DNA of 64,000 nucleotides, taken from positions 352,001 to 416,000 of the forward strand of contig JAWLHY010000001.1 of the NCBI GenBank assembly GCA_041690135.1, read 5' to 3'. This DNA is from Armatimonadota bacterium. Lineage in GTDB: Bacteria > Armatimonadota > SYMT01. Under the pieces are notes generated by a model. It searched no databases. It saw nothing but the letters and a program-made list of their open reading frames with translations, and was not told the DNA's origin. Of this stretch, positions 1 to 64,000 are shown piece by piece. Made by a program: the position numbers and the translations under genes. Position 1 is the first letter of the stretch; every line of letters begins with the position of its first letter.

Positions 1-99
1 AGACTGAAAAATAGCCCGGCCGCCACAGCGTCAATATCGGGATAACGCGTCCCCGGTCAGGGCACTTGCCGCTCTGCCGGCGCGAAAGGGAAGTGGGAG

Positions 100-762
100 A
101 TGGGAAAAAAGGGAGCATCGCCGGTCCTGAAGAAGGCTCTTGTTGCCGCGGCCCTGCTGCTCTCGACCCTGCTGCTCTCGACCCTCTCCGCTGTCCCTGC
201 CGCTGCGGACCAATTGATCCAGATTCCCACGGCGGACCGTTCCGCCGGGATCCGCGCCGAATACCTTCATCGGTTCCAGGGCGAGGACCAGGGGTACGGG
301 ACGGTACTCGCCCCCCTGGGCCTCGCCTATGAGCTGATGACCCGTTACTACAACGGCCTGGACGGGAGCCACAACTTCGAGGCTGGCGGTCAACTCCAGC
401 TCCTTCCGGACGGGGTGGTCACGCCGGCAGTGGCGCTCGGGGTGTGGGACCTCACCAACAGCTCGCCCTGGGGCCGCCGAGGCTTTCTGGTATTCACAAA
501 AGGATTGGAGCAGGGACAACTCGGTTTGCCGCGACCCTTTCGCCGGGCGCAGTTGACCTTCGGTACCGGCACCGGCCGGTTTTCCGGGGTATTCGCCGGA
601 CTCCGCCTCGACCTGCCCGCCAACATCAGCTTGATTTCCGAGTACGATACCCGCCGCCTGAACGCCGGTTTCGTCATCTCACCCGTTCGAGGCGTCTCCC
701 TCAAAGCCACCGTCCAGAACGGCGAGCCTTTCTTCGGCGGCGAACTCCGCAAGAGTTTTTAG
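100..762 (+). CDS. Exported YjbH-like / outer-membrane beta-barrel protein
   Basis: Signal peptide (ALVAAALLL...AVPAAA), amphipathic beta-strand pattern, C-terminal Phe (GGELRKSF); GGGAG SD before the ATG. Confidence 0.6.
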   Translation: MGKKGASPVLKKALVAAALLLSTLLLSTLSAVPAAADQLIQIPTADRSAGIRAEYLHRFQGEDQGYGTVLAPLGLAYELMTRYYNGLDGSHNFEAGGQLQLLPDGVVTPAVALGVWDLTNSSPWGRRGFLVFTKGLEQGQLGLPRPFRRAQLTFGTGTGRFSGVFAGLRLDLPANISLISEYDTRRLNAGFVISPVRGVSLKATVQNGEPFFGGELRKSF

Positions 763-974
763 AAATCGATCCGGACTCCCGGCACACGCTGAATCGGGGG
801 AGTAGTCTCGGACCACGACCGCGAACGTGGTTCTAGCTATGTATTCGGAACCGACGGGGTCCGAGAGGGGAGGCCGGACGATAGTCCGGGTTCGGATGGG
901 GCGGTCGCAAAGTTTGCCGGACTATCCTCTGGCCTCCCAACGCGCTCTGAAGGTTCCATTGGAGTTCATCAGCA

Positions 975-2765
975 ATGAGTAGCGGAGAGGCGGGTATCGG
1001 AGAGCCCTCGCAGCTCTTTGGCACGGGGCGGGAAGGGTTCACCACCCGGCCGGTGATCGCGGGCCGGAAGGGAGTGGTCACGGCCGGGCATTACCTTGCG
1101 GCCACCGCCGGGATGGAAATCCTGCGCGCGGGCGGCAATGCCATCGATGCCGGGGTCGCGATGGGCTTCTGTCTGGCGGTGCTGGAACCCCAGAGCAACG
1201 GGATTGGCGGGGAGTCGCCGATCCTGATCCACCACGCCCAGTCGGGGCGCACGGTTGCCATCAACGGTCAAGGCACAGCCCCCGCGGCCGCCACGATCGA
1301 CTATTTCCGGCAGCGCGGGATCGACCTGATCCCCGGCGATGGGCTCCTCGCCGCCACGGTGCCCAGCCAGGTCTCCAACTGGATCCTGGCCATGGATGAG
1401 TTCGGTACTCTCCCGCTGTCCACCGTGCTTGCGCCCGCCCTCGAGCTGGCCCGCGACGGCTTCCCCATGACCCACGGCCTGCGCCGCTGCATCGCGGCCA
1501 ATGCCCGCCGGTATCGGGAAGAGTGGCCGGGATCCGCCGCAGTCTACCTTCCTGGCGACCGCGTCCCCGAGTGGGGGGATGGTCTGCGGAACCCGGAGTG
1601 GGCCGCAACGTTCGAGGCGTTGGCGCGCGCCGAGCAAGAGGCCGCGGGGCGGGGACGCTCCGCCGGACTGGAGGCGGCCCGGGACATCTTCTACCGTGGA
1701 TTCATCGCCGAACGGATCTCCGCGTTCTGCCGCGACCAGCGGTTCCGCGACGCCTCCGGAGGGGAGAACCCGGGCCTGCTCACCTACGACGACCTGGCGG
1801 GGTTCCGCTCGCATGTGGAGGATCCGGCCACCGTCAACTACCGGGGTCTCGACGTTTACAAGTGCGGACCGTGGAGCCAGGGGCCCGTCTTCCTGCAGCA
1901 GCTCACCCTGCTGGAAGGCTACGACCTCCTCGGATTGGGCCACAACAGCGCCGATTACATCCACACCTGTGTGGAGTGCGCCAAGCTGGCCTTCGCCGAC
2001 CGGGAGTTCTACTACGGGGACCCGCGGTTTGCGGAGGTGCCGCTGGAACGGCTCCTCTCGAAAGAGTACGCGGCGCGGCGCCGGCAGTTAGTGGGGGAGC
2101 GCGCCTCCCTCGCACTGCGTCCCGGCGACGTCGCACCGCGCCCGATGCGGCTGATCCTGGGAGATGAGCGTTCCTACCACGGCGACACCACCCACCTCGA
2201 CGCCATCGACGCGGAAGGGAACATGATCGCCGCCACCCCCAGTGGCGGGTGGATCCCCAGCAACCCGGTCATCCCGGGCCTGGGCTTCCCGCTCGGCACC
2301 CGCGCGCAGATGTTCTCGCTCGATCCCGCGCATCCCAATGCCCTGCAGCCCGGCAAGCGGCCGCGGACGACCCTCACCCCCTCGCTCGTAATGCGGGAGA
2401 GCCAACCCTGGATGGTGTTCGGCACGCCAGGCGGCGACCAGCAGGACCAGTGGACACTGCAGTTCTTCCTGAATGTGGTGGATTTCGGCATGAGTATCCA
2501 GGAAGCCCTGGACGCCCCCACCTTCCACAGTCAGCACTTCCCCAGCAGCTTCTACCCCCGCGCGCAGCACCCGGGCCGCCTGGTGGTGGAGGGCCGTATT
2601 CCCGCTACCGTGCGAGAGGAACTCGCCCGGCGGGGTCACGAAATAGAAGTAACCGGCGATTGGGCCAACGGAAGGGTGCTGGGCATCCGCTTCGATCCGG
2701 CCCGCGGTCTCATCTTTGGCGGCGCCTCACCCCGTCTCGAAACCGGCTACGCCATCGGTTGGTAA
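975..2765 (+). CDS. ggt: Gamma-glutamyltransferase family protein (YwrD/HpxW-like)
   Basis: GGNAIDAGVA, GIGGE, catalytic Thr in GDTTHLDAID, LQPGKRPRTTLTP, FGTPGGDQQ motifs. Confidence 0.93.
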   Translation: MSSGEAGIGEPSQLFGTGREGFTTRPVIAGRKGVVTAGHYLAATAGMEILRAGGNAIDAGVAMGFCLAVLEPQSNGIGGESPILIHHAQSGRTVAINGQGTAPAAATIDYFRQRGIDLIPGDGLLAATVPSQVSNWILAMDEFGTLPLSTVLAPALELARDGFPMTHGLRRCIAANARRYREEWPGSAAVYLPGDRVPEWGDGLRNPEWAATFEALARAEQEAAGRGRSAGLEAARDIFYRGFIAERISAFCRDQRFRDASGGENPGLLTYDDLAGFRSHVEDPATVNYRGLDVYKCGPWSQGPVFLQQLTLLEGYDLLGLGHNSADYIHTCVECAKLAFADREFYYGDPRFAEVPLERLLSKEYAARRRQLVGERASLALRPGDVAPRPMRLILGDERSYHGDTTHLDAIDAEGNMIAATPSGGWIPSNPVIPGLGFPLGTRAQMFSLDPAHPNALQPGKRPRTTLTPSLVMRESQPWMVFGTPGGDQQDQWTLQFFLNVVDFGMSIQEALDAPTFHSQHFPSSFYPRAQHPGRLVVEGRIPATVREELARRGHEIEVTGDWANGRVLGIRFDPARGLIFGGASPRLETGYAIGW

Positions 2766-2783
2766 TGCATCCCGGGGTATCCT

Positions 2784-3674
2784 ATGCCCACCGAGCAGAT
2801 CCCGATCCTCTTCGATACCGACATCGGCAGCGACATCGATGACGCAGTCGCGCTCGCTTACCTCCTGCGCGAGCCGCGCTGCGAGCTCGTCGGCATTACC
2901 ACGGTGACCGGGCAGCCCCAGGTGCGAGCGCGCCTGGCCGACGCGCTCTGCCGGGCCGCGGGTCGCACCGACGTTCCGATCCACTCCGGCATCGAGCAGC
3001 CGTTCCTGATCGAGCAGCGACAGCAGGAGTCGCCGCAAGGTGCGGTGCTCTCCCGCTGGCCGCATCGCGAAGAGTTTCCGGCGAACACGGCCGTTCCCTT
3101 CATGCAGGAGGTGATCCGGTCCCGACCCGGGGAGATCACGCTGCTCGCGGTGGGACCTTTCACCAATGTGGGCGTGCTGTTCGCGATGGACCCCGAGATC
3201 CCGACCCTGTTGAAACGGCTGGTCGTGATGGGAGGGGTCTACACGACGGCGGTGGCCGGCGCGGCCCGCACCGAATGGAATCTCGGCTGCGACCCGCACG
3301 CCGCAGCCCGAATGTTCCAGGCGCCCGTTCCGGAGACGGTAGCCTTCGGGCTGGACGTCACCCTCCGCTGCTCGCTGGAAGCGGGCGAGTGCCGCGGGCG
3401 CTTTACCGGTCCGCTGCTGGGCCTGGTGGCGGAGATGGCCGAGGTCTGGTTCGCCCGCCGTCCCCGCCTCGTGTTCCACGATCCCCTGGCCGCGGCGGCG
3501 ATCTTCGAACCGGAGCTCTGCACCTATCAGCACGGGACGATCGAGGTGGAACTGCTCAGCCCGCGCGTCGCTGGGATGACGCACTGGCGGCCCGAGCCGG
3601 AGGGCCCTCACCGGATCGCGGTCGATGTGGATGCCCGCCGCTTCTTCGAACGTTACTTCGCGGTTTTCGAGTAA
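2784..3674 (+). CDS. Inosine/uridine-preferring nucleoside hydrolase
   Basis: N-terminal DTDIGSDIDDA motif, VGPFTN, EWN...DPHAA, HDPLAA. Confidence 0.92.
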   Translation: MPTEQIPILFDTDIGSDIDDAVALAYLLREPRCELVGITTVTGQPQVRARLADALCRAAGRTDVPIHSGIEQPFLIEQRQQESPQGAVLSRWPHREEFPANTAVPFMQEVIRSRPGEITLLAVGPFTNVGVLFAMDPEIPTLLKRLVVMGGVYTTAVAGAARTEWNLGCDPHAAARMFQAPVPETVAFGLDVTLRCSLEAGECRGRFTGPLLGLVAEMAEVWFARRPRLVFHDPLAAAAIFEPELCTYQHGTIEVELLSPRVAGMTHWRPEPEGPHRIAVDVDARRFFERYFAVFE

Positions 3675-3875
3675 GAGTAGGAGCAGGAGTAAGAGTGAGC
3701 GTACGAGTGAGGCCGCCAGGATGCCGGTCCACGACGAACCTGACCACCCGAACACGCGAACCTTCAACCTTCAACCTTGGGCCCCAAAGGGGGGTGCCAA
3801 CCTTCAACTTTCAACCTGCCAACCTTCAACCCTGATCTGCATCCGTGTCAACGATCAAGACCGAGAGGAATACCG

Positions 3876-4730
3876 ATGTCCATGAATCCGAATCCCCGCT
3901 TCTCCCGCCGCGACCTGCTGGGGGGAATGGCCACGCTGGCCGGCGGCGCCATGCTCGGCGGCCTGCTCTCCGAAGCCGAAGCGCAGGGAAAGTCCCCGTA
4001 CGGCCCCTTCAAAATGGGTATCCAGAGCTACTCATTGCGCCACTTCAACGTCGATGAGGCGCTCAAGCACACCCAAACGCTCGGACTGAAGTACTGGGAG
4101 GCCTACGGTGGCGCGAAAGGCCACGTGCCGCTGACCACCGAAGCCGCCCAGGTCTCCGCCATGCGCGAGAAGCTGAAGGCCGCGGGGATCAAGCTGGAAG
4201 CCCATGGGGTGAGTGGCTTCGGTAAGGACACCGCCGCGAACCGCCAGGTTTTTGTGGCCGCGAAGATGCTCGGGATCAAGACCCTCAGCGCCGACCCCGC
4301 TCCGGAGGCCTACAGCCAGCTCGACGAGCTCGTGGAAGAGTTCAAAATCAACATCGCCATCCACAACCACGGCCCGGGGCACCGCTACGACAAGCTGGAC
4401 TCGGTGCTCAAGGCGGTGGAAGGCCGGCACCCCCGGTTCGGCGTGTGCGTCGACACCGGTCATTTCCTCCGGTCCAGCGAGAACCCGGTCGAAGTGATCA
4501 AGGCTCTCGGCAAGCGGGTCCATGGTGTCCACCTGAAGGACGTGAAGGACGCCAAAGTCTTCACCGTGCTCGGCAAAGGGGATCTCGACCTCGTCGGCAC
4601 CCTGAAAACGTTGAAGGACCTCAAGTTCAAAGGCGTGATGGCTCTGGAGTACGAAGAGAACCCCCAGAACCCCATGGCCGAAATCGAGGAGTGCCTGGCC
4701 GCGGTCCGTGCAGCGGTGGCGAAGATCTGA
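3876..4730 (+). CDS. Tat-exported sugar phosphate isomerase/epimerase (AP endonuclease 2 TIM barrel)
   Basis: SRRDLL twin-arginine signal; IHNHG, CVDTGHF, HLKD, ALEYE metal motifs; start moved to the ATG after SD GAGAGG. Confidence 0.88.
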   Translation: MSMNPNPRFSRRDLLGGMATLAGGAMLGGLLSEAEAQGKSPYGPFKMGIQSYSLRHFNVDEALKHTQTLGLKYWEAYGGAKGHVPLTTEAAQVSAMREKLKAAGIKLEAHGVSGFGKDTAANRQVFVAAKMLGIKTLSADPAPEAYSQLDELVEEFKINIAIHNHGPGHRYDKLDSVLKAVEGRHPRFGVCVDTGHFLRSSENPVEVIKALGKRVHGVHLKDVKDAKVFTVLGKGDLDLVGTLKTLKDLKFKGVMALEYEENPQNPMAEIEECLAAVRAAVAKI

Positions 4731-4795
4731 TAGCGAGCGGACGGGTCCGAGAACCGCGAGGTGTCCCCTCATCTCGCGCTCATTTTGAAATCCCG

Positions 4796-4829
4796 GTGGG
4801 GCGGTGCGAGACTTCTCGCACCGCCCCAC
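4796..4829. repeat. Perfect palindrome (REP-like or terminator)
   Basis: GTGGGGCGGTGCGAGA-CT-TCTCGCACCGCCCCAC downstream of the isomerase gene. Confidence 0.55.
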
Positions 4830-4965
4830 GCGTTTTCGAGGACGTGATCCGCTGCTTGCGAGAACCGGCCCCTCGCTGTACCGGGCGAGGGCCGGTTCCC
4901 AAGTCTTGCAAAAAAACAGCAAGCCTCAATCGAATCGCCCTAAATCTATTCGCATGATGTGCGCA

Positions 4966-4979
4966 TTGTCACATGACAA
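4966..4979. promoter_or_regulatory. Palindromic operator candidate (GntR-like)
   Basis: TTGTCA-CA-TGACAA in an AT-richer region upstream of a DUF1559 gene. Confidence 0.4.
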
Positions 4980-5125
4980 CAAGCGGGCCCCTCAACCTTC
5001 GGCCAACATACACCTGCCACCCGAACCACCAACCGGGGAACCCACCGTAGGGTCTCGGTGAGAACGATGCAGCGTGTGGATGCTGGTCGGGTAGCGTACT
5101 CATTCTGCTATAGGAGACGAACCAA

Positions 5126-5836
5126 ATGAAAAAGGCTCTGGGTCGGGGTTTCACCCTGATCGAGTTGCTCGTCGTGATTGCGATTATCGCTATCCTCGCC
5201 GCCATCCTCTTCCCCGTCTTCGCCCGTGCCCGCGAGGCCGCCCGCAAGTCGAGCTGCCAGAGTAATCTGAAGCAGATCGGCACCGCCTTCGCCATGTACG
5301 TCCAGGACTATGACCAGGCCTATCCGCACTTCGGCGGTGGAGACTTCCCGATCACCACCAACCCCCGAAGGCACTGGCCATCCGCCGTATTCCCGTACAT
5401 CAAGAACCGCCAGGTGTATAAGTGCCCCAGCGATATCTGGCGGAATGCCGCAGTCAGCTACAATGGCAATAACTATATGAGCTTCCGGGTGGAGTCGAGC
5501 ATTGAGTTTCCCGCCGAAGTTGTGCTCGCCATGGACGGATATTCCGGCCGCGGCGGTCAGCGGGATCCAAACAATGCAACTTATGACTTCGGGCTCAACT
5601 CCGACTACACCATTTGGGACTCTACCTCCCGCGCTACGAATCGCGCTGACGGCCTTCCTCGCCACAGCGACACGAACAACGTGCTCTACACCGATGGCCA
5701 CGTAAAGAGTACTCCGCAGCTCAAGCAGTGGGGGGCAGGTAACGACGCGGGTGCCCGTGCTGCGCTCCAAGGCGCCCTGCCGTATCGCAAGCACATCTTC
5801 CCGCCGAACTCTTCCGGCCGGACACAATGGAATTAA
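5126..5836 (+). CDS. DUF1559 prepilin-type N-terminal cleavage/methylation protein
   Basis: [37 protein letters not shown]-terminal H-X9-DG ([13 protein letters not shown]). Confidence 0.93.
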
Positions 5837-5910
5837 GGGTGGCCCCTTCGTCAGCTGGCCAGGCATCGGCAGTGCCTGGAAAACCGGGAACTGTCGCGTG
5901 ATCCGGCTCC

Positions 5911-5936
5911 CGCCCCCGGTTCTACCGGGGGCGTTT
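5911..5936. terminator. Intrinsic terminator hairpin
   Basis: CGCCCCCGGT-TCT-ACCGGGGGCG-TTT between convergent genes. Confidence 0.6.
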
Positions 5937-5986
5937 ACTCATTCCAACACACGGCTGCCTTGTAGTGGCTGACCGTGAGTCGCATA

Positions 5987-7696
5987 TCAGGGGTTCGGCG
6001 TCAGCGTGTGCGACCGGTTGGTCGACAGGTGGGCATGCTCGGTGCTCTCGCCATGGGGCCAGGTGACGCGAACACGCACGGGATCGGCGGTCGCGGTCCC
6101 GAAGTGGAGGACGGGCTCGCTCTGCGAGAGGAATAGCCCGCCTGCGCGGACCGTTTGCTCCTGAGTCGTACTCCCGGCTATCACCTGAACGCGGGCGCCA
6201 ACGCCGGTTGGGTTGCCTTTAGGACCGCGCAGCACGAGTCGCAGCCAGTTTCCCGCGGGGCGACTTTCGTTCCTCAACAGGTGCGCGCCGCGATTGTTCT
6301 CCACCACCACGAGGTCGGGGTCGCCGTCCCGGTCGTAGTCTGCCACCGCGCAGCCGCGTACCACCCACTTCTGCTCGAACGCCGGCCCCGCCTGGCTTCC
6401 CAGTTCCGTGAACTGCCCGTTCTTCTGGTTGTGATAGAAGAGGGGACGCTGTGCGTAGGTAACGTTGGCCTCGAACCGCTCGATGAAGTCGTCGATGTGG
6501 CCGTTGCCGATAAAGGCATCTCGCCAGCCATCGAGGTCAGCGTCGAGAAAGGCCAGTCCAAAGGTCAGCGAGTAGAGGCTGCTCTGCCCCATGCCCACCT
6601 TTTCCGTCACCTCCGCGTAGATCCGGTCGGAATCCGGTTCGAAGAGGGAGAGCTTCTGCCCGGAGAAGTTGCCGATCAGGACCGACTCCCGTCCCTGGTT
6701 GCGCCAATCCGCCGCGTCGATCCCCATGCCTGCCTTGGGAATGCCGCCCTCGGCCAGTCCCAGACCCATTTCCGCGCCGAGGTCGCGGAAGCGTTTCCCC
6801 TCCTCGTTGCGGAACAGCGCGGTCTGGGTGCCGTCGCTGCTCACGGCGATATCGGGCCAGCCGTCCCGGTCGTAGTCGAGAACGAGCGGCTGGAACCACT
6901 TGCCGGCCACCTGGTCGATTCCCTTTTCCCGGCTCACATCCCGGAAACGACCGCTCCCCAGGTTCCGGTAGAGGCGGCAGCGCTCGTTGGGGTACTTCCA
7001 TGGGGGGCAGTAACGCTTCAGTTCTCCGGGCACGCCGCAGAACTGGTCCGTCTCCGGCGACCAACGCACGTAGCGGGCCACGAACAGGTCGAGGCGTCCG
7101 TCCCGGTCGTAGTCCAGCCAGGCGGAGCCGCTGTGCCACTCCCACGGTTCTCCGGATCCCGCTACCCCCGCCTCCTTCGCTACCTCGGTGAACCGTCCTT
7201 TCCCGTTGTTGCGGAACAGGCGGTTCGGGCCCAGGCAGGAAATGAAGAGGTCCTGGTCTCCGTCCCCATCGTAATCGGCGGCAGACACCCCCTGACCGTA
7301 GAGGGAAACATCCAGCCCGGATCCGGCGGTGATGTCTTGAAAAGTGCCGTCACCCCGGTTGCGGTAGAGCGCCGCCGTCGGCTTCTCCCCAGGCGGGCCG
7401 CCGGGTAGGGGGGTGCAGTTCACCAGCACCAGGTCCTGCCATTCGTCCCCGTCAACATCCACCCACGCGCAGCCGGAGCCGATCGTCTCGGGCATCAGCT
7501 TCTTCCCAAAGCCGCCGTGATGATGCTTGAACCGGATCCCGGCGGTTTCGGTCGCCTCGACAAAGCGGATACCGCTTTCTCGGCCCCTCGAGAACGCTAC
7601 CGCCTGCGGTCCTGCTTTCGGTTGCGCGCAGCCGGCCACCCATCCGGCAGAGGTCACCGCCGCACCCAGGACGGAAAGAACCTTAACGCGCCGCAC
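5987..7696 (-). CDS. CRTAC1 / ASPIC-UnbV family FG-GAP repeat protein
   Basis: Multiple DYDxDGxxDL repeats, MPETIGSG, C-terminal NWLRLVLRG...GARV...LHFG; GTG start with GGAGG SD. Confidence 0.92.
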   Translation of the reverse strand: MRRVKVLSVLGAAVTSAGWVAGCAQPKAGPQAVAFSRGRESGIRFVEATETAGIRFKHHHGGFGKKLMPETIGSGCAWVDVDGDEWQDLVLVNCTPLPGGPPGEKPTAALYRNRGDGTFQDITAGSGLDVSLYGQGVSAADYDGDGDQDLFISCLGPNRLFRNNGKGRFTEVAKEAGVAGSGEPWEWHSGSAWLDYDRDGRLDLFVARYVRWSPETDQFCGVPGELKRYCPPWKYPNERCRLYRNLGSGRFRDVSREKGIDQVAGKWFQPLVLDYDRDGWPDIAVSSDGTQTALFRNEEGKRFRDLGAEMGLGLAEGGIPKAGMGIDAADWRNQGRESVLIGNFSGQKLSLFEPDSDRIYAEVTEKVGMGQSSLYSLTFGLAFLDADLDGWRDAFIGNGHIDDFIERFEANVTYAQRPLFYHNQKNGQFTELGSQAGPAFEQKWVVRGCAVADYDRDGDPDLVVVENNRGAHLLRNESRPAGNWLRLVLRGPKGNPTGVGARVQVIAGSTTQEQTVRAGGLFLSQSEPVLHFGTATADPVRVRVTWPHGESTEHAHLSTNRSHTLTPNP

Positions 7697-9611
7697 GCTC
7701 CGCCTCCTCTTGCATCGTGTCGTAGCCCAGTAGGGCGCAGGCATCCGCCAGCCGCTGCTGCGCCTCTTTCCAGGAGGGCTTCAGGGAAGCGGCGATCACC
7801 AGTTCTTGCAGTGCCTCGCGGGCGCGGCCATCCCGGAGGTGGCGGTCGCCCAGGGCAAACCGCGCCGCGGGGTCCGTAGGGGCCTGGTGAACGCGGTTCT
7901 CGAGCTGGGTGCGCCGGGCGTCCCGCAGCCGGACCCCACTATAGACACGCAGCAGCAGCTTCCGTTCGACAGGACGCCCCTGCTTGTGCAGTACCTGGGC
8001 GAGAGAGGGGTAGGGGCCTTCCCACCGGCTGTCGCCATCGATGGCCCGACGATACGCGGCGGCGGCCTCCGGCAGGTGCTCCAGGCGCTGCAGAACCGAT
8101 CCCGCGTTCATCCACGGAAAGAAGTAATCCGGAGAGGCCTTGCCCGCCCGCAGCAGGTGGAAGACGGCCTTACGCGCCTGGTCCGGCGCTTCGGTATTGC
8201 GCGCGTAGGTGAGCCCCAAATAAAGGTGGGAGTACGCATCGCCCGGTTCGAGGGCGACGGCACGCTCTAGGGAAGCCCGCGCCAGGTCGAACTGCTGGGA
8301 GTCGTGATAGTTCTTGCCCAATTCTCCCAGCGGCTCGTTGGCTCGCGCACCGCCCCAGCCGGACGCCGCTTTCAGGACCTCAGCCTGCTCACCTACCTGC
8401 TCCAACCTTCCCAGCAGCGCCGCCTTCAGCAAAGCCAGATCCATGTTGTCCCGGAAGCGCTCCTCCACACCCGTCACCACCTGCAGGGCATCCCGGAGCT
8501 TTCCGTCCGCCGATAGGGAACGCGCCAGGTCCAGGTGTACTGCCGGCCGGTCGGGGCGCAGTTCCGCCGCCCGGCGGAAGGAAGCCTGTGCCGCGGCGAG
8601 TTGCCACCGGGCCATCTGTGCCTTCCCTTGCAGGTGAAATCTTTCTGCCTGCCGGTCGGCAAGTGCGTAGGCCCGCGCCAGGTACTCGAATGCCAGCACC
8701 TCCTGGTAGCCCCCCGCCAGCGCGCGGGAGACCAGGTCGATGGTCGCATCTGCATCCCAGGCAGCGAGGGCTCTTCTCCCAGCTTCAAACGCCGCCGCCG
8801 GATGGCCGGAGCCGTTCCGGGCAAGCGCCATGAGCCGCTGATATCCTCGTTGTCGCCCCGCTCCGGAAGGTAGCCGCAGCTCGGCGCGTCCCCGCAGGTA
8901 CTCGCGGTCGACATCCGGGTCGGCATCGGCCGGCACCCGATCCAATGCGTTCAGCGCACCGGCAAAATCCCGCTGGGCTAGTCGGCAGCGCGCCTGCAGC
9001 GTGAGCACCGAACCCGTGGCCGGATGCGTTCGGAGGCCCCGCTCGATCCAGCGAAGGCCTTCCCGCGGGTTTCGGGCGCGGAACCACACCAGCGCCCCGT
9101 CGAACCACTCTTCACGGACAGGCCCCGTCTTCTCGGCCTTCTTCAGCCAGGTGGAGGCCCCGGCGCCTTCTCCATGCTCTACCAGGGCTCCCGCGAGGCG
9201 GATCTGGAGACCGGCCGGCGCGGGATTGAGGCGTTCTAAAGTCTGCTCTGCCTCCTCCAGCCAGTGAAGCTGGAGACAGTACTCCACATACGGCGCGATA
9301 AACCCCGGACCGGTGGCCTTCTCGGCCAGAGGAAAGAGCGCCAGGGCCGCGCCGGCGGGATCTTCGGACTCCGCACAGGCTTTTGCCAGCGCCAGCCGCG
9401 CCTCCGCATTCCCCGGCTCCTTGAGGACCCGCTCTTCTGCTGTTAGAACGGCGTCCAGGCGCAGATCGGTCCGGACATTAGCCGGGAAATCCGCTCCGGG
9501 GGAGCCGGAAGCGGTGGAACGCGCGCCGTCGGTGCGGGACCCACAGCCCGTGACCACCAGCGGAAACGACAGCAGGACGACGCACGCGGCGGAGCGGAAC
9601 GCGAGAGGCAT
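7683..9611 (-). CDS. Tetratricopeptide-repeat lipoprotein
   Basis: Lipobox-like VVTGC; many TPR-like units (ALEPGDAYSHLYLG, APTDPAARFALG); overlaps the CRTAC1 start. Confidence 0.85.
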   Translation of the reverse strand: MPLAFRSAACVVLLSFPLVVTGCGSRTDGARSTASGSPGADFPANVRTDLRLDAVLTAEERVLKEPGNAEARLALAKACAESEDPAGAALALFPLAEKATGPGFIAPYVEYCLQLHWLEEAEQTLERLNPAPAGLQIRLAGALVEHGEGAGASTWLKKAEKTGPVREEWFDGALVWFRARNPREGLRWIERGLRTHPATGSVLTLQARCRLAQRDFAGALNALDRVPADADPDVDREYLRGRAELRLPSGAGRQRGYQRLMALARNGSGHPAAAFEAGRRALAAWDADATIDLVSRALAGGYQEVLAFEYLARAYALADRQAERFHLQGKAQMARWQLAAAQASFRRAAELRPDRPAVHLDLARSLSADGKLRDALQVVTGVEERFRDNMDLALLKAALLGRLEQVGEQAEVLKAASGWGGARANEPLGELGKNYHDSQQFDLARASLERAVALEPGDAYSHLYLGLTYARNTEAPDQARKAVFHLLRAGKASPDYFFPWMNAGSVLQRLEHLPEAAAAYRRAIDGDSRWEGPYPSLAQVLHKQGRPVERKLLLRVYSGVRLRDARRTQLENRVHQAPTDPAARFALGDRHLRDGRAREALQELVIAASLKPSWKEAQQRLADACALLGYDTMQEEAERAAR

Positions 9612-9870
9612 GAAAGGGGGTTCGAGAGCTACCGCACGAAGCTCAGAGTGGAAGTGAGTGGGCGAGCAAGTGAGTTTACTCTTCCGGTGGCTAAAGAGAC
9701 GCTTTGAAATGCCGTCAGATCACATTCTCGCGAACTTCTTTCGTCGAGAAGAGGGGAATAGCGTGCAAATACTCCGAAACGCAGCAAGCTTGCCCACACC
9801 TTCCAACCGTAGCCCGGCGGCCGGCTGGCTATCCTGAAGATGCTGTATCTGTACCGCCCCTTGGGGCGGA

Positions 9871-10569
9871 GTGAAGGAGTACGGAGTGTACCGTTCATCG
9901 CAACGCCGCGGTTTCACCCTCATTGAACTGCTCGTCGTGATTGCTATTATCGCCATCCTCGCCGCCATCCTCTTCCCGGTCTTCGCGCAGGCCCGGGAGA
10001 AGGCTCGCCAGACGAGCTGCTCCAGCAACCTGAAGCAGATCGGGACGGCCATCCAGATGTACGTGCAGGACTACGATGAGATGATGCCTTACCTCGCCTA
10101 CAACGGCGGGAACACGCTGGGCATCCACTGGTTCGACTCGACCATGCCCTACATCAAGAATGAGCAGGTCTGGCGCTGCCCCAGCGCCAACCCCGCCGCC
10201 CGGGGCGCCGGTCTCTGGAACCCGTCAGCTACCTTTGTGCGGCGGAATGTGGATTACGCCTGGAACGAGGATGCCGCCGCCGCAGGTCGCTCCTTGGCGG
10301 TGTGCAACAACCCGGCCAGCACCTACCTGATCATGGACAAGGGCAACGCGCAGTGCTTCACCGCCTGGTACGACTGGCGCGGACGGGCACAGAATACCTA
10401 CACGGGAAGCTCGATCCCTGGCCCGCACAACGAGGGCAAGAACATCGGGTTCGCCGATGGGCACGTGAAGTGGATGAAGAGTGTGTCGATGACGGCGCGC
10501 GACCTCACCACGGCCTCCGGCACCAACCCGGACCTGACCTCGCCCTACTTCGGATACTTCCGGAACTGA
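9871..10569 (+). CDS. DUF1559 prepilin-type protein
   Basis: [28 protein letters not shown]; [13 protein letters not shown] motif. Confidence 0.92.
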
Positions 10570-10592
10570 TCCCAACTTGATCTTTTCAAGAT

Positions 10593-10651
10593 CAGGAAAA
10601 AGGGCCTCGGTGGGTGCGGCTGGCCCGCACCCACCGAGGCCCTTTTTCCTG
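10593..10651. terminator. Bidirectional intrinsic terminator
   Basis: 27 bp perfect inverted repeat including A/T tracts (CAGGAAAAAGGGCCTCGGTGGGTGCGG...CCGCACCCACCGAGGCCCTTTTTCCTG) between convergent genes. Confidence 0.85.
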
Positions 10652-10664
10652 GGTCCAATAACCT

Positions 10665-12050
10665 CTAGATCAATTGCTTGATGGGGCTGCCGCCGGGCAG
10701 GATGGGGAAGGGGCGGTTCTGGCGGTCGAGGAATTCGGTGTGCGGGTCGATTCCCAGGACGTGATAGATCGTGGCCAGCACGTCCTCGGGGCGGTAGGGG
10801 CTCTCCGCCGGGTGCTCGGAGTGGGCGTTGGTGGCGCCGACCACCTGCCCCATGCGCAGCCCGCCACCCGCCATCATCACCGAGATCGCCTGGCCCCAGT
10901 GATCGCGGCCGGGCACATGGCGACCCAGGGCCGGTAGCCCCTTGTTCAGCTTGGGGGTCCGGCCGAACTCGCCCATCACCACTACCAGCACGTGGTCCAG
11001 CATCCCCCGCTCGTCAAGGTCCTGGACGAGATTGCTCACGGCCCGGTCCATCGCGTCGCACTTGGGCTTGATCGACTTCTCAATGTTGTCGTGGTCGTCC
11101 CAGTGGGGCATGTCGACCGTTACAAAGGTCACGCCCCGTTCCACGAGCCGGCGGGCCATGAGGGTGTAGCGGCACCAGGGGCTGTCACCATAGCGCTCCT
11201 GTACTTTCGCCGGCTCGGCGTCGATGTCGAATGCCTCTCGCACCTCCGGCTTGAGCAGCAGGTTCACGGCCTGCTGGGTAAAGAAGTCCATACTCGCCAC
11301 CGACCCATCCCGGTCCACGGCCCGGTCGAGCAGGTCGAGCTTGTTGAGCAAGCCCACGCGCTTCCCCACGCGATCCTGCTGGGGGGAAGCTTTGAACATC
11401 TTCGGTGTCGCGATCTTGGTCTTGGCCGTCGCGCCGATGTACTTGTGATCCCAATCCGCCTGGAACGGATCGTAGGGAGTTCCGAGGTAGGAAGCACCCT
11501 GGTACCCCGGGTAGAGGTAGACACTCTCCGCGGCCGGGACGCCCACGTAGGCGGGGAGAGAGGGATTGTTCGGGCCGCGCAGCCGGGAGACGTAGCTGCC
11601 GACCGACGGGTACTTCTGGTCCTTATCCGCGCCCGTGGCGCCGAAGTAGCCGGTCAGCATCTTGTGGGCGCCGGCGAAATGGTCGCCGGTGCCGTGGTGG
11701 ACCGACCGGATAAAGGCCATCCGGTGCGCCCACTTGGCATGCCCGGAAAGCAGTTCGCAGAGCTGAATCCCTTTGACGTTCGTCTCGATCGTCTTGTAGG
11801 GTCCGCGCACCTCGGCGGGAGCCTCCGGCTTGGGATCGTAGGTCTCCAACTGGCTGGGTCCGCCGTCGAGCCACACCAGGATTACGGCCGTTTTCTTGCT
11901 CGGCTTGCCGGCCGCCGCCTGGGCCGCCTGGATCCGACCGAAGTCCGCCAGCGATAACCCCGCCAGCCCGAGAAACCCTGCCTGGAGAAAACTCCGCCGC
12001 CCGAGACCCGCACAGTTGGTCGAGAGATCCGAAGCCTGGATCCGCAGCAT
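10665..12050 (-). CDS. DUF1501 domain protein (Tat signal)
   Basis: RRSFLQAG, WLDGGPSQLETYDPKP, ARRLVERGV, WDDH, MGEFGRTPK, GRDHW. Confidence 0.93.
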   Translation of the reverse strand: MLRIQASDLSTNCAGLGRRSFLQAGFLGLAGLSLADFGRIQAAQAAAGKPSKKTAVILVWLDGGPSQLETYDPKPEAPAEVRGPYKTIETNVKGIQLCELLSGHAKWAHRMAFIRSVHHGTGDHFAGAHKMLTGYFGATGADKDQKYPSVGSYVSRLRGPNNPSLPAYVGVPAAESVYLYPGYQGASYLGTPYDPFQADWDHKYIGATAKTKIATPKMFKASPQQDRVGKRVGLLNKLDLLDRAVDRDGSVASMDFFTQQAVNLLLKPEVREAFDIDAEPAKVQERYGDSPWCRYTLMARRLVERGVTFVTVDMPHWDDHDNIEKSIKPKCDAMDRAVSNLVQDLDERGMLDHVLVVVMGEFGRTPKLNKGLPALGRHVPGRDHWGQAISVMMAGGGLRMGQVVGATNAHSEHPAESPYRPEDVLATIYHVLGIDPHTEFLDRQNRPFPILPGGSPIKQLI

Positions 12051-12155
12051 CTTGCCTTACTCCTCGCCTGGCGCCTCTCCCCGGCGGAAGCGCCGCCTCA
12101 AACGTATGAGCGCGCGAATGCGCCGGGGTTTCGGCCTGTTGCGAGGGAATGCGGG

Positions 12156-12830
12156 TTAGGGCTTGGTGGCGTCGAACAATTCCGCCTTCTGGAAAGCGGC
12201 ATCTTGCTTCAGCCACTTCGCATGACCGTCGGCGAAGCAATAATTGGCCCCTCCCTGGTGGCGGGCCGGCGTGTAGCGCACGTCGGTGGCGACCCGCACG
12301 ATATAGAGCTGGTTACCCCCCGAGGGATACTCGCTGATATCTCCGCAGAATATCGTGTCTGCCGGGCGACCGATGGAGGCGAGGGTCCGATACGGGGCAC
12401 CATCCAGCGGATAGTAGCCGAAGCCGTTGCCGTAGGCGGGAGACGCGTTATTCCAGCCGATGTTCCAGCCGTAGGCCCGCTGTGCGCCGGTGGTTCGAAC
12501 CCAGGAGGGACACTTGTAGATGCCGGCGGGGGTGGCTACGCCACTGCTCTTGATGTAGGGCTCGATGACGGTGAACCAGTAGACCGCCGCGGGATAGCCG
12601 TGCCACCCCTTGGGGAATGTCTCGTCGTAGTCCTGCACGTACTGCATCGTGCCGAGGGCGATCTGCTTGCAGTTGTTCATGCAACTGGTCTTGCGCGCGG
12701 CCTCCCGCGCCTGGGCGAATACCGGGAAGAGAATGGCTGCAAGTATGGCTATGATGGCGATGACAACCAGAAGCTCGATCAGGGTGAAACCCGCTCGCCG
12801 CGGAAACCGGGGGTGAAGGCGTTGCGTCAT
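12156..12830 (-). CDS. DUF1559 prepilin-type protein
   Basis: [26 protein letters not shown]; [14 protein letters not shown]. Confidence 0.92.
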
Positions 12831-13105
12831 CCTGGGTTCTCCTATCCGTCCGGAAGGTGAGATAGAGGTCCCGACGGCAGAAGAGGTTGAGCCCGGAGAA
12901 CTGGCGGACTCCAGGCGGGCCTTGCCGTGCGAGCCAGGCCATGTCTTCCTCCCAACCGTGGACTACCTTCTACTATAGACACCCGATGTTGCGGGAGTGT
13001 TACGGGTGAGTGAACTTTTGGGTACGCAAATGGCACTCTGCCTGCGTGCAGGCTCATTGTGTCGCTTTGCCGGCAAGACACCGGATCCGTGAACTCTACC
13101 CGACG

Positions 13106-13157
13106 GAAAGGGGGAATGGGAACCGGCCGATGTGAGGCCGTCCCTATTCCCCCTTTC
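13106..13157 (-). terminator. Hairpin terminator after the DUF1080 gene
   Basis: GAAAGGGGGAATGGGA...TCCCTATTCCCCCTTTC inverted repeat. Confidence 0.55.
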
Positions 13158-13204
13158 GTCACTACTCCCCTTCGCCCCCACGGTCGGGATTGAAGAGACA
13201 TTTC

Positions 13205-13933
13205 CTAGTCGAGGAACTCGATGGTCGGATTGCGGTAGTAGATCTCCGCGCCTTCGGACTGCAGGTTGATGCGGCCCTTGGTCAGGCTGGCGTTGGTTCC
13301 GCGGAGGTTGCACTTGCCGTTGACCCAGTGCTCCCACTTGTCGCCCTTCGCCACCACCACCGTCTTGTTCCACTCGCCGTGCGGCTTCTCGTAGTCCGCC
13401 CACTTCACGACGCGCCCGCCGGTGTACTTCTTGCCGAGCACGTCCGTGGAAGGCGGGCCGCCTTCGCCGGAGGTGAGCCACATGTCGCCGGTATCCCCTT
13501 CCTGGATCTGGAGCTCCAGCGACTTGTTCCACACCTTATCCGGCCCGACGCAGTGGTAGAGGATCCCGGCGTCGCGCACGGCGTTCTCGCGCGGCGGCCA
13601 TTTCTTCTGGCCCCATTTGAACTCCACGGAGAACTTGTAGTTCGAGTACTCCTTCTCGGTGCTGTAGAACGCGAACTTGTGACCGCTGGCGTACATCATC
13701 CCGTCGACGATCTTGAAGACGCCGGTGGAGTCCTTGTTCTTCCCTTCGCCGGGAATGAAGGTGTACCAGCCGTCCAGGTTCTTGCCGTTGAACAGCGGGA
13801 TGGGGCCGCGGGACTGGGCGTCCGCCGGCCGGGACGACATCTGAAGGAGGCATCCGGTAGCGACCGCCAGCCCGGCAGCCACCACGACGCGCACCGCCAG
13901 CCGGTGCGACAGCCCCCGCATTCGATCGTTCAT
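13205..13933 (-). CDS. DUF1080 (3-keto-disaccharide hydrolase-like) exported protein
   Basis: LFNGKNLDGW, RDAGILY, ELQIQEGDTGD, GEWN, GRINLQSEGAEIYYRN. Confidence 0.92.
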   Translation of the reverse strand: MNDRMRGLSHRLAVRVVVAAGLAVATGCLLQMSSRPADAQSRGPIPLFNGKNLDGWYTFIPGEGKNKDSTGVFKIVDGMMYASGHKFAFYSTEKEYSNYKFSVEFKWGQKKWPPRENAVRDAGILYHCVGPDKVWNKSLELQIQEGDTGDMWLTSGEGGPPSTDVLGKKYTGGRVVKWADYEKPHGEWNKTVVVAKGDKWEHWVNGKCNLRGTNASLTKGRINLQSEGAEIYYRNPTIEFLD

Positions 13934-14119
13934 GAACCAAAACCTTTCTCTTACAACGCGTATCCGGGCGCGCCCACCGGGCGGCAGGGCCACGCTCCAC
14001 ATCCTAAGTTCGCCGTCCGTTCCGGAATCCATCCTTGCCCGGACTGCCCTTCGCGGGGGATTCTGCGCGAGAATAAGGCGGACCTTTCATCGCCGGCATG
14101 CCGGCGCGACTGCACGAAA

Positions 14120-15181
14120 ATGGGATCACACGTGCCTGACACCCAAGAATCGATGATGCTCCGGGAGATCCGGGAGCAGCCCGCCGGCCTGCAGAGGCTG
14201 CTGGATCACGAGCTCGACCGGGCAGCGGCGCTGGCCGCGGCGGCTCGGGAGCGCGAAATCTCCCTTCTCTTCATCGCCGCCCGCGGCACCAGCGACCATG
14301 CCGCCGTATACGCCAAGTACCTCACGGAGCTGATCGCCGGCCTGCCGGTGGCGCTGGCCGCCCCCTCGGTTTTCACCCTGTACGGAGGCCGCCCGCGGCT
14401 GAACAACGCCCTGGTGCTGGGCATCAGCCAGAGCGGCAAGGCGGCGGACGCAATCGAAGTGCTGCACCAGACCCGCTCCGCCGGGTGCCTGACGGGCTGC
14501 ATCACCAACGACCCGCACTCGCCGATGGCGCAGTCCGCGGAGCACCCCCTCTACTGCCACGCCGGTCCGGAGCAGAGCCTGCCGGCCACGAAGACCTACA
14601 CCACTTCCCTGGCCACGGTCTACGCGTTGGTCGCCTACCTGGCCGACCGTCCGGAACTGCTGGAAGACCTGCGCCGCACGCCGGAGTGGGTGCAGCAGGT
14701 GCTGGACCAGGAGGACCGGATCGCGGAGCACGCGGAGCGGTACCGCTACATGGATGAGTGCGTGCTCCTGGCGCGCGGCATCAACCAGTGCAGCGCGCTC
14801 GAAACGGCCCTCAAGCTCTCCGAGACCAGCTACCTCCGCGCCCACCCCTATAGCGCCGCCGACTTCCATCACGGCCCGATCGCCATCGTGGACGAGGGCT
14901 ACCCCTGCCTCCTCATCGCCCCCTCGGGCAAGGGGCTCCCGGTGATGACGGAGCTGGCGGAAGCCCTGGAGAAACGCGACGCCGAGCTCCTGGTGATCTC
15001 GGACGATGCGGGACTGCTGGGCCGGGCCCGCACCCCCCTCCCGATGCCGGCGGTGCCGGAGCTGCTCAGTCCCCTCGTGGGAATCGTGGTGGCCCAGCTC
15101 TTCGCCTATCACCTGGCGCGGGTCAAGGGGCGCGACCCCGATCGTCCCCGCGGGTTGAAGAAGGTTACGCACACACTGTAA
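14120..15181 (+). CDS. SIS-domain sugar isomerase (GlmS C-terminal-like, glucosamine-6-phosphate deaminase-like)
   Basis: MLREIREQP, ARGTSDHA, ISQSG, ATKTYT, ETALKLSE, HGPIA, PRGLKKVT; no glutaminase domain; start uncertain (14120/14132). Confidence 0.9.
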   Translation: MGSHVPDTQESMMLREIREQPAGLQRLLDHELDRAAALAAAAREREISLLFIAARGTSDHAAVYAKYLTELIAGLPVALAAPSVFTLYGGRPRLNNALVLGISQSGKAADAIEVLHQTRSAGCLTGCITNDPHSPMAQSAEHPLYCHAGPEQSLPATKTYTTSLATVYALVAYLADRPELLEDLRRTPEWVQQVLDQEDRIAEHAERYRYMDECVLLARGINQCSALETALKLSETSYLRAHPYSAADFHHGPIAIVDEGYPCLLIAPSGKGLPVMTELAEALEKRDAELLVISDDAGLLGRARTPLPMPAVPELLSPLVGIVVAQLFAYHLARVKGRDPDRPRGLKKVTHTL

Positions 15182-15216
15182 TTCGAGTCGAGATCAAAGC
15201 GTGATCCGTTGAGGGT

Positions 15217-15404
15217 GGGCGAGTGAACTCGCGGCTACAAACGGCGAAGCCGACCTCCGTCGGCTGGGGAACTCCTGCTATTCAGGTGTTCCCTTTGGCT
15301 GACGGCGCTCTTGACCGTGGCGACCGCCACAGTCACGCAGAGTTTGTATGCCCGAAGAGCCGAAGGAGGTCGGCTTTGCTTTGTGTAGCCGCGGCTTGAG
15401 CCGC
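15217..15404. repeat. REP doublet (REPIN-like), GTAG(C/G)CGCGAGTTCACTCGCCC family
   Basis: Inverted arms at 15217-15265 and 15358-15404; related copies at 27253-27274 and 49558-49579. Confidence 0.65.
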
Positions 15405-15528
15405 TTGGATACCGCCCTCGCCGGTGGGTCATCGACTGCCCTCGCCCGGCGGTTGACTGGGCGAGTGGTGTTCAGTCTCAGAGAATCGGACGTCTGGTCT
15501 CTGTCGGCAATTGATGAGAATCGAAGCC

Positions 15529-16635
15529 ATGATCAACACTGCGCGGCTAAGGCGGACGTTCCTCGATCTACTGGAGATCAATAGCCCTCCGGGTTCGGAG
15601 CGGGAGGTGACGCGCTACTGCGTGGAAGCTCTCCGCGAGGCAGGGTTCGTCTGCCAGACGGACCCCGCCGGGAACGTGATCGCCCAGAAGGCGGGGACCC
15701 GGTCCGTGGCGCCCCGTCTCTTCTTCTCCGCGCACACCGATACGGTCCAGCCCACCGCCGGACTGGTGGTGCGGGAAGAGGAGGGGGTCTTCCGGACCAG
15801 CGGCACCACCATCCTGGGCGCCGACGATAAGGCCGGGCTGGCGGAGATCCTGGAGGCAGTCCGAACCCTCGATGACCTGGGTGCCGACCATGGCGATCTC
15901 CTCGTGGCGCTCACCACGCGCGAGGAGATCGGTCTCGTCGGGGCCAAGGAGTTCGCGCCGGAGGTGCTGGCCGGCTGTATCGGCTTCGTCTTCGATGCCA
16001 GCGGCGCCCCCGGCTCCATCATCACGGCCGCGCCCACGCACGACGTGATGGAGGTGGAGATCCGCGGGAAGGCTGCCCACGCCGGCTTCGCGCCGGAGAG
16101 GGGGGTAAGCGCCCTGCAGATCGCCGCCCGCGCCCTCTGCGAGATGCGGTTAGGGCGGATCGACCCCGAGACCACGGCCAACGCCGGCGTGCTCCAGGGC
16201 GGCACGGCGAACAACATCGTTCCCGAGCACGCCACCCTCTCCCTGGAGGCCCGCAGCCGCAACCCGGAGGTGCTGGAGCGGCAGGTCGCCCACATGCGGG
16301 AGTGCCTGGAGCGGGCCGCCGCGGAGTACGGGGGCGAGATCCGCATCCGCCACGAGCGCGAGTACCGGGGTTACTCCTGGGGCCGGGACGACCTGCCGGT
16401 CCGCCTCGCCGCGGAAGCCTGGCGCCGCGCCACGGGCGAGGAGCCGACCTTCCGCCCCACCGGCGGGGGCAGCGACGCCAACGTGTTCAATGCCCGCGGC
16501 ATCCCTACTGTGGTCCTTAGCTGCGGCTACCTGGAAGCCCACAGCGTCCACGAGCACATCGCCCTCACCGACCTGGTCCGGGCCGCCGAGTGGGCCGTGC
16601 AGATCGCCATCGTCGCCGGGGAGCCCGCGGGATAA
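15529..16635 (+). CDS. M20 family metallopeptidase (peptidase T-like)
   Basis: SAHTDTV, LGADDKAG, EEIGLVGA, GKAAHAG, GGGSDAN, HSVHE. Confidence 0.92.
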   Translation: MINTARLRRTFLDLLEINSPPGSEREVTRYCVEALREAGFVCQTDPAGNVIAQKAGTRSVAPRLFFSAHTDTVQPTAGLVVREEEGVFRTSGTTILGADDKAGLAEILEAVRTLDDLGADHGDLLVALTTREEIGLVGAKEFAPEVLAGCIGFVFDASGAPGSIITAAPTHDVMEVEIRGKAAHAGFAPERGVSALQIAARALCEMRLGRIDPETTANAGVLQGGTANNIVPEHATLSLEARSRNPEVLERQVAHMRECLERAAAEYGGEIRIRHEREYRGYSWGRDDLPVRLAAEAWRRATGEEPTFRPTGGGSDANVFNARGIPTVVLSCGYLEAHSVHEHIALTDLVRAAEWAVQIAIVAGEPAG

Positions 16636-16761
16636 CGGCGGTTAATAATACAGGCGCCTGCCGGGCGCCTCTTGGGTGGGACCCTCGCGAAGTACGCGAA
16701 AAGATACCGGGTCCCACTTCTCGCGACTCCAGTTTCCGCTTCCCGCCGCCACCATCGACGT

Positions 16762-16966
16762 ACAGAGCCGACTGCCGGAGCTGCGCGGCCAACGCGAAAG
16801 CGCGAAAAAGCGAAAGCGCGAAACTTGGGAAATGAGCGGCCCGCCACGAGCCGGCAACCCGTCATCAGGCTAGATATGTTTGATCCAAGAAATTGGTCAC
16901 CTGAGAAGGACCTGATCCATGAAGGAGTCCGGTTGCCGGGTGCTCTTGGGCGGGGCCTTCACGACC
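16762..16966 (+). repeat. Partial copy of the ~325 bp dispersed repeat
   Basis: Shares GCTGCGCGGCCAACGCGAAA..., CGGCAACCCGTC and CATGAxGGAGTCCGG with 18178-18985. Confidence 0.7.
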
Positions 16967-17018
16967 GGAATTCTCGGCGACCTGCCCTGCCAAACCTGGG
17001 CAGCACGAGGGCCAGCCC

Positions 17019-18017
17019 TTATCCCGCTCCCGGCGCCGGGTTCGTTTCCCCCTGCCGCTCGGCATCCAGGAGGCCCAGCAGGTTGCCCTCGATGGTCCGG
17101 CAGATATCGTCCAGCGGCAGGTGGTTGAGGTTCTCTTTCGCAAAGGGGTTCTGCAGTTCGACCCCGATGTGGTCCAGGGAGACGATGGGATAGGCCACCA
17201 TCACGGTCAGAAACGGCACCAACCAGCTCACCCCCACCCGGTACAGCAGCGCCAGCGGTAGGGTGAGCAGAAACACGAAGATGAACCGCCGGATCTTGAT
17301 GGAGTAGACCAGGGGCAGCGGTGTGCGCAGGATGCGCTCGCACCCGCCGAGGTGATCGATCAACGAGGCTCGCTCGCGGTCCACCTGCACGAAGGCGAAG
17401 CGGTCCATTTCCCCGTTTTCCACCGCCTCCCGCAAGAGGGCTGCCAGCCGCATGGCCACGTAGGTGGGCATATGCTGCGCCGCAGCGACCCGGGCCGCGT
17501 CATCCGGTCCCAACAGCGCCTCCAGTTCCGGCAGTTCTCGCTCCGCGCGCAGGCTGCGACGGGCGACATGCGAGAAGGCGGCGGCCCACCGCACCCACCC
17601 CTCGCGCCACCGGGGATCCCGTGGCCCGTAGGCGAGGCCGCTGATCGCCAGGTTCCGGCTCTGGTTCACGATGCCGCCCCACAACCGCCGCGCCTCCCAC
17701 CAGCGCTCGTGGCCGGCATTGTTCCGGAGGACCAGCAGCACGCCCAGCGCCACGCCGATGTACTCGTGCGGCGTCGAGGCGATCCCCACCCGGATTCCCG
17801 TGGTCTGCTCGACCAGCAGCGCTCCCACCGTCGTGAACACGGCCAGCACCCCGAACAGCAACACCGTGGGCAGCACGATCGGGGTAATGGAGCCCTGGAT
17901 CGTAACGGCTTCCCGCCAGAAGCCGGTGCGGACTCCCCGGCGCTGGGGTGATGGGTCCGGAGATCCGGAGGTGCGGAACGACGTGCGGGCCGAAGATTGC
18001 TCTCGAGAAGTTGACAC
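17019..18017 (-). CDS. Bestrophin family ion channel (YneE-like)
   Basis: LLVLRNN...RWWEARRLWGGIVNQSRNL, GGCERILRTPLP, ELQNPF...NHLPLD. Confidence 0.93.
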   Translation of the reverse strand: MSTSREQSSARTSFRTSGSPDPSPQRRGVRTGFWREAVTIQGSITPIVLPTVLLFGVLAVFTTVGALLVEQTTGIRVGIASTPHEYIGVALGVLLVLRNNAGHERWWEARRLWGGIVNQSRNLAISGLAYGPRDPRWREGWVRWAAAFSHVARRSLRAERELPELEALLGPDDAARVAAAQHMPTYVAMRLAALLREAVENGEMDRFAFVQVDRERASLIDHLGGCERILRTPLPLVYSIKIRRFIFVFLLTLPLALLYRVGVSWLVPFLTVMVAYPIVSLDHIGVELQNPFAKENLNHLPLDDICRTIEGNLLGLLDAERQGETNPAPGAG

Positions 18018-18177
18018 GCTGCCAGGCTGCCTCTACGCGCTGCTCGCGGCGGCGAAGGAGACCGGGCGGGATTGCCCGCTCCGGGCATATCTCTACCCGC
18101 ATGATCCCTACCTCACGCCGGAATCTGCCCGTCCATTGCCACCTCCGCCTTCGTATCCCCACGTCACCATCGGTGCA

Positions 18178-18985
18178 CCGAGTCGACTGCCGGCGCTGCG
18201 CGGCCAACGCCCGTCCGGGCCCGTATGGGCGAAAACGCGAAACTCCGGGAATGAGAGGCCCACCGCGAACCGGCAACCCGTCTTCAAGCCCATTGCGTTT
18301 GCTGCCCAAAGTTGGTGACCGGAACGGGATCTGCTCCATGACGGAGTCCGGCTGTGAGGCCGGCCTTCGCGACCTATGCTTCTGGAACCCGACACAATCA
18401 GCGGGCAGGCCCTCGCACTCAATGGGAGTCCGGACGCCAGTCCGGCGGCTCGCGATCCTGGCGCCACGCTACCCGTCGGGATAAACAGTGAGCGCGGAAT
18501 TGCCGAGCCGATTGCGAACGCTGCGCGGCCAACGCGAAAACGCGAAATGACGAAAACGCGAAATGACGAAAGCATCAAACTTGGGAAGTGACCGGCCTGG
18601 CAAGATGGGGCGACCCCCTTCAGGCCCGATGCGTTTGCTGCCCAAACTTGGTGGCCGGAAAGTGAACTGTTTCATGACGGAGTCCGGCTGCGAGGCCGGC
18701 CTTCGCGACATGTACTTCCGGTGACCCGGCTTGCCAAGCCCGAGCCAGCCCTGGTTCCCGTCGCTCGCGACCTATGCCTCTGGAACCCGAAAGCACCAGC
18801 GGGCAGGATTATGCACCCAATGGGAGTCCGGACGCCAGTCCGGCGGCTCGCAACCCTGGCGCCACGCTACCCGTCGGGACCAACGGTAAGCGCCGAATGT
18901 CCTAACCGACTGCTGGCGCTGCGCGGGCCAACACGAAATATCCCAGAGGGAGCCCTTCGGACGAAAGACGCGAAACTACCAACTT
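18178..18985 (+). repeat. Tandem array of ~325-400 bp repeat units (2 full + 1 partial)
   Basis: Units start near 18178, 18503 and 18901; block AATGGGAGTCCGGACGCCAGTCCGGCGGCTCGC...GCGCCACGCTACCCGTCGGG is duplicated. Confidence 0.8.
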
Positions 18986-19040
18986 GAACCCGTATACCTT
19001 GCACCTTGCCGGGAGTGTGACAGTCGAAAGGACAGAGCCG

Positions 19041-20060
19041 ATGAGGCGCATTTCCTTCTTACTGGGATACCTCGGGCTCACACTTGCCCTGGTTTCCGGC
19101 GGCGCGCGGATCGAGGTTACCTCGAGTATGGCCCAGCAACTCGCCGTGGCTGTGCGGGGAAAGGATACGGCACGGGTGAAGGCACTGCTGGCGGCGGGAG
19201 CCCCGGCCAACGCAACTTTGGGTTACACCCGCTTCGAGGATATCGACTCCTACGTTCTACGCCAGCGGCCGGTGCTGATGGTCGCCCTCGGAGTACCTGA
19301 ATGGCAGCCCACCTGCTACATGGGGTGGATGGCCGAGCGGAGCCGGCTCGTACCCGGCAACCCGAAGATCGTCAGGATGCTACTCGAAGCCGGCGCGGAC
19401 CCGGATCTCCGAGCCGACGACCCCTGTCCACCGCTCTGCTTCGCGGCCCGCCACAGCCCGACGGAAGTCGTCGCACTCCTGCTGAAGCACGGTGCCGATC
19501 CTCGCCGGCGACACCCTTGCGCCTCGTACCTCCATCAGGCCGCCGGCAATTACCGGGCCGATACCGTCCGGGTTCTCCTCCGCCACGGCGCCGACCCACG
19601 GCAGCGTTATGGCGAGGGGGCCACACCCCTGTATGAGGCGGTCTCCGGCGAAGCGTGGCCACCGGAGCGTCAGGCCGACCAGGTCCACACCGTCCAGCTC
19701 CTGCTCACTGCGAACACCATCAACACGCCCGACCACGCCGGCACTACTCCCTTGATGCGCGCCGCCACCTGGGGCAACGTACCGGTGATGAAGCTGTTGA
19801 TCTCCCGTAGCGCTTCGCTCCACGCCGTGGACGATCCTGGCTACACCGCCCTGATGTACGCCTCTCGCTCCGGAACTCCCGCCGGTGTGAGGTACCTGCT
19901 GGAGCGCGGCGCCCAGACGGCAACGGAAGCCCGCGACGGCGAGACCGCCCTTACCCTGGCCGCGAAACGCCTTCTCAATGCAAAAAAGGAGGCGCTGCCG
20001 ACCGCCCGGGCCGTCCGCAAGCTCCTCGAGGACCACGCGGCGGGCAAGCGCTATCCCTAA
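19041..20060 (+). CDS. Exported ankyrin repeat protein
   Basis: Signal peptide; repeated TPLxxAA...VxxLLxxGAD motifs. Confidence 0.88.
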   Translation: MRRISFLLGYLGLTLALVSGGARIEVTSSMAQQLAVAVRGKDTARVKALLAAGAPANATLGYTRFEDIDSYVLRQRPVLMVALGVPEWQPTCYMGWMAERSRLVPGNPKIVRMLLEAGADPDLRADDPCPPLCFAARHSPTEVVALLLKHGADPRRRHPCASYLHQAAGNYRADTVRVLLRHGADPRQRYGEGATPLYEAVSGEAWPPERQADQVHTVQLLLTANTINTPDHAGTTPLMRAATWGNVPVMKLLISRSASLHAVDDPGYTALMYASRSGTPAGVRYLLERGAQTATEARDGETALTLAAKRLLNAKKEALPTARAVRKLLEDHAAGKRYP

Positions 20061-20065
20061 CGACG

Positions 20066-20604
20066 TTAGGCCGCTCCGGCAACCGGCGAAAAGGGTCCTG
20101 AACGGCGGGGGCGACGTGGGGTACGAAAGGCTGCATGGAGCCGGCACGGGCTTCTGCTGCACACTCGCAAGGCGACGGGGGCTAAAGCCCAGCTACTACA
20201 AGCCGAGCGCACGGCCACGGCCTGGCGCTTCTCATCCACCAGGACCTCTCCCAGCGTGGCAAACCGGAAGGCGCCCCGCATGCCGTAGAGCCAGACTTCC
20301 TGGCCTTCCTCCGGGTCGAGTCCGGTGAGCGAGAGCGGCCGACCCTCCGCCAGGGTCCGGACCGCATCCGGCTCACCCAACAGGCGCCGCACCCGCTCGG
20401 CCGGCATGCCCAGGCGTAACTCGTAGTGTAAAACACCCTCCCGGTGACGTGACGGACCTGTTTGCTATGCAGGCGACGTACCACCTGCCGGAGCGCCGCC
20501 ACGAACTCCGCGCGGCTACGGGGACGTGCCGCCTCTACCGGTTGGGCGATCGGAACCGTTGCCAGCCACGCCGCTAACAAGGCCAGGGCAAGCCAGGGAC
20601 GCAT
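20066..20604 (-). pseudogene. Frameshifted exported protein with a SmpA/BamE-like motif
   Basis: Signal peptide in one frame (20604 start); ELRLGMPAERVRRLLGEPD in another frame that is closed by a TAG upstream; 3' end runs into a REP at ~20176-20199. Confidence 0.5.
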
Positions 20605-20738
20605 GCGGGATCTCCTCTGGATGCGGTGTTACTCGGGGATTGGGAGCTGGGAGGCTCGGATTGTTCTTGCTGGTAGATACGCGCATTAGCGCGGTCCGCT
20701 CTTGCGGCCAGGAAACTCGCACACGTCTCGCGAAGCGT

Positions 20739-20896
20739 ACCCGCTTGGCTGTTAGTGACGCGCTTTAGCGCGGTTCGCATTCGAGAACAGGCGGCCCGCA
20801 CATGTTGTGCGAAACCGTACCCGGAGAGATGCCGCTTATCAATCCTGGGTCCGGACCCACTTTCGCGAGAGGACGCGGGCTGAAGCCCGTTACTAC
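20739..20896. repeat. REPIN, left copy of the direct repeat flanking the RAYT
   Basis: Near-identical to 21651-21806; bounded by GTAG-type REP palindromes in inverted orientation. Confidence 0.88.
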
Positions 20897-20909
20897 CAGC
20901 AGTGACCTT

Positions 20910-21503
20910 TCATTCATCCCATCCCTTGCCGTAGGAGCGGATTGGATATTCACCCCAAAGCATATCGAGTGCCTCGGCGCCCCAATGTTCCAGGTACCAG
21001 CTCAGACTGGAGCAATCCCATTGCAGTGGGTGATCCGTCAAGCCATGCTTTACCGGGTTGTGGTGGATGTAGTTGAGAGTGGTGTAGTAGTGGGCGGTAT
21101 TGCGGATTCGGCGATCGGTGAAGCGGCACCAGACCTGCCGACCGACGGTCCCGTCTCGCCCGTTGAGCTCCCGCGACGTCCGGCCGTGAGTGCGTCCGAG
21201 TGGCTGGCTCAACTCCGACAGCGCGTTGCAACGGAGCAGGAGATGGTAGTGGTTCGGCAAGACTACCCAGGCGCTGACCTCGACGCTAGCTGCCTCCAGT
21301 TCCGTAAACAGGTCAGTGAGAAGCCAGATACGCTCGGACTCCAATTTGAGGAGCGGCTGGTGTTCATAGACGGCCGCCGAAATTAGATACCAGCCCCCTT
21401 CTTCATAAGCGTGCGGAGGTGAATGCAGGGGATGGCCTCGTTGCCGACGCTCATGCAATAGAAGTCGTCGCTCCTCATCTGAGAGCTTCCGGTATTCGTA
21501 CAT
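20910..21503 (-). mobile_element. rayT: REP-associated tyrosine transposase (RAYT, IS200/IS605 TnpA Y1 family)
   Basis: HUH motif AWVVLPNHYHLL, DRRIR, catalytic NYIHHNPVKHGL, W..SS; flanked by REPs. Confidence 0.92.
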
Positions 21504-21650
21504 CCACGGTCCCCTCGTTCACAGCTTCGCGTTTCAGCTCAGTTTGTGGCTACGAACCTGGCGCTGTATTTGCGCTGGTCAAACCCAGCTCTTGGGCTAC
21601 TGTTTGGTGGTGCACGTTCCGACTTCCTGCCTGCGACTCACGTGGGCTTG

Positions 21651-22166
21651 ACCCGCTCGGCTGGTAGTAACGCGCTTTAGCGCGGTTCGCATTCGAGAAC
21701 AGGCGGCCCGCACATGTTGTGCGAAACCGTACCCGGAGAGGTGCCGCTTATCAATCCTGGGTCCGAACCCACTTTCGCGAGAGGACGCGGGCTGAAGCTC
21801 ACTACTATAAGCCGAGCAAGCGGACGTGGGCTGAAGCTCACTACTATAAGCCGAGCAAGTGGACGTGGGCTGAAGCCTGGTACTACGAGCTGGGGCGGTG
21901 CCGCTTATCGATTCCGGGTCCTGTTCCAAACTCGCAAGCGGACGCGGGCTGAAGCCCGCTACTACCAGCCGGGGAGGTGCTGCTGTTTGCCAGTTCCGGG
22001 TCCGAACCCACTTTCGCGAGAGGACGCGGGCTGAAGCCCGCTACTACCAGCCGGAGAGGTGCCGCTTACCAATTCCGGGTCCCATCCCACTTTTGCAAGC
22101 GAACGCGGGCTGAAGCTCACTACTATAAGCCGAGCAAGCGGACGCGGGCTAAAGCCCGCTACGACG
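21651..22166. repeat. REPIN copy plus an array of 7 co-oriented REPs
   Basis: CG(C/T)GGGCTGAAGC(C/T)C(G/A)CTACTA at ~21786, 21826, 21865, 21943, 22025, 22104 and 22143, with ~40 and ~80 bp periods. Confidence 0.9.
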
Positions 22167-23100
22167 AGCCAAGGTCTCCCTTCGCCCGGCGGATCAACTC
22201 CTCGAACAGGCTTCTCCGCAGGGCGTCCGCCTCTTCCGGCGTGTAGTCGTACCAGCCGGCGCCGCTCTTCACCCCCAGGCGGCCGCGGACGACCTGCCCC
22301 GTGATGCTAGGGCCGGGGCCCTCCGCGTTGGAGAGATCGGGGAACAGGATCCCGCAGATGGAGTGCAGGGTGTCCAGGCCGGCCAGGTCGGCGGTGTGGA
22401 AGATCCCGGTGGCGGGGAGGCGGCGGCCGAAGCTGTAGCGGACCACCGTATCGATGTCCTCGGGGGTCGCGACTCCGCTCTCCACCAGCGACAGGGCTTC
22501 CCGCAGCATGGCGAACTGGAGGCGGTTGCCGATGAAGCCGAGGCACTCTTTGCGGACCACCGCCGGGCGCTTGCCTAGGGAAGCCAGCAGGGCGCGGACC
22601 GCTTCCACGGTTTCGGGGCTGGTGGCGGGGCCGGGGACCAGCTCCACCAGGGGGATCAGGTGGGCGGGGTTCCAGTAGTGGGCCACCAGCACCTGTTCCG
22701 GGCGGCCGGTTACCTCCGCCAGCAGGGAGGGCATCAGCGAGGAGGTGTTGCTCGCCAGGATCGCGTGCGCGGGGGCGTGGCGGTCCAGCTCCCGGAAGAG
22801 GCGCTGCTTGAGGGCGAGGTCCTCGCTCACGGCCTCGACCACGAGATCCGCGTCGGAGACGGCGGCGGGGAGGTCGGGGACATAGGTGACTCGCGCCGCG
22901 ACCGTCTCCACCGGTTCGGAAAGCAGGCCGTGCTCGGCAAGCTGGGCCGCGTTGGCGCGCAGGGTGGCGGCCGAGCGGGTGAACTGGTCGGGATGGGTGT
23001 CGGTGAGGCGGACCTCCCGGCCCGCGCGGGTGAAGTCGAGGGCAATGTTCGTGCCCATCAGGCCGGCACCTACAATGCCGATGTTCCGGAGTTCGTTCAT
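22159..23100 (-). CDS. 3-hydroxyacyl-CoA dehydrogenase family protein
   Basis: GAGLMG Rossmann motif, VEAVSEDLALK, LASNTSS, HYWNPAHLIPLVE, GFIGNRLQ. Confidence 0.93.
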   Translation of the reverse strand: MNELRNIGIVGAGLMGTNIALDFTRAGREVRLTDTHPDQFTRSAATLRANAAQLAEHGLLSEPVETVAARVTYVPDLPAAVSDADLVVEAVSEDLALKQRLFRELDRHAPAHAILASNTSSLMPSLLAEVTGRPEQVLVAHYWNPAHLIPLVELVPGPATSPETVEAVRALLASLGKRPAVVRKECLGFIGNRLQFAMLREALSLVESGVATPEDIDTVVRYSFGRRLPATGIFHTADLAGLDTLHSICGILFPDLSNAEGPGPSITGQVVRGRLGVKSGAGWYDYTPEEADALRRSLFEELIRRAKGDLGSS

Positions 23101-23990
23101 TCGAGTTGTCCCAGTCCCGCCGGCGGGCGGGTCTTACCCAGCGCTCCGGCGAGGGCGAGTAGCCCCAGGAGGTAGGGGAGGGTGGTGAGGAGGTCGGCGG
23201 AGAGCTGGACGCCGAACACGGGCCGGCCCTGGAGGGCGACCTGCGCCGCCTCGCCCAGGCCGAAGAAGAGGACCGCCCCCACGGCGCCGAGGGGGTGCCA
23301 CCGGCCGAAGATCACCGCCGCCAGCGCCAGGTAGCCGCGCCCGGCGGAGAGGTTCTCGGTAAAGGTGTGGGCGGCTTCCAGGCTGAGATACGCGCCGCCG
23401 ACGGCCGCCAGCCCGCCGCCGGCCGCCAGCCAGAGGGTGCGGAGGCCGTTCAGCGGGATCCCGGCGGCCCGGGCCGCGGAGGGCGCCTCGCCCACGGCCC
23501 GGAGCTGCAGCCCGGCGCGGGTGCGGTAGACCACGTACCAGGTGGCAAGGGTGAGCAGGAGCGCCAGCGGAACGAACGGGGAGCGCCCGCCCAGGAGGGT
23601 GCCCAGCACCGGCACGCCCTGCAGCGCGGGTAGCCAGGCGGCGGGACCGCTCACCTGCGCGCCGGCTTTGTAGAAGCTTCGAAGCAGGAAGGTGGTGAGG
23701 CCCAGTACTGCCAGGTTGAGGCCCACCCCGGAGATGATGGCGTCCACCCGCAGGTGGAGCACCAGCAGCGCGTGCAGCACCCCCATCAGGAGGCCCACGC
23801 CCACCGCCGCGGCGAGGCCGATCCAGGGACACCCGGCCGCCAGCGCCGCCGCCATGGCCGCGAACGCCCCGGCCAGCATCATCCCCTCCAGGGCGATGTT
23901 GACCACGCCGACGCGCTCGGAGAGCACGCCGCCCAGCGCGGCGAAGGCGACTGGGGTCGCGAAACGGAGGGTGGATTCTAGGACTTCCAT
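23097..23990 (-). CDS. ABC transporter permease (nucleoside/BMP-associated type)
   Basis: SERVGVVNIALEGMML, GLQLRAVGE, AGRGYLALAAVIFGRWHP, LPYL. Confidence 0.92.
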   Translation of the reverse strand: MEVLESTLRFATPVAFAALGGVLSERVGVVNIALEGMMLAGAFAAMAAALAAGCPWIGLAAAVGVGLLMGVLHALLVLHLRVDAIISGVGLNLAVLGLTTFLLRSFYKAGAQVSGPAAWLPALQGVPVLGTLLGGRSPFVPLALLLTLATWYVVYRTRAGLQLRAVGEAPSAARAAGIPLNGLRTLWLAAGGGLAAVGGAYLSLEAAHTFTENLSAGRGYLALAAVIFGRWHPLGAVGAVLFFGLGEAAQVALQGRPVFGVQLSADLLTTLPYLLGLLALAGALGKTRPPAGLGQLE

Positions 23991-24727
23991 CGGGCCTGGA
24001 TCGTTTCCCGGAGCGCGCGGACCGCCGGCGAGTTAGGGGCACGTTCCGAAAGATAGAACTCCATGTCGGCGGCGTGCTCCCACTCCCCCGCGGCGAGGCT
24101 GCCCCGCACGACGGAGACCGCCAGCTCGGCTGCCCATTCCAGGCCGGGGTCGTTCTCCAGCGCGGCGTAAAGCTGGATCATCACCCGCGACTCCCACTCC
24201 GGGTCGCGCAGGTCGCTCCCGTAGTTATCCAGGGCGTTGCAGTAGAAGCGGAACGCATCCCACACCTCCGTCACCGGTCGGGCCAGCTTCTCCGCGACCT
24301 CGGGCGCCAGCGGGCCGCGGATCGCCTCGGCGACCTCCCGCGCCCATTCCGGCATCCACTTCAGGAACTCCTCGCGCGGGCCGGCGAAGCGCGGGTAGAC
24401 CAGCACCTCGTCGCGCCGCCGGCTCAGGAGGCGGGTGTCCAGCCACAGCCGCTCCTCCGTCACGTCCAGCTGCCCGAAGAGCAGGTACTCGCCTTCCAGC
24501 TCGTCCAGGTGCCGGCGGGAGTCCGTGTCGTCCGCCGTGGCCACCGTCACCACGAAGCCGGTCCCTTCCTCCACCTCGATCACCAGCGGCGCCCACTCCG
24601 CGTGCAGTGCGCCGCTGCGGCGTAGCATCTGGGCCAGCACGTCGGGAATGCGCCGGGCGATGATGCTGCCGACGTAGAGACTGTTCTCCGTCAGGTTGAG
24701 CGGAATGCACCAGAGGTCTGTCGCCAT
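23978..24727 (-). CDS. Hypothetical protein (MATDLWCIPLN...), possibly TolB-N/TPR-like
   Basis: TAATG overlap with the xylB stop and overlap with the permease start; GC3-biased codons. Confidence 0.7.
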   Translation of the reverse strand: MATDLWCIPLNLTENSLYVGSIIARRIPDVLAQMLRRSGALHAEWAPLVIEVEEGTGFVVTVATADDTDSRRHLDELEGEYLLFGQLDVTEERLWLDTRLLSRRRDEVLVYPRFAGPREEFLKWMPEWAREVAEAIRGPLAPEVAEKLARPVTEVWDAFRFYCNALDNYGSDLRDPEWESRVMIQLYAALENDPGLEWAAELAVSVVRGSLAAGEWEHAADMEFYLSERAPNSPAVRALRETIQARWKS

Positions 24728-26247
24728 TAGACGGAGGCTACCGCGGCAAACGAGTCTTTCAAACGGCCGTAGAGGTCCCGGTAGACGGGGTAGTACCGCT
24801 GGTACACCGCGGCGTTCTCCGCCACCGGTGGGCAGTGGTCCACCACCTGAATGGTGGCGCGGCACGCCTCCGCGGCGGAGTTCCACACCCCGGTTCCCAC
24901 GCCTGCCAGCAGGGCCACGCCGAAAGCGGGGCCCTCGTCCACGTTGATGGTCACGTGCTCCCGGCCCGTCACGTCCGCCTGGATCTGCCGCCACAGCGGG
25001 CTGCGCGCGCCGCCGCCGCTGGCCCGCACCTCGCGGATCGGCACGCCCATCTCGTTCAGGATCTCGAAGGAGTCGCGGAGGCCGTACGCCACGCCTTCCA
25101 TCACGGAGCGCGCCATGTGGCGACGATCGTGCCGCAGGGTGAGGCCGAAGAAGACACCCCGCGCGTTCGGGTCGGGGTAGGGGGTCCGCTCGCCGGTGAG
25201 GTAGGGGAGGAAGATCAACCCCTCGCAGCCGGCCGGCGCCAGCGCGGCCTCCTGGGCGATGAGCTGGTAGGGGTCCACCTGCAGCGCTCGGGCCACGTCC
25301 ATCTCCGGGCCCGCCAGCACGTCGCGGTACCAGCGGAGGGAACCGCCGGCGGAGAGCATCACGCCCATCTGGTGCCACTTGCCGCTCACCGCGTGGCAGA
25401 AGGTGTGCAGGCGCAGGTTCGGGTCGACGGCCGGCTCGTCCGAAAAGGCGAAGACCACCCCCGAGGTGCCTACCGTGGAGGAGATGATCCCGCGCTCCAC
25501 GATGCCGTTGCCCACGGCGCCCGCGGCCTGGTCGCCGCCGCCCCCGACTACCGGCGTCCCGGCCTTCAGCCCCGTGGCCGCCGCGGCTTCCGCGCTGATC
25601 CGGGCGCTCGGCACGTCCGACTCGAAGCACTCCGGCATCCAGCTTTCCGGCACGTCGATCGCCGCCAGCAGCTCCGTGGCCCAGCGGCGCTCGCGGACGT
25701 GGAACATCGCCGTGCCGGAGGCGTCGGAGACCTCCGTGGCAAAGGCGCCCGTGAGCATGAAGCGGATGTAATCCTTTGGCAGCAGCACCTTCCGCACGCG
25801 GGCGTAGGTCTCCGGCTCGTGGTCCCGCAGCCAGATCACCTTCGGCGCCGTGAACCCGGTAAGGACCGGGTTACTCGTCAGCTCAACCACCCGCTCCGCG
25901 CCCACGGTGTTCGTGATCCACTCGCACTGGGCCGCCGTGCGCTGGTCGCACCACAGCAGCGCCGGCCGCAGCACCTCGTTGGCGCCGTCCAGGAACACCG
26001 ACCCGTGCATCTGGCCGGAAAGCCCCACGCCGGTTACCGCGTCCCCGGAAACGCCCGCCTTTGCCAGCACCTGCCGGATGGTCGCCTGCGTCGCCTCCCA
26101 CCAGTGGTGGGGGTCCTGCTCCGCCCAACCCGGCCGGGGGGTGCTGAGGGGATACTCGTAAACCGCGCTCGCCAGGGCGCGACCGCTCTCGTCGATGAGC
26201 AGCGTCTTCGTGCCGGACGTTCCGATGTCGATGCCAAGCAGGGCCAT
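24727..26247 (-). CDS. xylB: Xylulokinase (FGGY family)
   Basis: LGIDIGTSGTK, GLSGQMHG, LWCDQRT, GGGDQAAGA, FLPYLTGERTP, SGGGARS. Confidence 0.93.
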   Translation of the reverse strand: MALLGIDIGTSGTKTLLIDESGRALASAVYEYPLSTPRPGWAEQDPHHWWEATQATIRQVLAKAGVSGDAVTGVGLSGQMHGSVFLDGANEVLRPALLWCDQRTAAQCEWITNTVGAERVVELTSNPVLTGFTAPKVIWLRDHEPETYARVRKVLLPKDYIRFMLTGAFATEVSDASGTAMFHVRERRWATELLAAIDVPESWMPECFESDVPSARISAEAAAATGLKAGTPVVGGGGDQAAGAVGNGIVERGIISSTVGTSGVVFAFSDEPAVDPNLRLHTFCHAVSGKWHQMGVMLSAGGSLRWYRDVLAGPEMDVARALQVDPYQLIAQEAALAPAGCEGLIFLPYLTGERTPYPDPNARGVFFGLTLRHDRRHMARSVMEGVAYGLRDSFEILNEMGVPIREVRASGGGARSPLWRQIQADVTGREHVTINVDEGPAFGVALLAGVGTGVWNSAAEACRATIQVVDHCPPVAENAAVYQRYYPVYRDLYGRLKDSFAAVASV

Positions 26248-26382
26248 GGGAAAAGCTCTCTCCAGGTCGTGAAATCTACTCCGGGAGGTTCCGCGTAGGG
26301 GGCGCTCATCCCTGCGTGGCTGGTGAGTGGTGAGTGGTGCCTGGGAGCGATCCGCGAATAGCACGAATGGAACGAATGGGGA

Positions 26383-26481
26383 GGGTGTTCGGGTGTTCGG
26401 GTGGTCAGGTGTTCGGGTGTTCGGGTGGTCAGGTGTTCGGGTGTTCGGGTGGTCAGGTGTTCGGGCAGTCGGGCGTTCGGG
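26383..26481 (+). repeat. Octamer-based tandem repeat with a 24 bp period
   Basis: (GGTGTTCG GGTGTTCG GGTGGTCA)x3 plus degenerate units. Confidence 0.9.
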
Positions 26482-26656
26482 CAAAGAAAACGGCATTCAT
26501 GGCGAGGAGCGAGAGACCCGCAGCAACTTCCTCGAGCCTGGTGAGCCTTCCGACGAAGCAACAGGCTTCCTGAACCAGTACCTGTAAGCGACCCTAACTC
26601 CGCCGGGCAGGCGTGGCCATCCGCGTGGTCAAGGAAGTTGCATTTATACGAACTGG

Positions 26657-26845
26657 CAACCCCTTGGTCAGGGAACTCGGCATTACACGGAATTCTTAAT
26701 CCTCATCCTGATCCTAATCCACTCCGCCCCCTGGTCAGGGAAGTCGTCGTGAAGCCGGACTCCTTATCCTTATCCTTATCCGTCCCGCCCCCGGGTCAGG
26801 ACACCCTCCATGGGCCGGTACTCCTTATCTTTATCCTCATTCATT
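26657..26845 (+). repeat. Three degenerate ~65 bp units ending in (ATCCTN)n hexamer runs
   Basis: CCCC..GGTCAGG(G)A followed by ATCCTCATCCTGATCC, TCCTTATCCTTATCC and TCCTTATCTTTATCC respectively. Confidence 0.6.
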
Positions 26846-26999
26846 GCGATTAACGTTCAGGATTGTTCTTTTCGCGTTTTCGCTCTTTCGTGCTTTCGTG
26901 TTGGCCCGCGCAGCGCCACCGCCGAGCCCCAGAGCCGGTGGAAATCAGTGCCCTTTCTCGTATTCGCCTTGCCTTTGTGTCGCGAACCTCAAGCTCAAG

Positions 27000-27055
27000 A
27001 AAAAAGGCCCGCCGGGTGGCGGGCCGAGAGGAGACACAGTGCCCCTGAAATCTCC
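27000..27055 (-). ncRNA. Candidate small RNA (~56 nt)
   Basis: GGAGA...TCTCC hairpin followed by GGCCCGCC-ACCC-GGCGGGCC-T6 terminator, immediately downstream of a sigma70-like promoter. Confidence 0.55.
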
Positions 27056-27061
27056 ACGCCT

Positions 27062-27091
27062 ATCCTAGCAAATGCAAACTAATGTTTGCAA
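27062..27091 (-). promoter_or_regulatory. Sigma70-like promoter with overlapping operator palindrome
   Basis: TTGCAA-N18-TAGGAT with TGn extended -10; TGCAAAC-N4-GTTTGCA at 27073-27090. Confidence 0.6.
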
Positions 27092-27241
27092 GTAGTTTTT
27101 CGCTTTTCGCTCCGGCACCCGGCAGGCGGCTCGTTCAGCGGGGTCGGATCGCCGAACAGGGAAGAACCAGGACGGACACATCTCCGCGCGGCGTAGCAAC
27201 AGTAGACCTATAGCTGATTCGCCGGGCTTAGCCCGTACGGG

Positions 27242-28114
27242 CTAAGCCGTGTGTAGGCGCGAGTTCACTCGCCCAGCCGTATCGGCGGGCGCCTCCCCGT
27301 TGCGCATTCGCTGCTCCAACACCTCGTAAAGCAGGACCCCCGCGGCCACGGAGACGTTGAGCGAGTCGCTGCGGCCCCGCATCGGGATCCGGACCATCAG
27401 GTCGCACAGCTCCTCTTCCGCTTCGGACAGCCCCTGGCGCTCCCACCCCATGAAGAGGACCACCGGTCCGGAGTAGTCCACCTCCCGGTACGCAAGCGCG
27501 CCGGAGGGGGAGGTCCCGACGATCCGGCAGCCGTGCCGCTGCTTCCAGGCTCGCAGCTCGAGGGCGGAGGCGAGGACCAATTCCTGGGTGAAGAACGCGC
27601 CCATGCTGGCCCGGACCACGGCCGGGTCCCAGGGGTCTGCGGCGCCCTCCAGGCAGATCAGCCCGCGCGCCCCCGCGGCATCGGCGGTCCGGAGCATCGT
27701 CCCGAGGTTCCCCGGGGACTGGACCGTGCTCACGGCGAGCCAGTAGTCGCCCGGGTCCGGCCGGGCGTGCCAGAGGGGCATCCAATCCTTATGCATCACG
27801 GCGGCAAGTCCTTGTGGTTCCGCCGCCAGGGTGAACGCGCGGTACGCCGCGGGGGAGAGGTCGTGAACAGGTACTCCGCCTCGCCGGATGCGGGCCGCCA
27901 GGCTGCGCCCGTGCGGGGTGAGCCATTCCTTGCAGGTGATCACCCGCTCGAACCGGGCGTTCCGCTCCACGGCCTGCGCGACGAAGCGGATCCCGTCGAT
28001 CAGGAACCGGCCGCGACGGTCCCGCTCCTCCCGTTCGTGGAGGCGGCGCAGCTCGCGGACCAGTGGGTGGCGGGAGTGGGTAACGGCAGATGGATAGACA
28101 TCGGTGCGTGGCAT
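27242..28114 (-). CDS. TrmH/SpoU family RNA methyltransferase
   Basis: VQSPGNLGTMLRTADAAG, VRASMGA, MGWERQGLS, IPMRGRSDSLNVSVAAGVLLYE. Confidence 0.95.
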   Translation of the reverse strand: MPRTDVYPSAVTHSRHPLVRELRRLHEREERDRRGRFLIDGIRFVAQAVERNARFERVITCKEWLTPHGRSLAARIRRGGVPVHDLSPAAYRAFTLAAEPQGLAAVMHKDWMPLWHARPDPGDYWLAVSTVQSPGNLGTMLRTADAAGARGLICLEGAADPWDPAVVRASMGAFFTQELVLASALELRAWKQRHGCRIVGTSPSGALAYREVDYSGPVVLFMGWERQGLSEAEEELCDLMVRIPMRGRSDSLNVSVAAGVLLYEVLEQRMRNGEAPADTAGRVNSRLHTA

Positions 28115-28479
28115 CCTTTCTCGGGCTCGCCGGGAGCCCGCGGCGGCCGCTCCGGAGCGCGGGCGGCCAGAGACAGGGACCGCCCCCCGGCAAACGCAGG
28201 GGGGCGGTCAACGACTGTATTGAGCTGATAGTCGGGAGCAGGCGTGTGCGAAACCGCCCCGATCCGTCCGGACCGGGGGAACAGGCCGGCGACTAAGGTG
28301 CGACGGCGGTTCGCATGCATCGGCTCCCTTCGGGCACCGCTGGTGAAGTGGCGGTATGCAACTCCGCCGTAGAGAGAAGTAAGGGTCGGGATGGGAACCC
28401 GCACCCGACGGTGCCCGGCATGAGTATACCCTGGAGGTTGGGCTCAATTACCCCGCTGAAAAGATTTTCGGCGGATCAA

Positions 28480-28505
28480 GCAAATCCGGGTGCGCTGATC
28501 CGTCT
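28480..28505 (+). promoter_or_regulatory. Possible ECF-type autoregulatory promoter
   Basis: GCAAAT-N15-CGTCT just upstream of the ECF sigma gene. Confidence 0.35.
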
Positions 28506-28536
28506 CACCTCATGACATCCCGAAGGAGGCGCCCGG

Positions 28537-29133
28537 ATGGCATGCGGGGGAGAAAGCGTTGTGGAGGAGTGGAGGCCCGTCGAGGACCGAAGCGCGGAGG
28601 TCGAGCTCGTCCACGCCATTCTCCGGGGCGACCGCGGGGCATTCGAACTGCTGGTTTCGACCCACTCCGTCCAGGTGACGTCGGTCGTCCGGCGGTTTAC
28701 CCCCGACCCTAACGACCTGGAAGATGCGGTGCAGGAGACCTTTTTGCGCGCCTACCGCAACCTGAAGCGGTTCCGCGGCGAGGCGAGCCTGCGCACCTGG
28801 TTGATCCAGATCGCCCTGAATGTTTGCCGCGACCGTCGCCGCACCTTCTGGAAGCGGCGGGTGGTGCTGGCCCCGGAACCGCGCGACCTCGAGATTCAAC
28901 CCGGCGCCCGGCGCGGGTTCGAGGAGCATGCGGCGCTCCAACATACCGTTGCGCGAGCCGTGGACGCTTTACCCGAGGAGCTCCGGCTGCCCTTCGTGCT
29001 CCACGTGTACGAGGAACTCTCCGGCGCCGAAGTCGCGCAGGTGCTGGGATGGAATCCGAGCACCGTATGGTCCCGCATTTACGCCGCCCGAAAACGCTTG
29101 CAGAAGGAACTGGGGCACCTGTTGGAAGGATGA
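28537..29133 (+). CDS. ECF RNA polymerase sigma factor
   Basis: DLEDAVQETFLRAY, FRGEASLRTWL, region 4 LSGAEVAQVLG...TVWSRIYAAR. Confidence 0.93.
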   Translation: MACGGESVVEEWRPVEDRSAEVELVHAILRGDRGAFELLVSTHSVQVTSVVRRFTPDPNDLEDAVQETFLRAYRNLKRFRGEASLRTWLIQIALNVCRDRRRTFWKRRVVLAPEPRDLEIQPGARRGFEEHAALQHTVARAVDALPEELRLPFVLHVYEELSGAEVAQVLGWNPSTVWSRIYAARKRLQKELGHLLEG

Positions 29134-29165
29134 GCCGCTTTCCCGGGCTGGGAGGAGCCACTGAA

Positions 29166-31781
29166 ATGCGCTGCAACACCGCGAGAAACCTGCTGACCCG
29201 GCAACTCCGCGAGACTCTCCCGCCCCTGGAGACGGGGGGACTGGAGGCCCACCTGGCGACCTGTACTGCCTGCCGGCAGGAACGAGACGACCTGCAGCGG
29301 TTCGAGTCCGCGCTGCACACCCTCGGCTCCGCTCCGCCGCTGCCGGCGGTCCGCGTCGATACGGCCGCGATCTTCCAGGGAGAACGAAGGCCGGGGCACT
29401 TTCCCGGGTTGCCGGTGCTCGTGGGAAGCGCGGCCCTGGGAGGGGTGCTGCTCGCCCTGAGCCCACGCCTCTCGCCTCCAGCACCGGGAGCCGGCAACGA
29501 CCCTGGCGCAAGGTTGGGCCGAATAAGCGGCCCCCCAGGGACCCATCCAACGGTGATACCGGACTCCCGCCAGGAGAAACCGGCCCCCGGCATCGTTGGT
29601 TTTGAGGCCCGGGAGCGTGGAACATCGCCTTCACCGCCAAGGCTTGAGGTCGCTCAAGTTGAGAAGGTCGGTCAAGCCGAGAAGGGCGCCCGGGGCAAAA
29701 GGCCGGACCCGACCGGGAAGGATCCGGTCCGCGTCCGTACGCCCGCTCTCATCATGCGGGCAACAACCCCGCCAGCGAAGAGAGCTGCCTCCCGGCCCGG
29801 CTCTCCGGTGATCCCTGAAATGCCCGCCCTGGTCCAGGCCGAAGTACCCCCGGATGCGGTGTTGGCGGTAGCGTTCCAGCAGGCCCGGCCCTCCGTCAGG
29901 GAGACTGGCCCGGTTGCCGCGGCGTTGTTGGATGAGCCGAAGCTGAAGGCGAAGATCACGGTGGAGGAAAAGAACCGGCCGCTGGGAGAGGTGCTCTCGC
30001 GGCTCGGTATCCGCCTGGGGGTCCGGCTCGTGGCCGGTCGGGCGGTCGCGGATGACAAGGTCAGCTTCTTCTTCAAGGAGCGGCCCGCGGGAGAGGTCCT
30101 GACACTGATCGCGCGCCATCTCGATTTCACCTGGACCCGCAGTCGCGGGAAGCTGGAGTTGGACCAGACGCAGGCCAGCCGGCGGCGAGAACAGGTTCTC
30201 CTGCGGAACGAACTGGCGCCCATCGAAGCGCAGTTGGGCCTTGCCGCCCGCCTGATGCAGCGACCGGGTCTCCAGCTTCGCCCGCGCCTGGACGAGTTGG
30301 AGAAACAACTGGCCGACGTTGGTTTGGCGCCGGTGGACCGCGCACGGCTCCTGGCGGAGAAGCAGATCACGCTGGATGTGATGCTCTCTCCGGCAACGGT
30401 CGACGCATCGCTGGCGATCTTTCGCTCGCTCACCCCGGCGCAGATCGACGCACTCCTCGCCGGCACCGAGATCCGCTACTCCACGGCGACGGGCACGATG
30501 CCGGAGTCTGTTGCCGAGAAGGTGCACGCGTCCACGTCTCTCCTGGAGAGCCGCTATGGTCCACTGCCGCGCCTCCAGGCCGACGCGACGGTGCGGGTGA
30601 CCGATGTGGAGGATCAGGATGAGGTGCCGCCGCCTCGCTCCCGTCGCCACCTGCGCCTGGAGTGCCGTTTCTCTACGGTGCGCGGCACGCGGCAGGACCC
30701 GCACTATTGGGGCTCGCGCTGGTCGCCCACGCTGCCCGCCGCGGACGCCGGCCCGGATAAAACGCTGGGTGCGATCGATCGAGACCCGGACCTGAACCGG
30801 GAAGTGGACCTGGAGTTGCCCGGCCCAGTGCGCCAACCCCTGGCCATCTTCGGGGGCGGTCCCCTGATGGCGGCGCATCTCGGCGCCGTCTGGCCCGAAC
30901 AGGCGACCCTGGCGGACGTTGCTGGTGCGATCCACCGGTCGACCGGCCTCGAAATGCTGGCGGACAGCTTCATCTCGGCCCGGTTGGACCCCTCTCTGCT
31001 CCGCGGCAAGAAGCCCCTGGCCCAGGTCCTGGAGAAGGTGGGGCAGGAGCTGGACTACGACTGGGAGAAGCGGGGCCGCCTGCTCTTCTTCCGGAACCGG
31101 CGTTACTATCGGGACCGGTCGGCCGAAGTCCCGGAGCGGGTTCTGAAGCCGTTTCGGGAGGAAGTCCTGCGGGAGAAGGCGCTCTCACTCGACGCCCTGG
31201 CCAGCCTCGCGGCCGGGCTCTCCGACGCCCAAGTCCGCGGTATGTGGCACTACTGGGGCTGGTATCTCGAGAAGACCGGCATCCTGCCGACGGAGTATCT
31301 CTTCCCGCACCGCCAGCACCTGCGGTTCTGGGCCAGCCTGGCTCCGATGCAGAAGGCGCAGCTTCGTGCCGGCGCGTCCCTTCCGGCGGCTCAGATGACG
31401 GTCCCGCAGCGCGACCTCTGGATGACCGCTCTCCTTTCACCGCCGGAGAGCGCCAGCACCCCCAGCGACGAACGCCGGCTTCCGACCCCGGAAGAAGCGG
31501 CGGCCGGAGGTTTCCGCTTGAAGCAGGCGGAAGTCCACCAGGTCTTGCTTCTGGGCGCCAGCCCCGACGGAAAACGCCGGCCGGGTGCCGGCATCAACTA
31601 CGAGGGTCCGTTGACGGACCAGACCCGGAAGCTCCTGCTGCGGCCGAGAGGGGAGCTGGAGCTTGCCGGGCCACCGCTCTCCGTGGCGGGCTACACCTTC
31701 GAGTACTTCCTGGGCGGCAAGGAACAACCGGTGCGGAAGACCCGTCTCCTGATCGCCCCACCGCAGCCGGTTGTGAAGTGA
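29166..31781 (+). CDS. Zinc-binding anti-sigma factor (zf-HC2) with TM helix and large extracytoplasmic region with STN-like domains
   Basis: HLATCTAC (HxxxCxxC) motif, single TM, Pro-rich linker; GGAGGAG SD; adjacent to the ECF sigma. Confidence 0.78.
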   Translation: MRCNTARNLLTRQLRETLPPLETGGLEAHLATCTACRQERDDLQRFESALHTLGSAPPLPAVRVDTAAIFQGERRPGHFPGLPVLVGSAALGGVLLALSPRLSPPAPGAGNDPGARLGRISGPPGTHPTVIPDSRQEKPAPGIVGFEARERGTSPSPPRLEVAQVEKVGQAEKGARGKRPDPTGKDPVRVRTPALIMRATTPPAKRAASRPGSPVIPEMPALVQAEVPPDAVLAVAFQQARPSVRETGPVAAALLDEPKLKAKITVEEKNRPLGEVLSRLGIRLGVRLVAGRAVADDKVSFFFKERPAGEVLTLIARHLDFTWTRSRGKLELDQTQASRRREQVLLRNELAPIEAQLGLAARLMQRPGLQLRPRLDELEKQLADVGLAPVDRARLLAEKQITLDVMLSPATVDASLAIFRSLTPAQIDALLAGTEIRYSTATGTMPESVAEKVHASTSLLESRYGPLPRLQADATVRVTDVEDQDEVPPPRSRRHLRLECRFSTVRGTRQDPHYWGSRWSPTLPAADAGPDKTLGAIDRDPDLNREVDLELPGPVRQPLAIFGGGPLMAAHLGAVWPEQATLADVAGAIHRSTGLEMLADSFISARLDPSLLRGKKPLAQVLEKVGQELDYDWEKRGRLLFFRNRRYYRDRSAEVPERVLKPFREEVLREKALSLDALASLAAGLSDAQVRGMWHYWGWYLEKTGILPTEYLFPHRQHLRFWASLAPMQKAQLRAGASLPAAQMTVPQRDLWMTALLSPPESASTPSDERRLPTPEEAAAGGFRLKQAEVHQVLLLGASPDGKRRPGAGINYEGPLTDQTRKLLLRPRGELELAGPPLSVAGYTFEYFLGGKEQPVRKTRLLIAPPQPVVK

Positions 31782-31798
31782 AAAGGAGTGTAACGGCA

Positions 31799-31938
31799 GT
31801 GGGGCGGGCGCCTCGCCCGCCAGAGACTGGGAATCAGCTAGAGAACCCGGCGCAAGTGGGGCGGGCGTCTCGCCCGCCACGGTACCCGTCCTGCATCACA
31901 AAGCTCCCACCCCAGTTGGGCGGACGTCTCGCCCGCTA
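31799..31938 (+). repeat. Three REP-like palindromes GTGGGGCGGGCG(C/T)CTCGCCCGCC
   Basis: Copies at ~31799, 31856 and 31915; related inverted copy at ~61836-61860. Confidence 0.75.
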
Positions 31939-32124
31939 CGGTAGCCGCTGTGCCGAGGATTGAGAACCAGGGAGTAGTTCGATTCGGGCGTGGGGTGAGT
32001 TTTGTGTAGTTCTGTGTAGCAAGCAGCCAGGGGTTTTGTGTATTGTGCGCATATTGTGCTTAGGGTTGGCCCCTTTCGGCGGCGCAGGTCCGACCCATCT
32101 GGCAAGCCTTCGAAAGCAGCACTT

Positions 32125-32313
32125 GTAGGGAGCGTCTTGTACACCCGGCGAAGCATAGGGCCGTAGCGTTCCGCTGTCCTGGGGCCGATCCCGTCTTGCC
32201 AACTCGTAGCCGTCCTGGCTTTGGACTGGTTCGGTTTGGCACAACCGGATCAGCTTCGTTGACTGCGGAATGGAACGGCCCTATCTCCGCCGGGTGTACT
32301 TCGCATTCCCTAC
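32125..32313. repeat. Long-armed inverted repeat with GTAGGG...CCCTAC ends (REPIN-like)
   Basis: Arms share GTACACCCGGCG(A/G)AG...TTCCGC; homologous to 53158-53422. Confidence 0.7.
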
Positions 32314-32390
32314 CTTCCGGGGCACCCAGGGCTAGGAGTCTCGCCCGCCACAGTCGGTAACAAATGACCTGCTTGCCGCGCAGGGTCCGT

Positions 32391-32819
32391 TCAGGCCGCC
32401 GCCTCCTGCTCGATCGCCTCCTTGATCTCATCGGCAGCCTTTTCCATTTCCTTCTCCGCCGGGCCCTGCAGCAAGCGGCTCATCAGGCCGGAGATCATCC
32501 CTTCGGGCTGGTAGGTGCCGAAGTACTCGACCCGAGTCCGGCCGTCGCCCAGGTCCTCGAACCGGATCTCGTCCGTGAACTCCGGACCGGTAACGCTGCG
32601 CCACACCAGCAGCCGGTTCTCCTCGCGCCGGCAAAGCTCCACCTCGCTCTCGACGCGCATGCCTCCCACTTCCATCACCCAGTGGCTCGTGTTCTCGCCG
32701 GTCCGCTCCACCGACTTCACCTGTTCCAGCGTCCGCGCCAGAAACTCATAATCCAGCACCTTCCGGAACACCGTTTCCACCGGCGCGTTGATCACTGCCG
32801 TGTGCTTGAACTCCGCCAT
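32391..32819 (-). CDS. SRPBCC / polyketide cyclase-like protein
   Basis: INAPVETVF...SHWVM...LVWRSVTG...IRFEDLGDGRTRV; GGAGG SD. Confidence 0.85.
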   Translation of the reverse strand: MAEFKHTAVINAPVETVFRKVLDYEFLARTLEQVKSVERTGENTSHWVMEVGGMRVESEVELCRREENRLLVWRSVTGPEFTDEIRFEDLGDGRTRVEYFGTYQPEGMISGLMSRLLQGPAEKEMEKAADEIKEAIEQEAAA

Positions 32820-33143
32820 CTCTCCTCCCTCCCGGCCGGCGCCCGGCTCCCGTGGTATGGGGGATGCCTGTCGGGCCGACAGGAGGACTTTCCCGAAGAA
32901 TCCGGATGCCGAAACGGCAGCCCGGCTCCGCAGCGATGGAGCGGGAATCACCGCGCAGGCAATGTACAATGGTGTGTCGTTCCCAGGAGCCGCCCATCCC
33001 ATGCCCATCCGGTTCTCCCAAACCCCCACACCTCCATACTTCCCTACCGTGCTGCCGAGACTCCACGGAAGCCACCGATTCCCCCAAACCTCCACACTTC
33101 CATACTCCGCCACCTCCCTACCGACCCTGGAAGGAAGTCAACC

Positions 33144-36100
33144 GTGACCTCTCCGCTCGGTCCCAAGAACACGGCGCAATCGGTGCCGGAAGCCATCGCC
33201 GGGTTCCATCCGCCCGTGCAGAGCTGGTTTACCAGCTCCTTTCACGCTCCCACCCGGGCGCAGGAGTTGGCGTGGCCGAACATCCAGTCCGGCCGATCCA
33301 CCCTGATCCTGGCGCCCACCGGGTCCGGCAAGACGCTCGCCGCCTTCCTGGCCGCCATCGACCGGATCATGTTCGAGCCGGTGCCCGACCCGAAGCACCG
33401 CTGCCGGGTGCTCTACATCTCACCGCTCAAGGCGCTGGCGGTCGACGTGGAGCGGAACCTGCGGGCGCCGCTGGTGGGGGTATCGCGGTATGCGGAGCGG
33501 ATGGGGCACCCGTTCCACTCGCCGGAGGTGGCGATCCGCACGGGCGACACGCCGAGCCGGGAGCGGGCGCAGTTCAACCGCCACCCGGCGGATGTCCTGA
33601 TCACCACGCCCGAGTCGCTCTACCTGATGCTGACCAGCAGCGCGCGCGAGGCGCTGCGGTCGGTCCAGTGGGTCATCCTGGACGAGATCCACGCGATGGT
33701 GGGGACGAAGCGCGGCGCCCATCTCGCGCTCTCGCTGGAACGGTTGGAGGAACTGGTAGAGCGACCGCTCCAGCGGATCGGCCTTTCGGCGACGGTTCGC
33801 CCCGTCGATGAAGCGGCGCGGTTCCTGGGCGGCTTTATGCCGGATGCGGAGACGGGACAACTCCTCCCGCGCCCTGTGGTCATCGCGGACGCCGGAAGGG
33901 CCAAGCAGCTCGACCTGCGGGTGGAGGTCGCCGTGGAGGACATGGCGCGCCTGGGTCAGGTGATCGAGATCCCCAGCGGCAACGCCTCCCAGGGGGAGGT
34001 GCGGTCCAGCATTTGGCCCGCCATCCACCCCCTGATCCTGGACCAGATCCGCGCGCACCGGTCCACCCTCATCTTCGTCAACAGCCGCCGTCTCGCGGAG
34101 CGGTTGGCCGCCGCGCTCAATGAGCTGGCGGGCGAGGAGATTGTGCGGGCGCACCACGGCTCCATCGCGCGGGAGCAGCGCGTGGCAATCGAGGACGACC
34201 TGAAAGCGGGACGTCTTCCAGCCCTGGTGGCCACCTCCTCCCTGGAGCTGGGGATCGATATGGGCGCCATCGACCTCGTGATCCAGGTCGAGGCGCCGCC
34301 CAGCGTGGCGAGCGGCATCCAGCGGATCGGGCGCGCCGGGCACCAATTGGGGGCGGCGAGCGAGGGGGTGATCATCCCCAAGTTCCGCGGCGACCTCCTG
34401 GCCTGTGCCGCCCTGACGGAGCGGATGCAGCAAGGTCTCGTGGAGTCCGTGCGCTACCCGCGCAATGCCCTCGACGTGCTGGCGCAGCAACTGGTCGGGA
34501 TGATCTCCCTGGACGAGTGGCGCGTCGACGACCTGGAGCAGGTGGTCCGGCGGGCGGCCCCGTACTCCGAGATGCCCCGCTCCATGCTGGAGGGCGTGCT
34601 CGACATGCTCTCCGGGCGCTATCCCTCGGACGAGTTCGCGGAGCTGCGACCGCGCGTCACCTGGGACCGCCTGGCCAGGGTGGTCCGCTCGCGCGAAGGG
34701 GCCAAGCGTGTGGCCATCACCAACAGCGGCACCATTCCCGACCGCGGCCTCTACGGCGTCTTCCTCACCGCGGGTGCGGAGGATAGCCGCCGCTCGCTCC
34801 GGGTGGGCGAGCTGGACGAGGAGATGGTGTTCGAGAGCCATCCGGGCGACGTTTTCATCCTCGGGGCCAGCACCTGGAAGATCGACTCGATCACGCACGA
34901 CCGCGTCCTCGTCTCTCCCGCACCCGGAGAGGTCGGACGGATGCCGTTCTGGAAGGGCGATGGACCCGGTCGGCCCCTGGAGTTCGGCCGGGCGATCGGC
35001 GCCCTGACCCGCCGCGTCCGCGAGATGCTCGCTCCCGCACCCGCTCCCACCGGCAGCCGGAAGAAGCGGACCGAGACGCCAATTCCGGCCACGATTCCCG
35101 AAGACGCGGTGAAGCTCCTGGTGGAACAGCACGCGCTCACCCCCGGCGCGGCCCGCAACCTCGTCCAGTACCTCCAGGACCAGCAGGAAGCGGCGGGTGC
35201 GCTCCCGGATGACCGGACGATCGTGGTAGAGCGTTACATGGACGAGATGGGCGACTGGCGGGTCTGCATCCTCAGCCCGTTCGGCAGCCGCGTTCACGCC
35301 CCCTGGGCCATGGCGATCGAGGCGATGGTCCGCGAGCGCAGCGACGTGGAGATCGACCTGATGTGGACGGACGACGGCATCGTGGTCCGCTTTCCGGAGG
35401 CCGAGGAGCCGCCGCCGGTGGAGTGGGTCATCCCCGACCCGGACGAGGTAGAGGACCTGGTCGTCCGCCAGCTCGGCATGACCGCCCTGTTCGCAGGGCG
35501 GTTCCGGGAGTCCGCGGCGCGCGCCCTGCTCTTGCCGCGGAAGCACCCCGGCCGGCGGGCGCCGCTGTGGCAGCAGCGGAAGCGGGCCGCGGATCTCCTC
35601 AACGTGGCGGGGGAGTACGGCTCGTTCCCCATCATCCTGGAAACCTACCGCGAGTGCCTGCAGGACGTCTTCGACATGCCGGCGCTGGTGGGCCTGCTGC
35701 GGGAGGTCCAGCAGCGGACGGTCCGCACGGTGGCGGTCACCACCCGGGTGCCGTCGCCCTTCGCCTCCACGCTCCTGTTCAACTACGTCGCCAACTTCAT
35801 CTACGAAGGCGACGCCCCCCTGGCCGAGCGCCGGGCTCAGGCGCTGATGGTGGACCAGAGCCAGCTCCGGGAACTGCTGGGGGAGATCGAGCTGCGGGAA
35901 CTGCTCGATCCCGACGCACTGGAGACCCTGGAACTGGAACTGCAGCTCCTCGCCGAAGGGCGGCGCGCGAAGCACGCGGACGGCCTGCACGACCTCCTCC
36001 TGCGCCTGGGCGATCTCACGCGGGAGGAGGTCCAGGCCCGCTGCGCGGCCGACCCGCCCACGGTGGATGGCTGGCTGCAAGAGCTGGAGCGGGTGCGACG

Positions 36101-37853
36101 GATCATCCGTCTCCCCATGGCCGGGGAAGAGCGGTACGTGGCCGCCGAGGACGCGGGCCGGTACCGGGATGCCCTGGGCATTCCGCCGCCGATCGGGCTG
36201 CCGCATGCCTTCCTCGAGTTCGCACGGGACCCGGTTGGCGACCTGGTGGCGCGCTACGCCCGCACCCACGGTCCCTTCCAGACGGAAGACCTGGCCCGGC
36301 GCCTGGGGCTGGGGATCGGCCCGGCGCAAATGGCCCTGGCGGCGCTGGAAACCGCGGGAAAGGTCCTGCAGGGAGAGTTCCGGCCGGGAGGGTCGGGGCG
36401 GGAGTGGTGCGAGACCGGAGTCCTCCGCACGCTCCGCCAGCGTTCCCTGGCCCGGCTGCGGCAGGAAGTGGAGCCGGTGGATGCCCCCGCCCTGGCCCGC
36501 CTCTACACCGCCTGGCACGGGATTCGGAGCCGACGGCGCGGGCCCGAGGCGCTGCTGGAAGTCGTCGAGCAACTCCAGGGTGCGGCGCTGCCCGCCTCGG
36601 ACCTGGAGAGCCGGATCCTGCCCGCGCGTTTGGCGGAGTACGACCCGCGAGAGCTGGACGAGTTGACGGCCTCCGGCGCCGTCCTGTGGGTGGGGCAGGA
36701 GCCGCTCGGCGAACACGATGGCCGCATCAGCCTCTACCTCACGGAACACGCCGCCCTGCTGCTGCCGGAACGCAAGGAAGTGCCGGACGACCCCGTGCAC
36801 CGGAAGATTCGAGATCATCTGAGCGCTCGCGGCGCCACGTTCTTCGCGCAGATCCTCCAGGCGTGCGGCGGCATGCAGCAGGAAGTGATCGCGGCGCTGT
36901 GGGACCTGGTCTGGGCGGGCGTGGTCACTAACGACACGCTGCAGCCCCTCCGCGCCTTCGCCAGCCCCCGGCGCCGCGCTGCCCGCCGGCTCTCCGGCTA
37001 TCGCGGTCGCGGGCTGGGCACGCGGGCCCTGTTCCCGGCGGAGACCTCCGGTCGGTGGTCGTTGGTCGATAGCTTCCTCTACACCCAACCCAGCCGGACG
37101 GAACGCCTGGCCGCCTATACCCGGCAACTTCTTGACCGGCATGGGGTGCTGACCCGCGAGGCCGCGCACCACGAGGGGATCTCTGGTGGCTTTACGGCCA
37201 TCTATCCGGTCCTGAAGGCGATGGAAGAATCGGGCTCGATCCGGCGCGGCTACTTTGTCTCCGGCTGCGGGGCCACCCAGTTCGCGTTGCCGGGTGCCGT
37301 GGAGCGGCTCCGGGCCCTCCGCCAACCGGGCAGCGAGCGGGAAGACCGGACCGTCCCCCTCACCATACTACTGGGGGCTACCGACCCGGCCAACCCCTAC
37401 GGCGCCGCTCTTCCCTGGCCCCGTCCCGGAGCGCGGGAAGCGGGAGGCCCGCCTGGTGAGAGACAGGCCGGTTCCGAAGCGGGGACCACGGAACCGCAAC
37501 CGACACTATCTAAGGGAAGAGGGAAAGGGACGGATCGCGACGCCCCGGTATCCCGCCGTCCGGCGCGCGCGGCTGGCGCCACGGTGGTGCTGGTAGACGG
37601 CTCTCTGGCCGCCTGGATGGGCCGGGGCGAGCGGAACCTGGTGACGTTCCTGGACCAGGTTCCGGAGTGGGAGCCGGAAGATGTGGCGCTCGAGATCGCT
37701 CGCTGCATGGCGGAGGAAGTTGCCCAGGGCCGGAGGCGCGCCATCTTCATACGGGAGGTGGACGGCCGTCCCGCCCAGGCTACGCCCATGGCCGCGGCGC
37801 TGGTCGCCGAGGGCTTCACCTTCGGACCCCACGGTTATATGAAACGGCTGTGA
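33144..37853 (+). CDS. lhr: Full-length Lhr ATP-dependent helicase with C-terminal winged-helix/glycosylase-like region
   Basis: APTGSGKT, YISPLKAL, TTPESL, DEIH, GLSAT, HHGS, SSLELGID, QRIGRAGH, GELDEEMVFE, ATDPANPYGA. Confidence 0.95.
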   Translation: MTSPLGPKNTAQSVPEAIAGFHPPVQSWFTSSFHAPTRAQELAWPNIQSGRSTLILAPTGSGKTLAAFLAAIDRIMFEPVPDPKHRCRVLYISPLKALAVDVERNLRAPLVGVSRYAERMGHPFHSPEVAIRTGDTPSRERAQFNRHPADVLITTPESLYLMLTSSAREALRSVQWVILDEIHAMVGTKRGAHLALSLERLEELVERPLQRIGLSATVRPVDEAARFLGGFMPDAETGQLLPRPVVIADAGRAKQLDLRVEVAVEDMARLGQVIEIPSGNASQGEVRSSIWPAIHPLILDQIRAHRSTLIFVNSRRLAERLAAALNELAGEEIVRAHHGSIAREQRVAIEDDLKAGRLPALVATSSLELGIDMGAIDLVIQVEAPPSVASGIQRIGRAGHQLGAASEGVIIPKFRGDLLACAALTERMQQGLVESVRYPRNALDVLAQQLVGMISLDEWRVDDLEQVVRRAAPYSEMPRSMLEGVLDMLSGRYPSDEFAELRPRVTWDRLARVVRSREGAKRVAITNSGTIPDRGLYGVFLTAGAEDSRRSLRVGELDEEMVFESHPGDVFILGASTWKIDSITHDRVLVSPAPGEVGRMPFWKGDGPGRPLEFGRAIGALTRRVREMLAPAPAPTGSRKKRTETPIPATIPEDAVKLLVEQHALTPGAARNLVQYLQDQQEAAGALPDDRTIVVERYMDEMGDWRVCILSPFGSRVHAPWAMAIEAMVRERSDVEIDLMWTDDGIVVRFPEAEEPPPVEWVIPDPDEVEDLVVRQLGMTALFAGRFRESAARALLLPRKHPGRRAPLWQQRKRAADLLNVAGEYGSFPIILETYRECLQDVFDMPALVGLLREVQQRTVRTVAVTTRVPSPFASTLLFNYVANFIYEGDAPLAERRAQALMVDQSQLRELLGEIELRELLDPDALETLELELQLLAEGRRAKHADGLHDLLLRLGDLTREEVQARCAADPPTVDGWLQELERVRRIIRLPMAGEERYVAAEDAGRYRDALGIPPPIGLPHAFLEFARDPVGDLVARYARTHGPFQTEDLARRLGLGIGPAQMALAALETAGKVLQGEFRPGGSGREWCETGVLRTLRQRSLARLRQEVEPVDAPALARLYTAWHGIRSRRRGPEALLEVVEQLQGAALPASDLESRILPARLAEYDPRELDELTASGAVLWVGQEPLGEHDGRISLYLTEHAALLLPERKEVPDDPVHRKIRDHLSARGATFFAQILQACGGMQQEVIAALWDLVWAGVVTNDTLQPLRAFASPRRRAARRLSGYRGRGLGTRALFPAETSGRWSLVDSFLYTQPSRTERLAAYTRQLLDRHGVLTREAAHHEGISGGFTAIYPVLKAMEESGSIRRGYFVSGCGATQFALPGAVERLRALRQPGSEREDRTVPLTILLGATDPANPYGAALPWPRPGAREAGGPPGERQAGSEAGTTEPQPTLSKGRGKGTDRDAPVSRRPARAAGATVVLVDGSLAAWMGRGERNLVTFLDQVPEWEPEDVALEIARCMAEEVAQGRRRAIFIREVDGRPAQATPMAAALVAEGFTFGPHGYMKRL

Positions 37854-38038
37854 GGCAACTCACTGCATTGAATGCCGGTTCTTGCTAACCTCAGTTATCC
37901 TGCCCCTACCCCATCGCCCACCGCGGATTCGACCGACTGTACACTCGTCGGGCCGCGGCGGACCCACCGAGCCGGCGGTGCGGGAGCTCCATGGATCACC
38001 GGGTTCCCGCCCGTAAACTGCGGTGCCGAAAACCAACT

Positions 38039-41000
38039 ATGAATACGCAATCTTCCTTCCTTTCACTGGCTGTCCGTGCCGCGCGCGCCTGGGCGCTGCT
38101 GATCGCTGTCTTCGCGCTGGTCGGACTCGGCGTCCGCGCCGCGGGCGCCGGCACCGAGACGGAGTGGCCCGTTTTCGCCCCGACAGAACCCGTCTACACC
38201 TGGGAAGCTGGCCGGCGGCCGCGCCTCCCCGAGTCGACGAACCTGATACGGGCCTCCGAAGCTCGCACGCAGTACAACGTGAACGGCGCGGGTCTCACCG
38301 TGGCGGTCCTCGATACGGGGATCAACCCCACCCACCAGGACTTCACCGGTAAGATCGTCGAGCAGCACAACTACACCGCCGACAACGGCGGCGCCACGAA
38401 CAACGCGACCGACGGCGACGGCCACGGAACCAACGTGAGTGGGATCGTCGTCGCTAACGGGATCCACACCGGCATCGCGCCCGGCGCCAACATCGTGGCG
38501 ATGAAGATCCTGGACAACAGTGGGAACGGGAGTGGTCAGGCGCTTTTCAACGCACTCCAGTACCTCATTGCCAACCACTCCCGGTTGAACATCTCGGTGG
38601 TGAACCTGTCCCTGGGCACCTTTGAGAATTTGACCGCGGCGCCGGTGGGGGATGTGTTCCGGACCCAGATCACGCAACTCCGGAACGAGGGGGTGGCGGT
38701 CGTCGTTTCGGCCGGCAACCACTTCTACTCATTTAACAGCCAGCAGGGCATGTCGTGGCCGGCCATCATTCCGGAAACCGTGAGCGTGGGCGCCGTCTAC
38801 GACGCGAACATCGGCAACGGTTTCACCTACGGTTCGGGCGCCGTGGCCAATACTACCGGGCCGGACCGGCTCTGCCCCTTCTCACAGCGCCTGCACGTTA
38901 CCACCAACGGCTCCACGGCCACCGACATCTTCGCTCCGGGCGCGGCGCTGACTTCGACGGGGCACACCAGCAACACCGCCTCCTCGATCATGCACGGCAC
39001 CAGCCAGGCCGCCCCGGTTACGGCCGGCGCTATTCTGCTGATGCAGCAATACTACCTGCGTCGCACCGGCACGCTGCCTTCGGTGGACGACCTGGAGAGC
39101 TGGCTCTGGGCCGGCGCGGTGTCGGTGAACGACGGGGACGACGAAAACGATAACGTCACCAACACCGGCCTGGACTTCGACCGGCTTGACGTGCTGGCCT
39201 CCCTACAGGAGATAGACGCGGAGTTGGGCGGCGACCTGAGCATCTCCGGCCGGATCACGAATGGGGCTACCGGGGTCAGCGGCGTCACCGTTTCCGCGGG
39301 CGGGGTCCAGGCGACCACCGACGCCAACGGTAACTACACCCTCAGCGGCCTGATGGATGGTGATTACTCGGTCGTGCCGAGCAAGACCGGCTGCACCTTC
39401 AACCCGCTCAGCCGCCCCGTGGCACTGGACGGCAGCAGCGTCTCGGGGATCGACTTTTCGCTGGTGACCTACTCCATCCGGGGCACGGTGCGCATTGGTG
39501 AGACCCCTCTCTCCGGCGTGACCATCACCGGCGCCAACCAGGTAGTGTCCACCACCGCGAGCGGCGAGTACACCCTGTCCGGGCTGACCGGCGGCAACTA
39601 CACGGTAACCCCGTCCAAGACGGAATACACCTTCACGCCGTCCAGCCGGAACGTGCTGGTCACCAACGCCGACGTCAATTCCCAGGACTTCGCGGCGACG
39701 CTGATCACCTATTCGATCAGCGGCACGATCACGCGGAACGGGCAACCGGTCGCGAATGCGGTCGTATCCCTGACGGGTGGAACGGCCAGTACGGATATCA
39801 CGGATGCCGTGGGGGCCTACAGCTTCGACGGCTTGCCGGCGGGTAACTATACGATCACTCCGTCCAAAGCGAACCACACCTTTACTCCGCTGAACCGGTC
39901 GGTGACGGTCGGACCCAGCGCGACCCAGCGTGACTTCACGGCCACGGCCGCCTACTCCATCAGCGGCACGATCCTGGAAGGCATGAACCCCCTGTCGGGT
40001 GTCGAAGTCAACGGGGGCGGCAAGACGGCTATCACGAATGCGAGCGGCGTCTACACCCTCACCGGGGTGGTGCCCGGCACGCATACCATCACCCCGGAAA
40101 AGGATAGTTACGGCTTCACCCCGGTCAACCGGACCGTGATCGTGGACGAGGCGGACCTGACGGGGGTCGACTTCCAGGGGTCCTTCCAGACCTTCTCTCT
40201 GGGCGGTACCCTCACGCTGAATGGTGTTGCCGTGGCAGGCGCGCAGGTCGCTCTCAACACCGGCGCGACGACCACCACGAATGCGGAAGGGACCTACCTG
40301 TTCACGGGTCTCGCGGGCGGCGATTATACCGTAACGCCCACGAAGGCGGAGCATACGTTCACTCCGGCTTCACGTCCGGTGGAGTTGAACAGCGCCGATA
40401 ACCTGGCGGTGAACTTCACCGCGGCGCTGAACACCTACTCCGTTAGCGGCACCGTGCTCGCGAGCGGACAGCCCGTGTCGGGAGTAACGGTCACCGCGGG
40501 CGACCACACCGCGACCACGGCCTCCAACGGCACCTACACACTCACCGGCCTCACCGCGGGTACCTACACGGTGACCCCGGCCCGGCTCGGGTACGTGTTC
40601 ACGCCGGAGGATACGGAGGTCACGGTTGGTCCCAGCCAGCTCGGCATCGACTTCAGCGGCACGGCCGTCCTCACGCTCAGCGGCCGGATCACGGAGAACG
40701 GAGCGGGGCTGGAAGGCGTTACCGTGACGGCGGGCGCCCTCACCACCACCACCAACTCCGAGGGGATCTACGCCTTCAACAACGTGACCCGCGGCACCTA
40801 CACCGTGGTCCCCACGCTCGAAGGCTATGTCTTCTCCCCGGCGCAGAAGCGGGTCAAGATCGTGAAGAAGAGCGTCGCGAACGCCAACTTCACGGGCGCG
40901 GTCATCCCGGATCTCGTCGACTTCACGTTGAAGGCAAGCACCGTCAAGGGGAAGCGACCGGCCCTCGGCACCCTGCTCCTCTCCAGCAAGGCGCCGGCCA

Positions 41001-41188
41001 CGATGACGATCACCCTCTCCTCGAACAACCCGGCGGCGAAGGTTCCGAAGGTCGTCAAGATCGCTAAGAACAAGACGAGCGCAAAGGTCTCCATCAAGAC
41101 CCTGCGAGTCAAGTCGCCCACCGTGGTGACGGTTACCGCCACGCTGGACGGGATCTCCAAGCAGGTGGAGCTGACCATCACGCCGTAA
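38039..41188 (+). CDS. Secreted S8 subtilase with 7 carboxypeptidase-regulatory-like (Cna/SdrD-B type) repeats
   Basis: Triad VAVLDTG / HGTNVSG / GTSQAAP; seven ~79 aa YSISGT...GxYTVTP repeats; Lys-rich C-terminal domain. Confidence 0.92.
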   Translation: MNTQSSFLSLAVRAARAWALLIAVFALVGLGVRAAGAGTETEWPVFAPTEPVYTWEAGRRPRLPESTNLIRASEARTQYNVNGAGLTVAVLDTGINPTHQDFTGKIVEQHNYTADNGGATNNATDGDGHGTNVSGIVVANGIHTGIAPGANIVAMKILDNSGNGSGQALFNALQYLIANHSRLNISVVNLSLGTFENLTAAPVGDVFRTQITQLRNEGVAVVVSAGNHFYSFNSQQGMSWPAIIPETVSVGAVYDANIGNGFTYGSGAVANTTGPDRLCPFSQRLHVTTNGSTATDIFAPGAALTSTGHTSNTASSIMHGTSQAAPVTAGAILLMQQYYLRRTGTLPSVDDLESWLWAGAVSVNDGDDENDNVTNTGLDFDRLDVLASLQEIDAELGGDLSISGRITNGATGVSGVTVSAGGVQATTDANGNYTLSGLMDGDYSVVPSKTGCTFNPLSRPVALDGSSVSGIDFSLVTYSIRGTVRIGETPLSGVTITGANQVVSTTASGEYTLSGLTGGNYTVTPSKTEYTFTPSSRNVLVTNADVNSQDFAATLITYSISGTITRNGQPVANAVVSLTGGTASTDITDAVGAYSFDGLPAGNYTITPSKANHTFTPLNRSVTVGPSATQRDFTATAAYSISGTILEGMNPLSGVEVNGGGKTAITNASGVYTLTGVVPGTHTITPEKDSYGFTPVNRTVIVDEADLTGVDFQGSFQTFSLGGTLTLNGVAVAGAQVALNTGATTTTNAEGTYLFTGLAGGDYTVTPTKAEHTFTPASRPVELNSADNLAVNFTAALNTYSVSGTVLASGQPVSGVTVTAGDHTATTASNGTYTLTGLTAGTYTVTPARLGYVFTPEDTEVTVGPSQLGIDFSGTAVLTLSGRITENGAGLEGVTVTAGALTTTTNSEGIYAFNNVTRGTYTVVPTLEGYVFSPAQKRVKIVKKSVANANFTGAVIPDLVDFTLKASTVKGKRPALGTLLLSSKAPATMTITLSSNNPAAKVPKVVKIAKNKTSAKVSIKTLRVKSPTVVTVTATLDGISKQVELTITP

Positions 41189-41217
41189 GGCCCAACTCGA
41201 CGTCCTACCGTCCGAAC

Positions 41218-41260
41218 AGAGCCCCGGAGTGCGGAACCTTCCGTACTCCGGGGCTCTTTT
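41218..41260 (+). terminator. Intrinsic terminator
   Basis: AGAGCCCCGGAGTGCGGAA-CC-TTCCGTACTCCGGGGCTCT followed by T tract. Confidence 0.85.
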
Positions 41261-41414
41261 GTGAGTGGGTCACCCACCCACAACCGGCGAGAACGGTAAA
41301 GGCCCCGGAAGGCGAAGAGCCGATACTCTTGAGGGCCTGGATCCTCTCTGGGTTCTCCAAAGAGCAATCGGGTCCATCCCCGGCGCATGCGTCGGGTGCC
41401 ACCAGGGCGTTGGA

Positions 41415-41745
41415 AGTCCCCGAGATATCGGGACCCTGCAGAAAGCCAATGGGTTACGCTCTGCCCCAGAACAGTACCGGCGAGAGTTCGAGATGAAGTT
41501 CGTTGCCGAGGTAGCCCTCGGACTCCGTGCAAAGTACAAGATGTTGTCTTGATAATCAGGATAGAATTCTGGTTCATGCCCGGAGTCCCCGAGATATCGG
41601 GGCATTGATTGGCCCCAAAGGGTTCCATCCCTCGCCGGAACGGCTGCCAGCGAGGATTTACGAATTAGCTCTTGCCGAGGTAGCCGTCGGACTCCGGGCA
41701 GGGTTCACGATGCTGTCCCGCGTTACCGGATAGAGCTCTGATCCG
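41415..41745. repeat. Degenerate tandem repeat with a 169 bp period
   Basis: AGTCCCCGAGATATCGGG at 41415 and 41584; TTGCCGAGGTAGCC(C/G)TCGGACTCCG at 41503 and 41672. Confidence 0.8.
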
Positions 41746-41780
41746 TCCCTGGCGAATGCACGGCCGCTGCCCGTGCCCGA

Positions 41781-42910
41781 TCACTTCTGCAACGCCTCGG
41801 CTTCCGCGGTCCACGCCTCCAGGTCCTGGACTACATTCTGAAGGCTCCGGATGCGCGCCATCAAGATCGGGTCCTGCCGGAGGCGCACCAGCAGTTCCTT
41901 CACCGTAGCCTCGTCAACCCGGATCGGCTCGGCTCCCGGTGGAACCGCGCCGTCTCCGCCGCGCGGTCCGCGTGCTCCGGGAGGCCCGGGCAACGCGGCC
42001 AGGCCGCGGTCACTCTGCGGGTTTCTTTCATCCCCCTCCGCCAACTCGCGGCGACGGCGCGCGCGGGCCGCATCGAGCGCCGCCGCAAACTCCGGAGTCC
42101 GGATGCGGATCGACCGCGCTTTCGAAACTCCCTGCTGTTCGGTCCCGGCGCCGGACCGGCCGGTGATCCGTGGCTGGGCCGAAACAACCGATCTTGAAGC
42201 GCCGCCACCAGAAGCTCCGCGCTCACCTGGGCCCACAGGCTGTCGCCCGACGCCGACAGTAACAGCAGCACGTCTCCGGAAAGCCCTGCCGGACCGGGCT
42301 TGCCCCGCGGGCCGCTGGGTCCTGGCGGCCGGAAACCTGGGTGCTCGACGGAGACATAGTAGCTGGGAACCGGCTTGCCCACGTCCCGTTCCAGTTGGCT
42401 CTCCAGTACTTCGACCTGGCTGTCCAGATCATCCAGCAGCGAGCTGAGGGCATTTCCGTAAAGGCGCGCCAGCCCCTCTGCGTCCCTCGGCACCTTCTCC
42501 GGATCCGCGGAGCGACCGCGTGGTCCCTGGGAGCCACGCGGCCCAGGCGGTCCTTGACGACCCTGGCGAAAATCGAGATTCCCGCTTGCCCGGACCTGGC
42601 ACATCACCACCGGAAGCGTGGAGGGGCGGTTGGCCACGATCTGCACCCACCGCCGAAAAGCGGTGCCCGATTTCGGGTCCTCCACCTGTATCTCGTGCCG
42701 TCCGGGGGCGAGTAGCAGCCGCCCCTCGCGGGCCACCACGGCCTGGCCATTGACGTAGGTGTGCGCCGCTGCGGGCAGTCCCCGGAGCCGGAGGGGGACG
42801 TTCTCGGCGGCCGCGACGGGTACGAGGCACGGCTGTGGCGCCTGGGCCTGAGCCACGGCCGCCACGACCAGCGAAGTCAAAAGCAGAACCGGCCCGCGTA
42901 ATTCCAGCAT
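41781..42910 (-). CDS. Exported PEGA-like protein with short collagen-like (GXY) segments; apparent frameshift near 42180
   Basis: Signal peptide, YVNGQ...LAPGRHEIQV; two GXY blocks in one frame and a third in the frame ending at 41781. Confidence 0.55.
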
Positions 42911-43051
42911 CGTTCTCTCCAGGTTCAGCACGTGAACTCTGTCCCGGCAGAAGGACACAAACCGCGGCCGGTCGCCTGGGAGTGGCTCATCCCGTTCCAG
43001 TCTTCCCAGGAGATTGGCGGCACGTAACAGAATATGTGTCCGGCATAACCC

Positions 43052-45121
43052 ATGGACATACCGATGACCACTTTCCCACCGAACGCCCAAACACCACAAC
43101 TCGTGGTCCTCTCCGGGCACACGGCTCCGGTGGAGGCGGTGGCATTCTCTCCCGACGGTCAACGCATCGCCTCAACGGGCAGGGATGGCCGGATTATCCT
43201 CTGGGACGTAGAGACCAGTACGATCCACAGGCAATGGGCCGACAGTTGTGGGGCCAAGTCCATCGCCTTTTCTCCGGACGGAGAGACTCTCATCACCGCA
43301 GAAGACGGAGTGAGTTACTGGAATGCGGACACGGGCAGGTGGGAAGGCACCTTTCCGAACGGTGGTAAGGTAGCCGCCCTTTCGGCCGACGGCGAGCAGC
43401 TCATCTCAGTGGGTGCGGAAGAAATCCAATGGTTGGATAGCCGCAGTGGACAACTGCTGCGGCGCGTGCCCCATGGCCTGGAGAGGCTGGAGATCGCCGT
43501 CATCTCCGAGGACCGCAGAACTGCCGTACTGGGAGCCTGGCATCAAGGTAGGCATCTGGTGCGAGCCTGGGATCTGCAGTCCGGAGACCTGACCATGCAG
43601 CGCCGGCTGCCGCGCCGTTTATGGTGGAAGACTCGTGACCAAAACACGGGAAGACTGCGCACGCGATGGGGCGCTCAGGCAGACCTGGAGTGCCTGGCCC
43701 TTTCTCCGTGTGGCCGGAGGCTGGCCATCGGCGGAAGGTTTACCCTGTGGATCTGCGATACCCAGACGGGTCGCCGCACCCACCTGCTGATCTGTGGTAT
43801 GGAAGGTTGCCATTCGGTAGTATTCTCGCCGGATGGCAAGTATCTCGGGGCCGGGTTATTCAGCGGAAAGTTGGTTCTCTGGCGCCTCCCCTCGGGCGAG
43901 CAAGTCTGGTGTAATTCTTCCGCACACAGGAACTGGGTGTCGGCGGTTACCTTCTCTCCGGATGGTCGCCTCCTCGCAAGTGCGAGTCACGATAAGTCGG
44001 TCGGCTTGTGGGAAGTAAGCACGGGTGAACCCTATCGCAAACTCTCCGCACTCCAGTTTGAGGCCGTAGCCCTGGCCTATTCGCCGAACGGGGAACGGAT
44101 GGCAGTCGCATACACGGACGAGTGTCTCCGCATCTGGAATGCCAGGACAGGTGCGTTGGAACGTCAGATGGCCGGTGTGCCCAAGGACGTCCGTTCGGTG
44201 GCATTCTCCCGGAACGGAAGGATGCTTTCCCTTAGCTCCAAGAAGGTGGAGGCCGATTGGGATGCCGAAAGCGGCAAGCTCCTTCATATGGAAGCGAAGG
44301 ATGGCGATGTCGGTCGTACTTGCGCTCCGCCCAGGACCGAGGCGTTGTCACCCAATGGACGAATGGCGGCTGTTTCCCAGGACTGGAAGGGCCAGATTGA
44401 GCTTCGCACTCCGGATCTTCAACAGATCTTGAAAGCCCTGCCGGAGATTGATGAAGAGGACTTCGTGGTGGCGCTCAGGTTTTCACCCGACGGCGCGATG
44501 CTGGCCGCGGGATACTCGGGCTCTCGAGTGCGGTTGTGGGACGTGGAGACCGGCGAACTGGTCCAGTTGATGCGCTCCCACGCTAACTCCAACAGTCACC
44601 TTGCATTCTCTCCAGATGGCTCTCTCCTGGCTGTTGGCGGTGACTACGATCGGCATGTGGTTCTCTGCAACCTTCGCACCGAGACGCAGCCCGTTCGGAT
44701 GGTAATGATCGCCAACGAGTGGCAGTATCTAATCACGCATCTCGATGAGTTTAACGTCTCGCCTGAAGAGATTCCGGGCGAAGAAGTCACGCTGGCCGGT
44801 CACACAGATCACATCCGCGGCATTGCCTTTGCGCCGGACGGGCGAATCGTGGCTACCGTGGCGGCGGATGCGGCCCTCAAGCTGTGGGACCCGGCCACGG
44901 GTCAGCTCCGAGCAACCCTCACTCCGCTTCCTTCCCACGGAGAGGGACCCACGGAAGAGTGGATCGCCTACACCCCGGAAGGCTACTACGTGGCCTCACC
45001 GGGCGCCGACCCCTGTATCCGCTGGCAAGCCGGCCCGGAACTCCTGCCTGCGAAAGCACACGCCGGCGTTTACTGTGACCCGGAACAGGTGGCCGCACGG
45101 TTGAATGCACAGCAAAGCTAG
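43052..45121 (+). CDS. WD40 repeat protein
   Basis: Repeated GH...V..VAFSPDG..LAS...D..V.LWD motifs. Confidence 0.92.
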   Translation: MDIPMTTFPPNAQTPQLVVLSGHTAPVEAVAFSPDGQRIASTGRDGRIILWDVETSTIHRQWADSCGAKSIAFSPDGETLITAEDGVSYWNADTGRWEGTFPNGGKVAALSADGEQLISVGAEEIQWLDSRSGQLLRRVPHGLERLEIAVISEDRRTAVLGAWHQGRHLVRAWDLQSGDLTMQRRLPRRLWWKTRDQNTGRLRTRWGAQADLECLALSPCGRRLAIGGRFTLWICDTQTGRRTHLLICGMEGCHSVVFSPDGKYLGAGLFSGKLVLWRLPSGEQVWCNSSAHRNWVSAVTFSPDGRLLASASHDKSVGLWEVSTGEPYRKLSALQFEAVALAYSPNGERMAVAYTDECLRIWNARTGALERQMAGVPKDVRSVAFSRNGRMLSLSSKKVEADWDAESGKLLHMEAKDGDVGRTCAPPRTEALSPNGRMAAVSQDWKGQIELRTPDLQQILKALPEIDEEDFVVALRFSPDGAMLAAGYSGSRVRLWDVETGELVQLMRSHANSNSHLAFSPDGSLLAVGGDYDRHVVLCNLRTETQPVRMVMIANEWQYLITHLDEFNVSPEEIPGEEVTLAGHTDHIRGIAFAPDGRIVATVAADAALKLWDPATGQLRATLTPLPSHGEGPTEEWIAYTPEGYYVASPGADPCIRWQAGPELLPAKAHAGVYCDPEQVAARLNAQQS

Positions 45122-45144
45122 ATCTTATGAGGCCAAGCTGAACT

Positions 45145-47253
45145 ATGGAGAGCCCACAGACCTATCCGGCGCCTTACGCCGGCGCACCGTCCTTGAAGAT
45201 CATGACGGGCCACGAGCCGGATTGGATCATGTCGGTTGCCTTTTCTCCCGACGGATCGCTCCTGGCCTCGACATCGGCGCGGGGAGAGGTGATTTTCTGG
45301 GATACGCATTCCGGTGAGGTGCGCGGGACCTGGTCCATCCCGAATGACTCGGTTTGGCGGCTTAGTAGGTGCGAAGAAGGGCTGCGAGCCCGAGTCGACT
45401 TGCGGTTTGGAGTGTCGCACTTGACCTTCACGCCGGATGGCGAGTCGGTGATCACGTGCGGAAACGGCATCCACCTGTGGAAGGTGAGGTCCGGCGCCTG
45501 GATAGGAACGATCCCCGGGCTGAAGGGGCCGGTGGTGTGCCCGGGTGACACGGGGACGATGATCGGGCACGACGGCGCGGGCTTCCGGGTCATCGATGCT
45601 ACCAGCGGCCGGGTGCTTCGCTCCCTCCCCTTCCGTGAAGGTCTCGGTACCCCTGGCATGTCCATGGCGGTTGCCGCGGACGGCTCCGTAGGCGCGGTGA
45701 CCCGAGTCCTGGGCAGCGAGATTGCGGTCGAAGTGTTCGATCTCCTGACCGGAGCCCGCACCCATTCACTCCGGTTTGCCCCGGATTGGGGGCACGGGGA
45801 TGGGAACCCTTTCAGCGGGAGTGGCCCGTATAGCGGTGCGCGCGCTTCCCGGGTCGCGCTTTCGCCAGAGGGTCGTTTACTGGCGATGAGCCATTCCCGC
45901 GGCCTCTGTCTCGTTGACATCGAAACCGGCAGCCTCACCCTTCTGGAAGGACTGCGAAGGGGACTGGAGTTTCTCGTCTTCTCTCCGGATGCAGCGTGGT
46001 TGGCTGGGGGATCCGAGGGGGGAGAGGTGTGGGTGTGGCACGTCCCCTCCGGCGAACTGCGGCACCACAGCCGGGGGATACGCCGCGCCGCGCCGGTGGC
46101 GTTTACCCCGGACGGAGTGTGGCTGGGCAGCGCGAGCCACAGTGCCCTCCTTCGAGTCAATGATTGGGAGTGCCGGCGAAGGCTCCTCTCGCTGGACCTG
46201 GGAGCGACCGGGGTCGCCTGGTCACCTGGTGGAGACCGGGTAGCCGTTGCTTACGACGATGGCACGGCACGCCTGTGGAACTCCAGCACCGGTGCATTGG
46301 AAAGGGTGATTCGCGGATTTCCCACCCGCGTACAGGTCCTGGCCTTTTCCCCGGATGGAAGGCACCTCCTCTCCGGCTCCACCTCTCTGGATGGAGCATG
46401 GGATACCGCCACTGGCGAGTTGGTCCGCGAGCCCGCGGCAAGTGCTTCCAGGTGTCGGACCTGCGGAGCCTACCTGTTCGAGGCCCATTCCCCAAACGGT
46501 GACCTTATGGCCTCGGCCTCCGGAAAAGAGGGCCACATCCGGGTTATACGGCGCGCCACGGGAGAGACACTGTATGACCTCGCGCCACTGCAGCCTTCCG
46601 GCGTGGTGATGCTCAAATTCTCCTCGGACGGCAACCTTCTGGCAGCAGGACACTCGTGGCAGGACGTGCACGTCTGGGATCTCCGCACGGGTGCCCTCTT
46701 ATCTTTTCTCCACGCTCACGTCGAGTGGGTCCACGCCCTCGACTTCTCTCCCGACGGATCGCTTCTAGCCGTCGGCGGGGCACACGATGAGGGCGTGGTG
46801 CTCTGCAATCTGAAAGCGCGCGCGGGCAAACACCAGTCGGTCGTGCCTCCCCACTGGCGCTCTTCCAAGGAGGGGGTGACCGAAACGCAGCGGACCTGGC
46901 CGGAACAGTACCCTGGAGAAGAGATCTACCTGGATACCGGTCACAGCCGTACTCGTGGCGTCGCTTTCTCTCCGGACGGGCGCACTGTCGCCACCGTGGC
47001 GGCGGACGCGGCGCTCAAGCTATGGGACCCCGTCACCGGTCAACTGCGGGCCACCCTCACACCGCTTCCTTCGCACGGAGAGGGTCCTACGGAAGAGTGG
47101 ATCGCCTACACCCCGGAAGGCTACTACGTGGCCTCACCGGGCGCCGACCCCTGTATCCGCTGGCAAGCCGGCCCGGAACTCCTGCCTGCGGGGGCCTACG
47201 CCGACGTTTACCGCGACCAGGCGCAGGTGACTCGCCGCTTGAGCGGGCGTTGA
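45145..47253 (+). CDS. WD40 repeat protein (paralog of the upstream gene)
   Basis: WD40 motifs; C-terminal ~75 aa nearly identical to 43052-45121. Confidence 0.92.
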   Translation: MESPQTYPAPYAGAPSLKIMTGHEPDWIMSVAFSPDGSLLASTSARGEVIFWDTHSGEVRGTWSIPNDSVWRLSRCEEGLRARVDLRFGVSHLTFTPDGESVITCGNGIHLWKVRSGAWIGTIPGLKGPVVCPGDTGTMIGHDGAGFRVIDATSGRVLRSLPFREGLGTPGMSMAVAADGSVGAVTRVLGSEIAVEVFDLLTGARTHSLRFAPDWGHGDGNPFSGSGPYSGARASRVALSPEGRLLAMSHSRGLCLVDIETGSLTLLEGLRRGLEFLVFSPDAAWLAGGSEGGEVWVWHVPSGELRHHSRGIRRAAPVAFTPDGVWLGSASHSALLRVNDWECRRRLLSLDLGATGVAWSPGGDRVAVAYDDGTARLWNSSTGALERVIRGFPTRVQVLAFSPDGRHLLSGSTSLDGAWDTATGELVREPAASASRCRTCGAYLFEAHSPNGDLMASASGKEGHIRVIRRATGETLYDLAPLQPSGVVMLKFSSDGNLLAAGHSWQDVHVWDLRTGALLSFLHAHVEWVHALDFSPDGSLLAVGGAHDEGVVLCNLKARAGKHQSVVPPHWRSSKEGVTETQRTWPEQYPGEEIYLDTGHSRTRGVAFSPDGRTVATVAADAALKLWDPVTGQLRATLTPLPSHGEGPTEEWIAYTPEGYYVASPGADPCIRWQAGPELLPAGAYADVYRDQAQVTRRLSGR

Positions 47254-47932
47254 TCGCCAATGTCTATCGCATGTTGGTGCCCTTCGGGCGGTGTTGTGCG
47301 TTGATCGGCCGTGGTATAACCGTGGATCCTATCGTTCTGACCTGTAACGACAGCATTGGGCGTGGGCACCCGTTCACAGCACCGGAGCACGGCCAGTCGC
47401 GTGAACAGGCGGCGACTTGCCGTTGGTAACGGTACTTCTGACCGTTGAGCTCGCCAAGTTCTGGCCACGGGATTCCCCTTCTCTGCATCGGAGAAGGGGG
47501 TAGGGGGATGAGGTTACTTTGGTTACCGCACCCGACAGTGATGTAGAAGGCGGGCGATGAGGTTACTCCGGTCACCGTAGCCGCCAAAGTTCGTGCAGTT
47601 GGGAGTTGGGGCCGCATCAGTCACCGCAGGCACAAATGTCTTCGCACGTCGGGGAATGGGCTCCCTCTGGTCACCGTGGGTCGCAGGATGGATGCCCACG
47701 GCTGGGAGGGCTCCTGGGCTCTCCGATTGAACCTGGAACCGCAACAATACCTATCCGCTTGCGTGGTGGAAGGCCCCCTTGCTGTCGGCTTGCCTCTCGC
47801 GCAGCGAGTCCGCGCCGGGCACCCGGGTACCCACTTGTGGGTGTGGTGGCGACTTAGTGCCGTTTCGGCCTGCGGTTTCAACCGCCGAGCGCAAACCTGC
47901 TTTTTCCGCCTGTGTGACGAAAGGACCTACCC

Positions 47933-49477
47933 ATGTCGTACCCTCCTACTGGCTACTCCCGTCGATCCGTTCTGAAGAGCCTGGTCGTGGGCTCCGCGGC
48001 CTACGTTCTGGGCGATCTGCCGGGCGAGGCGGCCGGGCGGGGAAGGCTGCCGCGGACCTCGCCGGAGGCTGCTGGGATCGATCCGGCGGCAGTTCTCGCG
48101 TTCATCGAGGGGGTGGAGCAGAAGGTCGGCGGCCTGCACAGCATGATGCTCCTGCGCCACGGCAAGGTGGCGGCGGAGGGCTGGTGGACGCCTTACGCGC
48201 CGCAGCACCCGCACATGCTCTATTCTCTCAGCAAGAGCTTCACCTCGACGGCCGTGGGCCTGGCCGTCTCCGAGGGGCTCCTCACCGTGAAGGAGCCGGT
48301 CGTCTCCTTCTTCCCGCAGGACCGGCCGGAGAAGGTGGGCGACCACCTCGCGGCGATGCAGGTGCGGCACCTGCTCTCGATGTCCACCGGGCACGATAAG
48401 GACGCCACCGGTCCCATGCGCCAGGCGCCGGACGGCAACTGGGTGAAGGCGTTCCTGGCGCTGCCGGTGGAGCACGCGCCGGGGACGAAGTTCGTCTATA
48501 ACAGCGCCGCCACTTACATGCTCTCGGCGATCGTCCAGAAGCTGACGGGCAAGACCGTCCTGGACTACCTGACGCCCCGGCTCTTCGAACCCCTAGGGAT
48601 CGCGGGGGCGACCTGGGAGTCCGACCCGCGCGGGATCAACGTCGGCGGCTGGGGGTTGAAGGTCAAGACCGAAGACATCGCCCGCTTCGGGCAGCTCTAC
48701 CTCCAGCGCGGCCGGTGGGAGGGACGGCAGGTGGTGCCGGAGGCGTGGGTCGAGGAGGCGACGCAGAAGCAGATTTCCAACGGCTCCAGCCCCAACAGCG
48801 ACTGGAACCAGGGGTACGGCTATCAGTTCTGGCGCTGCCGGCACGGGGCGTTCCGGGGCGACGGCGCTTTCGGCCAGTACTGCGTGGTGATGCCGGAGCA
48901 GGACGCCGTCCTGGCGATCACCAGCGGGGTCCGCGACATGCAGGCGGTGCTGAACGTCGCCTGGGAACACCTCCTGCCGGGCATGAGCGCCGCGCCGGCG
49001 AAGTCCGACCCGGTGGCGCTGAAGCGACGGCTATCGGGGCTGGCCGTCCTTCCTCCGCAGGGGAAAGAGACCTCTCCCACCGCGAAGACGATCGCGGGCC
49101 GGACCTTCCGCTTCGAGCCGAACGGGGAGGGTTTTGAGTCCGCCCGGTTTATCGTGCGGAATGGGCGCTGTTCCGTCACGATCCGGCACCAGGGCGAGGA
49201 ATACCGGCTCGAAGGCGGTGAGAACTGGGCTCGCGGGAAGGCCCCGCTCACCCAGGCGCTCCTGGGCGGTACCGAACCGGCTCGGGTTGCGACGCGCGGC
49301 GCCTGGGAAGCAGACGATACCTACACGCTGAAGCTTTGCTTCTACGAAACCCCCTACATCGAAACGCTCACCTGGAAGTTCAGCGGCGACCAGGTCACCC
49401 TGACCCGCCAGATGAACGTCGGCTTCGGCCCCACCGCCCGCCCGGCCCTCACGGCGAACGCGGTCGCCCAGGATTAG
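47933..49477 (+). CDS. Tat-exported serine hydrolase, beta-lactamase/PBP (class C-like) family
   Basis: SRRSVLK Tat motif; SLSK (SxxK), LLSMSTG, YNS, DIARFGQLYL, GYGYQFW. Confidence 0.92.
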   Translation: MSYPPTGYSRRSVLKSLVVGSAAYVLGDLPGEAAGRGRLPRTSPEAAGIDPAAVLAFIEGVEQKVGGLHSMMLLRHGKVAAEGWWTPYAPQHPHMLYSLSKSFTSTAVGLAVSEGLLTVKEPVVSFFPQDRPEKVGDHLAAMQVRHLLSMSTGHDKDATGPMRQAPDGNWVKAFLALPVEHAPGTKFVYNSAATYMLSAIVQKLTGKTVLDYLTPRLFEPLGIAGATWESDPRGINVGGWGLKVKTEDIARFGQLYLQRGRWEGRQVVPEAWVEEATQKQISNGSSPNSDWNQGYGYQFWRCRHGAFRGDGAFGQYCVVMPEQDAVLAITSGVRDMQAVLNVAWEHLLPGMSAAPAKSDPVALKRRLSGLAVLPPQGKETSPTAKTIAGRTFRFEPNGEGFESARFIVRNGRCSVTIRHQGEEYRLEGGENWARGKAPLTQALLGGTEPARVATRGAWEADDTYTLKLCFYETPYIETLTWKFSGDQVTLTRQMNVGFGPTARPALTANAVAQD

Positions 49478-49609
49478 GTCTCGGGGCGACCGGCACTCAG
49501 GGGTTTGTCAGCAGATGTTCGCTTCGGTGTTCCCAGCCCGTACGGGCTTCGCAGTTTGTAGGCGTGAGTTTACTCGCCCAACCTTAGCTCGACGGCCCGC
49601 GACGGCCCC

Positions 49610-51943
49610 TTAACCCGCCGCGGGCGCTTGGTTTTTGGTGCTCCGGCGGGTGCGGGTTTCCGACCGGGGATTGGCGGTAGCCTCCGGGCCGGGGCGGGAG
49701 ACGGCCAGTACGTCCGGGATTGCGCCGATCACGCGGATCACGTGATTCAGCTCGTCCTTATTGGCGACGTCGACCACTAGATCCCACAGGGTCGAATCAC
49801 CCGGGCGAGGCCGAATATTCGCCTTCTTAATATTGATCTTCCGTTCCCCGAAGGCGGCGAAGACCGTCGCGGCCAGGCCTACTCGGTCCAATGTCTCCAT
49901 TCGGAGGGAGGTGGGGAAGCGTTCGCCGGATGTCCCGGCCCATTCGAGCTGCTGGATGCGGTGCGGCTCCTGTTCGAGCGCGGCCAGCGCGTTCGGGCAG
50001 TCCTCCCGGTGAATGGCGATGCCGCGACCCCGGGTGACGTAGCCCACCACGTCTTCCCCCGGCAGGGGGAGACAGCAGCGGGAGCGGTGGACGAACAGGT
50101 CCTCCATCCCGCCGGCCGTGATCCGGAGCTTTCCCTCGGAGACGGGGCGTCCGTCGCCGTCCGTCCCCGGCCAACCCACCACTTGCTGGCGGATGGGTCC
50201 GTGGCCGTGGAGCTTGTTCAGGATCGACGTCACCGCCACGTAGCCATGCCCGATGCCCGCCAGCAGGTCTTCCTCGTGCTGGTAGTTCATCTGTTTGGCC
50301 ACGCTCGACAGCAGTTCCGAGCGGAGCAATTCCTTGGGATCGAGCCCCAGCCGCGTCGCCTCTTTCTCCAGGAGTTCCTTGCCGCGCACCACGTTCTCCG
50401 AGTGGCGCTGTTTGCGGAACCAGGCGCGCAGGCGGCTCTTGGCGTGGCTGGTCTTCACCAGGTTGAGCCAGTCGTAGCTCGGCTGGGCGCTGGAACGGGT
50501 GATGATCTCGACGATATCGCCGTTGCGGATCTGGTAGTCGAACGGGCGCTGAACGCCGTTGACCCGCGCGCCGGTGCACTTCAGACCGAGCTCGCTGTGG
50601 ATCCGGAAGGCGAAGTCGATCGGCGTCGAGCCGACCGGCAGGTCGATGACGTCTCCTCGCGGCGTAAAGGCGAAGACCTGGTCTGTGAACAGGTCTTCCG
50701 TCACCGACCGCAGGAACTCCTGGTCCGACGACGAGTCGCTCTGCCAGTCGAACATCTGCTGCCGGAGCCAGCTCAGCTTGTCCTCGTACCGCTTTTCGAC
50801 CCGACCGCCTTCCTTATAAGTCCAGTGCGCGGCCACGCCGAAATGCGCGGTCCGGTGCATCTCCCAGGTGCGGATCTGGACCTCGATCGGCATGCCGCGG
50901 GGGCCGAGCACCTTGGTGTGGAGCGATTGATAATTGTTCGGCTTGGGGCGGGCGATATGGTCCGAGAAGAGGCCGGGGAAGGGGAGCCAGAGCTCGTGGA
51001 CCATCCCGAGAACGTTGTAGCACTCTTCCCGGGTGGTCACGATCACGCGGACGGCGATCAGGTCGTACACCTCGTCCAGCGAGAGCTTCTGCTGGCGCAT
51101 TTTGTTCCAGATGCTGTAGAGGTGTTTTACCCGGCCTTCGATATCCGCCTGGATCGGCTGGCGACCCTGGCGCTGGGCGTCCGCGTTTTCCGCGTCGAGG
51201 CGTGCCCGCAGTTCCTGGCGCACCTCTTCCAGGATCTCCTCGCGTTCCCGCCGGGTGCGGGCCAGCATGTCGGCGATGCGATCGTATTCCTCGCGGTTCG
51301 TGTACTTGAACGCCAGGTCCTCAAGCTGCCATTTGATATGCCAGATCCCCAGGCGATGGGCCAGGGGGGCGAAGATCTGGAGCGTCTCCTCGGAAACGCG
51401 GCACTGCTTTTCGGCGGGCAGGCCCTCCAGCGTCTTCATGTTGTGGAGGCGGTCCGCCAGTTTGATGATCATCACCCGCACGTCGCGCGCCATGGCGAGG
51501 AAGATCTTCCGCATGTTGGCGGCGCGCTCGTGGGCCTTTTCAATGGAGACCGGTTCGTCCCGGTTGGCGCCGGACTCTATCAGGGCGCGGCGGAACAGCT
51601 CCGTCTGCGAGAGCTTCGTTACCCCGTCCACCAGCTCCGCCACTTCTTCGCCGTACTGGGCGCGGATGGTGTCGAGACCGATGGTGGTGTCCTCGACCAC
51701 GTCGTGGAGCAACCCCGCGATGATCGTGGCGGGGTCCATGCTCAGGTCGACCAGCACGTGGGCGACCTCCAGCGGGTGCTGGATGTAAGGGACACCGGAG
51801 TCGCGAAGCTGGCCCGCGTGAGCCTCCTCCGCCATCCGGTACGCGCGGCGAAGCAGGTCCGCGTCCACATCCGGGTGGTAGGCGCGCACCCGCTCGATCA
51901 AAGGCTCGATATCCAGAGGTCGCGGTTCGGCGGCCAGCGTCAT
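49610..51943 (-). CDS. relA: Bifunctional (p)ppGpp synthetase/hydrolase (long RSH)
   Basis: HD hydrolase LLHDVVED, IKLADRLHNM, YQSLHT, EVQIRT, TGS (FTPRGD...PIDFAF), CC and ACT domains. Confidence 0.96.
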   Translation of the reverse strand: MTLAAEPRPLDIEPLIERVRAYHPDVDADLLRRAYRMAEEAHAGQLRDSGVPYIQHPLEVAHVLVDLSMDPATIIAGLLHDVVEDTTIGLDTIRAQYGEEVAELVDGVTKLSQTELFRRALIESGANRDEPVSIEKAHERAANMRKIFLAMARDVRVMIIKLADRLHNMKTLEGLPAEKQCRVSEETLQIFAPLAHRLGIWHIKWQLEDLAFKYTNREEYDRIADMLARTRREREEILEEVRQELRARLDAENADAQRQGRQPIQADIEGRVKHLYSIWNKMRQQKLSLDEVYDLIAVRVIVTTREECYNVLGMVHELWLPFPGLFSDHIARPKPNNYQSLHTKVLGPRGMPIEVQIRTWEMHRTAHFGVAAHWTYKEGGRVEKRYEDKLSWLRQQMFDWQSDSSSDQEFLRSVTEDLFTDQVFAFTPRGDVIDLPVGSTPIDFAFRIHSELGLKCTGARVNGVQRPFDYQIRNGDIVEIITRSSAQPSYDWLNLVKTSHAKSRLRAWFRKQRHSENVVRGKELLEKEATRLGLDPKELLRSELLSSVAKQMNYQHEEDLLAGIGHGYVAVTSILNKLHGHGPIRQQVVGWPGTDGDGRPVSEGKLRITAGGMEDLFVHRSRCCLPLPGEDVVGYVTRGRGIAIHREDCPNALAALEQEPHRIQQLEWAGTSGERFPTSLRMETLDRVGLAATVFAAFGERKINIKKANIRPRPGDSTLWDLVVDVANKDELNHVIRVIGAIPDVLAVSRPGPEATANPRSETRTRRSTKNQAPAAG

Positions 51944-52076
51944 CCTGGGGTCACTCTCTCCTCGGCACGTGACATTAGCGCTGAGTTTATATTACCCCGT
52001 CCCGGTTGTCAGTGCCCGTTTTTGAGGTTCCTGGGGGAAGGATCAACCGGACTGAGGAAGGAACAGTAGCGCTGCT

Positions 52077-53063
52077 ATGGCAACACAGAATTCTCTCGAT
52101 CTCGCTTACGACGTCTTCACGCTGGGCGAGACGATGGTCCGTTTCACCCCCAAGAACTACGAGCGATTGGAAGAGGCGCGGGAACTGGAGGTCCGCATCG
52201 GCGGCTCGGAGTCCAACGTCGTCATCGCGCTGGCCCGGCTGGGTCTGCGCACGGCCTGGGCCAGCAAGCTGCCGTTGAACTCCCTCGGCTCGCTGGTGGC
52301 CCGCCGGATCGCGAGCTTCGGCGTGGACGTGAGCGCCGTCCGCTGGGTGGAGAACTCCCGGATGGGGCTCTACTTCATCGAGCCGGCCACCGCGCCCCGC
52401 TCCTCCCTGGTGCTGTACGACCGCAGCCACTCCGCGGCCAGCACGATGGAGCCGGACGACTTCGACTGGTCTGTCCTCGACCGGGCGCGGCACGTCCACC
52501 TCTCCGGCATTACGCCGGCGCTGAGCCCGGTGGCGGCGGACACCACCGCCCGGTGCCTGCGAGAGGCGCGGGAGCGGGGCCGGACGATCTCCTTCGACGT
52601 GAACTACCGGGCCCGCCTGTGGCCCGCGGAGCTGGCGCGGGAGACCCTCACGCCGCTCATCCGCGACGTGGACCTGCTGATCTGCCCACTCGCGGACGCG
52701 CAGCACGTCTTCTGCCTGGGCGGAAATCCCGAACAGATCTCCCGGGAAATGGGCGACCTCACCACCGCTCGCTTCATCGCGCTGACTCTCGGCGGCGACG
52801 GGGCCCTGCTGTGGGACCGGGAAGAGGACCGCTGTCACCGTGCGGCGCCGTTCCCGGTGCACGCCGTCGACCGGGTCGGCGCGGGGGACGCCTTCGATGC
52901 CGGCCTCATCTGGGGCTACCTGACGGGCGACCCGTTCCGCGGCCTGGTGTATGGCATGGCCATGGCCGCCATCAAGCACACCATCCCCGGCGACGAGTTC
53001 GTCTCATCCCTCGCGGAGGTGGAAGCCCTGCTGGAATCCGGCCACCGAGATATCCAACGATAG
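52077..53063 (+). CDS. kdgK: PfkB family sugar kinase (2-keto-3-deoxygluconate kinase-like)
   Basis: GGSESNV, HLSGITPALS, SFDVNYRARLW, DRVGAGDAF. Confidence 0.85.
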   Translation: MATQNSLDLAYDVFTLGETMVRFTPKNYERLEEARELEVRIGGSESNVVIALARLGLRTAWASKLPLNSLGSLVARRIASFGVDVSAVRWVENSRMGLYFIEPATAPRSSLVLYDRSHSAASTMEPDDFDWSVLDRARHVHLSGITPALSPVAADTTARCLREARERGRTISFDVNYRARLWPAELARETLTPLIRDVDLLICPLADAQHVFCLGGNPEQISREMGDLTTARFIALTLGGDGALLWDREEDRCHRAAPFPVHAVDRVGAGDAFDAGLIWGYLTGDPFRGLVYGMAMAAIKHTIPGDEFVSSLAEVEALLESGHRDIQR

Positions 53064-53157
53064 CCTCTGGGGTTTGCAGAGGCAGCCGCCGGGATTGGCA
53101 GAGGCAGCTAACGTCTGGCGGGCTGAATGGGAGAAAGGGGGAACGGGAGAATGGGAG

Positions 53158-53422
53158 CCGCAGTCACGGAACCTGATCCCGTTTCGCCAAACCGAACCGG
53201 CCCAGAACCCGGGCAGCCAGAATTTGGCACGAGGGGTTCAGCCCCAATACGGAGGAACGCTGCGGCGAGACGTTCCCTACAGTGCGTTGCCCCGATGCGA
53301 CCCTTCCCCTGCGTGTGATACGGTGTCGCCTTTGCCTCCGCACTGTAGGGAATGCGACGTACACCCGGCGAAGCATTGGGCCGCTCCATTCCGCAGTCAT
53401 GGAACCTGAACCCGTTCGGCCA
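53158..53422. repeat. REP/REPIN-like repeat cluster homologous to 32125-32313
   Basis: CCCTAC at 53275-53280, GTAGGGAATGCG...ACACCCGGCGAAGCA at 53345; CCGCAGTCA(C/T)GGAACCTGA occurs twice. Confidence 0.65.
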
Positions 53423-53507
53423 GGCCGTGGGAAGCCCCAGCTCACAATCAACACCGCAGTCAAGCTTTGACTGAAAGTGGACCGGCCAAAGGCGTCCCCG
53501 TAGCCCC

Positions 53508-54083
53508 TTAGGACCTGCGGCCGCGTGAACTCGCCCGGCCGCCCTTGACGCCGGCCGCGAGGCTGCGGGTGGGCGCGGTGAGCGGACGGAGGGAAAGCAG
53601 CGAAGGGATGTGGTTATCGCTGCTGACCTCCGCGATCTTGCGCAGCCGCTCCATCTCCTTCTCCAGGTCGAGCGTCTCCAGGCTGTCCTGATCCACCAGG
53701 TTCACGATCCGCTCCGCCAGGCGGATGGCGGCGAGGACGAGAAGCTCGTTCTCGTATTCCACATGGACATGGAAGGTGCCGCGGGGATCGACCCGCCAGT
53801 TCCACTGCGTTTCCCCCTTGAGGATCTCGTGGTGCTGGGCCTGGGCCTGGAGCTCGATGATGAGGTGCTCGAGGAGGTGGGGCACCTCGGTCGCCATTGC
53901 CTCTCGCTTGAACGAGTAGTTATTCCCGTTGTGGCACGTGTGGTGGGCCAGGTGGGGGAACAAGCGGAAGAGACTGCGGGGAATATGGGGTGCGCACTCG
54001 GTGGTGCAGCGGTCCGGATCGGGCATCTCGACGACGAGCTTGACTTTGTTGGCGCCGTAGAAGAGGATCTCGACGATGCGCAT
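53508..54083 (-). CDS. Stand-alone cyanophycin synthetase N-terminal domain-like protein
   Basis: MRIVEILFYG...LFPHLAHHTC-x18-HLLEHLIIELQ...VHVEYENE matches the CphA1 N-domain pattern; no ATP-grasp or Mur domain. Confidence 0.78.
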   Translation of the reverse strand: MRIVEILFYGANKVKLVVEMPDPDRCTTECAPHIPRSLFRLFPHLAHHTCHNGNNYSFKREAMATEVPHLLEHLIIELQAQAQHHEILKGETQWNWRVDPRGTFHVHVEYENELLVLAAIRLAERIVNLVDQDSLETLDLEKEMERLRKIAEVSSDNHIPSLLSLRPLTAPTRSLAAGVKGGRASSRGRRS

Positions 54084-54340
54084 TCTCCCACTCCGCAAGA
54101 GAGAGGCGGGGCTGTACAGCCCGGTTTACAACGGGGTTCCCGGCGCAGCGGGGAGGGGCCAGTGGCGCCCATCATAGCACCGGGGTAGGGCAGTGTAAAG
54201 CAAGCGCTATTCCGCCCACAGTCCATTATCGGACCCGATGGCGCGGGACTTCAGTCGCGGAGTTCGGAAACGTAATTGTCGCGACCTCCGTTACTCCCGA
54301 GTGTCAATTCCCGTTACAATCAACGAGGAGGGACAGCGTC

Positions 54341-54535
54341 ATGGCGGGAATCGACGAGGAAACGAAGCGCCGGATCGACCAATGGATCCGCGAAAACGGC
54401 CGGAACGAGTTCGGAGACGATCCCGGCACGGCCTACGCCGGCGGTACGCCGCTGTTCAACGAGATGACCGGCCGGCGCCTGGATAAGTACGAGTACATCC
54501 TGAAGCGCCATCCCGAATTACGTAGCCGGAGGTAG
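54341..54535 (+). CDS. Small hypothetical protein (64 aa, FGD..GT.YAGGTPLF.E.TG motif)
   Basis: Strong SD GAGGAGG, typical codon bias, stop 3 nt before the next ATG. Confidence 0.75.
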   Translation: MAGIDEETKRRIDQWIRENGRNEFGDDPGTAYAGGTPLFNEMTGRRLDKYEYILKRHPELRSRR

Positions 54536-54538
54536 GCG

Positions 54539-56242
54539 ATGAGACATTTGGTCAAGCTGGTAATGGCCGTGGCCCTGCTCGGGACGGGCTGGCCGCTGGT
54601 CCGCCCCTGGATCCCCTCGGGGCCGCTCCCGGCCGCCGTACCCGCGGCAGGTACTTCCGCCGTGGTGCCGGGCCAGATCGTGGTCGACGCCCGCGACAGC
54701 CTCTCCGACGCGGACCTCGACGCGCTCGACCGCAAGTACGGGGTCGACTTCCGCCTCAACAGCGTCCACGCGGATGACGAGAACCTCCTCATCGCCGACG
54801 TGACCCCCGGCACCGAGGCCGCCCTGCTGGAGCGCCTGCGGAAGGACCCGGCGGTCGAGGCGGCGGAGCCGATGCACCGCTACTCGATCAACTGGACCCC
54901 CAACGATCCCCGTTTCAAGGAGCAGTGGAACCTGAAGCTGATCGGCGCCGAGAAGGCCTGGGACAAGACCCGCGGCAAGGGCGTGGTCGTGGCGGTGATC
55001 GATACCGGCGTCGCCTTCGAGAACGACGACAAGTGCTACCGCGCCCGCGACTTCGGCGAGACGAAGTTCACGAAGGGCTACGATTTCGTCAACGACGACG
55101 AGCACCCCAACGACGACCACGGGCACGGCACGCATGTCTCGGGGACCATCGCCGAAACCACCAACAATGCGGAAGGCGTGGCGGGCCTGGCGTTCGAAGC
55201 CACGATCATGCCGATCAAGGTACTCAACGAGTTCGGCGGGGGGACCTCGGCCGATATCGCCGACGCCATCCGCTGGGCGGCGGACAACGGCGCCCACATC
55301 ATCAACATGAGCCTGGGCGGCTCCATGCCGGACATGGCGATGCGGATGGCCTGCCGCTACGCCGCCAAGAAAGGCGTGCTCATCGTGTGCGCCGCGGGCA
55401 ACAGCGGCGGCGGCCCCGTGGGCTACCCGGCCGCCTTCCCGGAATGCTTCGCGGTGTCCGCGGTCGGCCCGTCCGGTAAGCTCGCCCGCTACTCTTCCGT
55501 CGGCAAGCAGGTCGGCATCGCGGCGCCCGGCGGCGATAAGAGCACCGGCGAGAACGACGGCATCCTCCAGAACACGGTGCTGTTCGACACCGGCCAGCGG
55601 GAAGACGACTACTTCTCCTTCCAGGGAACGTCGATGGCCAGCCCGCACGTCGCCGCGGCGGCCGCCCTCGCGATGTCGATGGGCGTGAAGGACGCGGCGG
55701 AGGTGAAGCAGCTCCTCCAGCGCGCCGCCACCCCGCAGAAGCCCGCCGAGCATTACGGCGCCGGGGTATTGAACGCGGAGAAGACGGTCGCCCTCGCCGA
55801 GGATGCCCGCCGCGATTCCTTCTGGAAGCTGATCTTCTCGCTGGCGGTCGGCCTCGCTGGGCTGGGCGTGGGCGCGGTCCGCGGCCGCGTGGGAGGGTTG
55901 CTCCGCTTCCCGTTCGCGCCGCTGGGGCTGCTGCTCGGCTTCTGGGGCCCGGACCTGGTGTTCCACTGGATCGGCTTCGGCTCGCCGTTCAACATCCTGC
56001 TCCACAGCGCCCTGATCCCGCTCTACCTGCTGTGGGAAGCGGAGAGCAAGCCGGTCTACCGCTTCGTGGGGACCATCTCCCTCGGGGTGGCGCTCCACCT
56101 GGCCTGGGACGCCTGGCAGGCCCACGCCCCATTCGTGGGCGTCCTGCCGATGCACGCCGCGCCCTGGCTCTACGTCAACGCTGCCGTCGGCGTGGGCGTG
56201 GCCCTCGTAGCCTGGGCCCGCTCCTTCCGAGCAGCGGACTGA
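54539..56242 (+). CDS. S8 subtilase with C-terminal multi-TM membrane domain
   Basis: VAVIDTG / HGTHVSG / GTSMASPH triad; ~5 hydrophobic helices at the C-terminus. Confidence 0.93.
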   Translation: MRHLVKLVMAVALLGTGWPLVRPWIPSGPLPAAVPAAGTSAVVPGQIVVDARDSLSDADLDALDRKYGVDFRLNSVHADDENLLIADVTPGTEAALLERLRKDPAVEAAEPMHRYSINWTPNDPRFKEQWNLKLIGAEKAWDKTRGKGVVVAVIDTGVAFENDDKCYRARDFGETKFTKGYDFVNDDEHPNDDHGHGTHVSGTIAETTNNAEGVAGLAFEATIMPIKVLNEFGGGTSADIADAIRWAADNGAHIINMSLGGSMPDMAMRMACRYAAKKGVLIVCAAGNSGGGPVGYPAAFPECFAVSAVGPSGKLARYSSVGKQVGIAAPGGDKSTGENDGILQNTVLFDTGQREDDYFSFQGTSMASPHVAAAAALAMSMGVKDAAEVKQLLQRAATPQKPAEHYGAGVLNAEKTVALAEDARRDSFWKLIFSLAVGLAGLGVGAVRGRVGGLLRFPFAPLGLLLGFWGPDLVFHWIGFGSPFNILLHSALIPLYLLWEAESKPVYRFVGTISLGVALHLAWDAWQAHAPFVGVLPMHAAPWLYVNAAVGVGVALVAWARSFRAAD

Positions 56243-56255
56243 TCCGGACGAGAAT

Positions 56256-56580
56256 CTCTCGCAAAGACGCAAAGACGCAAAGGGAAGACAGACGTGCGGT
56301 ATTCCTGACGGCCTGCACGGATGTCACACTGGAAGAGCGCGGGCCGGATACGGAGACACTCTGAAGCTCCGGCTCGCGCTCGGTTTCCCGGCGACACGCG
56401 GGCCGTTGAGATCCGATAAGCGTCCTTCTGTCCCTATGCAAACGGCGGTACCGTGCCTGGCTCCGCTCCCGTCCACAGACTTCGACAGTCGCTAACACCC
56501 GATATTCGCGTTGCCCGATACTCTTGAATTCCTTCTTCGCGTCTTTGCGCACCCCTTTGGGGCGTAAACCTTTGCGAGAG
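56256..56580. repeat. MITE-like 325 bp segment bounded by inverted (CGCAAAGA)n arrays
   Basis: CTCTCGCAAAGACGCAAAG... at the left and ...CTTTGCGAGAG at the right. Confidence 0.55.
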
Positions 56581-56719
56581 CTAAGTTCCCTTCCCATCGC
56601 CCCCCGTGGAGGGTAGACGCGCACGGCTGACGAACACCCCTGTGGTACATTCCCTTGCCGGGTGAAGTGGCCCCACGGCCGGCGGCGAGGGTGCAAACAA
56701 TTCCCACGAGGAGTCCCGA

Positions 56720-57841
56720 ATGAAATCGAAGGCCGCCATTTTTACCGAGATTGGCAAGCCGCTCATCGTCGACGAGATCGAGGTGGACGATCCCGGTCCC
56801 GGCGAATGTTTGGTGAAGCTGGATGCGACCGGCCTGTGCCACACCGAAATCTGGTACATGGGCGGGGGAGACCAGGTCGACTACAACGCACTTTCGCCGC
56901 GCATCCTGGGTCACGAGGGCGGCGGCGTGGTGGTGAAGAAGGGTGCCGGCGTCACCTCCCTGGAGGAGGGCGACCACGTCATCCCGCTCTACATCTCCGA
57001 GTGCGGGACCTGCTATGAGTGCAAGGACCCGAACCAGAACCTTTGCAGCTACCTGGACGACAAGGGCTACTACGAAGGCGTGATGCCTACGGGCCAGCCC
57101 CGGTTCCGCTGGCAGGATAAGCCCGCCTACCACTTCATGGGCACCTCCACCTTCTCCCAGTACACCGTGGTGCCCGAGGTCGCGCTGGCGAAGATCCGCA
57201 AGGACGCCCCGCTCGACCGCGTCTGCCTCCTGGGCTGCGCCATCACCACCGGCGTCGGCGCCGTCCTCTGGACCGCCAAGGCGCCTGTCGGCTCGACCAT
57301 TGCCGTTTTCGGCTGCGGCCCCATTGGCCTGAACGTGGTCCAGGGCGCGAAGCTGGCCCTTGCCAGCAAGATCATCGCCGTGGACCTGAAGCCGGAGCGC
57401 CTGGAAATGGCGAAGCAGCTTGGAGCCACCCACCTGATCAACGCCGCGGAGCACGGCGGCTCCGGCGTGGCGGCGGTGAAGGAGCTCACGGGCGGCGGCG
57501 CCGACTTCACCTTCGAGGCCACCGGCAACACCAACGTGATGCGCCAGGCCTTCGAGGCGGTCCGCTACGGCGGCGGCAAGTGCGTACTCATCGGCGTGGC
57601 CAAGACCGGCGAGATGATGTCGATCATTCCCCGGACCGCCATCGCCGGCCGTCAGCTCACCGGCACCGCCTTCGGCGGCTGCAAGGGCCGCACCCAGCTC
57701 CCGTGGCTGGTGGACTGGTACATGGACGGCCGCCTGAAGATCGACGAGATGGTGACCAAAGAGATCCCGCTCGAAAAGATCAACGACGCCTTCGACTGGA
57801 TGCGCCAGGACCAGGGCTACCGGTACATCGTCAAGTACTAA
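56720..57841 (+). CDS. Zn-dependent alcohol dehydrogenase, class III / formaldehyde dehydrogenase-like
   Basis: GLCHT, GHEGGG, CGTCYEC...NLC, HFMGTSTFSQYTV, CLLGC, GCGPIG. Confidence 0.92.
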   Translation: MKSKAAIFTEIGKPLIVDEIEVDDPGPGECLVKLDATGLCHTEIWYMGGGDQVDYNALSPRILGHEGGGVVVKKGAGVTSLEEGDHVIPLYISECGTCYECKDPNQNLCSYLDDKGYYEGVMPTGQPRFRWQDKPAYHFMGTSTFSQYTVVPEVALAKIRKDAPLDRVCLLGCAITTGVGAVLWTAKAPVGSTIAVFGCGPIGLNVVQGAKLALASKIIAVDLKPERLEMAKQLGATHLINAAEHGGSGVAAVKELTGGGADFTFEATGNTNVMRQAFEAVRYGGGKCVLIGVAKTGEMMSIIPRTAIAGRQLTGTAFGGCKGRTQLPWLVDWYMDGRLKIDEMVTKEIPLEKINDAFDWMRQDQGYRYIVKY

Positions 57842-57865
57842 CTCCGGATCGCTGTTTGGCTGACC

Positions 57866-57903
57866 GAAGGGGTGGGGAGGCAGTGCCTCCTCACCCCTTC
57901 TTA
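57866..57903. terminator. Hairpin terminator
   Basis: GAAGGGGTGGGGAGGCA-G-TGCCTCCTCACCCCTTC between convergent genes. Confidence 0.7.
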
Positions 57904-57931
57904 ACTTCCGGCGGACCCTGCACGAGCCCGG

Positions 57932-58357
57932 CTACTTTTCGGCATCCGCTTCGAGCGAGCCGTGGCCTCCCGCGCGGCCCGCCCACCCCTGGAGTGGCTG
58001 GAGTTGTCTTAATCGCTCCGGCGTAGTGGCCAGGCGTTCCAGGCGCACCAGCAGGGCTTCGATCTCCAGCGTGTTGGCGCCGTAGAGCACCGGGTCGGGG
58101 TTCTCCTGGTCCCGTGCGTGTACGTGCTGGCGGTCGCGCAGCAGCAGGAGTGCCAGCAGGAGCTTTCGGTTAGCCTCCCAGTCTTCCGGATGCTCCAGTA
58201 CCGCCGCGCGTGCGGAATCGGCGGCAGCCTGCGCCTTTACCATCACCATGTTGCTCGCGGGTGAGTAGGGGGGGCGGGACGGCAGTGTCCACACTCGTAT
58301 CAGGGTTCCTACCCCCAACACACATACAGCCATTCCCAGAAACCAGGCCCGGTGCAT
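57932..58357 (-). CDS. Hypothetical protein with N-terminal membrane anchor
   Basis: GGAGG SD, hydrophobic N-terminus, TPR-like helix (LEHPEDWEANRKL). Confidence 0.55.
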   Translation of the reverse strand: MHRAWFLGMAVCVLGVGTLIRVWTLPSRPPYSPASNMVMVKAQAAADSARAAVLEHPEDWEANRKLLLALLLLRDRQHVHARDQENPDPVLYGANTLEIEALLVRLERLATTPERLRQLQPLQGWAGRAGGHGSLEADAEK

Positions 58358-58579
58358 CTGTGTGCCCTCCGAGTCTGTTAGGACGAACCGCCGAGCTTTT
58401 GGTTACGCGTAGCAGAGACTCACGTGCCAGACGTTCCGCGGAGGGGCGCATAGTAAGGGAGTGGGGTGAGGTGGGGAGCGAGGCGAGAGGGCCGCAGACC
58501 CTCTCTTGATGCCGTTCTCGGGAACATCTCGCCTCGACGGGTATAATCATTTCAACGTTCATTCACTCCGGGAGAAGCG

Positions 58580-59452
58580 ATGCTGCGCCTGAAAGACATT
58601 CCGCCGGAAGAGATGCCCGAAGTCGTGCGGGTCGCCAACGAGCTGTACGAGAAGGACCGCCGTCGCGCGGAGCAGGACCAGGAGCGCCGCAACTACGTGG
58701 ATGCCGCCGAAGAGCTCGGCGTACCCCCGGAGTACATGGAGCAAGCCGCGCAGGAGCTGCACCGCCGCCGCGTGGCGGAAGCCGAGGTTAAGAACCGGAG
58801 TAAGGTCTGGAAGTCGGTCGCCATCGGCGGGGGAGTGGGGGTGCTCACCGTCTTCCTGATGATGGGGATGTTCACCGTGCGGAGCGTCGAGACCGTGCCG
58901 GCTACGCCGGTTCAGCAGGTGGCGCAGGCACAGCCGGAGTTCCTCACCCAGGTAGCCCCCGAGACCTTCGATGCCGGCGCCGCCAACCGATGGACCTTCA
59001 CGATGAACCCGTCCACGCGGGCCACCACCACTTTTGAGGAGGAGGAGGGCCTGAGGCGTGGCGTCGCCGTGATCCGGGTGGAGCAGTTCGGCACGACCGG
59101 CGGACCCCACCGCGCCAACTTCGAGAGCATCCAAACCCCTCCCAGCCTGGCCGGGAAGAAGGAAATCCAGTTTGACCTGCGGGGCCAGGGATTAAAGAAC
59201 ATCCGGGTCTACCTGGAACGCGGCCAGAACGAGCGGTGGCGCTCGCCGGAATTGAAGATTCCCTCCGGCTGGCAATCGGTCCGCGTGCCGCTGGGCAACT
59301 TCCAGCACCAGGTCCACTCTGGAGGTCGCTGGCGCACCCGGGGCCGGGTACGTCCGGACCAGATCGACCGCGTCTCCTTCAAGCTGGGCGACTTCATGAA
59401 TGAGCCCAGTGCGAAGGGCGAGGTCCGGCTCGACAACGTCCGGTTCGAATGA
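58580..59452 (+). CDS. Single-TM protein with helical N-terminus and C-terminal CBM11/CIA30-like beta-sandwich
   Basis: AAEELGVPPEY helix, TM, IQFDLRG...WQSVRVPLGNF...VRLDNVRF; TATAAT at 58542-58547; ATGA overlap with the next gene. Confidence 0.75.
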   Translation: MLRLKDIPPEEMPEVVRVANELYEKDRRRAEQDQERRNYVDAAEELGVPPEYMEQAAQELHRRRVAEAEVKNRSKVWKSVAIGGGVGVLTVFLMMGMFTVRSVETVPATPVQQVAQAQPEFLTQVAPETFDAGAANRWTFTMNPSTRATTTFEEEEGLRRGVAVIRVEQFGTTGGPHRANFESIQTPPSLAGKKEIQFDLRGQGLKNIRVYLERGQNERWRSPELKIPSGWQSVRVPLGNFQHQVHSGGRWRTRGRVRPDQIDRVSFKLGDFMNEPSAKGEVRLDNVRFE

Positions 59453-61086
59453 GCCGGATCCGCTCTTCTGAGTGGGTCGCCCGCGTGGGCCCTGGAGACG
59501 GCCGAGCCCGCCTGGAGGCGGCTCTCGGTCCGGCGAGTGAGCTCCACTGCGGTCCCGGCTGGACCCTCGGACTCCGGACAGGCCCCGGAGAGCCCTGCCG
59601 GATAGGGGAAGTAGAGAGTGGTTTCGAGGTCCGCCTGGGCTACCCGGCGTGGTCGGGGAGTAATGTCCGGACCGACTCTACCGTTCCCGCTCTCCAGGCC
59701 CAGGGAGATCCGTTCGGGCTGTGCCCCGTCTACTATCGGTCCGCGGGCGGGGCGGGGGAGTGCGGCTCGTCGCTGGCGGTACTGCGGGCGGGAGACCGGA
59801 GTGCCTCCGCGCTGGACCCGGCGGCGCTGCACGGTTACCTCTGCTTCTCGCACGTGCCGGCGCCGCTCACACTGTTCGCGGGGTGCCGGACCGTGCCGGC
59901 CGGGGACCTCCTGCGGCTCACTCCCGGCGGCGTGGAGTTGGAGAGCGTTCCTCGCTGGACGGAGCGCGAGCCCCGGACCGCCGACCTCCCCGTCCTGGCG
60001 GCAGAGCTCCGGGAGCACCTGCGGAGGGCGGTCCGGCAGCAGTTGGGGGAAGAACGCGAGGCGGCGGTTTTCCTCTCGGGCGGTCTGGACAGCAGCCTGG
60101 TCGCGGCGCTCCTCGTGGAAGCCGGGATCCGGGTTCATCTCTTCACGCTCGACTTCGGTCCCCCGTGGGATGCGGAGCTGCCCCTGGCGCGGCAGGTGGC
60201 GGAGCACCTCGGTCGACCGCTGCATGGGGTCCCCGCTCGCGGGAAGGAGATCGCCGGCGCCCTGGAGCCGACCGCCGCCGCGCTGGAGCAGCCGTTCGGG
60301 GATGCGGTCACCGTGCCGCTCTACCTCCTCGGTCGAGCCGCCGCGCAGCACTGCTTTCTGGCGTTCAATGGGGAGGGTGGGGATCAGCTCTTCGGCGGCT
60401 GGACCAACAAGCCAATGATCGCGGCGGAGCTGTACGCCGGAGAGGGCTACGACCGCGTCGGCGCCTACCTGCAAACCTACCACCGCTTCTGGGGACGGAC
60501 GGAATCCCTTTACACCCGCCCCACGCGAGAGCGGGCCGCGCGCTGCGATCCGGCGGAGTGGGTGCGTCCGGCGCTGGAGGCTCCCGGATTCCGCTGCCTG
60601 CTGCACCGCCTGCGCGCGGCGAATCTGTGGCTGAAGGGGGCCCAGAACATCGCGCCGCGTTCCGTCCAACTCGCCGCCGTTCACGGCCTGCGCCTCCGGT
60701 CCCCCTTCTTCGATCCCGCTTTGACGGAGTGGACCTTTTCCCTGCCGCCGGAGGTGTTCTTGCAAGGCGCGTGTGAAAAGTACCTCCTGAAACGCGTGGC
60801 CGAGGCCTATCTTCCGGAGGAGGTCGTCTGGCGGGAGAAGCGCGGGATGGGCGTCCCCGCCTCGGACTGGTGCCTGGGACCCCTCAAGCGGCAGGTCGGA
60901 CACTACCTGCACCCGCGCCGCTTGAAGCGGGACGGCCTGTTCGAGCCGGCGTTCGTGGAAGCGCTCCGCCGCGGGCAGGATCAACCCGGCGAGTTCCGCT
61001 CGCGCCGCCTGGGCGAAAAGCTGTGGCTCCTGCTGATGCTGCACGCATGGGTCGAAGTGCACGGGATCCCCCTGGCGTTGCCTTGA
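59449..61086 (+). CDS. Asparagine synthetase-like (AsnB family) ATP-dependent amide ligase lacking the glutaminase Cys
   Basis: DPFGLCPVYY, PP-loop FLSGGLDSS, NGEGGDQLFGG, RSPFFD, EKYLLKR, REKRG. Confidence 0.88.
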   Translation: MSRIRSSEWVARVGPGDGRARLEAALGPASELHCGPGWTLGLRTGPGEPCRIGEVESGFEVRLGYPAWSGSNVRTDSTVPALQAQGDPFGLCPVYYRSAGGAGECGSSLAVLRAGDRSASALDPAALHGYLCFSHVPAPLTLFAGCRTVPAGDLLRLTPGGVELESVPRWTEREPRTADLPVLAAELREHLRRAVRQQLGEEREAAVFLSGGLDSSLVAALLVEAGIRVHLFTLDFGPPWDAELPLARQVAEHLGRPLHGVPARGKEIAGALEPTAAALEQPFGDAVTVPLYLLGRAAAQHCFLAFNGEGGDQLFGGWTNKPMIAAELYAGEGYDRVGAYLQTYHRFWGRTESLYTRPTRERAARCDPAEWVRPALEAPGFRCLLHRLRAANLWLKGAQNIAPRSVQLAAVHGLRLRSPFFDPALTEWTFSLPPEVFLQGACEKYLLKRVAEAYLPEEVVWREKRGMGVPASDWCLGPLKRQVGHYLHPRRLKRDGLFEPAFVEALRRGQDQPGEFRSRRLGEKLWLLLMLHAWVEVHGIPLALP

Positions 61087-61295
61087 GAGAGGAAGCATTC
61101 ATGCCCGCGAGCTTGCCCGTATGGGAACACACTGAAAGGCGCGGAAGAAGGCGAGCAATGCCCAAGTCTGCGGGTTTCCCGAGTGGAGCAAGGCACTTAC
61201 GCTGGTAAATCAATATCGTGGGAGTTTACGGAGGTAGAAACGCAGATGAGAAAATCGGGAATGTTTCGCGTTTTTCGCACTTTCGCGATTTCGTG

Positions 61296-61781
61296 ATGGC
61301 CCGCGCAGCGGTCGAGTCGGAAGCGGCCGAATTGGCTCCGCCGACACCTGTAAGGGCGGCTGAGAAGGCTGCGAGGCAAGATGCCGGGCAGGCTTTAGAC
61401 ACTGCCCGTGCGCTCGACCGTGCCCGGTACATCATCCGGGGCCGCTGGTACCGGGAGCGAATGGCAGCCGCCATGGCCATCCATGCGCGCATCAAATTGG
61501 TGACGAGTTGTATCCTGGGAGCGGGGATCCTGGCAACGATTTCCATCCCAGTGACCGTACCGGACTACGTTTTCCTAATTGCCCAGTATGTAGTTTGGAT
61601 CCCCTTGCTGTTCTTCGTGGCAGCGGTGCTGGCTGATCGCCTGGCTCGGATCTTGACGAAGGCTGCCGTCCGGCGCGTTCGAAACGCCGCGAGGAGTGAA
61701 GGTTTTGATATCGATAATCATGCCACCTATCCCTGGGAACGGGATGCCGCGAGAAGTAAGTGGATCGATTCCGGCTTTTGA
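61296..61781 (+). CDS. Hypothetical two-TM protein
   Basis: Two hydrophobic helices; lower GC than neighbours; start uncertain because the 5' end overlaps a repeat. Confidence 0.5.
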   Translation: MARAAVESEAAELAPPTPVRAAEKAARQDAGQALDTARALDRARYIIRGRWYRERMAAAMAIHARIKLVTSCILGAGILATISIPVTVPDYVFLIAQYVVWIPLLFFVAAVLADRLARILTKAAVRRVRNAARSEGFDIDNHATYPWERDAARSKWIDSGF

Positions 61782-61886
61782 ACGACTGATAATTCATCAC
61801 GGAGTGCTGATTGCCCACCCAATTGATCTGACCACCGGCGGGCGAGACGCCCGCGCTCCTAAAGCCCAACACCCGAACTCCTGACC

Positions 61887-63023
61887 ATGAAATGCATCCA
61901 CTGCAACACCGACTCGACTTATAAGGACCGGCAGGCGAACGACGGCCGGTGCAAGCAGTGCCGGCACCCCTTCGCCTTCGATCCCCGGGCCAACCCCGAA
62001 CACAAGATGTCGGATGGGCTCTTCCAGCGGGCGATCCTGGAGGTTTCCGAGAAGGGAACCCTATCGTTCACCGAAACGCAGCTCTACTACGAGGTCTGTC
62101 GCCGCCTGGACAAGAAGTTGAGCTGGTCCATGAACACCACCGGTGGGGTGCTGGCGGGTTTTGGTGGGTTCGGGGGTGTCGTGGCCTCCATCGTGATGGG
62201 GTCCTTCTGGCCCCTGTTCCTGATCAGTGCTCCCGCGCTGGTGGCGGGCATCGCTGTGAGCCGGATGAAGCCGAAGCAGTCGGTCCGCACACCGCCCCTG
62301 GAGTTACACGGCTTCCACGCCACCTACATGAAGCGGTGGGAAGAAGTCCACGGCGCGCCGGAGCGCCTGATGCGGTCGGCGGCGCCGGCGCCTCGGGCGG
62401 CACCCGGCGGGCCGGATCCCGTGGCCGGAGAGCCGGATCTGACGGCCTACAGCTTCGACCGGGCTCTGGTGACCCAATCGGCCGACCTGGCCGCGGCGCT
62501 GGTGGCCAACAACTTCCACTTCGAGAACAACTGCGCCATCCTGAGCCTCGACGGCTATCCCTTCGACCGCCGGGATACGATCCTGACGATGCTCCGCCGC
62601 AACCCGAGCCTCAAGGTGTTTGCCCTCCACGACGCATCTCCCCGTGGGTGTGAAATGGTCCACGCCCTCCGTGCCTCCACCTGGTTCCCCGAAACGACCG
62701 TCCAGATCATCGACCTGGGTCTGCGTCCCGCGCACGTGATGAAGAGCCGGATGTACGCGCACCAGGCCGCGGCGGGTGGGTTGACCCCCCAGTTGCGCAG
62801 CTACCTGCAAGGGGACGAGCTGGAGTGGCTTGACTCCGGCAAGGTCGCCTCGGTGCAGCAGTTCCGCCCGGCCCGCCTGATGCGCTCCATCTACCAGGGG
62901 TTCGCCCGCGCCAACCAGATGGGAGCCGACGGGTCGGTGGGGGACGCCGGCGTCGGCGACCCCGGCTTCATCTGGATCCACACCCCGATGGCGGACGTGT
63001 ATGCGGCGGACAGCTTCGGTTAG
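61887..63023 (+). CDS. Zn-ribbon, two-TM protein with Spo11/TopoVI-A-like CAP and TOPRIM motifs
   Basis: CIHC...CKQC; FTETQLYY; TM hairpin; NNFHFENNCAILSLDGYP, FALHDASPRG, IDLGLRP. Confidence 0.7.
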   Translation: MKCIHCNTDSTYKDRQANDGRCKQCRHPFAFDPRANPEHKMSDGLFQRAILEVSEKGTLSFTETQLYYEVCRRLDKKLSWSMNTTGGVLAGFGGFGGVVASIVMGSFWPLFLISAPALVAGIAVSRMKPKQSVRTPPLELHGFHATYMKRWEEVHGAPERLMRSAAPAPRAAPGGPDPVAGEPDLTAYSFDRALVTQSADLAAALVANNFHFENNCAILSLDGYPFDRRDTILTMLRRNPSLKVFALHDASPRGCEMVHALRASTWFPETTVQIIDLGLRPAHVMKSRMYAHQAAAGGLTPQLRSYLQGDELEWLDSGKVASVQQFRPARLMRSIYQGFARANQMGADGSVGDAGVGDPGFIWIHTPMADVYAADSFG

Positions 63024-64000
63024 ATGAAGAGTTTCGTCGGCGTCTACGGCGCTCCGGATCCTGCCGAAGCCTTGAGAAGAGCCGGTCACCCGGTGGGGTG
63101 GTCCGATGCCGAGGTGGCCTTCTCGGGGGCGGAGACCTGGGTCAGCCCGGACGGGGACCTGGTCGTAGCCGGGAAAGCGGTCCTCGATCCCCACGACGGC
63201 ACCCCGGGCGACCTGGCCTGTCCACGGACCTCTCCCTTCGAGCATTTCGGCGAGCTCTATCGCCGGTACGGACTGCAGGCTGCCCGCCACGCGCTCGGGA
63301 TGTTCGCCCTGGCCGTGTGGGACTGCCGGAGCCGCGAACTCCACCTCTTCCGGGATGCGACCGGGGCTCGCACCCTCTATCACGCGCAGCAGGGCCGGGA
63401 GTGCTGGTTCAGCACCCGGCTCCGGGTGCTGCGGCGCAGCCCGGCAGTCTCCGGGGAGCTCTCGCTTCCGGCGCTGCGGGCTTACCTGGCCCTGGCCTAT
63501 GTGCCGGGCGAGCTCACCATGTGGAAGGATGCCCGCGAGCTGCGCCCCGGGACGCTCCTCACACTCCCTTCCGGCCGGGTCACGACCTATTGGGAGCCCG
63601 AGGAAAGGGAGCCTGCCGAGGGGGAGACGCTGGAAAGCTGCGCCGGGCGGCTGCGTCCCCTGCTGGAGGAGTGCGTCCGGGTGCGCCTCCCGGCCAACGA
63701 AACCGAGCCCGTGGGGATCTATCTCTCCGGGGGGCTGGACAGCAGCCTGGTCGTGGCGCTGGCGGCGCGCCTCCACCGGGGGCCGGTACACACGTACGCC
63801 ATCCACTTCGGCCACGAATACCCGAACGAGCTCGTATTTTCCGACATGGTGGCCCGGCACTGCGGCACCCGTCATCAGGTGCTGGAGCTGCCGGCGCGGC
63901 TGATCCGCGACATGCTGGCGGAAACCCTGGCGGAGCTGGACGACCCGATTGGCGATCCTCTCACCGTGCCCAACTACCTGCTCGGCCAGGCCGCCCGGAT
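63024..64000 (+). CDS. Second AsnB-like amide ligase (truncated by the window end)
   Basis: Own translation: MKSFVGVYG..., GMFALAVWD, RDATGARTLY, IYLSGGLDSS, LDDPIGDPLTVPNY; ATG directly after the previous TAG. Confidence 0.88.
   Translation, partial: MKSFVGVYGAPDPAEALRRAGHPVGWSDAEVAFSGAETWVSPDGDLVVAGKAVLDPHDGTPGDLACPRTSPFEHFGELYRRYGLQAARHALGMFALAVWDCRSRELHLFRDATGARTLYHAQQGRECWFSTRLRVLRRSPAVSGELSLPALRAYLALAYVPGELTMWKDARELRPGTLLTLPSGRVTTYWEPEEREPAEGETLESCAGRLRPLLEECVRVRLPANETEPVGIYLSGGLDSSLVVALAARLHRGPVHTYAIHFGHEYPNELVFSDMVARHCGTRHQVLELPARLIRDMLAETLAELDDPIGDPLTVPNYLLGQAAR

Follow-up and report, generated by a model that had tools for sequence, protein, structure and literature searches.

LysW is a small soluble carrier whose C-terminal tail is loaded with substrate via an amide bond by an ATP-grasp ligase. 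Lasso peptide and macrolactam cyclases, which are AsnB homologs lacking the glutaminase, activate a carboxylate of a peptide by adenylation and close an isopeptide bond. According to a published account, the asparagine synthetase (AS)-like enzymes PesC, TsrC, and ScdTA adenylate the C-terminal carboxylate of a peptide, which is then attacked by a nitrogen nucleophile; their ammonia comes from glutamine, and their substrates are the small ribosomal precursor peptides of RiPP clusters (PMC13060819). The window analysed here, a whole stretch of 64,000 nucleotides from an Armatimonadota bacterium (GCA_041690135.1, JAWLHY010000001.1:352001-416000; positions are counted from its first letter), holds one copy of a widespread, undescribed cassette that includes two AsnB-like ligases and a membrane protein with a Toprim-like domain. 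The cassette has no match to a characterised pathway in Pfam, NCBIfam, PADLOC, or the literature searched, in agreement with the preliminary description, which knew of no pathway pairing AsnB-like ligases with a TopoVI-A-like protein, and it has no function described so far.

The five co-directional ORFs noticed initially (A to E, plus strand) were all found by an ORF scan of the window, and both tight junctions were read from the sequence at the positions claimed: the stop codon of A (58580-59452, 290 aa) overlaps the start of B (AsnB-like ligase 1; 59449-61086, 545 aa) in the ATGA at 59449-59452, and the start codon of E immediately follows the stop codon of D (61887-63023, 378 aa) in the TAG-ATG at 63021-63026. 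Gene E (AsnB-like ligase 2) begins at 63024 and continues past the window edge at 64000, as had been noted; in the genome, it ends at the window-equivalent position 64712 and encodes 562 aa overall. A conserved cupin gene lies 3′ of E beyond the window (~64721-65389), and 14 bp after it the Armatimonadota genome carries a GH2 glycosidase gene, which is not kept at other loci as judged by comparison with 80 foreign loci. Intergenic space in the type-1 operon is almost nil.

B and D are separated by an 800-bp spacer of lower G+C content (0.59; 61087-61886) containing ORF C (61218-61781, 187 aa). Three stretches of ~45 nt in the spacer recur elsewhere, with 40 other matching places in the genome; no family could be assigned to C in Pfam, NCBIfam, and PADLOC searches, tblastn with C gave no match in the 80 foreign loci, and the B-D gap is ~45 bp in a relative of the same family (G006). 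The spacer with C is an insertion specific to the Armatimonadota genome and not a conserved part of the cassette, so that the two-TM insert gene described earlier is present as an ORF with two hydrophobic segments but is private to this genome. The conserved core consists of B, D, and E, usually accompanied by a lineage-specific accessory gene and by a single-pass membrane protein, which is A or, in cyanobacteria, X.

The cassette holds together across seven bacterial phyla or more, and an arrangement that recurs in this way is far beyond chance. B lies upstream of D in 61 of the 63 foreign loci whose upstream flank spans 5 kb or more, and E is found within the locus in 22 of the 38 loci having full 8-kb flanks, while each of the five genomes without E near D encodes an E ortholog elsewhere (639-983 bits). 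D and E orthologs co-occur in the same three of 41 relatives (G000, G006, and G018). The gene-neighbourhood check proposed in the preliminary description has thus come out positively: the cassette genes are a real co-inherited unit. The D family, which comprises 1,657 cluster representatives with source names that, where shown, are almost all “hypothetical protein”, is kept with conserved synteny in 37 of 201 sampled cyanobacterial genomes, and in Nostocales E is often encoded away from D. Two tandem D genes stand beside a single B in 7/80 loci, A orthologs occur in 14 of the 80 foreign loci, and only B-D-E is present at some loci of Poribacteria, Dehalococcoidia, and Anaerolineales. The flanking genes vary by locus and are often housekeeping (phycobilisome linkers, RNase P and tRNAs, citrate synthase); Pfam scans of the locus neighbours revealed no conserved transporter, further tailoring gene, or regulator around the core. 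No fused forms of the cassette proteins were found, which is weak evidence, and among separate small ORFs of 20-70 aa none is conserved beyond one cyanobacterial family.

B and E are sister families of the asparagine-synthetase type that have kept the PP-loop ATP pyrophosphatase site and lost the glutaminase nucleophile. Both match the Pfam Asn_synthase domain (E-values 9e-64 for B and 4.8e-73 for E), and in the tree each forms a 100%-supported clade, the two being sisters at 96% and both splitting into cyanobacteria plus Blastocatellia versus the rest. In B, neither the PP-loop (S210-G-G-x-D-S215) nor N-G-E-G-x-D varies across 22 sequences; the PP-loop S-G-G-x-D-S and N-G-E-G-x-D of E are likewise invariant in alignment A3, with a mean column identity of 58% across phyla. 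Such invariance of the synthetase motifs in both proteins argues for real catalysis. Neither protein of the window begins with Met-Cys, and the N-terminal Cys nucleophile is found in 0/75 B-type and 0/54 E-type ORFs from other loci (129 in total), which upholds the earlier view of both as glutaminase-deficient; four other AsnB paralogs of the Armatimonadota genome do start with Met-Cys-Gly. Because they lack this nucleophile, B and E cannot use glutamine. Their identification as glutamine-dependent AsnB was rejected, since the PP-loop/synthetase core is present but the N-terminal Cys is missing, and the scores (166.2 bits for B and 230.7 for E) do not reach the TIGR01536 (AsnB) cut-off of 267.1; no NCBIfam model is at cut-off for either protein, this 230.7 being the best score. 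The best NCBIfam neighbours include an XrtA/PEP-CTERM-system amidotransferase (173 and 224 bits, far below cut-off). By sequence, the closest solved structure is 7ylz (E-value 6.5e-43 for the E family and 7.3e-31 for the B family), followed by AsnB, CarA, and beta-lactam synthetase; these are AS-like enzymes that form amides.

Protein D is anchored in the membrane, with a zinc ribbon, a remodelled Toprim-like domain, and a flexible tail all on the same side. According to the family alignment, residues 1-30 (61887-61976) form a four-Cys zinc ribbon (C3, C6, C22, C25), whose cysteines are present in 87/88 family sequences and invariant in alignment A1. The two-helix membrane hairpin at residues 86-127 (62142-62267) is predicted both by hydropathy, which marks segments 86-104 and 109-127, and by the AlphaFold model (pLDDT 81.8), with helices at 63-104 and 108-126. 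In longer cyanobacterial homologs, the hydropathy scan marks two to three segments, and in two other homologs only one; four segments were read by eye in one cyanobacterial sequence, where the scan itself marks two to three. An even number of helices would leave the soluble domains on one side of the membrane, which we infer to be the cytoplasm.

Structural matches of the D model are confined to residues 163-363, with residues 1-162 modelled as zinc ribbon, helices, and membrane hairpin. Residues 163-344 (62373-62918) align with the topoisomerase VI-A Toprim domain (9o0g_A, Z 11.9, rmsd 3.9, 159 residues aligned; 1d3y_B, Z 11.8; Foldseek E-value 4.9e-4) and also with JetD of Wadjet (Z 9.6 and 8.7). 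Neither Pfam nor NCBIfam nor PADLOC holds a model that the D family matches above threshold; on D of the window, the Pfam model TOP6A-Spo11_Toprim (PF21180) is sub-threshold (18.2 bits vs. a gathering value of 24.1), and three of the eight D relatives scanned pass it (40.5, 28.9, and 28.9 bits). In the Toprim-like site, E213, H211, H248, D276, and D191 are invariant, the Toprim Glu being kept in 88/88 sequences. The DxD motif has Asp in 69, Asn in 18, and Ala in one of the 88 sequences at its first position, and Ser in 66, Asn in 10, Thr in nine, Ala in two, and Asp in one at its second. An intact Toprim metal triad (Glu plus DxD) was accordingly rejected, the second Asp being replaced in 87/88 sequences, and the 5Y-CAP/winged-helix part with the catalytic Tyr was not detected in a structural search of the whole model. 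The initial designation of D as a membrane Spo11/TopoVI-A-like protein therefore stands as regards the Toprim fold, the zinc ribbon, and the membrane segments, but it appears to apply to the Toprim half only, with DxD lost. Rather than cleaving DNA, the Toprim-like domain would act by binding a ligand or by hydrolysis.

The last 30 residues of D (349-378; 62931-63020) form an acidic/Gly-rich tail, disordered in the model (pLDDT <50), that ends in Asp-Ser-Phe-Gly-COOH. The linker varies in length, and the last two residues are kept: Phe(-2) and Gly(-1) are found in 87/88 locus sequences and a Phe-Gly end in 361/379 database D proteins, while among 17 exceptions in a diverse D set, six still end in Gly. 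Position -4 is Asp in 46, Glu in 31, and Gln in nine of the 88 sequences; since it is not always acidic, a side-chain reaction is unlikely, and the alpha-carboxylate is the sole universal target left. The disorder, the variable linker, the kept Phe-Gly, the tandem D genes beside a single B, the lack of a conserved small ORF, and the scant intergenic space of the type-1 operon together make the tail a candidate substrate. Our best guess, a tentative one, is that the ligases adenylate the C-terminal carboxylate of D, which would serve both as a scaffold and as a substrate or carrier, much as AS-like enzymes amidate or nitrilate the C-termini of ribosomal peptides. Both ligases would sit on the cytoplasmic side of the membrane, B beside A or X and E beside D, where they might spend ATP on adenylating a carboxylate, most likely that of the near-invariant C-terminal glycine, and on linking it to an amine from a source other than glutamine; the presence of two ligases may correspond to two successive ATP-dependent steps. 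The preliminary proposal of a membrane-associated protein or peptide modification system is still the best reading and is strengthened by the near-invariant Phe-Gly terminus, although it is unproven, and the tail might just as well serve for docking or sorting. The invariant Glu/His/His/Asp of D suggests an activity of its own, which the tail-substrate model does not explain. As a counterpoint to this model, the accessory 3-His cupin and the LysA-like protein without the PLP lysine (see below) hint at a small-molecule ligand; another is the frequent separation of E from D in Nostocales.

Protein A has a cytoplasmic helical N-domain, a single TM segment (residues 76-94), and an extracytoplasmic beta-sandwich (~138-289; pLDDT of the model 82.5). 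Foldseek matches the C-terminal domain to CBM11 (1v0a, E-value 1.5e-8, TM-score 0.73 to target) and to a complex I assembly-factor fold (7zkq_A, E-value 2.7e-6), while the Pfam model CIA30 is sub-threshold (15.6 bits vs. a gathering value of 24). The outer domain is thus CBM11/CIA30-like in its predicted fold, consistent with the initial naming of A as a TM-CBM11/CIA30 protein, and it may link the system with the cell envelope. The N-domain of A is homologous to that of X, a cyanobacterial protein of 207 aa (hhalign probability 94.9%), and between lineages this cytoplasmic domain alone is conserved. The accessory genes also vary by lineage: here it is a cupin with three conserved His residues, and in cyanobacteria a LysA-like protein scoring 234-249 bits vs. 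the TIGR01048 cut-off of 297.9. In an alignment with two canonical LysA proteins, 7/7 cassette paralogs have Val in place of the PLP lysine, so that the LysA-like protein is not a working decarboxylase; the stretch around the lost lysine is conserved in a consensus of 53 sequences.

These accessory genes bear on a different and somewhat doubtful possibility, a membrane-associated small-molecule pathway in which a metabolite (e.g., a modified amino acid or a dipeptide-like compound) would receive two amide or lactam bonds from B and E, D and A/X would just scaffold or regulate, and the cupin or LysA-like protein would bind or tailor a small substrate. The metabolite-type accessory folds are consistent with such a pathway, as are the nearest solved relatives of the ligases, all of which act on small molecules, and the lack of a conserved precursor peptide gene. 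However, the LysA-like protein has lost its PLP lysine, the surroundings of the core show no conserved transporter, extra tailoring gene, or regulator, certain loci make do with B-D-E alone, and the invariant C-terminus of D is left unexplained.

It is less likely that the substrate is a cell-wall or polysaccharide precursor bound to the membrane, such as a stem peptide of peptidoglycan or a lipid-carried uronic acid, with a carboxylate that the ligases would amidate or couple to an amine and with the CBM-like domain of A reading the product. The extracytoplasmic CBM11-like fold points this way, and every core protein is membrane-tethered or encoded beside a membrane protein; the XrtA/PEP-CTERM-system amidotransferase among the NCBIfam neighbours, the resemblance of the accessory LysA-like protein to a diaminopimelate-binding enzyme, and the GH2 gene past the cupin fit as well. 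Yet the GH2 gene is not kept at other loci, no glycosyltransferase, flippase, Mur, or polysaccharide genes are conserved beside the cassette, and the outer domain of A/X differs between lineages. To our knowledge, the known envelope amidotransferases of the asparagine-synthetase superfamily use glutamine, which B and E are unable to do.

A sensor or regulatory complex of largely retired enzyme folds appears quite improbable. It would bind an amino acid or nucleotide through the dead glutaminase domains, the remodelled Toprim, and the PLP-less LysA-like protein, and pass a signal across the membrane, ATP use by the PP-loop being regulatory. A canonical catalytic residue is indeed lost in four different cassette enzyme folds, and the membrane proteins A and D each have a cytoplasmic domain, helical or of the zinc-ribbon type, but the invariant synthetase motifs of B and E speak against retirement, and Pfam and NCBIfam scans showed no output domain for DNA binding or signalling. 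An anti-phage defence or stress system with the Toprim-like domain as nuclease effector, the other suggestion of the preliminary description, is very improbable despite the likeness to JetD, the patchy presence in close relatives (3/41), and a few defence-like neighbours (an AAA_21 ATPase in five Nostocales loci; type I R-M and Uma2 in one locus, L030), since PADLOC has no match for D, E, A, C, the cupin, or the upstream ORF and only a marginal QueC match for B (16.5 bits, E-value 0.0017), D has neither the DxD metal motif nor a detectable CAP/Tyr domain, the flanks are mostly housekeeping and variable, and synteny is conserved in cyanobacteria.

Among described enzymes, the hydroxyamidotransferase TsnB9 (7ylz), E. 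coli AsnB (1ct9), CarA (1q15), and beta-lactam synthetase (1jgt) share their two-domain layout with B and E (E family, E-values 6.5e-43 to 6e-19; B family, 7.3e-31 to 3.5e-11; the first 50-70 residues fall outside the matches), but B and E lack the N-terminal Cys and their gene context is entirely different. Lasso peptide and macrolactam cyclases resemble them as AsnB homologs without glutaminase. Lasso peptide cyclase identity was rejected, because the scores are far under cut-off for NF033535 (lasso peptide cyclase; 56.3 and 132.1 bits vs. 525), and Pfam scans and small-ORF conservation gave no leader peptidase, RRE, or precursor gene among the cassette neighbours; NF033561 (macrolactam cyclase) scores 80 and 88 bits vs. 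300.

Topoisomerase VI-A/Spo11 and JetD have in common with D the Toprim fold and its invariant Glu. Unlike topoisomerase VI-A/Spo11, D is anchored in the membrane behind a zinc ribbon, is not accompanied by TopoVI-B, and has the second Asp of DxD replaced; unlike JetD, it has no JetABC-type partner found by PADLOC, which holds known defence systems. With amino-group carriers of the LysW type, D shares a zinc-ribbon module and a flexible acidic tail with a conserved end, a functional analogy only. It differs from LysW in being a membrane protein of 378 aa that carries a Toprim-like domain and has AS-like partner ligases in place of an ATP-grasp one, no ATP-grasp (LysX/ArgX-type) ligase domain having been found by Pfam scans in the cassette or its neighbours. 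Compared with the nitrile synthetase PesC, TsrC, and ScdTA, B and E lack the glutaminase Cys and a conserved precursor gene, the candidate substrate being the tail of a membrane protein, but all belong to the asparagine-synthetase superfamily and, by the published description, appear to share the same PP-loop machinery.

The cassette lies at the end of the window, which spans G000:C1:352001-416000, as five co-directional ORFs, all of which appear in the ORF listing where the preliminary description had placed them: gene A (58580-59452, +) for a CBM-like membrane protein of 290 aa, gene B (59449-61086, +) for the first AsnB-like ligase of 545 aa, ORF C (61218-61781, +) of 187 aa, gene D (61887-63023, +) for a zinc-ribbon/membrane-hairpin/Toprim-like protein of 378 aa, and gene E (from 63024, +) for the second AsnB-like ligase of 562 aa. 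The ATGA overlap of A and B (59449-59452) and the TAG-ATG junction of D and E (63021-63026) are legible in the sequence, so that the original observation is correct as to both the ORFs and their coupling. E leaves the window and, as read in the 12 kb beyond it, ends at window-equivalent position 64712, where a cupin gene comes next, with a gene for a GH2 glycosidase 14 bp further. The latter (1045 aa, L003:9403-12540, +, in the window's own locus, window-equivalent 65403-68540) may be co-transcribed with the cupin gene here and was not found beside the cassette in the other 80 loci examined (the best 80 of at least 406). An Rfam search of eight loci (139,797 bases) at the gathering threshold returned only RNase P and tRNAs in one flank and no riboswitch ahead of the cassette, and a promoter/terminator scan was uninformative (no promoter-like and three terminator-like sites versus about five expected by chance). 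A look-up of sequencing runs for the 5.4-kb stretch listed none.

Several neighbours deserve mention in their own right. A divergent 141-aa ORF precedes A (57932-58357, -); its product starts with a hydrophobic segment near the N-terminus, and no Pfam, NCBIfam, or PADLOC model matches it. Further upstream, a 567-aa subtilase (54539-56242, +; Peptidase_S8, E 1.7e-56) with a fervidolysin-like prodomain bears a hydrophobic C-terminal region of about 150 residues, as judged by eye from the translation, and may be a membrane-embedded or membrane-anchored protease. On the far side, a citrate-synthase-like protein that carries a MerR/HTH_17 DNA-binding domain at its N-terminus (L003:13571-14797, -) and may be an enzyme-derived regulator is encoded divergently to a canonical citrate synthase (L003:14886-16052, +; the pair occupies window-equivalent 69571-72052).

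The cassette is widespread. A word-indexed search found more than 1,173 D-family proteins, and an exhaustive profile search gave 1,657, 1,140, and 466 representatives, clustered at 50% identity, at E values up to 1e-3, 1e-10, and 1e-30, respectively. Scanning one genome per GTDB species confirmed at least 406 loci, the best 80 of which were kept and examined; by the phylum labels of the source records, these 80 belong to Cyanobacteriota (57), Armatimonadota (10), Gemmatimonadota (5), Chloroflexota (3), Poribacteria (2), Actinomycetota (1, a MAG), and Acidobacteriota (1), with one unlabelled locus, so that D loci, and with them the cassette, recur under seven phylum labels. Gene content was determined in two ways, a tblastn search with the proteins of the window and an all-against-all clustering of ORFs of at least 60 aa; since ORF calls were mechanical, N-terminal extensions in high-G+C loci are artefacts. 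Two layouts are seen. Type 1, found in Armatimonadota, Gemmatimonadota, and others, has the order A-B-D-E, often with overlapping start and stop codons, and then the cupin gene, which 11 of the 80 foreign loci have; loci of Poribacteria, Dehalococcoidia, and Anaerolineales have B-D-E only. Type 2, found in cyanobacteria and a Blastocatellia MAG, has the order X-B-(LysA-like)-D, where X is a 207-aa protein in A's place, with E convergent downstream or located elsewhere; the LysA-like gene occurs in 58 of the 80 loci.

Within the same best 80 of at least 406 loci, 61 of the 63 with at least 5 kb of upstream flank contain B, 51 of the 59 with at least 6.5 kb upstream contain A or X, and 22 of the 38 with full 8-kb flanks contain E. 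Where E, or B together with E, is missing near D, an E ortholog was found elsewhere in the genome in five of five cases (639-983 bits). Of 41 genomes from the window's phylum, three carry a D ortholog, and these three and no others carry an E ortholog (the window's genome G000 and its relatives G006 and G018). In cyanobacteria, 37 of 201 sampled genomes have D, 34 of them at E <1e-60. The flanks beyond the core vary and often carry housekeeping genes. Tight co-inheritance of the cassette genes is thus shown, and the possibility raised in the preliminary description that they do not co-occur in other genomes clearly fails in view of the recurrence of B, D, and E across loci and genomes. In five Nostocales loci (e.g., L037:9942-11186, -), an AbiEii-like AAA_21/AAA_15 ATPase gene lies between D and E, its place being taken by DUF29 in locus L046. 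In a Phormidesmis MAG (L032), the E ortholog (G248:C2:944899-946558) aligns as two overlapping segments (profile positions 10-436 and 427-558) and may be frameshifted; D there retains its Phe-Gly end.

ORF C, initially described as a two-TM insert, is rejected as a component of the system, being an insertion private to this genome. It encodes two hydrophobic segments and fits no Pfam, NCBIfam, or PADLOC family. None of the other 80 loci examined (the best 80 of at least 406) carries a counterpart of it, nor does the same-family relative G006, where the gap between B and D is about 45 bp. The B-D spacer here (61087-61886) is 800 bp long, has a lower G+C content of 0.59, and includes three stretches of about 45 nt (61102-61151, 61264-61313, and 61828-61874) that match 40 other places in the genome in all, each many times, at 81-100% identity. 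These stretches resemble short dispersed intergenic repeats flanking ORF C; they show no unusual folding, and no internal repeats were found within the spacer.

Both ligases match Pfam Asn_synthase (E 9e-64 for B and 4.8e-73 for E), and neither reaches the cut-off of any NCBIfam model: B and E score 166 and 231 bits with TIGR01536 against a cut-off of 267, and 56 and 132 bits with the lasso cyclase model against a cut-off of 525. The absence of the N-terminal glutaminase cysteine, originally noted for these two proteins, extends to every one of the 75 B-type and 54 E-type ORFs of the other loci; four of this genome's nine other AsnB paralogs start with Met-Cys-Gly. Alignments of both families show no variation in the PP-loop (the ATP pyrophosphatase motif) or in the N-G-E-G-x-D motif, which makes the synthetase halves look functional. 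The closest solved structure is the TsnB9 hydroxyamidotransferase 7ylz (E 6.5e-43 for E and 7.3e-31 for B), followed by AsnB, CarA, and beta-lactam synthetase. A tree of 60 sequences, with 25 rows for B and 26 for E, recovers each group with 100% support and the two as sisters at 96%, apart from the genome's other paralogs; within both groups the same deep split separates cyanobacteria plus the Blastocatellia MAG from all others. Judged by family tests, both ligases fall within the asparagine-synthetase superfamily and are neither AsnB nor lasso cyclases nor any modelled subfamily.

Protein D has no Pfam or NCBIfam family above threshold. Its structural model, built with 24 relatives in the alignment (pLDDT 81.8), comprises a four-cysteine zinc ribbon, a long helical hairpin that holds two hydrophobic segments according to a hydropathy scan (86-104 and 109-127), a C-terminal alpha/beta domain, and a disordered-looking tail (349-378, pLDDT <50). 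Residues 163-344 resemble the Toprim domain of topoisomerase VI-A (Foldseek E 4.9e-4; 9o0g_A, Z 11.9, rmsd 3.9 over 159 residues; 1d3y_B, Z 11.8), with JetD of Wadjet next (Z 9.6 and 8.7). The match spans the Toprim half only, and no CAP domain was detected in D. Residue counts over 88 family sequences from the loci show an invariant Toprim Glu (88/88), whereas the DxD motif is lost: its first position is Asp in 69, Asn in 18, and Ala in one, and 87 sequences have Ser, Asn, Thr, or Ala at its second. Also invariant are two His, one further Asp, and an S-F-D stretch, the last of these followed by Arg in 87 of 88. The preliminary view of D as a membrane protein like TopoVI-A or Spo11 thus stands as regards the Toprim fold and falls as regards the metal motif; loss of DxD, together with a match confined to the Toprim half, argues that D is a remodelled Toprim protein and not a DNA-cleaving enzyme of the Spo11 type. 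The two TM segments here place the soluble parts of D on one side of the membrane, and the same topology may be expected across the whole family, in which a crude hydropathy scan counts one to three segments in other homologs. A search for fused forms among longer proteins (663-2000 aa) found none, which by the search's own caveat is weak evidence, and a Pfam scan of long family members gave no informative extra domain.

The model of A (pLDDT 82.5) has two long N-terminal helices, the second ending in a TM segment (76-94), then a low-confidence linker and a beta-sandwich matching CBM11 (1v0a, E 1.5e-8, TM 0.73) and the complex I assembly-factor CIA30 fold (7zkq_A), in agreement with the fold first proposed for it. 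The cyanobacterial X has the cytoplasmic N-domain in common with A (hhalign probability 94.9% over 64 columns) and does not share its outer domain.

D has a free, strictly conserved C-terminus at the end of a flexible linker. This linker is acidic, rich in Gly and Ser, and of variable length, and it leads to a final Phe-Gly in 87 of the 88 locus sequences, the exception being a truncated ORF. Among database proteins, 361 of 379 end in Phe-Gly (119/120, 120/120, and 122/139 in three retrieved sets), and 6 of the 17 exceptions in the last, diverse set nonetheless end in Gly. Position -4 is Asp, Glu, or Gln. In seven cyanobacterial loci (L041, L046, L052, L066, L072, L074, and L082), a tandem pair of D genes stands beside a single B gene. 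No ORF of 20-70 aa that might encode a precursor peptide is conserved beyond one cyanobacterial family.

The accessory proteins are of two kinds. The cupin has a mean identity of 60% across phyla and conserved His residues, with no close characterised relative; its best PDB match is a generic cupin (E 5e-9). The cyanobacterial protein is a LysA paralog (234-249 bits versus a cut-off of 297.9) in genomes that also carry a canonical lysA elsewhere (470-500 bits). When seven cassette paralogs were aligned with two canonical LysA proteins, all seven had Val at the position of the PLP lysine and differed at other conserved positions too, while the stretch around the former lysine is conserved in the consensus of 53 sequences. 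It follows that the LysA-like protein does not work as a PLP decarboxylase and more probably only binds a ligand; a role as diamine supplier was rejected for want of the PLP lysine.

As to mechanism, the ligases would activate a carboxylate by adenylation and join it to some amine, though not to ammonia from glutamine. The most likely target, if tentatively so, is the carboxylate of D's terminal Gly: it is the sole universal feature of the tail, position -4 being variable; no separate precursor gene is conserved; tandem D copies accompany a single B in the seven loci; and asparagine-synthetase-like PesC, TsrC, and ScdTA are described in PMC13060819 as adenylating peptide C-termini. This model leaves the invariant polar cluster of the Toprim-like domain unexplained, and the accessory folds hint at a small ligand, which speaks against it as well. 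A membrane-linked small-molecule pathway, to which such a ligand might belong, is conceivable though doubtful. A fuller version of the terminal-Gly model, in which D is a membrane-anchored carrier or acceptor whose adenylated Gly is joined to an amine (candidates being an amino acid, a lipid head group, or another protein) and whose remodelled Toprim domain releases or reads the product, is unlikely as a whole. Modification of an envelope precursor is just as improbable. That the cassette is a sensor built from retired enzymes, for which the lost DxD of D and the missing lysine of the LysA-like protein might be cited and which the seemingly functional synthetase halves would ill fit, seems still harder to credit. 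The defence or stress role suggested at first is very improbable, given that PADLOC returned no defence-system match (only a marginal QueC for B, 16.5 bits), that D has lost its metal motif, and that the gene context is not island-like.

Pfam, NCBIfam, PADLOC, and the literature searched, whose coverage is incomplete, hold no description of the cassette, in line with the early impression that no such pathway had been reported, and nearly every source name displayed for a D-family protein reads "hypothetical protein", common as the cassette is. As a whole, it is a system new to the sources searched, whose chemistry probably reuses known asparagine-synthetase-type adenylation, uniting a DNA-enzyme fold devoid of DNA chemistry, two ligases deprived of their usual nitrogen source, and a conserved tail. 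If the tail is not the substrate, the cassette still marks an undescribed membrane-linked pathway in ecologically important groups, among them bloom-forming and nitrogen-fixing cyanobacteria and soil Armatimonadota and Gemmatimonadota; if it is, bacteria would have a new way of modifying or conjugating the C-termini of proteins, and the asparagine-synthetase scaffold would have a new use. With TopoVI-A, Spo11, and JetD, D has the Toprim fold in common but fails the metal-motif test, and its tail is conserved like the ends of ubiquitin-like modifiers; should the carrier reading be true, this would be bacterial protein-tail conjugation that relies on PP-loop enzymes in place of E1-like, ATP-grasp, or glutamine-synthetase-like ligases.

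Follow-up and report, generated by a model that had tools for sequence, protein, structure and literature searches.

A membrane-anchored zinc-ribbon protein with a Top6A/Spo11-type Toprim domain, degenerate at the cleavage residues and encoded beside AsnB-like ligases

Toprim domains of the Top6A/Spo11 type are known solely from DNA-cleaving machines, that is, from topoisomerase VI, Spo11, topoisomerase VIII, Mini-A, and Wadjet JetD/MksG. JetD and MksG keep the acidic metal ligands. Two further kinds of protein are used for comparison below: LysW, a small soluble protein of about 54 amino acids, and AsnB-superfamily enzymes of the tailoring or cyclising kind, which generally lack the glutamine-hydrolysing Cys. 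Mini-A is a stand-alone Top6A-like protein, viral or proviral, and has the catalytic Tyr, the Glu, and the DxDxxG motif in every member, according to its published description (PMC7671362).

The protein described here, P0001, is a membrane-anchored zinc-ribbon/Toprim protein of 378 amino acids from an Armatimonadota bacterium, encoded in the analysed stretch of 64,000 nucleotides (the window) by an open reading frame free of stops (61887..63023; + strand, as are all features below). An earlier note had read it as a Spo11/TopoVI-A-like membrane protein, and all strings quoted there are found in the translation: the CxxC-x15-CxxC ribbon as C3-x2-C6-x15-C22-x2-C25; FTETQLYY at residues 61–68, with Y67 and Y68; and motifs starting at residues 193 (ALVTQSAD), 208 (NNFHFENNCAILSLDGYP), 245 (FALHDASPRG), 274 (IIDLGLRP), and 311 (ELEWLDSGKVA). 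The observation is confirmed, its features being far above chance. The interpretation is supported in part. The Toprim domain is of the Top6A type, no 5Y-CAP domain is detected, and the catalytic set is degenerate.

The bacterial family of P0001, so far unstudied, is large: 1173 relatives at E ≤ 1e-3 among 8000 candidates scored, and 1126 representatives at 50% identity. Relatives are seen in Cyanobacteria, Armatimonadota, Chloroflexota, and Gemmatimonadota; the distribution is patchy, with 4 of 201 genomes in Armatimonadota and 40 of 151 sampled in one cyanobacterial order. No printed description of the family was found in the open-access PMC and bioRxiv literature, and searches of 50,697 phage records and of IMG/VR gave no match to it. 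Residue conservation was counted in an alignment of 249 family members, and neighbourhoods in 80 loci of P0001 relatives. A word search for longer relatives, by itself weak evidence, yielded no fused forms. The longer relatives P0121 and P0127 have three and four separate family-matching stretches, respectively, and hence look like tandem duplications; the Pfam search adds no enzyme domain to either. In cyanobacterial loci with two tandem copies, all motifs and the tail are kept in both copies in six of seven cases.

The N-terminal half begins with a C4 zinc ribbon (residues 1–30; 61887..61976; pLDDT 94–96), followed by an FAF(E/D)P motif. The four ribbon Cys are kept in 240 of 249 members, the remaining ones being N-terminally truncated; a PDB sequence search with the N-terminal profile shows a weak similarity of the ribbon to those of Rpb12/RpoP (E about 0.5). 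FTETQLYY (62067..62090) lies at the start of a long helix entering the membrane. The retention of both tyrosines, as claimed earlier, holds for P0001 itself and not for the family, where only Y68 is well kept (Tyr in 225/249), while position 67 is Trp in 116, Tyr in 56, and Phe in 22 members. Position 64 is Arg or Lys in 173/249, and the motif [RK]xx[WYF]Y is present in 123/249; the T-Q-L-Y-Y of P0001 has Thr in place of this residue and gives no R-x-x-[YF]-Y context. The two-helix transmembrane hairpin of the earlier note (residues about 85–127; 62139..62267) agrees with an uncharged stretch of 42 residues (~86–127) flanked on both sides by K/R-rich segments, with Kyte–Doolittle 19-residue means above 1.4 at window centres 94–119, and with helices 63–104 and 108–127 of the AlphaFold2 model. 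By a crude count in 221 relatives, 161 have two transmembrane helices and 18 have four. The family median pI of the N-terminal domain is basic, at 9.3.

The 5Y-CAP domain was looked for in several ways. The Pfam model TP6A_N matches none of 34 members at E ≤ 0.1, and structural alignments of P0001 start at residue 163 or beyond. PDB profile searches give Rpb12/RpoP ribbons alone with the N-terminal alignment, and no significant CAP match with the whole-family alignment. With hhalign, the N-terminal profile aligns with a bacterial Top6A profile at E 0.31 and in the wrong region, and the whole-family alignment shows no significant CAP match to bacterial Top6A and its alignment; both tests have little power, since the Top6A alignment is low in diversity (75–92% identity).

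The C-terminal half contains the Toprim domain (Pfam PF21180; residues about 186–345; 62442..62921), assigned by profile, structure matches, and alignment, with Q197, H211, E213, H248-D249-A-S251, and D276-LGLRP. In the structural comparison with Top6A, Spo11, and JetD that had been suggested for this protein, the fold is nearest to Top6A (the best match), MksG, JetD, and Spo11. In the register of the alignment with 1d3y, Q197 corresponds to the metal-binding Glu of Top6A and HDAS to DGDP, so that the Glu and the second Asp are replaced, in agreement with the earlier note. Among family members, 205/249 (82%) have an acidic residue at position 197 and 6/249 have Asp at 251. R/K64, Y68, acidic 197, D249, and D251 are jointly present in 1/249. 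Y68 and the acidic residue have been lost independently of each other (four classes of 186, 39, 19, and 5 members), and the 63 members that lack one or both still keep the tail and the His residues. Other positions are conserved strongly: H211 and H248 are invariant (249/249), E213 is present in 237/249, D191 and D276 in 239/249 each, and the motifs SFDR and FHFENNC in more than 95% of the family. The family consensus xELxxL has E322 in 206/249 and L323 in 218/249; P0001 has S322. The domain is near-neutral (family median pI 6.85). It descends from the topoisomerase VI/Spo11 cutting domain with the cutting residues lost, and P0001 is not a Spo11/Top6A enzyme. Topoisomerase or Spo11-type DNA cutting is not expected from the family, because the Tyr/Arg/Glu/DxD set is not maintained.

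Downstream of the domain, P0001 has an acidic disordered tail (residues 346–378; 62922..63020) that ends in ADSFG-COOH; pLDDT is below 50 over residues 350–378. The net charge of the tail has a family median of −5. The end itself is fixed, with FG exactly at the C-terminus in 234/249 members and [DE]xFG in 216/249.

The genes around P0001 form a module in which neighbours abut or overlap, in this window as elsewhere. Gene 1 (BS5; 58580..59452; 290 amino acids) encodes a single-pass membrane protein of a kind present in 59/80 loci, with a cytoplasmic helical N-terminus, one transmembrane helix, and an external beta-rich domain. Its Pfam matches are weak and confined to beta-sandwich families (CIA30, E 0.017), and its N-terminal region and transmembrane helix align with those of a cyanobacterial counterpart of 207 residues. 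Its stop overlaps the start of gene 2 (UP; 59449..61086; 545 amino acids), an AsnB-like PP-loop adenylating enzyme (Asn_synthase, E 9e-64). SGGxDS does not vary across an alignment of 24 homologues. UP has neither a nucleophile Cys at its N-terminus nor a GATase domain that could be detected; a Met-Cys start is absent from all N-termini of UP homologues examined. Gene 4 (DOWN; 63024..64000, cut by the window end; 562 amino acids in full) starts directly after the P0001 stop codon and encodes a second AsnB-like enzyme (Asn_synthase, E 4.8e-73), with a GATase_7 remnant but no N-terminal Cys; it ends at the window-equivalent position 64712, and a cupin gene follows at 64709–65389. Both ligases keep the PP-loop and have no Ntn Cys. 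Among solved structures, DOWN comes closest to the hydroxyamidotransferase 7ylz (E 4e-28) and to CarA (2e-19). With AsnB-like enzymes, one membrane protein, and one cupin as neighbours, P0001 has no adjacent Top6B, as pointed out earlier.

UP and P0001 are separated by an 800-bp spacer specific to this genome (61087..61886), with G+C 0.59 vs. 0.65–0.70 around it; in other type-A loci, UP directly abuts the P0001-family gene. The spacer holds an unconserved ORF of 187 amino acids (61218 or 61296 to 61781), a predicted membrane protein without a Pfam, NCBIfam, PADLOC, or PHROG family, which we rejected as a module member since none of the other 80 loci has a homologue of it. A scan for promoter and terminator consensus sequences found none, and a search for expression data gave neither RNA nor DNA sequencing runs covering the operon.

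An AsnB-like neighbour is seen in 75/80 loci, and one of the UP type in 71/80. Of the nine loci without UP, seven are short on the upstream side, with less than 2.6 kb; the other two have at least 8 kb there, and one of them (L023) has no AsnB-like neighbour at all. The usual companions of the ligases are a single-pass membrane protein and a decarboxylase or cupin. The module, of 4–6 genes, is horizontally mobile: filamentous cyanobacteria often carry it and several soil phyla have it too, the cyanobacterial type being found also in a Blastocatellia MAG, the other type in MAGs of Actinomycetes, Poribacteria, Chloroflexota, and Gemmatimonadota, and one module on a conjugative Gloeothece plasmid. 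The flanking genes vary by lineage (K+ channel, subtilase, ThiC, AAA ATPase, Uma2, cytidylyltransferase, glyoxalase). The synteny amounts to a functional linkage of P0001 to the ligases and does not specify its kind. A RiPP precursor gene was rejected, as the intergenic parts of the 80 loci have no conserved small ORF (25–95 amino acids), the best cluster coming from nine closely related Nostoc loci alone and lying far from the module. A link to defence or viruses was also rejected, with nothing from PADLOC, PHROGs, the phage collection, or IMG/VR; an anti-sigma-type regulator was rejected, with no conserved sigma factor nearby.

Fold, loss of catalytic residues, family-specific invariant residues, and synteny are established for the family, and we give about even chances to P0001 being a membrane adaptor, or tail-presenting partner, for the AsnB-like ligase module. 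Family members have a C4 ribbon and a Toprim domain, both predicted to lie on the cytoplasmic side of a two-helix membrane hairpin, and a flexible acidic tail ending in (D/E)SFG-COOH. P0001 would be the dedicated membrane component of a module with two putative ATP-dependent, glutamine-independent, carboxylate-adenylating ligases. It would hold both ligases at the membrane together with the operon-first single-pass protein, and its acidic tail would engage them, serving as a docking peptide or supplying the carboxylate on which they act. Against a pure scaffold, for which H211, E213, H248, D191, and D276 would be an unusual set of invariant polar residues, one may note that these could form a catalytic or metal site; also, 90% of the family keep Y68 and 82% keep position 197 acidic, and therefore some relatives might retain a Toprim-type activity. 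A more specific version, distinctly unlikely and drawn by analogy, makes P0001 a LysW-like membrane-bound carrier, with the AsnB-like ligase(s) adenylating a carboxylate of the (D/E)SFG-COOH tail and joining an amine to it. The carboxylate would be that of the terminal Gly, sterically similar to the Asp side chain used by AsnB, or of Asp/Glu; the tethered intermediate would then be processed by the decarboxylase (cyanobacteria) or the cupin (elsewhere), or else the tail itself would finally be amidated or cross-linked. Such a system, if real, would have no precedent, either as protein-tail ligation of the AsnB type or as a use of a Toprim domain in chemistry of this sort.

The conserved polar residues also bear on a different reading, unlikely but with some claim to attention, in which the Toprim domain has a new enzymatic role, e.g., as a metal-dependent hydrolase, amidase, or esterase, His211/His248 and Asp/Glu acting on an intermediate, small molecule or peptide, that the ligases produce. 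Here, the invariance of both His residues and the strong conservation of E213, D191, and D276 agree with such a site, H248-D249 occupies the Toprim DxD position, and the module, with its ligases, lacks any obvious enzyme for hydrolysis or release. However, no Toprim domain is known to work on non-nucleic-acid substrates, and by the AlphaFold2 strand order SFDR and FHFENNC would lie on the opposite sheet edge from H248/D249, since both motifs precede strands 1 and 2. That P0001 is a divergent active nucleic-acid enzyme, a membrane-tethered nickase/nuclease or covalent Tyr enzyme, perhaps a defence-like effector with the AsnB-like proteins as regulators or modifiers, we regard as very unlikely. 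The nearest folds, the basic N-terminal domain, and the patchy distribution fit it, and the type IIB signature RxxY/FY and C-terminal T2BI box described in PMC7671362 resemble the family consensuses (R/K)xx(W/Y/F)Y and xELxxL, respectively. P0001, however, has T64 for Arg, Q197 for Glu, S251 for the second Asp, and S322 for the T2BI Glu; the second Asp is all but lost family-wide; Tyr and acidic residue disappear independently while tail and His residues persist; and the near-neutral Toprim domain, the lack of nuclease-type partner genes nearby, and the lack of PADLOC, phage-record, and IMG/VR matches point the same way. Slighter still is the probability of a regulatory sensor, whose degenerate Toprim pocket would bind a nucleotide or metabolite and control the ligases, or signal across the membrane with the single-pass partner. 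Degenerate catalytic residues in a conserved pocket, the membrane location, and the external beta-rich domain of the partner are consistent with it, but the module has no conserved output domain, sigma factor, or transcription factor.

Comparison with the known systems places a Top6A/Spo11-type Toprim domain, membrane-anchored and with the cleavage residues lost, within a mobile operon of amide-forming enzymes. With Top6A/Spo11, P0001 shares the homologous fold in the same register, with F..NC-strand-GxP, (H)D..G, and LGL.P in the same order; it differs by a zinc ribbon and membrane hairpin where 5Y-CAP would be (CAP being undetected), by Gln for Glu, D-A-S for DxD, and Thr for Arg, and by being encoded with AsnB-like ligases and ending in an acidic tail with a fixed C-terminus. 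Neither TP6A_N nor Topo-VIb_trans was found in the 97%-complete genome, while control archaeal genomes matched for Topo-VIb_trans. JetD/MksG, the Wadjet/MksBEFG nuclease subunits, are soluble and encoded with SMC-like JetABC, whereas P0001 stands beside AsnB-like enzymes; no JetABC/MksBEF SMC-like genes are seen in the window or in the 80 related loci, and there is no PADLOC match. Mini-A (PMC7671362) is similar in being Top6A-related, having no B subunit, and having about 300–400 amino acids; the P0001 family, in contrast, is degenerate at the sites kept there, membrane-anchored, and absent from phage records and IMG/VR.

The two AsnB-like neighbours resemble the lasso cyclase, carbapenam and beta-lactam synthetases, and the hydroxyamidotransferase TsnB9 in lacking the glutamine-hydrolysing Cys. 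They match such enzymes in sequence, with 132 bits for the NCBIfam lasso-cyclase model (cut-off 525), all scores being far below family cut-offs, and unlike lasso systems the module shows no lasso B protease, RRE, or precursor peptide. Solving the product of the module and the role of the fixed tail would give a function to more than 1000 sequence clusters, and biosynthesis of a new kind, tethered to a protein or localised at the membrane, could come to light. LysW-type carriers and pearlin peptides (PMC12998189; PMC9303977) offer an analogy, with no homology claimed, in the zinc ribbon, the acidic C-terminal extension, the conserved terminus, and the position of the genes beside ATP-dependent amide-forming enzymes. 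Compared with LysW, the ligase there is of the ATP-grasp type and the ligases here are AsnB-like, and P0001 adds a membrane hairpin and a Toprim domain.

The ORF at 61887–63023 (+) is uninterrupted and encodes P0001, a protein of 378 residues. All sequence elements quoted in the earlier note are present: the four-cysteine ribbon (C3-x2-C6-x15-C22-x2-C25), FTETQLYY at residues 61–68, and, in the same order, ALVTQSAD, NNFHFENNCAILSLDGYP, FALHDASPRG, IIDLGLRP, and ELEWLDSGKVA. The sequence and the model also fit the proposed two-helix transmembrane hairpin: residues ~86–127 form a stretch of 42 residues without charge, with Pro close to the centre, an uncharged turn, and four Lys/Arg on either side, and the AlphaFold2 model (34-sequence alignment, mean pLDDT 81.3, pTM 0.78) contains helices 63–104 and 108–127. 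The natural reading is that both predicted membrane helices leave the two soluble parts on the K/R-rich side; the cytoplasmic location suggested earlier for both domains holds insofar as that side is presumably cytoplasmic. P0001 is no orphan: of the 8000 candidates scored in a word-indexed search, 1173 are relatives at E ≤ 1e-3, almost all of full length (340–440 aa), and a HMMER scan covering every 50%-identity representative yields 1126, 711 of them at 1e-10. Source annotations call them 'hypothetical protein' or name them for the ribbon, as 'RNA polymerase subunit RPC12/RpoP'.

P0001 carries a Top6A/Spo11-type Toprim domain in its C-terminal half. Taken alone, P0001 scores 18.2 bits against PF21180 (E 0.0025), below the 24.1 cut-off, and phmmer comparison with the M. 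jannaschii Top6A chain 1d3y gives E 1. Across the family, PF21180 matches 24 of 34 aligned members (best E 2.6e-6), and four of ten longer relatives pass its cut-off with 28.8–40.5 bits. Top6A chains take the first six places among Foldseek matches of the P0001 model in the PDB (E 3.5e-4 to 2.8e-3, probability 1.00, ~180 columns, identity 18–20%); next comes the MksG nuclease and, further down, Spo11. Profile and structure searches thus bear out the Toprim similarity read from the sequence. The ESM Atlas contains a homologue, P0011, whose nearest clusters (802 members, Cyanobacteriota being the commonest phylum) are labelled 'putative Topoisomerase 6 subunit A/Spo11 TOPRIM domain-containing protein', by automatic annotation only. 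An unannotated stretch of Streptomyces sp. NBC_01237 plasmid NZ_CP108509.1 (H2, 1091559–1092017), 33% identical to Toprim residues 184–337 only, may represent a more distant branch of the family.

For the N-terminal part, the evidence leans against a 5Y-CAP domain. Pfam TP6A_N matches none of the 34 aligned members, and no structural alignment of P0001 extends before residue 163. A profile of the first 85 residues (30 sequences, five phyla) finds only Rpb12/RpoP-type zinc ribbons among PDB sequences, at E ~0.5. Its hhalign comparison with bacterial Top6A, a weak test given the low diversity of that alignment, gives E 0.31 over an unrelated region and does not pair FT.(R/K)QL(W/Y)Y with Top6A TSIRGLFY. 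The Top6A alignment stems from a canonical bacterial Top6B–Top6A pair, present in 1 of 301 sampled genomes of the window's phylum (L084, G358:C122:1-3098); since this pair occurs in the same phylum, true topo VI and the target family are separate lineages there.

PMC7671362 gives the type IIB signature as RxxY/FY, E, and DxDxxG. Aligned with 1d3y, P0001 has Q197 in place of the Toprim Glu and H248-D249-A250-S251 opposite T-D-G-D, so that the Glu and the second Asp are replaced, as originally proposed. Residues were counted in 249 members of 320–500 aa, out of 259 proteins. At position 197, 150 members have D, 55 E, 28 Q, and 16 another residue; at position 249, 205 have D, 30 N, and 11 S; at position 251, S (174) and T (58) prevail, and only 6 have D. 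Tyr occupies position 68 in 225 members (H in 7, W in 5, F in 4, L in 3, N in 2, other residues or a gap in the last 3), while at position 67 W (116) outnumbers Y (56) and F (22); hence, the 'retained YY' of the earlier note holds for P0001 and, family-wide, for its second Tyr, but not for the first. R (107 members) or K (66) predominates at position 64, where P0001 has Thr; both the Arg and the acidic residue are absent from P0001 and its 81%-identical relative P0002. The Glu of the T2BI-like xELxxL box (E322), seen in 206 members, is likewise missing from P0001. The full signature is found in one of the 249. By class, 186 members have Tyr68 and the acidic residue, 39 only Tyr68, 19 only the acidic residue, and 5 neither: the two losses are independent. 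Nearly all of the 63 members lacking one or both still have the C-terminal tail and the remaining family motifs. The window's genome (97% complete) has no match to TP6A_N or the Topo-VIb transducer, whereas control archaea gave matches; this extends the noted lack of an adjacent Top6B beyond the locus. With the signature complete in a single member, Tyr and acid lost independently, and no Topo-VIb found in this genome, canonical Tyr/Mg DNA cleavage is not the conserved function of the family, and least of all that of P0001.

Alongside Toprim homology and decay of the topoisomerase residues, the family has other invariant residues and a fixed acidic C-terminus. The four ribbon Cys are present in 240 of 249 members, the others being truncated, and FAF(E/D)P is conserved too. 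S189-F-D-R192 is kept in 239–245 members at each position; also conserved are F210-H211-F-E213-N-N215-C216-A, H248, W266-F267, D276-x-G278-L, and W314-L315. In the model, the last ~30 residues form a disordered tail (pLDDT below 50 for 350–378 of P0001); across the family it has a median net charge of −5 and ends exactly in FG-COOH in 234 members, in (D/E)xFG in 216, and in DSFG in 176. Median pI falls from 9.3 in the zinc-ribbon region, which is basic, to a near-neutral 6.85 in the Toprim domain.

In the window's genome, the module begins with a single-pass membrane protein (58580–59452), whose stop is overlapped by the gene of an AsnB-like enzyme, UP (59449–61086). An 800-bp spacer of lower G+C (0.59; 61087–61886) precedes the target; the second AsnB-like gene, DOWN, follows the target's stop without a gap (63024 to window-equivalent 64712), and a cupin comes last. 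UP and target genes abut in other type A loci, and here they are separated by the 800-bp insertion. The ORF inside it (61218 or 61296 to 61781) is unconserved: the small membrane protein that it is predicted to encode matches no family and has no homologue in the other 80 loci.

We compared 80 loci, the window and 79 of the 80 best genome loci; L009 was left out, its target gene being missed by ORF calling, with the neighbours nonetheless present. Type A (21 loci; membrane protein, UP, target, DOWN, cupin, abutting or overlapping) is found in Armatimonadota including the window, Poribacteria, Chloroflexota, Gemmatimonadota, and an Actinomycetes MAG. The 58 type B loci, cyanobacterial apart from one Blastocatellia MAG, encode a shorter membrane protein, then UP, a PLP enzyme resembling diaminopimelate decarboxylase (243 bits against NCBIfam lysA, below the 298 cut-off), the target, and convergent DOWN. 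The membrane proteins of both types share a cytoplasmic N-terminal region and a TM helix. Of the 80 loci, 75 have an AsnB-like neighbour (UP type 71, DOWN type 50), 59 the membrane protein, 58 the decarboxylase, and 10 a cupin. Seven of the nine loci without UP have <2.6 kb of upstream sequence; L023 and L025 lack it despite at least 8 kb. Thus, the target is tightly co-inherited across phyla with a second membrane protein and two AsnB-like ligases, predicted to be glutamine-independent. The family itself is patchy: 4 of 201 genomes sampled from the window's phylum have it, as do 40 of 151 from the order of a cyanobacterial carrier.

Seven type B loci (L034, L039, L045, L059, L065, L067, L075) have two tandem target copies. 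In the six examined (all but L045), both copies retain the zinc ribbon, SFDR, FHFENNC, and the FG end, and 11 of the 12 have the H-D/N-A/C-S/T motif. P0121 (687 aa) and P0127 (845 aa), each with several family-matching stretches, look like fused tandem duplications. In Gemmatimonadota L055, L057, L073, L076, and L077, the called ORFs merge UP and target in long overlapping frames. Gloeothece verrucosa PCC 7822 has a full type B module on its conjugative plasmid Cy782202 (NC_014534.1), with the target annotated 'hypothetical protein'; two very small annotated ORFs, one a 42-aa 'PEP-CTERM sorting domain-containing protein', are immediately upstream of the module (L083, 4823–5131), and a protelomerase gene is 3.4 kb downstream. 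A subtilase (54539–56242 (+), Peptidase_S8 E 1.7e-56, hydrophobic C-terminal region) is encoded in the window, and five Nostoc loci have subtilases 1.4–3.5 kb downstream of the target, with one ~5 kb upstream at a sixth locus (L063); the proximity is probably coincidental. Outside the window, a 408-aa ORF (L082 16571–17797 (−), G000:C1:421571-422797) joins an N-terminal MerR/HTH_17 DNA-binding domain to a citrate-synthase domain (E 2e-59), adjoined by a normal citrate synthase gene (L082 17886–19052).

Glutamine hydrolysis requires, as nucleophile, an N-terminal Cys after Met; no Met-Cys start is seen among ~130 AsnB-like N-termini listed, and the PP-loop SGGxDS is retained in both proteins. 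Tailoring members of the AsnB superfamily adenylate a carboxylate and then couple it to a non-glutamine amine; given the kept PP-loop and missing Cys, UP and DOWN should do the same. Among solved structures, UP is closest to asparagine synthetases (E 1.9e-18) and DOWN to hydroxyamidotransferase 7ylz (4e-28), carbapenam synthetase CarA (2e-19), and beta-lactam synthetase. Matches to NCBIfam lasso-cyclase and PEP-CTERM-amidotransferase models stay far below the cut-offs, and the module loci examined have neither a lasso B protease or RRE nor any small precursor ORF that is conserved.

We infer that P0001 serves the ligase module as its membrane component. The reading we favour, at an even chance, is that it would recruit or organise the ligases at the membrane, with the acidic tail as the putative engaging element. 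We favour it because the invariant exact C-terminal residue points to recognition or chemistry of the terminal carboxylate; because AsnB-type enzymes act on -CH2-COO- groups, and a C-terminal Gly offers the same group; and because both tandem copies retain the tail in six of the seven duplicate loci. H211 and H248, each present in all 249 members, would suit instead a neo-functionalised hydrolase acting on these two His, which we consider unlikely. The divergent nuclease suggested at the outset fares less well, the canonical cleavage residues not being conserved; that P0001 is still an active nucleic-acid enzyme is improbable, and a role as ligand sensor slightly more so.

P0001 is a Top6A-type Toprim protein in a gene module that appears to be undescribed: neither the family nor the Toprim/AsnB-like module was found described in the open-access PMC and bioRxiv literature, and the family is not modelled in Pfam, NCBIfam, PADLOC, or PHROGs. 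A parallel is offered by the LysW and pearlin scaffolds, zinc-ribbon proteins or peptides whose C-terminal extension bears the intermediates (PMC12998189, PMC9303977); P0001 resembles them in its zinc ribbon and C-terminal extension, by analogy and not by homology.
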